Shown: positions 1 to 64,000 of the stretch, in pieces | Position numbering within the stretch: position 1 is the first letter of the stretch | Layout of the letters: each line of letters begins with the position of its first letter | Origin: Catajapyx aquilonaris | Lineage: Eukaryota | Assembly: GCA_000934665.2 (NCBI GenBank) | Contig: KZ538032.1 | Location: 1 to 64,000 of the forward strand | Length of the DNA: 64,000 bases | Direction of reading: 5' to 3' | Notes under the pieces: generated by a model | What the model was told of the DNA's origin: nothing | The model's input: the letters and a program-made list of their open reading frames with translations, nothing else | Databases searched by the model: none | Translations under genes and position numbers: made by a program

Positions 1-1153
1 GAAACAGCGGCCATCAGTCGGAGATTAGCTCCATTTTCATCAACCCACCTCCTACATGCCGCTTTCCACTACTCAGGAGACATTGACAATAATATTCTTC
101 TGTCGGTGTTGTTGCAATTGGATCTATGTAAGAGGTATGCCACCATTGCCAGGCAAAGAAGTGGAAGGGTGAAACAAAAACGATCTGTTGCTCCATTGGA
201 AAGGTTAGCCTTCCTCTACTGGCTGAGCCCCCACAGCTACGTAAAATGCTCCTCTCAGGTACATCGTCGTCTGATTCGAAACATTTCCTGAAGACCATCA
301 GAAATTACAATTCGGCCTTCCAGATGACATCTTTTGGGGCCGACGTTGTTAGAGAAGGGGGCTTCATGCCTACATTCAAAGTGCAAGGGCAAATTTACCA
401 TCGCATGGGATCACTCCTTCCTTCAGAAAATGAGAGTCCGCGGTTTCTGCAGCTTTACTTCGTGGGGAACATGCAACAGCAGGCGGAATACCGTTGCACC
501 TACTTAAACGGCACGCGCCTCGACATCATACTGCAACTTCAGGAGATGATCCATTCCACCCACACGTTTGCGTCAAATGCTTCAAGCTTGCACTTGAGAG
601 TCCTCCTCCTCTGGAATTTGACTTGGTCATCGATGCAGCAGACAAACGACCACAAGGCGAGCATCGTGGTCGATTCAATCAACCTTCTTGCAATGAGATT
701 GCTGTTATCATGAGTGGTCAGGAGCATGGTAATAACCGGGATATTGTGTTGAAGCTTCGAGACAACACGCTTCATCTATGCAATTATGAACGTAATTGGC
801 TATACCAAATTATTGAATGTGCATCCAGTCCAAAAAAACACACAATGGATGTGAGATTGTAAGCTCTGCCATGCTGGAGCTTCTATACATTCTACATTTA
901 CTTCTACATTTACTCCACAACCTTCAATTTTTCATGACATACTTTTGCTGGATTTTGGAGGTGTATCGTGTATTTTCTTACAATCCGACATCCGCAGTGT
1001 GTTGTTTGGACTTCATGCACATGCAATATGCTCCATGTCACTGGTATGCCAACATTGTATAGCCTTAAATATTGCAAAGGTAACTACCAAATCAATGAGT
1101 CACTCCTATGGAAAAGTATTTCATAACCCGAGCAACGCCGGGTATCCTGCTAG
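1..1153 (+). mobile_element. Decayed, internally deleted Helitron (N-terminal Rep/helicase-protein remnant plus 3' terminus)
   Basis: Translation gives CHHCQAKKWKGETKTICCSIGKVSLP and HFLKTIRNYNSAFQMTSFG...FKVQGQIYHRMGSLLP...FLQLYF, then after a frameshift near 565 EHRGRFNQPSCNEIAVIM...RDIVL; these motifs are typical of animal Helitron proteins. In-frame TAA near 128. 3' end has the hairpin cccgagcaacgccggg (1127-1142) and CTAG (1150-1153) followed by T. The 5' end lies outside the window. Confidence 0.88.
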
Positions 1154-1219
1154 TAAATGATAATAATAGACATGGAGAGGAATAGACTGTGTGGTCTGTA
1201 GAGTACTGTGGTTATGTTG

Positions 1220-1700
1220 TGGTTTCAAACCATTCATGTATATTCACACTGAATTCGTCACCCACTCTCTGACTCTGACCATCCGATCTGGAGAGTGAAC
1301 GTGTCTGACAGACTTTGATCCCAAATCTGAGTGGTGGCATGTGCTGGGCAGGAAGAAATTAAATTTATAGCCAGATCAGAGAGCAGAATTGCATAAGGGG
1401 AATTAAAGATCTATTGTTATAGTCAAGGTCTTCCTGATAAAGCCCCACAAATGCTGAGAGTGGGTGTGAGATAATATTATTGAATACTCTCTGGTTTCGG
1501 CGGTCTTGGCTATAGTTGCTGTAGTAACATACGATGGCGATGCCCATAAGACGCCTACGAGATCGAGCCATTCATTTGTAGTGGCAGTAGGCTACAGTGC
1601 AGTGGTGAGTGTCAGAGTTTCGCATTAGAATATTAAAGACGAGGCAATCCATTAATTGTTAGTTACTTTGTTGACAAGTAGCCTAATTCTTAATTGGCAA
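1220..1700. repeat. Diverged ~480-bp direct repeat, copy 1
   Basis: Colinear similarity to 3187-3660 (shared blocks ttcgtcaccca, actttgatc..aa.tctgagt, ctgataaagcccc.caaatgctg, cgagatcgagccattca). Confidence 0.8.
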
Positions 1701-1756
1701 TATTGTGACGCCAGATCTATTTTTAAGGCTGAATACAACATTATATTGTATTAATC

Positions 1757-2036
1757 TTGGTTTGGTTTGGTTTATTGAGAAGAAGCCAAAGCAACTATGG
1801 CTATCTGGCTATAGAAGACGCAAAGGTGGGATAGATGAAGGGAGAAACGAAGAGGAAAAAGAAGAGAGGAAAGACTGGTATCTCTCTTACTCTGTCTCCT
1901 ATCCCAAAGACCTCTCCGACTTGGGTGGCCCACTGGCCCTGCCAGTATAGACGAAACTACCGCCGGCATAGCTCTTGGGGTCATGGGAGAAACTCAAACC
2001 CCACCACCACGATAAGGTGGAGATACCATCGGGAGG
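1757..2036 (-). mobile_element. Short non-autonomous retroelement, probably RTE-derived (5'UTR-like head, (CAAAC)n tail)
   Basis: + strand cgccggcatagctcttggggtcatggg...caccacgataaggtgg resembles, from memory, the antisense of insect RTE 5' UTRs; short microsatellite tail at 1757-1770. Confidence 0.45.
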
Positions 2037-2251
2037 TACACCCGCGAGCATGAAGATGGAGACGGCAAGCCCTCACCTTCGGCAGGCTGCTCTGCCAATC
2101 TCAGCTATTACGGTATTAAATATACTGACATATATACACGAACACACGCCTGAAGCAGCTAAATCGGTCTAAAAAGAGTTCATTAATTTGAGTCGGATAT
2201 AGAAAGGTCAAAAAAGGGCCTGCCGTCTCCATCTTTATGCTCGCGGGGGTA
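2037..2251. mobile_element. MITE with ~35-bp inverted termini
   Basis: cccgcgagcatgaagatggagacggcaagccct pairs with agggcctgccgtctccatctttatgctcgcggg; TA at both ends. Confidence 0.65.
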
Positions 2252-2759
2252 CGCTGCTTATACACTATGCAACACGATATTTGTCAATGGAAATTCATTG
2301 CTATTTCCATGTTCCTTAGGTCACAAGTAACTCATAATGGGCATTCATTTTGTCTTTGATTTGTTTTTGACCTCGGGGCAGTCAAAAAAACCAGTCCTCA
2401 AATATAGCAGTTTTTCCCAATCAAGTGGGTCTAAAATTCTAAATGTTGCTAGACCATCTCGGATTTTTCTGAAAATAATCACAGTGTGTCAAACTTCAAT
2501 ACCTAGAAGCAAGTTCTAAGCAGCATTATTGTGGACTGCCACTGTTGCTGTACCAGTTGGTTGAAAAAAATGAAGATTAGAATATTAGTGTTCAGAAAGG
2601 CGAGCGTCAGAATTTTTCTACGTAAGTCCGAATTTGCGTATCTCGTACTGTACCTGCCTAAATTGGGGGAACGCCTGCATTCCAAATAGACATCAAAAAT
2701 CGCGCACGAATATACCCGACAATATATTGAAAATCTATATCATTATGTTTATAATTGTA

Positions 2760-3084
2760 CTAGCTGCGGCACCCGGCGTTGCCCGGGAAGAAATGAATGA
2801 AGGGAAAACACCTGCTAGTATATACCCCCGTCAACTGTCTGTCTTTCTGTGTGTCCGGCCACCATAAATGCCATCTGTGGTCCTGCTACTCCAACACCTT
2901 CAACCTCTCCCTCCTGTATAACGGCAACCGTCATTTGCCTGCCATCTGTAGTCAACCCCAAACACCCCCATCCTCTCCCGGCCTGGGGGTGGGCACAGAT
3001 GGCAGGCAAATGACGGTTGGCAGGCGGACAGACGGACAGACAGACAGACTCACAAACGGATTTATTTATATAATAATATATAGA
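2760..3084 (-). mobile_element. Complete non-autonomous Helitron (325 bp)
   Basis: Minus strand reads A|TC tatatattat...(CTGT)n microsatellite...cccgggcaacgccggg hairpin...CTAG|T: canonical termini in an AT target with no TSD. Internal inverted repeat at about 2925-3020. Confidence 0.9.
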
Positions 3085-3186
3085 TATTAAGAAAATACGA
3101 TTTCATGTGCGGTAAGTTTATATCAAAATATTGTACAGCAGCCCAATCTGGGTCCGTCATTATTACTGTACTGTACTTACGTTCTG

Positions 3187-3660
3187 GTTTCAAACAGCTC
3201 ATGCATTCACACCGTTTCACAGTGATTTCGTCACCCAGCATTCTCTTGCCATCCGATCTATCTCGAGGGAGCTCTCGCTCGTGTACATGCAAACTTTGAT
3301 CTCAAGTCTGAGTGATGGCATGTGCGGGGCAGGAAAATAGATTTATGTAACAAGATCAGAGCCGAGCAGTTCATAAGGGGAAAAATAAAGATCAAGCATA
3401 TAGTCAAGGGCTTCTGATAAAGCCCCGCAAATGCTGGAAGTGGGCGTGAGAGAATCGGATACTCTGCTCTGGGTTAGTTGCTGTGGTGATGGATGACGAC
3501 GATGCCCTCCAAGACGCAGCCTGCGAGATCGAGCCATTCAGGTGTGGTAGCAGTACTGGACAACACTATAGTGGTCAGTGTCAGACTTCAGTCTGACATA
3601 TTAATTTTTGTGCTTATTGAATGGGTCGGCATTGTCTATTGTTTAGTAGCCTACTTTAAT
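3187..3660. repeat. Diverged ~480-bp direct repeat, copy 2
   Basis: Colinear with 1220-1700. Confidence 0.8.
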
Positions 3661-3743
3661 AGTGTGTTCCAGAAGTGATTATGACGCACCTTTTCTCCGG
3701 GCGTGATAGTTTGCGAGTTTTGTTCTAAACCAGTGCTCAAAAT

Positions 3744-5126
3744 CAGGGTTGTGAACCGAACCGAACCCTTGCTCCGTGAACCCGATAACAGCGAACCCGA
3801 TCCGGAGCAGTAGAGTCGGGTTCGGAGCGAGCGTCGGAACGGGGTTCGGGTTCAAGGCGGCTCCGGAGTTGAGTGGAGGCAAGGTCGGAGCTGGTTCGGA
3901 GCAAGCGTCGGAACGGGGTTCGGGTTCAAGCCGGTTCAGGAGAAGAGTGGAGTGAAGGTTCGGAGTTGAACCCGGTTCAGGAGCGGGGTTCGGAGCGTGT
4001 TCCGGATCGGGTTCGGAGCGGTTCAAAGCTTGGTTAGGTACAACATACCAACCCAACAGGGGGAAAGGCAGCAAAACCGCTGGATTTACTCCAGAGTATG
4101 CATCATGTTTTCATGGTGGGAGAATGACATTTCCAAGCACCCGCGATACAGGGTGTACCGCAAATGTCACATTTTCATGCATGCGCATTTTGGTATGTTA
4201 CAATATGTCATGCGCATTTTTGCATGCCACAATATGTCATACGCATTTTTTGGATGTCACATTTTCATGCATGCGCATTTTTGTATGCTACAATATGTTA
4301 TGCGCATTTTTGTTTGTTACAATATGTCATGCGCAGTTTTGTATGTCACAATATGTCATACGCATTTTTGAATGCCTCAATATACCATACCCATTTTTTG
4401 GATGTCACATTCTCATGTCATATGCATTTTTTGTATGTTACAATAATATGATATTGTAACATACAAAAAAATGCGTCAGACATGAAAATGTGACATCCAA
4501 AAAATGCGTATGACATATTGTGACAAACAAAAATGCGCATGACATATTGTAGCATACAAAAATGCGCATGACATATTGTAGCATACAAAAATGCGCATGA
4601 CATGAGAATGTGACATCCAAAAAATGGGTATGAGATATTGTGGCATACAAAAATGCGTATGACATATTGTAACATACCAAAATGCGCATGCATGAAAATG
4701 TGACATTTGCGGTACACCCTGTATCGCGGGTGCTTGGAAATGTCATTCTCCCACCATGAAAACATGATGCATACTCTGGAGTAAATCCAGCGGTTTTGCT
4801 GCCTTTCCCCCTGTTGGGTTGGTATGTTGTACCTAACCAAGCTTTGAACCGCTCCGAACCCGATCCGGAACACGCTCCGAACCCCGCTCCTGAACCGGGT
4901 TCAACTCCGAACCTTCACTCCACTCTTCTCCTGAACCGGCTTGAACCCGAACCCCGTTCCGACGCTTGCTCCGAACCAGCTCCGACCTTGCCTCCACTCA
5001 ACTCCGGAGCCGCCTTGAACCCGAACCCCGTTCCGACGCTCGCTCCGAACCCGACTCTACTGCTCCGGATCGGGTTCGCTGTTATCGGGTTCACGGAGCA
5101 AGGGTTCGGTTCGGTTCACAACCCTG
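3744..5126. mobile_element. hAT-type palindromic (foldback) element
   Basis: Termini CAGGGTTGTGAACCG / CGGTTCACAACCCTG; 8-bp TSD CTCAAAAT (3736-3743, 5127-5134); arms 3744-4148 and 4722-5126 are reverse complements; subterminal CCGAAC-type repeats. Confidence 0.9.
4149..4721. mobile_element. Tc1/mariner-like MITE with internal inverted ~29-bp minisatellite, nested at the centre of the hAT palindrome
   Basis: TA|CAGGGTGTACCGC...GCGGTACACCCTG|TA; internal units like tgtatgctacaatatgtcatgcgcatttt switch orientation near 4448. Confidence 0.75.
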
Positions 5127-5832
5127 CTCAAAATAAGAATATTGAAAAACAACTTTTAGGACATTTCATTCGGGGACGTCTGCTGACATCCCTATGCCGC
5201 ATAACAAGTTTTTACTGCTTTTTTAGCCTAAGGAACTGGTGGAAAGCAAACCTTTTTGTACTAGCAATGACCTGATTCTATGGTAGACTAATGTTACCAA
5301 ACAACAATCAATCCTTGTTGACATTATGGCATCATTGATATTGTTGCATGTCATTGTTGACATGGTAACCCCGTTGCCATGGTAACGCGGTTGCGGGAGA
5401 AACCAACTAACTTTGCCTTCAAAAATTAATGATTGTTGTTGATTGCATTAACCATTGATGCAGGCCGTGAGAAGAAAGCATGTACAGTTTCTACCGGTTC
5501 CTATACACTACATACTGTACCGTACAGCACGTCTAGTACAATCTGGGTTCTGTCTTGCGGGTAAAGCCTTGTTTACACGATCACTTTCCTAATGTGCGTA
5601 GTTTACACAACTTTCCTAACGCAAGTCCCTACCCTCCACACGGCCACTTTGCTAAAGTTAGTACTTATGGAAGTAGGCCGTTAGTAGGCAAGCTGCTGGG
5701 CCGTTAGCAGTGGTTAGTAGCTAAGCTGAATATGCACCAGATTTTACATCTCCTGGCCGTCCACATAGACTGTCCTCGTCCGCCGACTCAGCCCCCTGAT
5801 CATACTCCCTGCCTTGACACACGTAAGATACG

Positions 5833-6068
5833 GTAGTTTAATATAAAAATCTCCGCCAGACCTGGAATTTGGCGCTGGCGCGCCCTCACAGGGATCTACC
5901 GCTGCCAGCCTAGTCTTCAACCGCCAAGCCAAACTCCCTCCAAGGAAAGGACGGTTTGGTGTGGTTCCGAAGGCGGCCAACCCGAACTGACCCCCCCAGT
6001 AGATTCCTGTGGGGGCGCGCCATCCAGCGCCAAATTCCCCACATGGCAGAGACTTTTATTATTAAACT
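5833..6068. mobile_element. MITE (imperfect ~65-bp inverted arms)
   Basis: agtttaatataaaaatctc...gaatttggcgctgg...ctcacagggatctac versus gtagattcctgtggg...ccagcgccaaattc...gagacttttattattaaact. Confidence 0.6.
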
Positions 6069-6078
6069 GTGATTAAAC

Positions 6079-6226
6079 CAAGGGGGTAATCACTTCGGTA
6101 CTCCGGTGTACACCTGGGAGTGGTACTCCCTGGTACTCCTCAGGCACCTCACTCTTTATTACTCCGTGGTACTCCTTGAATTTGGTACCCCAGTGTACAC
6201 TTTTCAGTCGAGTGATTACCCCCTTG
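6079..6226. mobile_element. P-superfamily-like MITE
   Basis: TIR CAAGGGGGTAATCACT / AGTGATTACCCCCTTG with 8-bp TSD GATTAAAC (6071-6078, 6227-6234). Confidence 0.75.
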
Positions 6227-6864
6227 GATTAAACTACCCTTAACACAGGGCTAGGCTGGATGTGGTCCTCGTCGTCGTCATCATATGCTAGGAAACACGG
6301 AAGTGGAGGGTGCACGATATAATAATTCTGACATAGGAGACTAATCGAGGGTTTTTAAAGCGACTATTTCAAATACGGCTGAGATCTAGCAATATACGAC
6401 TATTTAGCTCGTTGTAATCATAGTATTTATCCCTTTCCAGTGATGTAATAAATGGTCTGATTTAAAAAAAAAGTTCTATACCGGTATCAGAAACTTCACT
6501 CGTAAGGTAAGCTGCCCGGGCTTACATTGAGAGGTCATAACTTCTGACCTTGTAGCGCAGATAAAGCCAAGTTTCACTCAACGACTCCATTGACAACACT
6601 TGCTGTTCCCTTGTAAGAAGTCTAAATTTTATATGAATTGATTTTACTTCCTGTGACTTAATGAATTGCCAAGTCGTCTGGAAAAATAACAAGTACACTG
6701 TACACATAACCTGTTCTAGTTCCAAACGGATAAACTTATTTGGTGTCTGAAATTTTCACTGACTGACAACCGAACTAACTCTTTACCCTCCTAAATTTTG
6801 AAATTTTTGAGATTTTCTAATTCTGCTTGGCCTAAACATCACCTCTGCTGCTAATTTTCACGTG

Positions 6865-7130
6865 AAAATACAAGGCAAAAGGCGATATTCCGAACCCACA
6901 ACACTAGCAGAGGGTCGCGGTCGTAGGTCCCCGGTCGCCGCAACTGTAGCGCGCTCTCTGGTGGCGCGAACGAGTAGAATATTACCTCTCCCGCTTCAAC
7001 ATCAATTTTATGTAGCAATTTATGAGTCAAGTTTAATCAATCATTTACATATCACTGATATCAGTCGCGGCGACCCGCGACCGGATGCAGGTGTTGTGGC
7101 TTCGGAATATCGCCTTTTGGCTTGTATTTT
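6865..7130. mobile_element. MITE inside an older inverted-repeat element
   Basis: aaaatacaaggcaaaaggcgatattccgaa pairs with ttcggaatatcgccttttggcttgtatttt; outer IR ccctcctaaatttt / aaaatttaggaggg at about 6787 and 7146. Confidence 0.7.
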
Positions 7131-7698
7131 GACCCTGCTAAGGTGAAAATTTAGGAGGGTCAGTCAGAACTTCATCATTGCCTAGATTCGCCTAAATCAA
7201 ATTAAAGGGTAGCCTAGAGATGATGGGGTAAATTTCAAGACGTTTTTGTGACCCTCAGACATGGGGCAGAGACGCAGAGTTACCATGGAGTAACTTGTTT
7301 ATTGTCTCCCATGTTAAGGTTGACTGACCTGATGTGTTGGAAATTATTTTGTTATTGGGTGTTATTATTAAATTGATTTTAATTAAAATGTTGCTCCAAT
7401 CAGACTTATACTCATGAGGAGTGCTGAAATTCCATCCATACTTGTAACGTTTTCAGAATTTGGTCGTGTGCGGCATTTTCGCGGACCTAAAATGTCAGAA
7501 CTTTGCTTTCATTTTTGTGCAGTTTGTTAAAAAACTAAAACGGTGCTTACCAATTTTTGGCCTTAAGCTGCTTACTAGTTAGTAGTTACTTTCAAAGGTT
7601 TAGCTGTTATCAAGAATATAATTAGCTATTATGCCTATGACTTAATGGCAGAGAGCGTCATTGTAGTTCTACCGTCAGCGGTAGGCCCCTATAAGCCG

Positions 7699-8062
7699 AA
7701 TAAAAATAGGCAGTAAAACTGCAGAAAACTATTCTTCCTCTGATGGGTGAGATTAAAAGTAAGAAACAAGTCCATAGGTGGGGGTTGGTTCGTGTCATGG
7801 GGCTGTGTGATGATTAAATTTAATTCAAAACATTCGTGCTTTGGGACTGGGAAGAATTAGGCAGATATCGCTTTTACGTACTCCTCCGACTCTCATACTC
7901 TGCCTAATTCTTCCCAGCCCCAAAGCACGAATGTTTTGAATTAAATTTGATTATCACACATCCCTATGACACGAACCAACCCCCACCTATGGACTTGTTT
8001 CTTACTTTTAATCTCACCCAGAGGAAGAATAGTTTTCTGCAGTTTTACTGCCTATTTTTATT
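7699..8062. mobile_element. Foldback MITE (~165-bp arms, ~30-bp spacer)
   Basis: 7699-7865 is a near reverse complement of 7898-8062. Confidence 0.8.
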
Positions 8063-8659
8063 TAATTCTTTTCATCATCATAATAAAGTAATCTTAAGAT
8101 ATTTTAGGTTTTCAAAATAACACGACGTCGTGCGTATTGATCCCTTCGACAATGGATTTCTGTAGGTACCAGGTACAGTATTTCAGGAAAGAGCAAGATG
8201 TTTACTATGGGGATGGGGACAATGGGACTTCAACGCAACCGTCAGTATTTTTATTCATTTAAGCTTATATACAAATCATCCCAAGTAGGCCTACTACATA
8301 CCGCGGTTACAAACTCAAAATGTACTGATCCTACGACAGCCTCAGTCGATTCATCTCTTTCAGCGCCTTTTGATTGGCGGGACCCACAACTTTCTCCCCC
8401 ACGGACTTTGTCCTCAACTTGTTCATGTCCAGTCCTAGGATGGCTATACTCCTTTGAGGCTGGTGACGCGGCTCAGGGCTACATATGCTTGTCCTTTAGC
8501 AAACAAATCCTTCCCCAGGTAAACAACAGCCTCATAATTATGGCCCGCATATACTGGATTACTGGATAGTAACAAAAGAGTTAAATACATAAAATTTTCA
8601 TACTAGTATAGATTCCGGATAAAACAGACTTTATAGTCCGGGACGTAAGCGCAAAAATC

Positions 8660-9410
8660 AGGCCTAACTCTGCACTTTGTGATAAAAAGGTGCCACTTGG
8701 CACATACGTTATCTAGGCCTATAGGTGCTACTTGAAAGTTGGCGCCACCTGATCGGCCCCTTAGGTCGCGAGTTATGCGGTGTTGCCAACCTGGTCCGTG
8801 ATGAAACTATAAGCGTTTTAAACTTCGCACTTTGTGATAATAAGAAGGTGCCACGTGGCACACATGTTCCCTAGACCTATAGCAGCCATTTCAGAGATGG
8901 CGCCACACGATCTCCCTTTAGGTCACGAGTTATGCGGTGTTGACAAGAATGCCAACCAATGAGGCTCAAAACATGGAAATGTCCTAAAAGTCAGATAAAA
9001 CCGCATGAGAATGGCAGAAAATGATCCAGATCCCCTCTGACGTTGTATTACAACTTACATACAAGGTAGTAATGAGGTAACAACTGTCCATAACGGACCC
9101 TGTGTATAGCGAAAGCCTGTAAATTGCGGAAATTTTCTGGAACCTGGGGTGCAGTATATACAGAGGACATGCTATGTTTTTTTTCTTCTTTTTGATCTAA
9201 GGTGCCGATCGGGTGGCGCCATCTCTCAAATGGCTGCCATAGGTCTAGATAACATGTGTGCCAAGTGGTATGATACCTTGTTATTACAAAATGGAAAGTT
9301 AAAAACGCTTAGGTTATCCCGTACCAGGTTGGCAACACCGCATAACTCGTGCCCTAAGGGGCCGATCAGGTGGCGCCAACTTTCAAATAGCACCTAGGCC
9401 TAGAGAACAT
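8660..9410. repeat. Decayed inverted/direct repeat element
   Basis: Two direct copies (about 8670-8800 and 8825-8945) of a ggcgccac...gagttatgcggtgttg unit and an inverted copy at about 9205-9410. Confidence 0.6.
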
Positions 9411-10810
9411 ATTATGTGACAAGCGGGGAAAGTCTATCGTTTATCTTCACTAGCGACGAGGCGGGGTTGGGAGGGGGGGCGGGCGGAGCTGGCTCCAAAC
9501 ATGTTGGCTATACGCGACGCAAACAATCGGTTGCCGGGAGAACACAACAAAGGGCGTCTTCTTACCCCTGCCAGGCGAACCGATCATATGAGTGCTGGGA
9601 GCCAAATATGAACGCCATGAGGGTTGCTGCAGTTCGTTAACCCACAAAGAACGACATGATGTCACACCAGCAGTGTTTTCTTTCTGACCACATGCAGTAG
9701 TATGCCTGCAGAGTGAGTCGTGGACATGATTGGAGGGGAGAGCCTGGTGGAGGCGGGCGGAACGTGACGTCATGTCGTTCGTTGGTTTAACGGACTGCGT
9801 GAAGGTAAACTTCGCACTTGGTCGCAAAGTCACAAATCCACAATAACGTTCGTTGGCCTGCGGCGCACAATGAGGACCGCATTGTTGGCGTATACAAACC
9901 TACCCTCTCACGATCCGCAATATTAACCCTTTCGTCCCCAGCCACCTAGAATCTAGGCTATGAGAACTCGACCGCGCAGTACAACCAGCTACACCCTCCA
10001 TCGCCTAGTTCCGCTTACGACTGCGCTGAAGATACGAACAAGATATTTTACAAAATAATAATAACAGCTATACTTACCCGTTCATGGATAACGCTATGAA
10101 TGTGTTGGAAACAATTTTCCTCCTATATAAGTCCTTAAATTAATTTCCAAATATACGGTATCGCTGTGAAAATTCGAAATTCGAGTCCTGCTGGCCGACT
10201 GTTAGGCTGATTTAATTATGAAATACGTTAAAATATACGGAATAACAATATTTTGAGAAGGGTGCCAGATGAATTTGCTGAAATCGTCATACCTTTCGAG
10301 AAGTAAGTAAATTTGGGAGTTATCCGAAGTGACAGGAAAGTCTCAGGATATTATTAATTTATTTCTCGGAAAGTACAGCGATTTCAACGAAGTCTTCTCA
10401 AGATTGTTATTCCGTACATTTCAACGTATTTCATAATTAAATCAGCCGGTAAATTGGCCGGTAATACTTGGATTTTCATCTTTTACAGCGATCTTTTAGG
10501 AAATTAATTTACGTACTTATAGCCAAGAAAAATTGTTTCAATACATACGTTGTGTTTTGTATGAACGGGTAAGTATAGCTGTTTTTTTGTTTGACTCGCA
10601 GGAGATAATGTGAACCTTTTGATTTCCGTTATGAACAGGGATTTTCTTTGAAAGGAGACAAAAATCGCTTCCATTTCCGCGTTGGGCATGTTCCGTTATA
10701 TCCGTCAAAAATACATTGCATGCCATATGCATGTGCCCGTTCCCGGAAAATTCCGCAATGGACAGGTTTCCGCTAAACCCAGGGTCCGTTATGGGCAGGT
10801 TTCACTGTAC
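9080..10810. mobile_element. pogo/Tigger-like non-autonomous DNA transposon remnant with a nested foldback (about 10060-10585)
   Basis: Right end reads TA CAGTGAAACCTGCCCATAACGGACCCTG on the minus strand and matches ctgtccataacggaccctg at about 9085; inner IR atacttacccgttcat / atgaacgggtaagtat. Confidence 0.55.
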
Positions 10811-11400
10811 TTTGATGACACTGTCACAAGTGAAAATGGCACATAACACTCCTGCCAATAAACATGGGTTTTTCCAAGGTTTTATTTGCCAGAGGAGTAT
10901 TTTTGTTGATGCATGCTGTAGTTCTTTCTATTTAAAATATAATCAGAGTAGTCTTTAATTTTTTTTTAAATATACGCAGCATCGTAAGGGGATCCCCAGA
11001 ACATACATTGTTCTGAGACAGTTACCAAATGATTCACCAATTAGTGGGAAAGCTCCAGTTTAGTAAGCCATCTATAATACAACAACTGTAATCTGAAAAT
11101 GTTATTTGTATTATTTACGTAAACATTATTTGCAATAATTATAATCTTGCTCTAGTGAGCCTCTAGCGAACAGCATGCACATATTTTTTAAAGATTCTTG
11201 ATGATTGGTGAATGGGGCTGTAAAACATTTTATAAACTTTCTAAATTGTCCTGGTGTTTTGTACAAATCCTTCAGTGAGAGGCCATGTAACTAAAGTCAT
11301 TTATTTATTGGTATTATTTTGAACCAGTAGTTTGGTGTGTCCATGATACACATGTTGTTGCAGGCAACTTCAATGACATTAGTTGAACTATGGTTCCAAC

Positions 11401-13037
11401 ATGCACGGCTCGAACATGCACAAAAGGCAGTTCTCCTTCCCTCCACCAATGCCTCTTGCCCATCCTCCACCTGCAAGCACATACATGCCACCACAATCCC
11501 TGATCTACCCACAGAACCAAAGACAAACCCTCCCTCACAATATTCCTATTCCATACCCACCTCCTATGAATTTCCCACCTCCTATGAATTTCCCACCTCC
11601 TATGAATTTCCCACCTCCTATGATTTTCCCACCTCCTATGAATTTCCCACCTCCTGTGAATGGCCCACCTCAAGGACAACAGAAGAAGAATTTGCCTACG
11701 ACACCAGATACAGATTCCAATGCCAGTGTCAGGATATCGCAGGATGGTATAGGAAACAAACAGTCTCGTTTATCGAGCCCACCAGATTGCTGGAGGTATA
11801 GGAGCATGTCCAGGTCTGAGTCATCCACATGGAAAGATGGCAAGATGCACTCTCAGACATCTGTCAGGGATCATCCAAGGTGAGGCTAATTCTCAAGGGC
11901 CTCTGAACTGATAATGATGTAAGAAATTTTGTTGCAGTGAGGCTAGAAAATGGAGGTGTTCCTATAGCCACCGAAATCAGGACGGGTATCATGGCAGATA
12001 TAGTTTCAGATCTCAGTTAGAATCAAGTACCTGGGACAGACGGGCTTGTAGTCGTGAGAAAGCACAGGACCGAAGGGCACCCAGGCCCAGAAGAGAACTG
12101 CGTGGCAGAAGCATGAAGGCGTCGCCTATGTCGAGGCAATCTGAAGGCAGAAGCTCTGATGGTCAAGTGTGAGTAGTTATTAAGATCTACTTACAAGCAT
12201 AAAATAATATGACAAGTTTCTGACATTGTCCTTCTGTGCAATGTGGAAAAGCAGTAAATGTGGTTGATTGCTGATGACATTGCAAGCCTGCACACAGGAG
12301 GTGTAAAATGCAGTAGAACTTGTATTATGCAAATCTTACAAGAACCTGAAAAACTTGGACTAATAGCAGATTCAAGGTGCGGAATTTTGAAAAAATTCGC
12401 AGGGCAATGTCGCAGGGCTAACTGTACAAGGACATTCATTGGGGTTTAGTGGACCGCCCTTGCTTGGCATCTGGCACGGTACCTTTTATTTTTCTATTTA
12501 GATGTAGAAGCTTTGGTCCTTTTCGTAACGCCCGGGTACCATGATGTCCGTGAGCGAGGGGGGATGAGTAGGAGGGGATATGCAATGTGCACTGCAGTAA
12601 AGTTGCTGTGATCATTTTTGTGAACTCGCTCAGGTGGTTAGTCTAGCGGAAATCCCACCCGAGATGAAGCCAGGGAAAATGATGACCCCTAACTATGCAT
12701 GAAATGAAGATGGGAATGCCCGGGCTTGGTATCGAACCCGGAACACTTACATCCTTGGGCGCATGCGTTACCGCGCGCCATTCCGTCTCCCATGGACATT
12801 TACTTTATTTCCACACTGTTCACTGTTAAAATATGAAACAGACACTGTCCCATAGTGTTACATCATATAATTATGGGAAACAAGTATATCAGTATTTTCC
12901 TCGGTTCAGAATGTCTGTATTGAGTTCCGTTGGAAATACAAGTTTCATAGTGACTATTGTCCCTCCTAGACGCTGTGCTTTCTTGCCCTTACGTCTTACA
13001 GATAGTATGCCTATAATTAGACAAGATTTTGAATATC

Positions 13038-13105
<68 letters not shown>

Positions 13106-16100
13106 AAAATAGTCCAGATTGGTATACCTTTGCAGAATCTCTATTAATAAACGCTAGAATATCGTGGCAATTTTGGTTGACAAACTATGAAAATATCGAT
13201 GTTTTACTAAACTAATTACAACAACTACTACTACTTACTAAACTAATTTTGTGGATAACACACTTGAAGCGGACCAAGTGGCATTAGTTGACACACGAGC
13301 CTATAAACATTATTTTGAAATTTCGAATGGATATCTACAGGAAAAGTATTTGCACCAGGGGATGCCATTAAAGTTAGCACGATTAATATTAAATTGAGGG
13401 AACAACTCTAGAGTTCTGTACATTCAAGGATACTGTATGAAAATTGACAAAGAAGAAATAATTATGTTCCTTATGTAACAATATGGTTGGTTGATCTCTT
13501 TTTCATATCCTGTTTGAATGTGATTTCTACCAAGAAGCTCGTGAGTGTATAAAAGATTTTCCGAGGGTTCCACCAGATGATGTCTATGGCCTAGTCCGTA
13601 TCCATTCAGGCAGGGGGGTTACCTTCATAGTCTCAGATGTTTTTGAATTTAACATATGTTAAAATTCAGGCAAAGGTAAGAGACCCGTTTTTTTTTGTTT
13701 TGTTCAAAAAAATTCCTGGCCCGAGATACAGGCCGCCAAAGATGGCGCCTCGGGCGCCATATTTCTCACTTGGGATTATCGGCAAAACTTTGAAACGCTC
13801 TATCTCTGGAACGGTTAAAGATACTTTGTTGCGGGTTTTTTTTATTTGAAAGATGATATTCTTCCGATTAAAATGATATCCTCCGTTTGGAAATATGTGT
13901 CCAAGTTCTCTTGCTGTAGCCTTTTGAATATCTTTTTGGAAAAATCAAACATAATTTTTTTTTCAAAAAAGGCAATCCCAAAAATTTTGATTTTCTGACT
14001 GTTGATTAGTACCATAGAGTACTACATTCCCTGAAAAGGAGAGCTTCCACCTTTGAGTTTAACAGGTTTTATAACCAATGTTCATGTTTAAGCTTCCGTG
14101 GTTAATTTGGATTGGATACAAGATGGCTGGGGCCAGGATCCACACCGATCCACACCCTACTCATGTGAAAATATCAGTGGTAATGATCCTATTGGCTATT
14201 GATTGTGAACAACAGGTGGTGAAGTTGCAACCCATCCTTTTGTGGTCCAACAGCACTTAATAAGTAAGCTTTTGTGAGGATTCCGCTGATCACGGTCTTA
14301 AAAGATTTAAATTCAAATAAAATTAAAAATTAAAATTAAAAATTAAAATTAAAAACAAAATTAATAAAAATTAAATAAAGATTAAATTTTGGAAACTTTA
14401 GTATGCTTTGAAAGCTGTATCTGTAACTTATATTTATTAAGAATTAAAATGCCATGGCAAATAAGACTAGAGTTTGATTTCATGAGACCAATACGTGAGT
14501 ATGTGTAACGGAAATTGGTTTAATGCATGGCAAAATTTTCAATTGTTTATAAACCCTGTTAAACTCAAAAGTGGAAGCTCTCCTTTTCAGGGAATGTAGT
14601 ACTCTATGGTACTAATCAACAGTCAGAAAATCAAAATTTTTGGGATTGCCTTTTTTGGAAAAAAAATCTGTTTGATTTTTCCAAAAAGAAATTCAAAAGG
14701 CTACAGCAAGAGAACTTGGACACATATTTCCAAACGGAGGATATCAATTTAATCGGAAGAATATCATCTTTCAAATAAAAAAGCCCGCAACGAAGTATCT
14801 TTAACCGTTCCAGAGATAGAGCGTTTCAAAAATTTGCCGATAATCCCAAGTGAGAAATATGGCGCCCGAGGCGCCATCTTTGGCGGCCTGTATCTCGGGC
14901 CAGAAATTTTTTTGAACAAAACAAAAAAATACGGGTCTCTTACCTTTCCCTGAATTTTAACATATGTTAAATTCAAAAACATCTGAGACTATGAAGGTAA
15001 GATTTTCTCTTTGCCTGCCTGAATTGATATGGACTAGGCCCTATACTTTGTTAATAGATATGCCTACCATAAAGGTCTTTTCCTTATACATCAGTATTGT
15101 CACAGTTGAATCTTGAATGCCTTACCTGAACAGCCCCTTTTTGTGGTGGGACTCACTCGCTTTTTGATCTGAGGGTGTCCAGAGGAGCTGCTGATACTGG
15201 CATATATAAGTATTCAGTGTGATATTGGGTTTGGAGTCCCCTTAGCTGATGGTGTTGTTGAGCCTGGGTTCCTGGTTCATTGTTGATGGATTTGACGGGC
15301 AGGTTGAACGCACGTCATGTGTGAGGTTCAGTGAATTGTATATCCTAGTCTTCCCATGGTTTCATCATCAGATATTCTTTATTTTGGGGAAATGTTGAAC
15401 GCACTTTAAAGTGTGATGTTCAGTGAGTTTGTACGACCTATCCTCCCCCATTATTGCATCATCGAGTGTTCTTTATTTTTGGAGTCTATTGTTGCAAAGG
15501 TTAAATGAGTAATGTGAGGATTGATTCATTGATTGTGAAGAGGTATTATTTGATTGATGTTTTGGATGCAACAGGGGAAAGGAAGAGGGATTCGAAGCAT
15601 ATGTCATAGTGTGCTGAAAAGCAGATGCGGGGTCAGGGATGTGTGTAAGATGTTTTGATGGACATGAAATGGGGCAAATTGGCAGTGCATGATCATTAAG
15701 TCCACTGCGCTTGATTTATCACGGACCTATGACCTACAGGTTCCGTTTGGGCCTCATCCTCTCCTTGTCTTGTGACAAGTATAAATTCTTGTATGCAGTA
15801 AAAAAGCTACAACTGTGCGATATTGTCATGTAAGTTTGGAGGGGGATGGTCTTTCCAAATATACTACATTGTATAGGGAAATAATAATAATAGTAATAAT
15901 AGTAATAATAATAATAATAGAGGGCGACACGGTGGCCGAGTGGTTAGCGCCGCAGCCTTCTACCTCTAAGGTCCCGAGTTCGATCCCCGGGTCGGACGGA
16001 GGATACTTATGTGGATAGAGTTTCGATGGGTTCTCTCCGTGTTCGCGTGGGTTTTCTCGGGGTTCTCCCGTTTCCTCCCACTATCAAAATCCATCACATT

Positions 16101-16175
16101 ACAGGCAAATGATTAAAGTCGGTTATTCAAAAGATGATCCCCTAAGAGGCCCAAGGGGCCTATCACGGGGTATCC

Positions 16176-16244
<69 letters not shown>

Positions 16245-19200
16245 CAGTGGAAAAACATCCCTGAATCTGGCTCAAATTTTGACATGTGGAAACTGAAGAA
16301 TGCCCCCCCTCCCCCACTTCGAGTTACAGAGAACTTTGAGATATGGAAAGTCGACTTCCTGATGATTTTGACTGATCTCTTCAGCTAATAGAGCACTGTG
16401 AGTTAGGGATGTTCATTTGCATAAGTTTCGTTCACTATAGGCAAATTCCAGATACTGTATGAGTTTCAAAATTTGGAGCCTTGAATGCTGCTTATTATTT
16501 CCCAATAATTAAGGTCGTTAATTATTTAATTATTCATTTTTAAACGATGACATTTATCTCCTTCTTTTTCCAGTTTGACAGAAGAAGAAAATTCTAAAGT
16601 AGATTCCTCCGAGCTGCCACAAATGGTAAAGAAAGTGACTCTTGAAGATATGATTGAGCAGGAAAAGAAGATTCGGGTGGAATCGGTTCCTGCCACTCTC
16701 TACTATGTAAAGGATAAAGTGTAAGTAATTTGGTAGAGCACTGTTACCAATATTATTGTGTGTAGCCTATGCTATACAAAAGGCAAAGGTCGATTTAGTT
16801 TTCAATGATTCTCATTCAACGCTTTCACATTAAGTTATAATTATAACATCTGGTTTTCTGCTCGTAACGGGGGTGCTCGTACTGATTCTCGCAAGGGCTG
16901 CGGCTGGTCGGTTGGGAGCTCCGCTCCGACCCTGGAGGCTCCCAATAACAGAAGGCCTGGTATGAGGTCAGCTGTTGAATACTTGGCTCCGACAATGGAA
17001 GGGCCCAGTGAAGACTGGCTGCAGCAACACGCCCCAATGGGCGATGAATTATTTTTTTTTAAAAGCGAGCTAATGCCATTTAAACGCTCACTAGTCGTTT
17101 TGGGGTCCAAAAAGAACCCCGTTTCAAGTTAGCGACCGGTTTTTTTTCCTGACCACAAATAGTCCTACCCATGGTTAATTCATGATTGGCAGGTTTAAAC
17201 TTTTCGCAGGCAACTATGAAGCTTTTGAGACTGGGGCGAGGATGAGATTGTAAATGTTTACAGTATATTGATTTCTCTGTATTGGTTTGTGGCACATGCA
17301 ATGGAAATAGACTATGGGTAAACAGTGAACAACGCCTCATGAGTTAACCACGGTTAACCAAGCATCACCGGAGACCAATTTTTTGTAGGCCTATGTGCCA
17401 CTCATAGGCTAATACTGCTGTTGATGAAAGTTTATAATATAAAAACGGCGTGGGGACAAAAAAGACCCCAAGTTTCTAGTTAACCATGGCTAAATGAGGT
17501 TTAATATTGAAGGTTAAAACTCTGTATATGCAACTGACAGTTTTCGTGGTAATAACCTGTAAAATATAAGAGAACTTCTGTAATTCGAATTTTAAAGCCA
17601 CCATCAAGAAATAACAAGTTTTGTGAAGTGTGAGTTAAAGGTGATTCCATAAAATAACTTAGTTATGGTAGAAGTGAGTTCGGGTGTTATCATCAGCTGG
17701 ACGATAACCTTAATGAGAGAAAAACTTAGTACAAGGGGCCAGCCTTTAAAACTGGACAATATTTATTTTATGGAAATTAATTAAGCAAAGTTCTATCCTA
17801 TAAGCTAATGCCTGGAGTTTTTGGTGGACATGTTCGAATGAGGAATGTTTGTGTGATTACTTTACTTTGTGACCACCTATTTTTGTAATTTTTTTAATGA
17901 AAGAGAACTTGCGGGCGTTCAAATGATGGAAGTTCCTCTGCACACTGCTATTGTCGCACCAAAGGAGTAGTATTGCCTACGAATGCTGTGGTGATGCCAA
18001 TAACTACTATTGAGTATTACAGGAACACAGAAATTATGAGGGCAACGCCAAAATTGGAGGATCTTTGCAAACGCTTTGAGTACGAGCTTGTAAAACGCGC
18101 TGAACATATCCGTGCAGAAAAGCCAAAGTGTGAGCTACCACCTCGCAGGGAAAAACTGCGAATCTGCAAAGACAGAGGTACCGGTATTTCATGTCACATA
18201 ATTATTATATCTTTCTATTTTCTTATTAATTTATTTCGTTTTACAACAGCAACATGTGGTGACAGCTCAAATGACTCCAGGTCAAATGGGGATGAAAATG
18301 ACTTGGATTTGGAAGACCAGGAGATAAAACAGCATCATCCAGACGGTCTTCACCCAGAGTTGTGGTATAATGATCCTGGAGAGACGAATGTTGGTCTGTT
18401 CTGCAAATGCTCAGGTCAGGCTCGGACTTCGGGGATTAGACATGGGATTTATGCAGGTGAATCTAGGCTGACACCCTGCGATACACTTAGCAACAATGCA
18501 CAACTGCTGCATCATTACAAGATATTAATATCGCCTCCTACTAATTTTTTGGTAGGTCAATTTATAAAAATAGTATTATCTCAAGAAAATAATTACTGAT
18601 TTTTATTTTGTCACAGACAAAAACTCCAACTGTCATCCAGCATGATGACAATGAATTTATCTTTGAGGGTTTCTCTCTTCTGTCACATCAGCCTCTGAAA
18701 TATTTTCCGCCCTGCAAAGTGATGCGATTTAACATAGAACATACCATACATTACATTGAGGAAAAGATGCCTGAATATTTTGTAGTGGAAGAATTAGAAC
18801 TGTTTAGTAAGTGATTAATAACTCAACAGTTCTTTGCTGCATATTTCTGAGTGCTGCAATTGCCTTCCAGGAAAGTTTCTCTTCATAGAATTGCTGGAAC
18901 TGGTTGATCTTGACATTCATGCTGTAGGAGACAAAGATGGCTGTCCTCGATTTCACATTATGCCGCGGTTTGTAAGAGAGATTCCTAGTAAGTAAAGAAT
19001 GCAATTTTGTTTAATCTTCTTACGAAATACCGTATGTTTCCATTTTTTCAGATAATAGAAAGGAAATATTGTCTATGAATGTAGTGCTGACATATTTGGT
19101 GGAGAGCAACAAGCCGTTGATCAATGAGTCAGGTCTCCCCCGCTTATTAGAAATGCCTCATCTTGATTGGCAGAAATATGTGGCTGAGGTTAAGGGCATG

Positions 19201-22200
19201 ATTGTAACCTATCCTGGAATGAAACCGTGTTCAGTGCGAGTTGACCAACTTGACAGGCAGCAGGATCCGTGCCTGAGGAATGGGCAGCAAGTGAAGAGGG
19301 AAAGAATACAAGAGGAAAAAGAGATGAAGGAAATTGAGGAAGACAAGGTGACAGAGGCTGAAGGAAGCCATGCCTATCCTGAGATTGTTCACTTTGGAAT
19401 TAGGCCACAGCGGATAAGCTATTTACGCAACCCAGAGTAAGTTGGACAGGCACTCAAAGTTCATGCAAGAACTGAATAGATGCCATGATATTGGCTGTTT
19501 ATATGAGGCAGGGGATCTAGTCATCTGCCAAGGGCACAAATAGCATGAAAAGTATTGGGGTAGGAGGTAAAGCTCTTTCACATTTTCTCTCAAATGATTA
19601 TGCAAAATATGGGATAAAATTTCTACTGCTGTATATTGAAATTTTAACTAGTGATTTCTTCGGTGCCTATAAGGACTGAGAATGCTGCACTGGCCCAGGT
19701 TGATATGGGATTATGGGTGGAATTTTCGTCCCACTGCTAGTTACTGCTAACTTCGCAGTAGGCCTACCAGTATTGGACCTTGGTACTGCTAAGTTCACTC
19801 AGTAAATTCTAGTAGTGGGACTAAAATGCCACCATATGTCATTATGCCCACGGAGCATGATTAGTGCAGATCAGAATGCTCTTCGCCATTTGTTTAGTAT
19901 AAATTGAAAGACTAAATAATGGTGATGGAATATGTCCATTTGTGGTAGTAATATATTATTGCGTCGCATTGCAGTTGTGAGATACAAATAGCCGTTATTT
20001 ATCATTTTCTTTTTTAACTGTCTCTTTATTTAGAGTTTTAGACTAAACAAATAGCACTGAACAGTGATCTGTACTGTTGATATACATAACCATAATTATG
20101 TCAAACTGGGTCGGGGAGGCATATGTCTCAGGCTTTTCTGGTAGAATTCCATGGAAAAAAATGTATCTGGGCAAAACATTTCCATTGCAATGAAATGTAC
20201 AGCATAAGTTATATATAGTATTTTGTCAACTTTTGCATATCTCTAGTAGATGTCAAAAATTATTTGGTAACTGCAGGCTGTGATGTTGTTTATTCCATAT
20301 TTATAACCATTAATGTTCCTCGATTATCTCGATTATCCTCGATTACATGATGCTTATTTTATTCAATAATATTGCTGTCCAGTCTGCAGGAAGGAAGCCT
20401 TTTTTCCCAGTTCCCCCTCATTTGCTGTAATTCTACAGTCTCACTTCTAATCACTCATGTCTCATTTCTTGGCATTTAGAAGCTTCAAGTTTTAATGTAA
20501 ATTTTTGTATTGATTATCATTTACTTAATACAATTTTCCTAGTGTTATTCAGGTCCAATTCACACATTACATTAAAATCTTCATACTGTACTTGGACAAA
20601 TGGATAAAAATCCAGTGTCCAGAGATGAATTCTTGCTGTTGACACCGAAGCAGTGGTGGCGGAGGGGATATGGTATCCGACTGCTAATCGGGAGGTCCTG
20701 GGTTCTAATCCCGGTGCCGGCAACTCTAACCATGGTTTTCTGTGGTTTCCCACGGTTCCTCCAGGAGAATTCCGGAGGTGTTTTCTAAACTAATAGGCCA
20801 CAGCCACCTCCTTCCTTTCCTATCCTATCCCAAAAAGTGCAGTAAAAACGAAACGAAGAGTTCCAGTAAAAAAAAAATCCCCCCTAAAGAGCCGCCGGCT
20901 GATAACGGGGTATGAATAATTATAATTCTTGCTGTTGACTGAACAGTAGTTGTATTGAACAATGGGCATTCCATAAGGTTCGCTGATAATAATTTGTATG
21001 ATATAAGTTACACTGATAAGAAGGTGCAGAATTTGTACGTCACAAACCTTTTGCAATTGTTTTGATCATAACTCTTATGAAAGGCTTATTGGTTATTGTT
21101 TAATCTCACTTGTAAACATCAGATTTATGAATTGATTGCCTGAAGTACACCTTTTAAAATTTCCACATAATCCGCCTATTTTCAAATGTAATACTAATTA
21201 TTATTTAATAACTATTTTCAGGTATCAAAAGACTCGGCGTGAGTATGTAAAACTCCGTCATATTTTGGCAAACATGCCCAAGCCATCTTTTGAAGAGAAA
21301 CGAAAGCTGAAAGCCAAAGAGAAGCATCTCCAGGAGATGAGGCTGCACAACGAGCTGAAGCGATCCGTGACAGTAGCTGTTTCTAGCAAAGGATTTTACC
21401 GCAGCGGGATCATGTATGATGTAGTGCAGCATGCTATGATTATTCCTGCTCTAGTTTGCCATCTACGATTCCACCAGTCACTGTCTGTTCTGGAAGAAAT
21501 CATAGGTTACACATTCCAAAATAGATATCTGTTACAGCTGGCACTAACTCATCCTTCATACAGGCAAGAATATATTATTCATTTACATCTCACTTGTCAA
21601 GGCTGGGAGAAATTGGGCAATATTTTCTTATTTAAATCTAATATTCTTCTTGCAGTGAAAATTTTGGTACAAATCCTGATCATGCTCGCAATGCTATTAC
21701 AAATTGTGGCATACGTCACCCTGAATATGGTGACCAAAGGGCGAACCCACGTAAGAGGGGCATCAACACCTTGATTGACATAATGTCCCGTTTTGGGAAT
21801 AAGCAGGAGACAGAATCCAAGGCTACCCACAACGAGCGACTGGAGTTCTTAGGTGATGCAGTGGTGGAGTTCATCTCAACTGTCCATTTATTTTACATGT
21901 TTCCAAATTGGGAGGAGGGTTTGTTGAGCATATACAGGAATGCAAGTGTGCAGAATCAACATTTGGCCGTCTTAGCCAAGGCAAGTTTCTTTCACATTCT
22001 TCAATGAGATTTGCCTTTTGGTGGCAATAGTTTTCTAAGACACCTGTGGGTGTCATACACACTAGTGAAAGTATTTATTTCACTTTGTGGCGAAGACAAA
22101 ATTCTGGTACTTAATTTTGGCATATTTGTAAAAATACAGTATAAGTAGGCCCTGTATGTTACCAGATTCCAAGAGCAGGTATCTTTTGGTCTGAAACACT

Positions 22201-25200
22201 TTAAAATAATTTTCCACGAAATTCAAGATAGCTCATAATGGTGCATATTTTGAGCTACCATTTCCCATAAACCATGTGTCAATCTTACTTAGTATTTTAG
22301 GAACTGTGAGACCAGGAAAACGGTTATGAATATAATCCTGAAGGTAATACGAGGTGTGAGGTGTGGTCTTGCCTGTATCTATTTTTATCATTTTGACCAA
22401 TAATATTTATGGCATGAAAATGGCGACTGCCACCAGTGCCTCGTGTGGTCACTATAGTGTAGTATACTATTCACAAGCTTGCTGCTGCACTGACTCGTGT
22501 CGTCACTACTGTAATATACTATTCACACGCTTGCTGCTGCACTGCCTCAATGTTACTTAGAGGAGTATAATTATACTGTATTGAGTTTCTACATTACCGG
22601 TACTGTACTTCCTGCCACGACCTTGTCCTTGTGGATATTTTGATCAAGTGTTTTGATCCAATATCGATCCAAACTACAATATTAAACATCTATTAATTAT
22701 TTTATTTTATTTTTTATTTTTTATTATCAGGGGAATTATGCGAGTAATGTGTTACATTTTGCCAGAATTTTAAAAGGTTAAACTTCTAGCCTTCCATTTT
22801 ATGAACTATTAGTTATGTCTATATGGGGTGTAGATGTCAGTTGTTGTGCCCAACCCTTTTTGAGGTTTCATGCAAGAAAGGCAAAAATGTATGATCTGGA
22901 AGGAATGCAGAGAACCAGTCAAAACTCCTGCATGGAAATAGATCCTCTCAGTAGGGAGACGGAGTGGCGCCGCGGTAACGCGTGCGCCCACGGAAGTTAA
23001 GGTCCCGGGTTCAATCTCCACCCGGGGCTCCCACCTTCTTTCGTGCAGAGTTGGGCCATCTCTGGCTTCGTTTCGGGTGGGAATTTCCGCTAGACTAACC
23101 CACCCGGGGGAGTTCACAAAATGACCATAAAACGACATTGCACTTGCACTTTGCACATCCCCTCCTAATTACCCTTGGAGCAATTAAAATACGTATAGAT
23201 GTATCGCTCCAAAAACCTCCCCTAGAAATGGCCTCTCGGCCAGATAATGGGGTACAACTAAAAATAATAATAATAAAAATGATCCTCTCAGTAAGGTTTG
23301 TCAGAATGATGTTGCCATTTTACGTGCATACATAAAGTGAAGCCTTCAGGGAATATATATACCATCGCAACGTGTCACTATATGTGGCTTACTAAGGTCC
23401 AGTGCACCATGGATGCAGAATTTATCGTTATTTTTTATATTGTTGTCAGAAATTAATAACCAGGATAAATCTTCATAGTCCGCTTTCAGTGATGAAACTG
23501 ACCGTGAGTCTAAACTAAATTTCAAAATTTTAGACACTCAAGTTGGACCAATTTATGCTCTGCTCTCATGGTTCTGATCTGCGCAATGATGCGGATATGC
23601 GCCATGCTATGGCAAACTGCTTTGAAGCTTTAATGGGGGCCCTGTTTTTGGATGGAACCATCAAAGTGGCTGACAAAGTGTTTTCCAACACAATGTATGG
23701 TGATGACAAGGATCTCTTGGATGTGTGGGTGAATTATTCACCCCATCCTCTTCAAGAGCAGGAACCCAATGGTGATCGCCAGTGGATAAGTTCCTTCCCA
23801 ATTCTGCAGGTAGTACTTGCATTTTTTGTACTGTCTCTATTGCACATTCTAATGGTGATGACTGATGACCAATTGATTGAAGTAAGTTATATTTTTCAGG
23901 TTAGACATACAGACTTTTTGTGTGAACTTTATTTATCTTTTATTGGTATTGTTTCATTCTACAGACATTGACACAATTTGAGGAGGCAATTGGAGTGGAG
24001 TTTATTCACATCAGATTGCTAGCACGTGCTTTTTCCGATCGAAGTGTTGGATACAACAATCTGACGATGTAAGTCAGTATAGTCAAAATGTTTGATCATC
24101 AAGGTAGTTACTCGGAGATTTGTACCGGCGTTAAGGAAGTAACGTAGTATTCTTTTTTTTTTTGAAAATAGAAGCACCACTTTTTCATGAACCCTGCTTA
24201 TCCTAATTTATTTATTTATCTAATATATATTTCAAGACCTATATCTGTCTGTGACCTCATCAGTTCCATACGGAGGCCTCCTCATATGCCCCAGGGGTAT
24301 CACTAGGGGCGGTTTTTTACTGGGAAGGTTCTTAGCGCATTGGAATTGACCTCCGAGGTCATCCTTGGCCACAGGAGGCGAACAGGACTTTGGAACACTC
24401 TTCTAATAATGCGCAATTGGCTGTAAACATCACCTGTCTTGGGTTACCGGGGCAACCACTGAATGCCCAAGTCCCGTCCCCACTGCCCCCCCCCCCGTCC
24501 CATACACCCTCCCGCTCCCCCCCACCATCCCCGTTCCGTAATAATCAACATTTAACTTTCAATATTTCATTATATTACAAACACAACACAAAAAACACGT
24601 TCCCACGGCAACGACGTTCCATCGCGGTCAACAAGCAGTTCCATAATCTACACCGGCGCATTAGCAAAAACATACGGTAACAATGAAGCAACCGAAGAAG
24701 GTTGGCATAGTGGATAGGGCGTCCGACTGCTAATCGGGAGGTCCTGGGTTCGAATCCCGGGCCGGCAACCCTGACCGTGGTTTTCTGTGGTTTTCCACGG
24801 TCTTTCTAGGATAATTCCGGGGTCGCTTCCGTATAATAGGCCACAGCCGCTTCCTTCCTTCCCTATCCTTGGAGGTTGAAAGGCAATGCTGGGCCAACCT
24901 CCTTAATATCAATTATAAAAGTAACAATGAAGCCCTTGGCGACAGTGCCGGATCTACGAAATTTAGGAGGGGGGGCAGAAACCCCCACCCCCGCGGTTTG
25001 AAAGTTTGGTATCATTTTTCTGACATGGATCTTCTGCACTTCAGGCAGTGGCGCATGCAAAATGTTCTTTTGGGGGGAGCTGGTAGGCGAGGAAGCCCGC
25101 CGCAGGCGAAAATGTTTGTGTGTTCAAGGTCACACAAGCTGAGGGTGCTGAATTTCTTTCTGCCAGAAAGAAATATCATCTTCAGCGTTGTTTTGCATTT

Positions 25201-26389
25201 CTGCTGGGAAAGAGTCCCTAAGATGCACTACAGTTTTGACTACCAGTCCAAATAATATACTGTTTGCAGATATTTTCGTAATGAACGCACGTCTTGTCAT
25301 TGTCCCGGACAATACACAAGAGAAGGGTTAGCATGAAAGCTTTCTGCAGGACAAGAAGGTTAATAACTATTTCAGATCTGCATATTGCACTTGAAAGGAG
25401 TTCTGCTTAATAGGTGGCTGTAGTTTTGTCGTTACAAGTTCACAAACAATTCCAGTGTTGTCAATAACGTACATTAGAGGGTTTTCAATCATTAGAGAGC
25501 CGTGCGTCCCAATCTTTTTCGGATAGATGTGTAAAATTCGCAACCACCACTTCCAATTCAACCCTACCCCTTTCCTTTGGTGGTAGTTAATTACAATAAT
25601 CGCTAAATTAACACATCTCGTTTACGGGCAAATTTTCTAGAGAGATAGAATCAATCTGCACAAACAACTACGTAGTTAACCTTCCTCGCGACTCCAAAGG
25701 GGTTGCGACCGCAAAACGGAAAAGAACACAACAGCGGCGGATTTCCCATTAGGCACAGTAGGCACTGGCCTAGGGGCGACAGCGAGTTGCAATAAATATA
25801 TTTCTCAAATACAATAATAGGAAATTAAGGCGAGATCACTAAGAAAACGAATTTTCGAGAGCTTGATTTGCCGTATACAGGCAGATATCCCTGAACCCGA
25901 GAGACGTCGGCGCCTGTAGCAGCTGTGAGTATGGGAGTGTCAGTACTGTGTACGCGTCACCAGTGAAGTCCTGGTCCCATGCTGTCCAGCCATAAGCACG
26001 GGTGGTCATCCTGCACCTTGTCTGTGTAATGCTATAACCATTGTGTCATGTGTCGTTCAATAAATTAATGTGTACTGAGAAACTCGCCTTGATTAGGAGT
26101 GCCCCAACCCACTTCATACTGGAGAACCCGGTGGGCATCTGACCCTATCCTCACTCCCAATCATAATCCTTAATCCCAACCATAAATCCCCAAATTGACT
26201 AGTCGTTACAAAATTCCCCAGGATACACGTGTGGTGCCAAGCTGTGGCGATGGTTACATAAAACATGCTTCAAAATATTATGGACTAATGGATAATATTA
26301 TTTTGTTTGGCTATCTCAGGTCCCCACGTTGAAATAACTTATACTAACTTGAGGTGTGAAACATGTGTATTATAATAATAGTAATAATA

Positions 26390-26452
<63 letters not shown>

Positions 26453-29048
26453 TGTGGGTAATGCTTTCACCCCTTACGGGGTATATCGCATGAACCTTTA
26501 TTTTATTTTACAATTTTTCTTTAAACTTCCACTCCGGTGCAAAGAATCAAGGAATTTGGGTAAGGATAGGGATTTTTCGGGGAGGGGACACGGGTGCAGG
26601 TGCAATGTCGTTAAACGGGTCATGTGCAGTCCCCCAGGAAGTTAGGTTGCCAGACACCTCCTCGGTGCAGGTCAGAGACCCTCCTGACGCAGGTGAAGGG
26701 AGGTTCCCCAGGCGGGGATCGAACCTGGGGCCTTTCACTCAGCAAGCCGAGACGTTACCATCTCGGCCACCACACCTCCCCTCTATTCTCTACTCCATAA
26801 AGCAAATGTCACTTTCTTTGGGAATAATACGGCTAGGATGAAACCAACTTGTGTCACGAATCACACTTTCTCAGCCAAGGGCCATACCACGTCGAAAGCA
26901 CCAGTTCTCGTCCGATCACTGAAGTTAAGCGGCGTTGGGCGCGGACAGTACTTGGTTGGAAGACCACCTAGGAAAACCGCGTGCTCTTGGCCCATTTTTT
27001 TGAATCATTTTTGAATTTTTCACGCTGATTTCAGCAATTAAGATATTGTATCAAGGTCTTGGGACGATTTTTTAAAAAAATCATTCTCCTTTACTATTTG
27101 GTGAACCTTATTTGCACGAGGTTGCTGCCTCCTGATTCCCACCCTCGCCTCGGTGCTCAAATGTGAGAATGACACGTGGGTCATACAAACGAATTCTTGT
27201 TCGCCCATACCGGATGATTATCGTTCGAAATTCTCTACTCCATAAAGCAAATGTCACTTTCTTTGGGAATAATACGGCTAGGATGAAACCAACTTGTGTC
27301 ACGAATCACAATTACTCAATAATATCTCATACCTCTTGACGAGGATATAGGAGGATGGTAAATATTTCACACTTCCTTACGTCGCAGAGACCTCCGAGTA
27401 CTACTTTTGGATTCCTTACCCCGCCAAAAATTCTCATAATCGCCAATTTCCCATCCGATTTAGAGATATAGCCAAAAGAAGAATCGTGCACGTCTGACCT
27501 TGCCCATCTGCTGGTCGTTAAGTCCCCGACAACAATGGGCCCACCCCCTCTCTAGGGACCTCTCCACCCGCTCTTCCATATGTGTATTCCCCCGTCCTCC
27601 CACCCTGGTTCTCCTTTTTCGTGATACGTCATCTATAGGACGCATTCTTATCCTCTTCACCTTCAGCGGTGACGTCAAGGGTGAATGATCTGTACATATA
27701 TGCCTCCGCCATAAACAAATTGCCTTAAAAGACATGCACTGTGCACATTATCGTAACTTGCAGAGTTGCTACTACGGCATACTGCTTGACTCTTCCTATC
27801 CCGATTCATATAATTACAAAAGTTTTTGTGAACTAAAGGCATTCTTCTTCGAAATTACTAATTGAAGGGGTCGGTGCAATACTGCCCTAACCCTCCCAAA
27901 CCTGATTTGAGAAAACTGCAGTTGAAAGTTTGAGAGGCCATATACATCCCATATACCATGTGACTTATTTAATTTGATTTCTCAGTGACCGATGGCAGAA
28001 ACTGCACAATTTCAATGGATTTTATTAGATACATGAGTGTAGTACATGGAAGTGTGCTTAACTCAATTTGTGTCATTTGGTGGGTTAGGTCGGTATTGCA
28101 CCGACCCCTTCAATTAATCCGCCATTCAACGGGCCGGGTACCATACCGCTATATATATAATACAATAAAATAAATTAAATATATTATTACACCTTGATTG
28201 CAGGGGTTCCAATCAGACCCTGGAATTCCTGGGTGATGCTGTCTTGCAACTTATTGCGTCTGAATATCTATACAAATATTTTCCTGAGCATCATGAAGGG
28301 CACCTTTCAGTAAGTGTGCGATTATTATGCTACTTTCATTTCGGTAGTTTGATTGCGGATTTGTACCTCTAGCTGCTACGAAGTGCATTGGTGAGCAACA
28401 AAACCCAGGCTGTGGTCTGTAATGACCTTGGTATGGCTAATTATGCATTTTACTCCAACCCCAAACCCGTGATAAAGACAAAAGATCACGCAGATCTGCT
28501 AGAAGCATTCATAGGAGCCCTGTACGTGGACAAGGTTAGTGTGGCATTTCAAATTGTGGATAAGAAGTCATTCATTAATTAATTAACATTTTATTCACAG
28601 GGCTTGGACTATTGCCAAGTTTTCTGCAATGTTTGTCTTTTTCCTCGGATGAACGACTTCATCCTCAACCAAGAGTGGAATGATCCTAAGTCAAAGCTAC
28701 AACAGTGCTGCCTAGCTTTACGCTCAACGGATGGTAGTCCACCAGACATTCCTGTTTATAAGGTAATTGAGAGAAAGGGGTCTTCCAACTCACGTATATA
28801 CACTGTGGCTGTGTACTTCCGTGCGGAGAGGCTTGCTAAGGCATCAGGTCACTCCATACAACATGCTGGGATGAATGCTGCTAAGGAAGCACTTGCAAAA
28901 TATCAAGGTGGGAATTACTGGAGTAGATGTAGGCTTTCCATGGCTCATTTACATATCTATGCTTTTTTCAGATTTGTTTCCACAATTCACTCATCAACGC
29001 AAAGCATTGAAAAAGAGCAAAAAAAAGCAGAGGAAACCCCAGAAATAA
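11401..29048 (+). CDS. drosha: Drosha (class 2 ribonuclease III, Microprocessor nuclease), multi-exon, divergent
   Basis: Phase-consistent coding exons read by hand: 11401-11879 (Pro-rich), 11938-12168 (R/S-rich), 16574-16720, 18023-18177, 18250-18551, 18617-18806, 18871-18987, 19052-19436, 21222-21563, 21656-21980, 23534-23809, 23965-24068, 28204-28309, 28373-28534, 28601-28907, 28972-29048 (TAA). Motifs: [27 protein letters not shown], RIIIDa [15 protein letters not shown] and [16 protein letters not shown], RIIIDb [11 protein letters not shown] and [14 protein letters not shown], ds[16 protein letters not shown]. The start codon is inferred (in-frame TAG at 11380-11382). Confidence 0.96.
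11557..11660 (+). repeat. 18-bp coding minisatellite (PPPMNF) in the Drosha Pro-rich exon
   Basis: About 5.5 near-identical copies of cccacctcctatgaattt. Confidence 0.95.
12440..12791 (-). mobile_element. tRNA-derived SINE, family A
   Basis: Minus strand starts gggagacggaatggcgcgcggtaacg...gggttcgatacc (Pol III A/B boxes); homologous to 22954-23280 and 54305-54697. Confidence 0.8.
13042..13103. repeat. (GA)n microsatellite
   Basis: Directly visible. Confidence 0.98.
13588..15040. mobile_element. ~1.45-kb foldback DNA element with ~480-bp inverted arms in a Drosha intron
   Basis: 13588-14075 is a near reverse complement of 14545-15040. Ends read either CTAT|GGCCTAGTCC (4-bp TSD CTAT) or GGCC|TAGTCC (TAG termini, Academ-like); superfamily uncertain. 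Confidence 0.85.
15922..16242 (+). mobile_element. tRNA-derived SINE with V-domain-like core and (AAT)n tail, family C
   Basis: A box ggtggccgagtgg, B box gagttcgatcccc; core ttctctccgtgttcgcgtgggttttctcggggttctcccgtttcctccca; inserted in or ending in AAT repeats; relative at about 59853-60100. Confidence 0.8.
20644..20923 (+). mobile_element. tRNA-derived SINE, family B
   Basis: 16-bp TSD AATTCTTGCTGTTGAC (20628-20643, 20924-20939); tRNA-like head with ccgactgctaatcgg anticodon arm and B box; copies at about 24691, 41830 and 42530. Confidence 0.88.
22954..23280 (+). mobile_element. tRNA-derived SINE, family A
   Basis: 13-bp TSD GATCCTCTCAGTA (22941-22953, 23281-23293); A/B boxes; (AAT)n tail. 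Confidence 0.9.
24691..24925 (+). mobile_element. tRNA-derived SINE, family B
   Basis: accgaagaaggttggcatagtgg...gggttcgaatccc; homologous to 20644-20923. Confidence 0.8.
25890..26210 (+). mobile_element. Possible partial solo LTR (R/U5-like)
   Basis: AATAAA at about 26058 and terminal ...GTTACA at 26210; no matching 5' TGT end or TSD identified. Confidence 0.3.
26372..26781 (-). mobile_element. tRNA-derived SINE, family D, with adjacent (AAT)n
   Basis: Minus strand gggaggtgtggtggccgagatggt...caggttcgatcccc; highly similar to 32756-33120. Confidence 0.85.
26785..27310 (+). repeat. Identical 81-bp direct repeats (26785-26865, 27230-27310) bracketing the 5S gene; 445-bp period
   Basis: attctctactccataaagc...gtgtcacgaatcaca is present twice. 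Confidence 0.92.
26874..26993 (+). rRNA. 5S rRNA: 5S rRNA gene (divergent single copy or orphon) inside a Drosha intron
   Basis: 120 nt colinear with arthropod 5S (GCCAAgGgCCATACCACG...GTTCTCGTCCGATCAC.GAAGTTAAGC...AGTACTTGG.TGG..GACC.CCT.GGAA.ACCGCGTG..TTGGC); helix I closes; T7 Pol III terminator at 26995-27001. Confidence 0.9.
27859..28116. mobile_element. MITE with 24-bp TIR
   Basis: taattgaaggggtcggtgcaatac / gtattgcaccgaccccttcaatta. Confidence 0.8.
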
Positions 29049-29225
29049 CTGCATGGCCTCAACCCTCTGGATGAAAAATCGTTTCTTTTTGTGTCAAAAT
29101 GTTCCTTTTCTGTAGGAGTAATTCACACTGTGACTTTGTGCCATGGAGGGCTTTTCTATATCATGGCACATCTTCATCTTAGTAGCAAGCGGAAATGGAA
29201 AGTGGTACATTTTTGCACTTCCAAA

Positions 29226-29310
29226 AATTTAAGGGTCGCCCCGAATAATGTTGTAAGTGACATTGGTTACCGTGATCACTTACAACATTATTCGGGGCGA
29301 CCCTTCAATT
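29226..29310. repeat. Mini-MITE hairpin in the predicted Drosha 3' UTR
   Basis: Perfect 30-bp stem (29231-29260 / 29276-29305), one mismatch, 4 more bp, 15-nt loop; termini resemble the MITE at 27859. Confidence 0.9.
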
Positions 29311-29946
29311 GCAGTGGCGGATCTAGACGTCGTTGTTGGGGGGGGGGGTGATTTGTCGCCTCGCTCGCCCCCCCCCCTCCCCAACCCCAAATAGCCCGCC
29401 GCAGGCGAAATTTTTTTAAAACTCTGTAAGCACATCGGATAAAACTGAAAAAGTGATGCCAGTTTGTGATAGGGGATTGTGCCTGTCCGTAGCTGTACCG
29501 TAGCCCGTACCGTAGTACCGTAGCCGTGGCCTGTACGTAGTTGGGCATCTTCAAGGGATGCCCCGCGCCCCTGGAAACGTCCCACTGCGGTCCGGCCCAT
29601 CCGCACAGGGGCCGCCCCTAAGGCCGCTTCTGCTGCCCCGCCCAAAGTAACGATGACGCCATCTTTACTTTGGGCGTGATTGGCATCACTTTGCTTGTAT
29701 GGAAAGGGATAGCGAGTTATGTATCCAGATGAATAAAATATAGTAGATATCTTTGGTCAGAACACTCAGAAGCACCAACTTTTCAGACTGTCTCCGTCCC
29801 AGTCTGCATCACTCTAGAGTGAAATATCACGTATATTAGGTGAGAATAACATTGACATCTTCTTTAATACATATCCAAAATTGTATATACATAATGGGTT
29901 AAGTCGCGCAGGACCAAGTTTCTGTTGCAATCTTCACCGACGGATC

Positions 29947-45704
<15,758 letters not shown>

Positions 45705-47428
45705 GGTGACCAAGCACCAACACTCGCTGGCGACGCTCTTGACTTAGCAAGGAGTGATAGAGCAAAAGCTAGCAGTAGACTCGACCCTGTTCCCAAACCA
45801 CTTCCTGCAGGCAGCTTCCCGGAATTAGTCGTGTTATAATCCGTTTCATTTCTATTCGATTGGAAGCCTCATTTAGTCCTCTGCAGGGGACATGCCAGTA
45901 CAAACAAGGATGAGGGTTGATGAAACATTCACGCCGTGCAATGACATTTGCTGACTTCTTCAGATAAAAAAGTTTATTTTTATTTATAACTGTTTCAGCC
46001 ACAGCCAGTCAAGGGACTAAAAACCGTGCTAGCAGTTTTCCTGGAGCAGTGGTTAACCGCATCAACAGTTTTGAAGGAAATGGCGGGAATTTATTTTAAG
46101 GAAAAATGAGAGACTTAGTGAAAACTACAACTTGTGCTTCTCAAATAAATATGGTCACTTTAAAGAAAGCAGCTGTAGTCCGTTACAAAGAATTTATTAT
46201 CTCAAGTACGCAACAAGATAAGTAAGGACGGAGTTGAAAAGTGAAGCTAGTGGTGGGAGGGGGGAGGGGGGGGAGAGATAAAAGTCTCATGCGTTATCAC
46301 TGACGCTGACGCTAGGGAGTAATAATTCCTCAGACATCCTTTACGTCACTTGATTACTGTATCTAGAGTACAAGGTCCAAACATCTACGTATTTAAAAAA
46401 AAACACGTACCGGTATCACAAAAATTGTAGCGGTAACAAAACATTGTATAACATAACCCACATCTTTAGTACCGTATCCTACACCCGAGCCTATTAGTGT
46501 CTCAGTGCTTCGTCCTGGAATTAGGAAAAAGGAGGCAAATAATGAATATTGTTTAGGGAACATAAACTTATTATTCGTACAAGTTCTACAGAGGTATGAA
46601 ACTGCAACATACAGGAACTGTTTGGGACAACAAACATCCCACCTATACAATGCGCGAGAAGACGCCAGCAACATTTAACAAAAGAGTGGAACTACACTGC
46701 AATGTCAACCGATTTGCCACCTGTTGGGTAACCAAAATGCTGACGAACTGTTTGAACGAAATGACATGGTCAAATATAACAATGCGCCAATCGGTTGCTG
46801 CACAAATGGCATTTAAGCGGCCCGAAGTTACAACTGGAGACATTATAGGGTTGGAAGACATCCATAAACAACGATCCTTGACGAGTGAAGATATAAATTA
46901 TTTTTCCTCGAGTGTGACAGCCATATCTCCAAGGCCAGTCTTGGGAAATATTGTTGCGGGACTAGCAAACAGATTAGCTTCCGGGAAGTTGCAAACCAAA
47001 CTCTAGACCGGTTGGGACCCAACCGCTATCTTGGAACGCAAAAGAGAAGCCATTAAGCAAAATGAAACCACAAGAAAAACTTGTTTACAATAATTATTAT
47101 TATCCATAACATGATCCCTGTAAATCTAAACTGCGGCATTTTGCCTATGATTACTGGATTTCGTCAGGAAGCTAAAGCAACCATTGTTCTGGGAAAATAT
47201 CGAGCGATTGACATTCAGAATGACAACTTACAATATTCATACTGTACACCTGTAATGCCTATCACGTGGCTAAAATATGCCTTTACACTCTCGTTACCTC
47301 CTGCTCAAAATGGAATGCATTTCAAACGATATACTTTACTATATACAGCATGTAGTAATGCGTAAATAATAAGCACGCTATTAAGGACTGTAATTACGGT
47401 CCCTCATACTTGTGCAGTACATAGAGTA

Positions 47429-47507
47429 CTGCAGTCCCAAGGAAAAAGTCATATCTACAAAACTCGTAAGGACTTCGTAGATATGGCTTTTTTTCTTGGG
47501 ACGGCAG
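47429..47507. repeat. Imperfect ~31-bp-stem hairpin (mini-MITE-like) downstream of the Rab26 stop
   Basis: ctgcagtcccaaggaaaaagtcatatctac pairs with gtagatatggctttttttcttgggacggcag. Confidence 0.7.
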
Positions 47508-48584
47508 AATAGGATAGGTCAATGCAACAGAATCTCAAGACAAAACGCACTAAAGGAAATAATACTATGATAATATGCACTGCCGTCTTGCAAAAGAAGG
47601 CATCAACTGCAGACGGTCAAAATGCCATGTTTCTGTAAGGCATTATTGACCACAACATATTTATCTGCAATAGTAATGCCTTCCTGTATTTCAGACATGC
47701 ATCATAACACAGCTTCCTGTAGATTCTAGAGAATAATAGGGAAATTAAGTTTGTTTATTTAGAAAACTGCTCTTAATTATTTTATGAGCCACTCATTGAA
47801 AATCCATTTTTTTGTTTAATAATATTGAGCTGCTGCTACCTGCACTAATGTGTCCGTGACATACTCTGCTAGTATCTGCAAAAAATGCACAGAATGCAGT
47901 ATTACCAGCTCGATGACAATACAAAACACACGACTGTCACGCTATTTTCAATACACTGATTTCCAAATCTACAAGGGGTGCTACATTGGTACTCGGTGAA
48001 AATCATTATTCCATTTCAGAGTTGTGGAAATCATAATGACGTTCTCTGATTAATAAGAACAAGATGGATTTGCTTCTTGACAATCTGACGCTGACGTAGG
48101 AGTTCCAATTAGTGAGAACAAATATACATTTTGACTACATTAACTGGTTTTTTTGGTGAGACACTCAACCATGATTACCACATGAATACCACAACGTGTA
48201 CTTTACTCAAGCTTTGTCAATCGTAATTAATCTACTCAAAATAAAATTTGAAAACTTCTCTTGTTTAAAAACTCAAAAGTGGGAGATAATTCAAAACCAT
48301 ATGTAGAGGTGGCGCCTAATCCTGAGGACTCTAGTTTTGTTGATTTTTCTAACAATAAAATATTTTTGCATTTTACGAAACTATTTTTCCATTATCTGTG
48401 CAAACAACGAGTTGGTGAAAAAGAAAAAAGTGCACACAAGGCTATCCGTTTCCTCAATAATTTCGATACCACACATCACACACCTCCAGCGGGACCCCTG
48501 GCAATTTTTGCTGATTGATTGACGTGTACTAAGCATACATTACAAAAAACTAGTTTCCCCCGGTTTGTCTTGAAGAGGGATCCA

Positions 48585-53286
<4,702 letters not shown>

Positions 53287-54304
53287 TTAACATCCGCAAA
53301 TCAAAAATACGGTTGGTAATTTTAGTAATAACCAGGCCAGTCGTACCCGATATTGCAGAAATCGATAGACGTGATTGTATTACGCGTGTAAAATTTAGCC
53401 GGCCGGTGTGACAACGCTGCTGGGCTCTCCTAACCAGGGTGCCATCTGGTCAGGAGTTTCTGTCCATTACAGATAAGGTAAACGTTAAACGTTAAGTTTT
53501 GAAGCGCTTTACTGCGCATGGTCGAGGGAAGGGAAAGTGATGATAGTGCACAAATATTTGAAATGTACCGTACACTGAGCTGCAAATAGACACTATTTGT
53601 CACTTTCAGAACTTCAAATCGCGTTTATGCACTGTGGAAGTAATTTTCAAAAAAAAAGAGGTTTAATTGTTGGCGGTAAATTATGCAGCGATTTCTGCAA
53701 AACGAGTTCTAGCCATTATGTAATAAAGTATGAAGTTACTCTCTGAAGGTGTGAATGCCTCAAAGTTAGCAGAATCTGTCAAGGGGAATCCTATAGTTCT
53801 GGAAAATGCACCCAGCCCCCAGGAAACATGGTTAATGAGCTTCCTTTGCTGTAACATACAGTCGAAAAAACATCGGTCAAGGTTAGTGATGAGTTGTTGT
53901 GGCCTGGCGCTGAGAAGTTTCGTTCCAGGTTTAGACTAAAAGGAGAATAACTATTCATCAAAGGGGTAGAATGCTCATGCTCTTACCTCTCATTAGTCGA
54001 ATGCGTAGGTGGCTTAATATGCTTTATATGCTAGGTTGGGAATTGGATCTATAATGTGCCGTAGATATTAGAAATAATGACAAGGGCTGTAATAGAAGGA
54101 GACAGTTTAACTCTGACTAAATTGGATTATAATATTAAGGGTATTGTCACTCTTTCATGCACCATGCAACTGCAAGCTACACAGCTTATAAGGAAAGGAC
54201 AAGGATAGGAAAAGAAAGGATCAGTAATACAGGGTTATCGAAAAAGAATGTTCCGATTTTAAAACCCTATAACACGAAAACCCGTGGACAAATATAAATG
54301 ATTT

Positions 54305-54638
54305 GGGGAGGCGGAGTGGTGCTGCGGTAAGGTATGCGCCCACGGATGTTAAGGTCCCTGGTTCGATCCCAGCCCGGGGACACCCCCTTCATCTCGTGCA
54401 GAGTTCAGGGTCACCTCTGGCTTCGTCTCGGGTGGTATTTCCAACAGACTAAACCACCCGGGGGAGTTCACTAAAAATGGCCACAGCGTCAGAAGCACTG
54501 CACCTTGCACATCCCCTCCTGTCGTCCTGCCCGTGGGCCCGGGCGTTTCAAATGAATAGGCACCAAATGTACCTCAATAAATAAAGGCCCGTGCGATATG
54601 CCCCCATGTGGTGGCGAAAGCACATTACCCCAGCATTA

Positions 54639-54669
<31 letters not shown>

Positions 54670-54697
54670 AAGAAGAAGAAGAAGAAGAAGAATTATT
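54305..54697 (+). mobile_element. tRNA-derived SINE, family A, (GAA)n tail
   Basis: 13-bp TSD ATATAAATGATTT (54292-54304, 54698-54710); interrupts the left arm of the mariner-like element. Confidence 0.9.
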
Positions 54698-55169
54698 ATA
54701 TAAATGATTTAAGTTTTAAAATGCTAAGAAATGTCTAAAGGTTTTGTCTTGCCATAGTTTGTTTCGATATTAGCTCCATTTGTCGCTCGGAAAATGTATA
54801 TATTGTAATCGGTGTCGTGCCTAACCTGATACTTGGCAGGATGTCTGGCGTTTCCGTCTTATCCCGTGTGTGCTGTATAAGGTGGGGATATAGAGAATAC
54901 GGACTTCTTCGAGTTCCAACTCTGGCCGAAAGAGGAGACAGTGGATCCCACCTTCCCTACACAAAAGAAGGGTCACGTTTGTGGTTGACCATTCCCTCTA
55001 GGCACAATAAAAACCGTGAAAATTAGGGTTCCCCCAACTTCTAGTAGTTCTCAAATCAGTCAAATTTTGACAAAATTATTATTTGTCGAAAGGTTATAGC
55101 TAAACATAAAAATCGGATTCACTGGTCAGGAGCACCAATTTTTTGGCATTTTTGGGTGCGTGTTACGAC

Positions 55170-56646
55170 TAGAGATGGGACTATCGACTATCGATATATC
55201 GATGGTTTACTTGTGAACTATCGATATATATCGCCACTTCCATATATCGATAGATCGGATATCGATGGCTCAAAATTCGATATTTCGGCTACGTATTGTA
55301 ATAAAAAATTGGTAGGCTACTACTACTACTACTTACTAAATAATTACATTATTATAATTTCATAAGCTTGAAATAATTGAGTTTTTTCTTTTACAATCTA
55401 ATCATCCTGTCTCATGTGTGCACTATGCATGTGTGAAGTTTTTGCAAGTTTAGTTTTACCATTGTCATCATGGAACTAACAAGGGAAGTGTCTGTAGGGC
55501 CATCGGCCAATCGGCCCGAAAATGACACTAGGGGTAAATCGCAGGCCAGAAATTCATTGGTGAAAGTAAAAAGTCGCATTAGCCAAGCGTTTTCGAGCAT
55601 CGGCAGAAGAAAAAAAAAGTAATGCACTTCTCAGCAAGCTGTTTATTTATTCCTGTTGATTGCAAAAGGGAAGATATGCGGTGATAAACGGTGTTGGGGA
55701 AGAAAGAAAAAGAAACCAATGCTCCGAGACGAGAGAGGGAGGGGGGGAAAAAAGTCGCTTCCCACCAACTTGAACGCCAAGACTTCGGATCATGACGCGG
55801 ACGCGCTACCGACTGAGCCACGAAGACTGTTTATAATCTCTTCTGCCGAATGCGCCCCATTGTCACCGAGCAGGTTTGCCGGGCACCTATAGTCACCCAT
55901 ATCTCGAAAACGCTTAGCTAATGCGACTTTTTACTTTCACCAATGAATTTCTGGCCTGCGATTTACCCCAAGTGTCATTTTCGGGCCGATTGGCCGATGG
56001 CCCTACAGACACTTTCCTTGTAAGAGAAATGTTGATTTACCACCTGGTGACTAAGAGCATCTCTTTCTTCAGTGAAACTAACAATATAGCATCACTTTAC
56101 TTTCATTATTTGTGACTGTGGAGAAATAAGTGCATAAAACTTACAAAAACTTCACATTTGCATAATGCACTTATGAAACAGGTTATTCTATAATGTCAAT
56201 AATTTCATGCCCATTAAATTATGATATTATACTGAATGTAACACTAATTACACATTCAAAATTTATTTATTTTTTAATTTTTAATTTAATTTACCCCGTG
56301 TTCGAGCCTGTGGCTATATTATGCAATATTATATTTCTGCTATGATTTTATTTGATCACCATCACTTAGCCAAAAAAATAATTGAATATATCATTCCTAA
56401 AAACATCTCGAAGCAAATCTTGTGTAAATAAACAATGCTATGTGGCAGGTAAGTTAAATAGCTCCCCTTGATGCATAATGTGTCTTCTGATAAGCTGAAA
56501 TCACTGTAATATACTTTATTCTAATTTTCATGAAAATATCGATATAATATCGATAGTAGGGCTAACTATCGAGTATTCGATATATCGCTGGGTGGCAATA
56601 TCGATATATCGAAACATCGATACTTTGTTGAAAAGTCCCATCTCTA
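55170..56646. mobile_element. hAT-type non-autonomous element
   Basis: TIR TAGAGATGGGACT / AGTCCCATCTCTA; 8-bp TSD GTTACGAC (55162-55169, 56647-56654); ATCGAT subterminal repeats. Confidence 0.92.
55480..56020. mobile_element. MITE with ~118-bp TIRs nested in the hAT element
   Basis: TAA|CAAGGGAAGTGTCTGTAGGG...CCCTACAGACACTTTCCTTG|TAA; contains a tRNA/SINE-head fragment (minus strand, about 55770-55825). Confidence 0.85.
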
Positions 56647-57344
56647 GTTACGACATCACTTAAAATTTCACGACGGCGTAAATTACACCCGTATGCAAAT
56701 GACTTTTAAAAATACCACACACATGACTGTGTAAGAGAGAGGTCAGTTACACTTCCACACAAAAAATTCGGTTCTGCTGTTGTTAGTTAGCGAGATTTCT
56801 ACTTCCCAATTCTCTTTATCCCCCCCCCCCCCCNAAAAAAAAAGCCGAATAGTTTCACAACGCATGTGTCTCCACAAAAAAGTCAATCAGGGTAAGATCT
56901 GTGTTTATGTGGGGGTAGGCATTGAGAAGCATCTCAATCAAGACTTGGTACACTGGGAGGCTGAACAAATGAAATATTCCTATGGCAGATTTGTTTCAAG
57001 GATGAGATGACTTTTTATGTGCATCATCAAGAACAATGTGTGTGGTGTAAACACCCATCATATCCAGCACCTACGGGATAGGATCACAATTGTAACTCCA
57101 GATATGATTGAGCGGGTTTAGCACGACACCGAATACCGCCTTTTAAAAATCTGATGAGCGACAAATGAAACTCATATTGAAACAAACTATGGAAAGAAAA
57201 ATTTAGACATTTTTTTAGCATTTCAAAACTTCAATCATTTTGATATGTCTACAAGTTTTCGAGTTGTAAGGTTTTAAGATTGGGACATTCTTTTTCGATG
57301 ACCATATACTAGTCGGTACTGTATTAGGATACAAGTGGTAAATA

Positions 57345-57906
57345 CAGGGTGTTAATGAATTCAATCGACAAACTTGTAGGGGTAATAAAGGGGACCAAGA
57401 TAAATATTTTTGACATAGGAAACCGTGTCCGGAAACGCCATCTAGAGGGGGTTCATATACAAGGAACGGGTGCGCTCAGACGCTTCACGCGGGAGGCGCT
57501 AGTCGAGCGGACTGTTTTGTTGATAGATGGCGCGCAGGTGTTGCCAGGTTATGGTGTATCGTGTCGTTGTAAGTAAACAACAACGCGATACGCCATAACC
57601 TGGCAACAACAGAACCGCTGTTGACTATCCGCGCGTCTCCTGGGAGGAGGACTTTAGTTGCTAGATGGCTCTGCTGTTGCCACGTTATGGCACATCGCAT
57701 CGTAGGTTACTATCCGAGCGCCATCTATCAACAAAACAATCCGCTCACCTAGCACCTCTCGCGTGACGCGTCTGAGCGCACCCGTTCCTTGTCTATGAAC
57801 CCCCTCTTGATAGCGTTTCCGGACACGGTTTCCTATGTCAAAAATGTTTGTCTTGGTCCCCTCTATTACCCCTACAAGTTTGTCGATTGAATTCATTAAC
57901 ACCCTG
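57345..57906. mobile_element. Tc1/mariner-like foldback MITE
   Basis: TA|CAGGGTGTTAATGAATTC...GAATTCATTAACACCCTG|TA; ~190-bp arms. Confidence 0.88.
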
Positions 57907-59095
57907 TATAGAGCCATGTGTTTTCAACAAAAAGCACAAATTCGGCGTATAAGTTACTTTTAAATATATGTAATTCAATAATTAATTTAGCCCTCTGCTC
58001 ATAATCATTTTGTTAATGAAAGACTGGGAGAGTCAACTTCCTTGTCTTCCCCTCTCCCCTTTAACCCTTGCACAAGCCCGGAGGGAACAAAAATAATTAT
58101 AATAAAATAATCATATGTTTGTGAGGTGAGAAAGAGAAGGGGGGGATTCAGTCCATGCATTTTTTCGAAACATATTCCACTAAAATGGTGTACGCAGTTC
58201 CTGAATTTCACTAGGTTAGTTAAGCGCATAATTGGGCAGTACTGTGTGTATTACTAACAATTAGCGATGCTTTTATATTGTTCCACATAGTTCTGATGCT
58301 CATTCATGTTTAATTAGAAAATTGACCATAGGCATAGTATAGGTTTGAAACATTGCAATTGGCGGCGCTCGTCTGATCCCATCAAATGAGGCACGCAGGC
58401 GAGGCACGTGACATTTTTGGGGGGAAAAGAAACCTCTCATAGCATTTTATAGGCTCTCTTTCTCTCAGGCTCGGAGTTGTTGGACTCGACAATAAAAGAG
58501 ACCGTAAATCTCTAGATGATGGAACTTCAGTGGTAGTGGATACCGGAAATAAATATGTCACATCAGGGAAGTGCTGTTTAATACCTCGTGGATCACGGCA
58601 AAGTTGATTAGTAAATCGTTAACCAGTTACCTCCTAAATTACGAGCGAGCCTATTATACCTATTATTTTTTTTGCAAACACCTACGAAAGGCACTTACGA
58701 GAATTAGATCCTTCATCACTTTAATTACTAAGCCGCAAAAGCCAATGCATAAGCGACGTATTAATTGGAGAACACCTCATCCAATCCTCCCCCATTTCAT
58801 GCCCAGTAAAATCTTCCTTTTCAAATAATGTCCTCAGGGGACAATGTCAAAAATCACTCTTAATAGTGTAGCTATTTTCAGGAGCTTGTCGAGATTATGG
58901 CAGAATTTTAGATTCTTAGTGGCACCTTGGAAGGCCAACAAAGTTTGGATAGTTTGGCGGGAAGGTTCCACAGAGATTTGAACTCTGACCTCTGGATTAT
59001 ATGGTCCAGTGTGCTACCATTACACTATGGAACCTACATGGCCAATCTTTCAGAACTAAGAAAATGCCTTGCAACAATTCATCTTCTGACATATA

Positions 59096-59187
59096 CAGGG
59101 TGTTCCAGATTCGTGGGTCATTTTTTGATAACTGATATCGCCCGATAGCAGTTATCAAAAAATGACCCACGAATCTGGAACACCCTG
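59096..59187. mobile_element. 92-bp Tc1/mariner-like mini-MITE (near-perfect hairpin)
   Basis: TA|CAGGGTGTTCCAGATTCGTGGGTCATTTTTTGATAACTG and its exact reverse complement around a short loop. Confidence 0.9.
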
Positions 59188-59852
59188 TATAGAACGAACA
59201 ATGAGCAACAAGCAATGTGAAACGTGAAAGCAATACCTCCAACTCTGGATTAAATGACACCGATGTGAACTTTCAATACAATGCTTATATGCCTGAGAAT
59301 TAGCCGTAAGCTACAATGGGATGGCTTCTCACTTCTGCCTCTGTAGATGAACTTGATTGCCTGAGCATAGCTATTGTTCCACCGCATGTGTTAACAACAG
59401 CCAGAAAATACCTGAGTGGTAAATGGAAAAAAGAAAACTTTATATGCCAGAATCCAGCGTTTGACAGATGTGAGGTTTCTCTAGTGCAACTATAGGCCTA
59501 ATAATAGTGAATCATACATTCCCAATATTGCTCTTAGCACTCTTGCATTACATCAGAAGGGGCAGGATGTTTGTGGGTGTGAAACTCCGCGTGGAGGTGA
59601 GCAAGTGTAACCATGAGGTGTAACCACTGACTTGGACTTGCGTATAGTAACGTAATTCTAGGTTGATTAAAATATAGTTAATGATTACGCAAAGACAGGA
59701 AGCTCAATTGTTACCAGAAAATTTGTGATATCGTGGAGATGATATGCGTTTATGCCAAGCTGGTACAACAAAAATTCATATTCGCCTCCCAAGACACAAT
59801 AAATCATAATACAGACTTAGACGTCAATAAATTGCACCATTTCCATATTATC

Positions 59853-60100
59853 AGGACGACCCGGTGGTGTAGTGGTTATAGGCCTTACACCTCGGAGGTC
59901 TCGCGTTCGATCCCCGGGTAGGCCGATAACAATCTCTCTTCAGGAGTTTCGATGGTTTCTCTTCGTGTTCGTGAGGGTTTTCTATGGGGTAACCCGTTTT
60001 TTCCTATAACCGAAATCAATCATCAGCGCCACATTTCATTAGCTCGAACGAGAATGTAAAGGAAGATCACCTAAAAGGCAGGTATGGATCTTTCAGGGAA
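59853..60100 (+). mobile_element. Degenerate tRNA-derived SINE, family C
   Basis: ggtggtgtagtggtta...gttcgatccccggg...gagtttcgatggtttctcttcgtgttcgtgagggttttct; similar to 15922. Confidence 0.7.
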
Positions 60101-63100
60101 TATTATATAATAATCAAGTGACTGAAATGGAAAATACAGAAATATTTTTTAAATGCTATACCACAGTGTTTCTAAATACTGAATGTGATAGGACCAGTTT
60201 CTATTTTCAGCCATTTGTTGCAGTTTGTTTGTTGTCGTTGTTGTTAATAAATTGCAGAGCAATTTGGGTTGTAGGACCTTCAAAAGGTTGGGTCAGCCTG
60301 TAAAGCTTTCCTTAATAAGCAATTTGCCAAACGACAATGAATAACGGTCATTCATTGTTTTAATACACAGAGTATTCTTACGGAGTACCTTCCTACAAAT
60401 CTACAAGGTTCCATACCTGATGTGAGCAAGCTTACTGCCTATACGATGCTGAAGCACATCTACACAGAGAATACATCACCTGCACCAGCCGCCATAGATA
60501 ATGCATAGTTCTAGACACTCTCCATGTATGGTGAGATGCAAAGCTTTCAATTAATCTTACGAAGATTAGGAGTTTAGGACAAAAAATGACACTCCTACTT
60601 CCACTGATACTCTCCTCATACGCGTACAATCTTCTAAATACTGTATCAGAATCCTTAGGAAACACACACACTGTAGTGTATAGCCTACATGGCAATAGAG
60701 TGTCGACCCGTAGTTGAGGTGCTTGCAAAATAGCTTGAAAATTAATGAATTCGGCATCAAGGGCGTCATTTCAATATTAGCGTACGGAAGTGCTATACAT
60801 GCTGGCTCAGCTTTTGAAGGTGTTTTACAGCCATACTCAATTATGCATGACGTACCGGTACCCACAATACTAACTATATGCATGATAATGTAACTCCCAA
60901 GTTGTCATAGCTTGACATCATCCTGACTGTCTAGCATGATTGCAAAAAGAGAAATAATGGAAATCTGATTAAAAACGCTGCGCTTCCTAAACCGGGAGCA
61001 GTTACTCTTGTCATTCATAAACATTTATGTTTCATTACTGATTACCCCTTTGTCAATAAAATGTTTCAGGATAATGTTTATGTATTTAACATGTACAGTA
61101 GAAGAGGCAGCCATGTTTTATAGTGAAGATATAATACAATGTATAATATAATAGCAACATTACTACGATCATAGGACGTTTATAAAACATTCGCCCTTAC
61201 TTGAAAAGTAATAAATCAATATGGATAAATGGTTTCCTATACCAAATCAACCTGGAATAATGCATAACAGGAAAGTGATATAGTGGGTTTGGGGCAGTGT
61301 GACCTCAAAAATGAACCAATTGTGCTTTTGCACTGTTGCAACATCCCTCTAGCGGTTATGTTTCCATTCGCTTTGTTATTACCCCAAAGCCTGCATAGCA
61401 ATATTACGCAAGGTCAGTCTAGAATGATGAGTCTGCTCATGTCAATAAAGGGAAAATTTCGCAAACGGCACCTGTCCCTGATATTTAGAAAGTGAATATT
61501 CGTTTTCAGAACGGTTGCTGTCACGCGTGATATTTGCAGCAGGTTGTTGCCAATTGAGTGTGAAACCGGACAAATAAGCGAAAATTATTATTTTGTTCAT
61601 TTCTGCACTCGAGGTAGATGTGAAATACATCTTGTCTGAATTCTTTGAGTAAAAGTCACAAGCCTGCATATGGTTCAAAGTTAAAGAGATAAAAAGTGTC
61701 AGGCATTTCAGCATGATACTTTTTGAGAATAATAATTAATATTTAGGACTATGATGTGCAAGATATTCAAGGAAGGAATGTGTATCGTTATACCACCAGA
61801 TTTATACCAACATAGTGCATTGCATTTTTTAAAAATCCCTACTATTAAATAACTCACCTTCGTTTCGGCCGCGGTTTCGGCAATGCGAGAGTGACCATTT
61901 TTGAGATGGAGGACGCGGTCAGTAACGTGAGTGAAATGGACCACAAAACCCTAGCCCTACTGCGCTATTACGTTGGCCCATTAGACAAACTCTCGGTTAA
62001 TGTCGGTCATAGGATTACAGATTGTCATTACTCGTCGCACTAATTTTCTTAGCACAGAATTAGCCCACTTGGGTTTTTCCGCAGTCTAAAACCCGAATTC
62101 CACGTACAGCATTGCACATACCACGTTTAACTCATTACATCGCATTAGGCGTTCAATCAAAGTAATAACTCATGTAAGTAGGCTGGATATGAAACAAACC
62201 TAACTAATCAAAAGCAAAATTAATGGCACTTGATGTAAACCCATATTGAAACGTATGACCTTGTGGCTTATAGCCTGATGCCATAATATGCTCCACGTGT
62301 ATTGAGTTACCGTACTCCATCCAATAGCCTGTCCCATGAGTCTTTTTTTTTAAAACCCTTCAACGGGATCGTAGTTAGCATAGTTTTGAATGGAGTCGCT
62401 CAATATTATCCTACCATGTCAACACTTTTATGCGAAATGGGTGAGCAATCCCGGCGAAAAGGTAAGCTTGTGAATTCCTTCAGGCGATCACATTATAATT
62501 CCACTCGGCGCGCAATTCCGTCAGAAATTCATCATCTTGCGAATGTCTGGTTGGCTGCAATTATCCTGTGCGTAGAAATAATTATTTCGTCGACAATGGA
62601 GGAGCTTTCAAGACCTCTCGAGTTTCATCATCGCTGTTAATATCGATCAACGTCAATGACGACATGCGACGGGTTATATGCTGTATATTGTTGAGGAAAT
62701 CGCCCCAGACATATTTTGCACTGGATATCTCACATTGAACGTGTTGAACATGTATCAACCAACCTTTGAGCCACTGCTTAAGGCTGGTGGCTTCAACTAA
62801 TTAAACCAGTCGTTATTGATTCGGAAACTGGGTATGGTCTGCATACAATAGCCTGAACCCGGTTTACATCCGATTGCATCCCCTGTTATTATGTGGTCCT
62901 GGTACATTCAAAACACAATAACTTCCTATATATGATTGGAGGGAGAGAAAAGGGAGATTGAGTGGTTTTGCTTTTCTATGTGCAGGTCGGGTCAAGTTGG
63001 TCATTACTGTACTCGCCTCTCTCGGGACGAAGATCAAAGGTGTTCCATTGATGATGAAGTGCAGCAGAGAACTGGAGGACTTTAACTGGGAAGGTTATGC

Positions 63101-63612
63101 AGCAACTTGGGGATATGTGAGCCGTACATTGGAGTACTTGGAATTTCAGCGGCTTCCATTAGAGGAGCTGAATTGGAAACGTGGAATGAGGGGATTCCAT
63201 GTACTCTGATGTCACTTTCTGGCTTCACTGCTGGTCCAATCAGGTTTATTTAAAGACATTCGTCGCCACTGTAGCAACAATTTCAGAAATACTTAGAGTG
63301 TGTTAAAGAGACAATATACGCAATGGAAATGAAAGACGTGCCATATAATCTGTGCTTGTCGGCGCCAAATCCGTGTATTATCGTAGGTATTAAGTGTTCA
63401 GTCTCTTAGTGACGCCTGTAACTCTAACCCTGGATTCTTCTTACTTGAAGATACTCTCTTTCTTTCACCCATAAGGACAACCTGATTGAGAGATACGTAT
63501 GAACTAGAAATGTAGTGGCATGGGAGAGTACCTCAGGGAACATCAATATATTATTGTCGTTACTACTACAGTATAATTATGCTCTGCCTTAAGGATATTT
63601 AGCACGGAAAGT

Positions 63613-63717
63613 CAGGGTTGACTCCGAGTTGAGATGGGGGTTAATCCCCTGATCGTATACATAATATCAGTTCATCCCTATGTCGCTGAGGTCGAGAAGG
63701 ACTTGGAGTCAACCCTG
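63613..63717. repeat. Short inverted repeat (mini-MITE-like)
   Basis: cagggttgactccgagt / acttggagtcaaccctg; a third partial copy at about 63728. Confidence 0.55.
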
Positions 63718-64000
63718 GTCAGGAAGCAGGGTTGACTCTGCCTGCCGTGGTTAAGAGCGTTCAAATATGGCGGGCAGAATCGAGTTGGAATAAGTTGGAA
63801 TAAGTGTTTTGGAGCTTCCGGAGGAAGTCGAGGCTGGGTGACCAGACATGGTATACGACTTCGTAGTGATCCTGGGTCTGCGGAACAGAAGACACGACGA
63901 ATATGGTAGATGATGTTTCTTTCCGGAAAAAAGCAAGATCCGGTTCTGGGCAGTCGAGCCGAGTAACGCCGAGTGCATACGTATCCGACCCTATACCCCG

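Follow-up and report, generated by a model that had tools for sequence, protein, structure and literature searches.

The window, i.e. the whole stretch of 64,000 nucleotides that was analyzed, encodes Drosha, the initiating enzyme of microRNA production, on its plus strand (11401-29048). Within the microRNA machinery of animals, few components are as conserved or as consistently present in a single copy as Drosha. Blocks of Drosha sequence are spread over plus-strand frames between 16.5 and 29.1 kb, with P-rich and R/S-rich stretches in two frames upstream, and seven arthropod Droshas align colinearly in tblastn between about 18015 and 28909. The gene model was built from the junction sequences of stop-to-stop plus-strand frames and joined from coordinates. 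It consists of 16 exons with 3705 nt and 1234 codons, closed by one terminal stop; the encoded protein is denoted WIN. Among the 15 introns, 13 are of the GT-AG and two of the GC-AG type, the GC donors being located after 21563 (GCAAGA) and after 21980 (GCAAGT), and a GT donor that keeps the frame is absent at both places. For a frame to stay open through 1234 codons and 16 exons, with all 30 splice sites usable, is beyond chance. The open, phase-consistent exons described in a first-pass annotation are present where they had been placed, and no internal stop interrupts the model. From the extent given there (16574-29048), the end is retained, whereas the start corresponds to the first nucleotide of exon 3, the gene itself beginning at 11401. 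A Pfam search of the 276 other frames of the window revealed exons of the Ras family and, at 30.2-40.6 kb on the minus strand, an Ig-domain receptor tyrosine kinase; one weak 7tm_7 match remained below the cut-off and no other families were found in these frames.

All exons of the Drosha gene lie on the plus strand. Exon 1 (11401-11879) opens with the first ATG after an in-frame stop, the putative start, within an open reading frame at 11383-11883, and ends at the donor GTGAGG. It encodes a P-rich N-terminus with five PPPMNF-type repeats, after which the RS-rich part begins. Exon 2 (11938-12168) is R/S-rich, and its phase agrees with those of exon 1 (AG+T) and exon 3 (GT+T). This P-rich and R/S-rich N-terminus matches no Pfam family in exons 1-2. 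Exon 3 (16574-16720) forms the linker into the central domain (CED) and aligns to the block EKEKKIW..S.PA.LYY of a panel of 62 arthropod Drosha sequences from chelicerates, crustaceans, and 10 insect orders. The N-terminal part of the CED is encoded by exon 4 (18023-18177), where the tblastn matches begin (18015-18024), and is followed by exon 5 (18250-18551) with the FCKC, GIRH, and TPC motifs; the intron before exon 5 comprises 72 nt and is in frame and stop-free. Exons 6 (18617-18806; SHQP motif) and 7 (18871-18987; CPRFH motif) continue the CED, both placed by tblastn and alignment, and exon 8 (19052-19436) adds a 28-residue E/K-rich insertion and one changed block. The CED ends in exon 9 (21222-21563), which also encodes the connector helix and uses the donor GCAAGA. 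Exon 10 (21656-21980; donor GCAAGT) harbors the Drosha-specific insertion and the signature of RNase III domain a together with a changed block; its stretch of bump helix and mobile basic (MB) helix carries a 3-residue deletion. The second half of domain a and the linker between domains a and b are located on exon 11 (23534-23809; Pfam Ribonucleas_3_3, E 3.2e-06), and the linker preceding domain b is located on exon 12 (23965-24068; tblastn). The signature of domain b lies on exon 13 (28204-28309; Pfam Ribonuclease_3, E 4.1e-09) and its second half, with HADLLEAF, on exon 14 (28373-28534; Pfam Ribonuclease_3, E 2.5e-08). Exon 15 (28601-28907; Pfam dsrm, E 8.9e-11) encodes the dsRNA-binding domain (dsRBD) with the changed block IQHAGMNAA, and exon 16 (28972-29048) the basic C-terminal tail with the stop, aligning to the panel block DLFPQ..HQ.

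DNA contigs of run X1, which stems from the same organism, show 0 differing letters over the exon-bearing stretches at a depth of 29-35, and an assembly error is ruled out by this agreement. Nothing in the exon-bearing bins of this depth pointed to a further copy of the window Drosha with a likeness of 90% or more. Its 15 introns led to the rejection of a retrogene origin. The window Drosha gene is real and complete, and it is no collapse of near-identical copies. The intronic repeats of the gene reach a depth of up to about 150,000; run X5 produced matches on repeat-bearing bins only, with none on the exon-bearing bins.

The domain content assigns the gene to the Drosha family. Pfam searches with single exons gave matches on five of 15 exons, which cover RNase III domains a and b, each in two halves, and one dsRBD. 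The tandem RNase III domains are thereby recognized on exons 10 and 11 and on exons 13 and 14 (Ribonuclease_3 or Ribonucleas_3_3; exon 10, Ribonuclease_3, E 2.1e-10), followed by a single C-terminal dsRBD on exon 15. Exon 10 matches the solved human Drosha chains with an E value of about 2e-53 and Dicers with 2e-13 or weaker. Its residues 2-108 align to the human Drosha chain through the insertion of domain a, whereas Dicers match only from residue 57. This Drosha-specific insertion has been described before (PMC6903759; PMC6206976). In a search with exon 10, 934 of 987 candidates pass an E value of 1e-10, and the best 120 of these 934 matches are all Drosha or ribonuclease 3 wherever the source gives a name. 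WIN nests among arthropod Droshas in two FastTree trees. The RNase III signature and the acidic motifs are kept in both domains (NCFEAL in domain a, HADLLEAF in domain b). Likewise, the panel alignment bears out the motifs CKC, GIRH, SHG, TPC, SHQP, and CPRFH, which had been pointed out as putative zinc ligands and which we take to be such by analogy to the human crystal structure: their C and H residues are retained at panel-conserved columns, so that both zinc sites of the central domain are represented. On these sequence features, the gene is predicted to encode a class II RNase III, namely a functional Drosha.

WIN differs from this family at positions that are rarely touched. The six arthropod consensus blocks with which it had been contrasted are all correct for the 62-sequence panel, and the residues named there are not variable across arthropods, two columns excepted. 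At all other named positions, the panel residue is found in 59-62 of 60-62 Droshas and the WIN residue in none; the exceptions are Q1195H (panel Q in 49/60, E in 9/60) and the variable E676 (D in 32, E in 27). The short deletion noticed before RKRGINTL is real and removes three residues after YGDQR, where the panel consensus reads YGDRRIHYMNTRKRG. The E/K-rich insertion of 28 residues in the CED (exon 8) is not part of the panel consensus, and both length changes are in frame. Over the whole model, WIN is about 65-66% identical to its best matches over about 985 residues, and the best 120 of the 934 exon 10 matches range from 64 to 78% identity with no order favored. In an identity matrix computed over WIN residues 255-1210, WIN shares 66-68% of the residues with most insects, 62% with the two Diptera, 59% with Manduca, and 61-63% with chelicerates; the insect orders apart from Manduca, which is low as well (59-69%), are 70-90% identical among themselves. 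Near-invariant positions were defined as fixed with one exception allowed, each sequence being left out in turn. By this measure, WIN leads with 60 of 429 positions at which it departs from the 62 other arthropods of the panel, followed by an old Ixodes model (48/383, probably model errors), Manduca (25/417), and Clastoptera (17/402), with all others at 11 or fewer. The view of the gene as intact but unusually divergent is therefore upheld, WIN being an outlier among arthropod Droshas.

The changes are not scattered evenly along the protein. They form 21 neighbor pairs within three residues, as compared to 13.7 +/- 3.0 expected (P = 0.013), with hot patches at WIN 650-685, 855-885, and 1145-1170. 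P387L, L388F, and R390K make up a patch around the CKC motif, and Y901C, A902S, and C908R another one around the SHG motif. Both motifs presumably belong to one common zinc site, as in the human structure, and for this reason the two patches may touch each other. A further patch precedes the connector helix (P660Q, Q661R, L662I, A665L, G666R, A673T, W674R). In RNase III domain a, the residues NF at WIN 785-786 align with the start of the human Drosha match. PMC6903759 gives these residues as N905-F906 in human numbering and places the mobile basic helix at 930-957, just after D929. Transferred to this numbering, the 3-residue deletion, R810Q, and T814P are predicted to lie where the stretch of this helix begins. 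The signature of RNase III domain b (exon 13) contains a T where the panel has R in 62/62 sequences, and in the dsRBD the E of AEMNAA (60/60 in the panel) is replaced by G.

Tajima counts with two chelicerate outgroups assign 124-164 private changes to WIN and 47-93 to ten non-lepidopteran comparators (chi2 11-59). Against Manduca, whose Drosha we take to be single-copy, the counts are equal (119-135 vs 121-135), and with a vertebrate outgroup the excess of WIN is smaller (ratios 1.2-2.0). The ML distance of WIN from the pancrustacean node is 0.699 at a median of 0.515, which ranks it sixth among 53 tips; Manduca lies above it (0.95) and decapods are level with it. Owing to this only sixth rank, the oddity of WIN consists in where its changes fall and not in their number alone. 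Each lineage was therefore compared with a panel stripped of its own relatives. For WIN, 56 of 116 private changes (48%) affect panel-invariant sites, whereas this share is 0-27% in 13 other lineages, e.g. 31/114 (27%) in Manduca, 14-20 of 85-87 in chelicerates, 8/48 in Daphnia, 2/31 in a mayfly, and 0/14 in a damselfly. The difference to each of the 13 lineages is supported by Fisher p values of at most 0.008. Expressed per site, 12.6% of the invariant and 11.9% of the variable sites are changed in WIN, i.e. both classes of sites are affected equally often, which fits the relaxed selection suggested earlier or a shifted constraint. The 60 private replacements have a mean BLOSUM62 score of -0.10, compared to -1.43 for random replacement and -0.20 for Manduca. 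The replacements are conservative and selection is apparently still acting on WIN.

A measure of the general rate of the lineage is provided by the neighboring Ras-family exons, which belong to a Rab26/37 gene and were compared over a core of 123 residues. This Rab26/37 is 83-90% identical to those of arthropods, molluscs, and one annelid, and 74% identical to a second annelid protein, which is apparently mis-modelled; among insect orders, identities amount to 83-98%. In 48 Tajima comparisons, the window gene shows 1-6 private changes vs 4-11 in the comparator, fewer every time. A Drosha branch that simply matches the rate of its lineage is thus not what this one gene of 123 amino acids indicates. 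Since the neighboring Rab26/37 is not accelerated, the speed-up of Drosha looks gene-specific, as judged by one small gene. Taken together with the site pattern, the constraint on sites looks flattened in WIN in a way specific to Drosha, within the limits of this single small control gene.

The same gene gives hints on the position of the animal. Several states of the window Rab are common to a millipede, molluscs, and annelids, and are rare or absent in the sampled insects and decapods; EINEY occurs in no sampled insect or decapod, and TGMNVE only in Timema. The best Rab26/37 match is identical at 111 of 123 residues. In both FastTree trees, the second of which was calculated without P0059 and P0366, WIN is placed at the base of Pancrustacea and joined to no sampled order. 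The DNA appears to come from a deep, poorly sampled pancrustacean lineage. As the window Rab26/37 is without a close relative as well, the lineage itself is missing from the collections searched, which explains why no relative of the Drosha turns up.

A WIN-like form was not found in searches of protein and metagenome collections. Among longer proteins, the best match reaches 78% identity. Exon-sized protein fragments reach 78% as well, in a collection from which the window's own exon is absent. Representatives clustered at 50% attain 73% on exon 9 and 65% over 690 amino acids, and none of the 51 representatives of at least 400 amino acids is closer to WIN than the ordinary arthropod set. In metagenome contigs, at least 593 stretches matched the search pattern; 524 relatives were among those listed, and the best 80 of these are at most 78% identical. 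Concerning individual residues, no sequence has more than 12 of 76 WIN-private sites in common with WIN. Among 302 proteins, the derived states of WIN are shared at 4 of 13 sites at the highest, and the largest numbers of shared sites (13/54 and 13/58) occur in very distant proteins. In the main texts of the literature searched, no divergent arthropod Drosha paralogue was found described beyond the cases in PMC5521735, PMC2857804, and PMC7659050. The first of these reports Drosha from 79 of 100 insect transcriptomes, none of them with a duplicate (PMC5521735). In the pea aphid, according to the second, Drosha is single-copy, and pasha, dcr-1, and ago1 are duplicated with one copy each diverged fast (PMC2857804). 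For Varroa, an Acari screen tabulates several Drosha homologs, which may represent one gene or several (PMC7659050).

The reading we tentatively prefer, with a probability of roughly 0.45, is that WIN is the sole Drosha copy of its genome and has undergone a shift in constraint. The window Drosha would then most likely be the working Microprocessor nuclease of the animal, binding pri-miRNA hairpins together with Pasha, with both strands cut close to the stem base by its two RNase III domains. In a deep pancrustacean lineage, a Drosha-specific episode of shifted or relaxed constraint would have altered patches of normally fixed residues, namely the zinc-site segments around CKC and SHG, a block that leads up to and into the connector helix, the beginning of the mobile basic helix stretch, the RNase III domain a core, and the dsRBD, while catalysis and fold would have been left intact. 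Sole-copy status, expression, pairing with Pasha, and co-evolution of partner and substrate features are all four inferred here. The reading is favored because the 79 insect transcriptomes and the pea aphid contain no second drosha (PMC5521735; PMC2857804), because the Manduca branch is equally long, and because the exon-bearing bins indicate no copy at least 90% alike. It is weakened by the site pattern, which is unmatched in 13 lineages and which a freed duplicate would show as a flattened rate, and by a control for the lineage rate that consists of one gene of 123 amino acids. This pattern gives some credence to a competing explanation, already proposed in the first-pass annotation, by which WIN is a second, retained Drosha with a modified role (partner, substrate class, or tissue) and a canonical copy resides elsewhere in the genome. 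Such a duplicate would fit the equal change of invariant and variable sites (12.6% vs 11.9%), which occurs in none of the 13 other lineages, the gene-specific speed-up relative to Rab26/37, the clustering of changes in patches (P = 0.013), and the precedent of the fast-diverged pasha, dcr-1, and ago1 copies of the pea aphid (PMC2857804). However, no second copy was seen within the range covered (at least 90% alike), duplicates are lacking among the 79 Drosha-positive insect transcriptomes (PMC5521735), and WIN retains the full N-terminus and every domain. In addition, the derived states of WIN are common to no protein or contig searched; had the duplication been old, the copy should also occur in relatives, where none was found, and the duplication would therefore be confined to the unsampled lineage. 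A duplicate is thus possible but carries less conviction than a sole copy with shifted constraint.

Two simpler explanations fare worse. The long branch might be an ordinary effect of a lineage that is fast as a whole or very isolated, and not specific to Drosha. This explanation would accommodate that WIN groups with none of the sampled orders in the two trees, that neither Drosha nor Rab26/37 has a close database relative, and that the root-to-tip distance is exceeded by Manduca and equalled by decapods. It is nevertheless unlikely, given that the window Rab26/37 is slower than every comparator (1-6 vs 4-11 changes in 48 comparisons) and that the equally isolated mayfly, damselfly, Daphnia, and chelicerates show few changes at invariant sites. 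Still more improbable is decay or loss of function in a copy as yet free of stop codons. Decay would produce the equal change at invariant and variable sites, but every splice site is usable and the 3705 nt of the 16 exons form an uninterrupted frame, the catalytic and zinc-site motifs are kept, and the length changes are in frame. Moreover, the replacements are as conservative as those of Manduca (mean BLOSUM62 -0.10 and -0.20, respectively, vs -1.43 for random replacement), and neutral drift to such a divergence would be expected, by a rough estimate and not by computation, to leave several stops and frameshifts.

About one in eight normally fixed positions is changed in what is predicted to be a functional Drosha, next to a gene that is not accelerated. 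If WIN is the sole copy, it would represent a natural experiment in the remodelling limits of the Microprocessor nuclease, presumably accompanied by changes in Pasha and in pri-miRNA features. If it is a second copy, it would be a duplicate in new use and the first clear arthropod case of a neofunctionalized Drosha, in which the remodelled patches would re-tune the choice of partner or substrate and a canonical copy elsewhere would maintain ordinary miRNA cropping. In either case, the changed patches point to residues for functional probing in the solved human structures.

Compared to canonical arthropod Drosha, e.g. that of Periplaneta americana (ribonuclease 3, P0039), of Gryllus longicercus (P0047), or P0019, WIN displays the same domain order and the same catalytic, signature, and zinc-site motifs, and its exons match colinearly through the CED, the two RNase III domains, and the dsRBD. 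It is set apart by 60 of 429 fixed positions, the three residues after YGDQR, and the 28-residue insertion. Lepidopteran Drosha (Manduca sexta, P0001; representatives P0370 and P0371) has a branch as long as that of WIN (root-to-tip 0.95); the two differ in the share of private changes at invariant sites, 31/114 (27%) in Manduca vs 56/116 (48%) in WIN. The pasha, dcr-1, and ago1 genes of the pea aphid are likewise genes of the miRNA machinery with one fast-diverging yet intact copy; there, the duplicates are seen side by side and drosha itself is single-copy, whereas WIN is known from one locus (PMC2857804). Human DROSHA and the arthropod panel have the block EEGGLATYR.AIVQ in common, which is changed in WIN, and human DROSHA and the arthropod consensus possess three residues between YGD and the basic run that WIN lacks. 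Over exon 10 as a whole, WIN aligns end to end with human DROSHA (6LXD, 6V5B, 5B16, 9ASM), the insertion of domain a included.

The introns of Drosha, a gene of 16 exons on the forward strand (11401-29048), display several peculiarities. According to the gene model, which was built from DNA, 2 of the 15 introns begin with a GC donor (21564-21655 and 21981-23533, both on the forward strand), each placed in a strong AG/GCAAG context. The predicted share of GC-AG introns would lie far above the usual one. Intron 4 (18178-18249, forward strand) measures 72 nt, is in frame and contains no stop codon; its retention would add 24 residues to the protein and leave the reading frame unbroken. Long trinucleotide runs are located in the intron separating exon 2 from exon 3 (around 16150-16270) and in intron 12 (around 26390-26460), and both translate as poly-I, poly-N or poly-L across several frames.

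Intron 12 also harbors a 5S rRNA match on the forward strand (26874-26992; 104 bits) that spans the full length of the model (positions 1-120 of 120). The bin holding this match reaches a contig depth of approximately 35,000 in DNA run X1 of the same organism, versus approximately 30 for single-copy DNA. The match represents either a 5S-derived SINE or one among very many 5S genes. Two weak tRNA-like matches, likewise on the forward strand, reside in intron 8 (20650-20722; 29 bits) and intron 12 (24703-24760; 35 bits), in the most repeated bins of Drosha (depths of approximately 52,000 and 152,000, respectively); each probably forms the head of a tRNA-derived SINE. Elsewhere in the window, two tRNA matches on the reverse strand, at 45266-45335 (52 bits) and 58963-59034 (61 bits), exceed the gathering score by a wide margin.

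The neighbor arranged tail to tail with Drosha (approximately 30198-40601, reverse strand) is a receptor tyrosine kinase gene that includes several Ig-domain exons and looks PDGF/VEGF-receptor-like. Five kinase-bearing frames are found between 30198 and 36396, four with Pfam matches and the fifth recognized by eye; the Ig exons follow at 37334-40601, one of them with a weak VEGFR-1-like Ig match.

At approximately 3679-5275, identical long translations recur on opposite strands, pairing 3679-4110 (reverse) with 4760-5275 (forward), and 3956-4459 (forward) with 4438-4914 (reverse). This arrangement indicates a large inverted repeat, for which a Pfam search yielded no family. An open frame of 193 codons on the forward strand (132-713), equally devoid of Pfam matches, is presumably similar to the N-terminal part of Helitron-type transposon proteins. 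The chemosensory receptor family 7tm_7 gives a weak match (45098-45355, forward strand; E = 1.6e-4) that remains, with 21.5 bits, below the cut-off of 26.6.

The reverse strand further encodes a Rab26/37-type small GTPase (48588-53235), of which four exons were found and the P-loop exon was not found within the window. In relative-rate (Tajima) comparisons with Rab26/37 proteins of other animals, the protein encoded here evolves more slowly than every one of its comparators.

What the first reader, a model, noticed from the sequence alone, without database searches (positions are those of the whole stretch)
29226..29310. Microprocessor-shaped hairpin in Drosha's own predicted 3' UTR: candidate transposon-derived autoregulatory switch
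Seen: about 180 nt after the Drosha stop (29048) there is a stem spanning 35 positions (30 perfect bp, one mismatch, 4 bp) with a 15-nt loop and unpaired flanks. I see no AATAAA between the stop and the hairpin (first at about 29732), so it is probably in the mRNA. Its ends resemble the MITE TIR at 27859. Known: Microprocessor prefers ~35-bp stems with a loop of 10 nt or more and ssRNA flanks, and Drosha destabilises DGCR8/pasha mRNA by cutting hairpins in it. Inference: a domesticated mini-MITE could let Drosha cut off its own poly(A) tail (negative feedback) and/or release a miRNA.
Basis: partly seen in the sequence, partly recalled or inferred. Interest (0 to 1): 0.8.

Follow-up and report, generated by a model that had tools for sequence, protein, structure and literature searches.

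The report
Small transposon hairpin downstream of Drosha
The hairpin after the Drosha gene is real, but it is one copy of a tiny, abundant jumping-DNA element in a genome full of such hairpins, and nothing yet shows that Drosha uses it to control itself.

Summary
Positions 29226-29310 form a 35-position stem (one mismatch) with a 15-nt spacer, 177 nt after the stop codon of a true Drosha gene. None of 20 poly(A) hexamers tested lies between stop and hairpin, and the first AATAAA is at 29732.

The hairpin is not a private feature of this gene. In DNA runs of one sample the unique contig stops inside the left arm. Summed contig depth over the hairpin is about 200-290 times that of the unique flanks, and other copies carry different flanks or a longer interior. 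Its ends share a 10-nt terminal word with the intronic MITE at 27859-28116.

The next 450 bp, including the AATAAA, are also repeat DNA. The window holds eight comparably strong single hairpins in 64 kb. Three of four canonical pri-miRNA sequence motifs are missing, and Rfam gives only sub-threshold hits on both strands.

Inclusion in the mRNA, cleavage and small RNAs could not be tested, because no RNA contig covered Drosha.

Verdict: an ordinary 85-bp MITE copy, probably in the 3' UTR. The autoregulation idea is possible but unsupported.

The parts
18021..28909 (+). Drosha coding exons held in the window (central region, both RNase III domains, dsRBD), separated by introns
   Evidence: tblastn of three arthropod Droshas, P0003, P0004 and P0039. 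Pfam Ribonuclease_3 on 28169-28582 and dsrm on 28583-29074. Human DROSHA chains at E 1.4e-35 for 28601-28907.
27859..28116 (.). 258-bp MITE in the Drosha intron, with 41-nt TIRs (90% complementary) and the same terminal word as the hairpin
   Evidence: I1; sequence; motif; alignment A1
28972..29048 (+). Last coding exon of Drosha; stop TAA at 29046-29048
   Evidence: Sequence and frame. The start of its translation (DLFPQ...) matches the tail of ortholog P0004. The splice acceptor was read by eye (inference).
29049..29225 (+). Single-copy DNA after the stop; presumed proximal 3' UTR; no poly(A) hexamer
   Evidence: Unique contig 28100-29260 at depth 18-29. 0 of 20 hexamers found here.
29226..29310 (.). 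85-bp mini-MITE, the hairpin. Left arm 29226-29260, spacer 29261-29275, right arm 29276-29310. AATT stands at both outer ends and may be a target duplication or part of the TIR.
   Evidence: structure; high summed depth, loose ends at 29226, 29267 and 29311; termini
29311..29765 (.). GC-richer block (55% GC against 41% for the window) of other repeat DNA. It holds G11/C9 runs, an 11-nt tandem array at 29481-29540 and a 17-nt-arm hairpin at 29639-29676. Family not identified.
   Evidence: Summed depth 190-2600 against 18-34 on unique DNA; loose ends at 29312, 29447, 29526 and 29729; the unique contig resumes at 29766.. No tRNA found.
29732..29737 (+). First AATAAA after the Drosha stop; lies inside the repeat block
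   Evidence: position; other copies of the repeat run across this place with other flanks
29897..30378 (-). 3' end of a convergent tyrosine-kinase gene. An RNA-like contig has a 62-nt intron (30211-30272) removed. The stop codon lies at about 29947-29949. A minus-strand ATTAAA lies at 29863-29868.
   Evidence: X5 record 30; joint 30210>30273, CT..AC on +; PK_Tyr_Ser-Thr, E 3.7e-4, 20.3 bits, below the 23.1 cut-off

Best explanation
The hairpin is an 85-bp copy of a high-copy miniature inverted-repeat transposable element, made almost only of its two terminal inverted repeats. It inserted about 177 nt downstream of the Drosha stop codon. It lies next to a further 450 bp of unrelated repeat DNA, in the roughly 900-bp space between two convergent genes.

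Its fold follows from transposon architecture: two TIRs back to back. If Drosha uses the first canonical AATAAA at 29732, which is itself repeat-borne, the element is carried in the 3' UTR as a passenger (inferred, not shown).

As RNA it would form a near-perfect 35-bp duplex that any dsRNA-handling enzyme could meet. There is no sign that it was selected for a role in Drosha regulation.
For: **High copy number**
- In three DNA runs of one sample the unique contig covers 28100-29260 and stops at the end of the left arm. Unique DNA resumes at 29766.
- Summed contig depth in bin 29234-29314 is 8426, 4456 and 6011, against 29.4, 18.4 and 29.4 on the upstream unique DNA.
- Contigs laid per run numbered 235, 202 and 219; of these, 28, 25 and 28 fit both arms.

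**Sharp family borders**
- Loose ends lie at 29226 (before) and 29311 (behind). The flanks at 29311 disagree among copies (agreement about 0.5).
- At 29267 other copies continue with a shared, different interior. Longer family members therefore exist, and this copy is an internally deleted form.

**The short form is itself repeated**
- Contigs cross the spacer with 3 changed letters at summed depth 292-586.
- One 72-nt contig covers 29234-29305 with 7 differences.

**Shared termini**
- The terminal word AATT[G/T]AAGGG occurs 4 times in the window, only at the four termini of this element and of the intronic MITE 27859-28116 (alignment).

**Base rate in this window**
- 103 inverted-repeat pairs of at least 22 nt lie within 1500 nt of each other.
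- Eight single-hairpin loci reach -59 kcal/mol or lower in 110-nt windows. This one ranks 4th. Controls were folded.

**No miRNA signature**
- Rfam gives no family-level match. The best is mir-986 at 33.7 bits against a gathering score of 70, and it scores almost the same on the opposite strand.
Against: - The stem spans 35 positions, the optimum stated for Microprocessor substrates (passages of PMC10954719).
- A GUG sits at the apical end of the 5' arm (29257-29259).
- It lies behind Drosha's own stop codon with no poly(A) hexamer in between.
- Palindromic mini-MITEs of nearly the same build (Made1: 37-bp TIRs plus 6 bp) did become miRNA genes in humans (PMC1784062, passages).
- Non-canonical mRNA substrates of Drosha lack the canonical motifs anyway (PMC10954719, abstract and passages). 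Their absence here therefore does not exclude cleavage.
- The summed depth is explicitly not a copy number (tool caveat).
- All DNA runs come from one sample, which may be the one the window was assembled from.
Confidence: 0.8

Rival explanations
1. First reader's idea. The hairpin lies in the Drosha mRNA and is cut by Drosha-Pasha about one helical turn from its base. The cut removes the poly(A) tail, giving negative feedback on Drosha level, and possibly releases a pre-miRNA.
For: - The stem has 35 positions, a nominal 15-nt loop and an apical GUG.
- No poly(A) hexamer lies upstream.
- Precedents: Drosha cuts hairpins in Dgcr8 mRNA (PMC3814725, passages). Human DROSHA targets a hairpin in its own transcript (PMC5473138, abstract). 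Made1 gave rise to mir-548 (PMC1784062).
Against: - It is one of many copies of a repeat family, and similar hairpins are common in the window. Its position behind Drosha is within reach of chance: about 8 such loci per 64 kb gives roughly a 1-in-10 chance for a 700-nt UTR.
- No basal UG, no mGHG, and the only CNNC after the stem is at 29328, 18 nt past the base.
- The minimum-energy fold shrinks the loop to 4 nt.
- The stem is almost perfect, unlike most natural pri-miRNAs (general knowledge, recalled).
- There is no evidence of transcription through it, of cleavage or of conservation.
Confidence: 0.05
2. The hairpin is transcribed as part of the 3' UTR and handled by other dsRNA pathways: Dicer-dependent endo-siRNA production directed against the transposon family, or A-to-I editing. 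Any effect on Drosha mRNA would be a side effect.
For: - A near-perfect 30-bp run of pairs.
- Family copies appear inside contigs of X5 with other flanks (records 25-27). X5 behaves as an RNA run, because one of its contigs lacks a GT..AG intron.
- Hairpin RNAs feed siRNA pathways in arthropods (recalled, not checked here).
Against: - No small-RNA data.
- 35 bp is short for known hairpin-RNA siRNA loci (recalled).
- The taxon is only loosely placed. The 120 of 463 homologues listed are arthropod or unnamed, at 71-78% identity.
Confidence: 0.1
3. The hairpin is not in any mature mRNA. Drosha is polyadenylated upstream at a non-canonical signal, and the element sits in untranscribed or read-through intergenic DNA.
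For: - No RNA contig covers any Drosha exon or the UTR, so inclusion is unproven.
- The only AATAAA lies in a repeat 680 nt after the stop.
- A share of animal genes use non-canonical signals (recalled).
Against: - None of 20 hexamer variants lies in 29049-29225.
- A 177-nt or shorter UTR without any signal would be unusual.
Confidence: 0.25
4. The exact 85-bp arm-spacer-arm structure at this locus is an assembly collapse of a longer family member.
For: - No contig bridges from unique DNA across the spacer. The unique contig ends at 29260.
- Longer copies with another interior exist (loose ends at 29267).
Against: Contigs with the same short architecture exist in the same sample (e.g. 29234-29305 with 7 differences, tables 3 and 8).
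Confidence: 0.1

Closest known systems
Made1 / MiHsmar1 MITEs of the human genome, source of the hsa-mir-548 family (PMC1784062; abstract and passages read)
   Same: - A tiny palindromic MITE made of two long TIRs flanking a few bases: Made1 is 37 + 6 + 37 = 80 bp, this element 35 + 15 + 35 = 85 bp.
- It forms a stable hairpin from either strand, is multi-copy and is found in transcribed regions.
   Different: - Made1 derives from the mariner element Hsmar1. For this element no autonomous partner, superfamily or target duplication is established.
- For Made1 mature miRNAs were observed. Here no RNA evidence exists.
Microprocessor feedback hairpins: two hairpins at the 5' end of Dgcr8 mRNA (PMC3814725, passages) and the exon 7-intron hairpin of human DROSHA (PMC5473138, abstract)
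   Same: A pri-miRNA-like hairpin lying in, or here presumed to lie in, the transcript of a Microprocessor component.
   Different: - Those hairpins are gene-specific and conserved (the DROSHA one across mammals), and they sit at the 5' end or at an exon-intron junction.
- This one is a repeat copy downstream of the stop codon, with conservation and cleavage untested.
Non-canonical mRNA substrates of Drosha in mouse ES cells (PMC10954719; abstract and passages)
   Same: A stem-loop in an mRNA that lacks the canonical basal UG, CNNC and mGHG motifs.
   Different: Those substrates are described as less stable and structurally more ambiguous than miRNA hairpins. This one is an unusually stable, near-perfect duplex (z about -10).
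The 258-bp MITE in the Drosha intron of the same window (27859-28116)
   Same: The first 10 nt of the terminus are identical, followed by TCG one position later, plus scattered matches further in. AATT stands at both outer ends.
   Different: The rest of the TIR and the interior differ. Only 17 of 45 columns are invariant across the four termini. It is a related but separate family, probably mobilised by a similar transposase (inference).

Membership tests
MITE (non-autonomous DNA transposon) | Terminal inverted repeats | tested here: met
   35-nt arms, 34 of 35 complementary
MITE (non-autonomous DNA transposon) | Small size, no coding capacity | tested here: met
   85 bp in all, with 15 nt between the arms
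MITE (non-autonomous DNA transposon) | Many copies with the same ends and different flanks | tested here: met
   Summed contig depth is 200-290 times that of the unique flanks. Loose ends at 29226 and 29311 carry disagreeing flanks. Caveats: one sample, contigs only, and depth is not a formal copy number. There is a single copy in the 64-kb window itself.
MITE (non-autonomous DNA transposon) | Target-site duplication | tested here: inconclusive
   AATT stands at both outer ends of this element and of the related MITE at 27859. Because AATT is its own reverse complement, it may be a 4-bp or 2-bp (AT) duplication or simply part of the TIR. No duplication lies outside AATT in either element.
MITE (non-autonomous DNA transposon) | Related autonomous element with a transposase | not testable with these tools
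   No genome is held for this window. There were no matches in metagenome contigs or viral contigs.
Canonical pri-miRNA hairpin (Microprocessor substrate) | Stem of about 35 +/- 1 bp | tested here: met
   35 positions with one mismatch. Criterion from PMC10954719.
Canonical pri-miRNA hairpin (Microprocessor substrate) | Terminal loop larger than 10 nt and unstructured flanks | tested here: inconclusive
   The spacer is nominally 15 nt, but the minimum-energy fold pairs 4 more positions and leaves 4 nt. The flanks form a few weak pairs or a neighbouring 9-bp hairpin.
Canonical pri-miRNA hairpin (Microprocessor substrate) | Sequence motifs: basal UG, apical UGU/GUG, CNNC, mGHG | tested here: not met
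   Only the apical GUG (29257-29259) is present. There is no UG at the base, the mismatch is not flanked by G, and the only CNNC within 40 nt after the stem is at 29328. The expected positions of the motifs are recalled. The motifs were defined in mammals and are said to be redundant.
Canonical pri-miRNA hairpin (Microprocessor substrate) | Match to a described miRNA family | tested here: not met
   Best Rfam match is mir-986 at 33.7 bits against a gathering score of 70, with 32.6 bits on the opposite strand.
Canonical pri-miRNA hairpin (Microprocessor substrate) | Small RNAs with Drosha/Dicer-type ends | not testable with these tools
   No RNA holder was listed for the stretch. The one RNA-like run has no contig on Drosha.
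Microprocessor autoregulatory hairpin (Dgcr8 5' hairpins, human DROSHA exon 7 hairpin) | Lies within the mature or primary transcript of a Microprocessor subunit | tested here: inconclusive
   It is downstream of the stop with no poly(A) hexamer before it. No transcript evidence.
Microprocessor autoregulatory hairpin (Dgcr8 5' hairpins, human DROSHA exon 7 hairpin) | Conserved at the orthologous site in related species; Drosha-dependent cleavage | not testable with these tools
   No eukaryotic genomes or degradome data are on hand.

The most novel reading that the evidence does not exclude
An 85-bp palindromic MITE that landed in the 3' UTR of Drosha is cut by Drosha-Pasha. Drosha would thereby remove its own poly(A) tail, and perhaps release a young miRNA. 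This would be a transposon-born negative feedback loop on the Microprocessor nuclease itself, in an invertebrate. It would be a third, independent route to Microprocessor self-control, beside the Dgcr8 5' hairpins and the human DROSHA exon 7 hairpin.
Probability: 0.05. Interest if true: 0.7.

Novelty: new member of a known kind. Interest (0 to 1): 0.15.

Why it matters
As it stands the finding matters little. A MITE copy in or near a 3' UTR is routine in a repeat-rich animal genome.

It is a useful caution: palindromic mini-MITEs have pri-miRNA dimensions by construction, so shape alone cannot flag a Microprocessor substrate.

If the feedback reading were shown, it would be a clear case of a transposon creating self-regulation of the miRNA-processing nuclease. 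It would also show live how Made1-like elements become miRNA genes.

A smaller point of interest is the family itself. It is 85 bp long, with AATT at both ends, and its terminal word was found in no relevant paper of the held library: the single hit was an unrelated mouse cancer paper.

Tried and rejected
- **Whole-genome copy count.** No genome is held for this window.
- **Earlier findings.** Nothing by place or by sequence. A search by words returned only bacterial MITE reports from other genomes, which do not bear on this case.
- **RNA evidence.** No RNA holder was listed. Run X5 behaves as RNA, because one contig lacks a 62-nt GT..AG intron of the neighbouring kinase gene. It has no cover on Drosha exons or on 29049-29225, which says nothing either way.
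- **Empty-site allele.** No contig joins across 29226-29310 (table 5). Contigs cannot show absence.
- **Other copies elsewhere.** Exact-word scans of metagenome contigs (two words) and viral contigs gave 0 matches.
- **Literature search by TIR words.** 1 paper was found, an unrelated mouse cancer paper, seen as a search listing only.
- **Search for a superfamily with an AATT duplication.** 12 of 101 papers were listed and none holds 'AATT', so the superfamily is left open.
- **Failed query.** One paper search failed on a term's syntax. A different question was asked instead.
- **Downstream block as a tRNA-derived SINE.** No tRNA found.
- **Hairpin plus downstream block as one composite element.** Rejected. 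Copies of the hairpin family end at 29310 and copies of the next repeat begin at 29312, each with disagreeing flanks.
- **Naming the organism.** The 120 listed of 463 Drosha homologues are arthropod-named or unnamed at 71-78% identity and none is near-identical. The taxon is left as 'probably an arthropod'.

Full report
**1. The observation**

The window has a near-perfect inverted repeat at 29226-29310. The arms are 29226-29260 and 29276-29310, 35 nt each and 97% complementary, with 15 nt between them. A direct comparison shows 34 of 35 positions pairing, with the single mismatch at the fifth position from the base.

Folded as RNA, 29180-29360 gives -86.6 kcal/mol against -48.6 +/- 4.2 for 200 shuffles (z -9.0). 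The 125-nt stretch 29206-29330 gives z -10.6 on the + strand and -11.4 on the - strand. The structure is therefore real, far beyond chance, and the same from either strand.

- The minimum-energy fold pairs four more positions inside the 15-nt spacer and leaves a 4-nt loop.
- The flanks form a few weak pairs or a neighbouring 9-bp hairpin.

**2. The gene context**

The ORF pieces upstream carry Pfam Ribonuclease_3 (28169-28582) and dsrm (28583-29074). The dsRBD exon 28601-28907 matches human DROSHA chains (6lxd, 6v5b, 5b16, 9asm) at E about 1e-35.

Three arthropod Droshas map by tblastn onto 18021-28909 in exon-like blocks. The last exon (28972-29048) begins DLFPQ..., as does the tail of ortholog P0004. 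It ends at TAA 29046-29048. The hairpin starts 177 nt later.

Of 463 homologues at E <= 1e-20, 120 are listed. All of these are arthropod-named or unnamed, at 71-78% identity, and none is near-identical. The organism is probably an arthropod, but this is not firm.

A convergent tyrosine-kinase gene lies downstream on the minus strand. Its C-terminal exon gives a weak PK_Tyr_Ser-Thr match (E 3.7e-4, 20.3 bits, below the 23.1 cut-off). One contig of run X5 covers 29897-30210 and 30273-30378 and skips 62 nt whose ends are CT..AC on the + strand, that is GT..AG on the minus strand. X5 therefore behaves as an RNA run, and the kinase mRNA reaches down to at least 29897.

**3. Is the hairpin in the Drosha mRNA?**

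None of 20 poly(A) hexamers that I scanned for lies in 29049-29225. The hexamer list is recalled and comes from no call. The first AATAAA is at 29732.

No RNA holder was listed for the stretch, and X5 has no contig on any Drosha exon. The AATAAA at 29732 itself lies in repeat DNA (see section 4).

**4. What the hairpin is**

The window holds only this copy, and no genome is held. Contigs of three DNA runs of one sample gave the following:
- A unique contig covers 28100-29260 at depth 18-29 and ends exactly at the end of the left arm. Unique DNA resumes at 29766.
- In between, summed contig depth rises to 8426 / 4456 / 6011 in the bin 29234-29314, and to 190-2600 over 29315-29800.
- 202-235 contigs were laid per run, and 25-28 of them fit both arms.

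The tool warns that summed depth is not a copy number. Even so, a 200-290-fold excess together with the loose ends is what a high-copy repeat gives.

The loose ends are informative:
- Matches begin at 29226 and end at 29310/29311, and the flanks beyond 29311 disagree among copies (agreement about 0.5).
- At 29267 several contigs continue with a shared but different interior. Longer family members therefore exist, and the window's copy is an internally deleted, TIR-only form.
- This short form is itself repeated. Contigs cross the spacer with three changed letters at summed depth 292-586, and one 72-nt contig covers 29234-29305 with 7 differences.
- Copies of the arms also sit in X5 contigs with other flanks (records 25-27).

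**5. Relation to the intronic MITE**

The word AATT[G/T]AAGGG occurs four times in the 64 kb (both strands). These are exactly the two termini of the hairpin and the two termini of the 258-bp element at 27859-28116. That element has 41-nt TIRs at 90% complementarity.

The four termini share the first 10 nt, a TCG displaced by one base, and scattered positions further in. 17 of 45 columns are invariant. I read this as two related families served by similar transposases (inference).

AATT stands at both outer ends of both elements. Because it is its own reverse complement, it may be a fixed target duplication (4 bp, or 2 bp AT) or part of the TIR, and I could not decide between these. A literature search for an AATT duplication found nothing useful. 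The terminal words occur in only one, unrelated, paper of the library.

**6. The neighbourhood**

Positions 29311-29765 are a GC-richer block: 55% against 41% for the window. It is made of other repeat DNA. Copies begin at 29312 with disagreeing upstream flanks, and internal break points lie at 29447 and 29526. The block holds G11 and C9 runs, an 11-nt tandem array and a 17-nt-arm hairpin at 29639-29676. No tRNA-like part was found.

About three quarters of the presumed 3' UTR would thus be repeat-derived.

**7. Base rate**

The window is full of foldback DNA:
- 103 inverted-repeat pairs of at least 22 nt lie within 1500 nt of each other.
- In a sliding 110-nt fold of the + strand (6390 windows; mean -21.2, sd 7.6 kcal/mol), 19 loci reach -45 kcal/mol or lower.
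- Eight of them are single long hairpins at -59 or lower: 59091, 31791, 2921, 29231, 57531, 7831, 30841 and 4391. The Drosha-side hairpin ranks fourth.
- Four of these, folded as controls, give z from -8 to -17.

One such hairpin per about 8 kb means that a 700-nt UTR has roughly a one-in-ten chance of holding one.

**8. Microprocessor likeness**

Passages of PMC10954719 give the features of an optimal substrate:
- a stem of about 35 +/- 1 bp;
- a loop above 10 nt;
- single-stranded flanks;
- the motifs basal UG, apical UGU/GUG, CNNC, mGHG and midBMW.

Here the stem length fits and a GUG lies at the apical end of the 5' arm (29257-29259). There is no UG at the base, and the mismatch is flanked by U and A rather than by G. 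The only CNNC within 40 nt after the stem starts at 29328, 18 nt past the base. The expected positions of the motifs are from recall.

Rfam gives only sub-threshold, strand-symmetric hits (mir-986 at 33.7 and 32.6 bits; gathering score 70). This is what any long palindrome yields.

The same paper reports that mRNA substrates of Drosha lack these motifs, so their absence does not exclude cleavage.

**9. Comparison with what is known**

- The closest analogue in build is Made1, an 80-bp human MITE of two 37-bp TIRs and 6 bp. It folds from either strand and gave rise to the mir-548 family (PMC1784062, abstract and passages).
- Feedback on the Microprocessor through hairpins is known for Dgcr8 mRNA (PMC3814725, passages).
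- It is also known for a conserved exon 7-intron hairpin in human DROSHA (PMC5473138, abstract and outline only).
- The reference list of PMC3814725 also cites the autoregulation of bacterial RNase III by cleavage of its own operon leader (the papers themselves were not read).

What is missing is any evidence that this copy differs from its many siblings.

**10. Verdict**

Placement in the 3' UTR is plausible but unshown.

I put 0.8 on an ordinary passenger MITE copy and about 0.05 on real Drosha feedback.

**What remains open**
- the true 3' end of the mRNA;
- small RNAs and cleavage ends;
- copy number from a full assembly;
- polymorphism, and presence at the orthologous site in relatives;
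- the exact local structure, because no contig bridges it from unique DNA.

Noticed in passing
window 29732-29737 within 29526-29765: The only canonical AATAAA downstream of the Drosha stop lies inside a high-copy repeat. Other copies of that repeat run across the same place with other flanks. If it is used, Drosha's poly(A) signal is transposon-supplied.
   Followed up: partly
window 59092-59191: A 100-bp near-perfect palindrome (43 + 4 bp stem, -83 kcal/mol, z -16.6) whose outer ends start with TA followed by TACAGGGTG. It looks like another mini-MITE of a different family and is the strongest hairpin of the window.
   Followed up: partly
window 3744-5126: A large foldback with 526-nt arms at 99% complementarity and 331 nt between them, containing nested shorter inverted repeats.
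   Followed up: no
window 2925-3019, 57539-57608, 30829-30962, 31630-32063, 7699-8062: Further long hairpin-forming inverted repeats, several of pri-miRNA-like size. The one at 30829-30962 lies upstream of the kinase gene's last exons, within that gene's region.
   Followed up: partly
window 29897-30378 (-): A convergent tyrosine-kinase gene. A 62-nt intron (30211-30272) is confirmed by an RNA-like contig, and the 3' ends of the two genes would lie only about 100-150 nt apart if the signals at 29732 (+) and 29863 (-) are used.
   Followed up: partly
window 26661-26770 and 33001-33110; also 26790-26860 and 27230-27300: Pairs of stretches with nearly the same predicted fold or the same translated ORF piece. 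This suggests further dispersed repeat families inside and outside the Drosha introns.
   Followed up: no
window 26370-26470 and 45138-45231: Long microsatellites: a trinucleotide run that reads as poly-Ile/Tyr/Leu in ORF lists, and a 6-nt-period self-complementary array.
   Followed up: no
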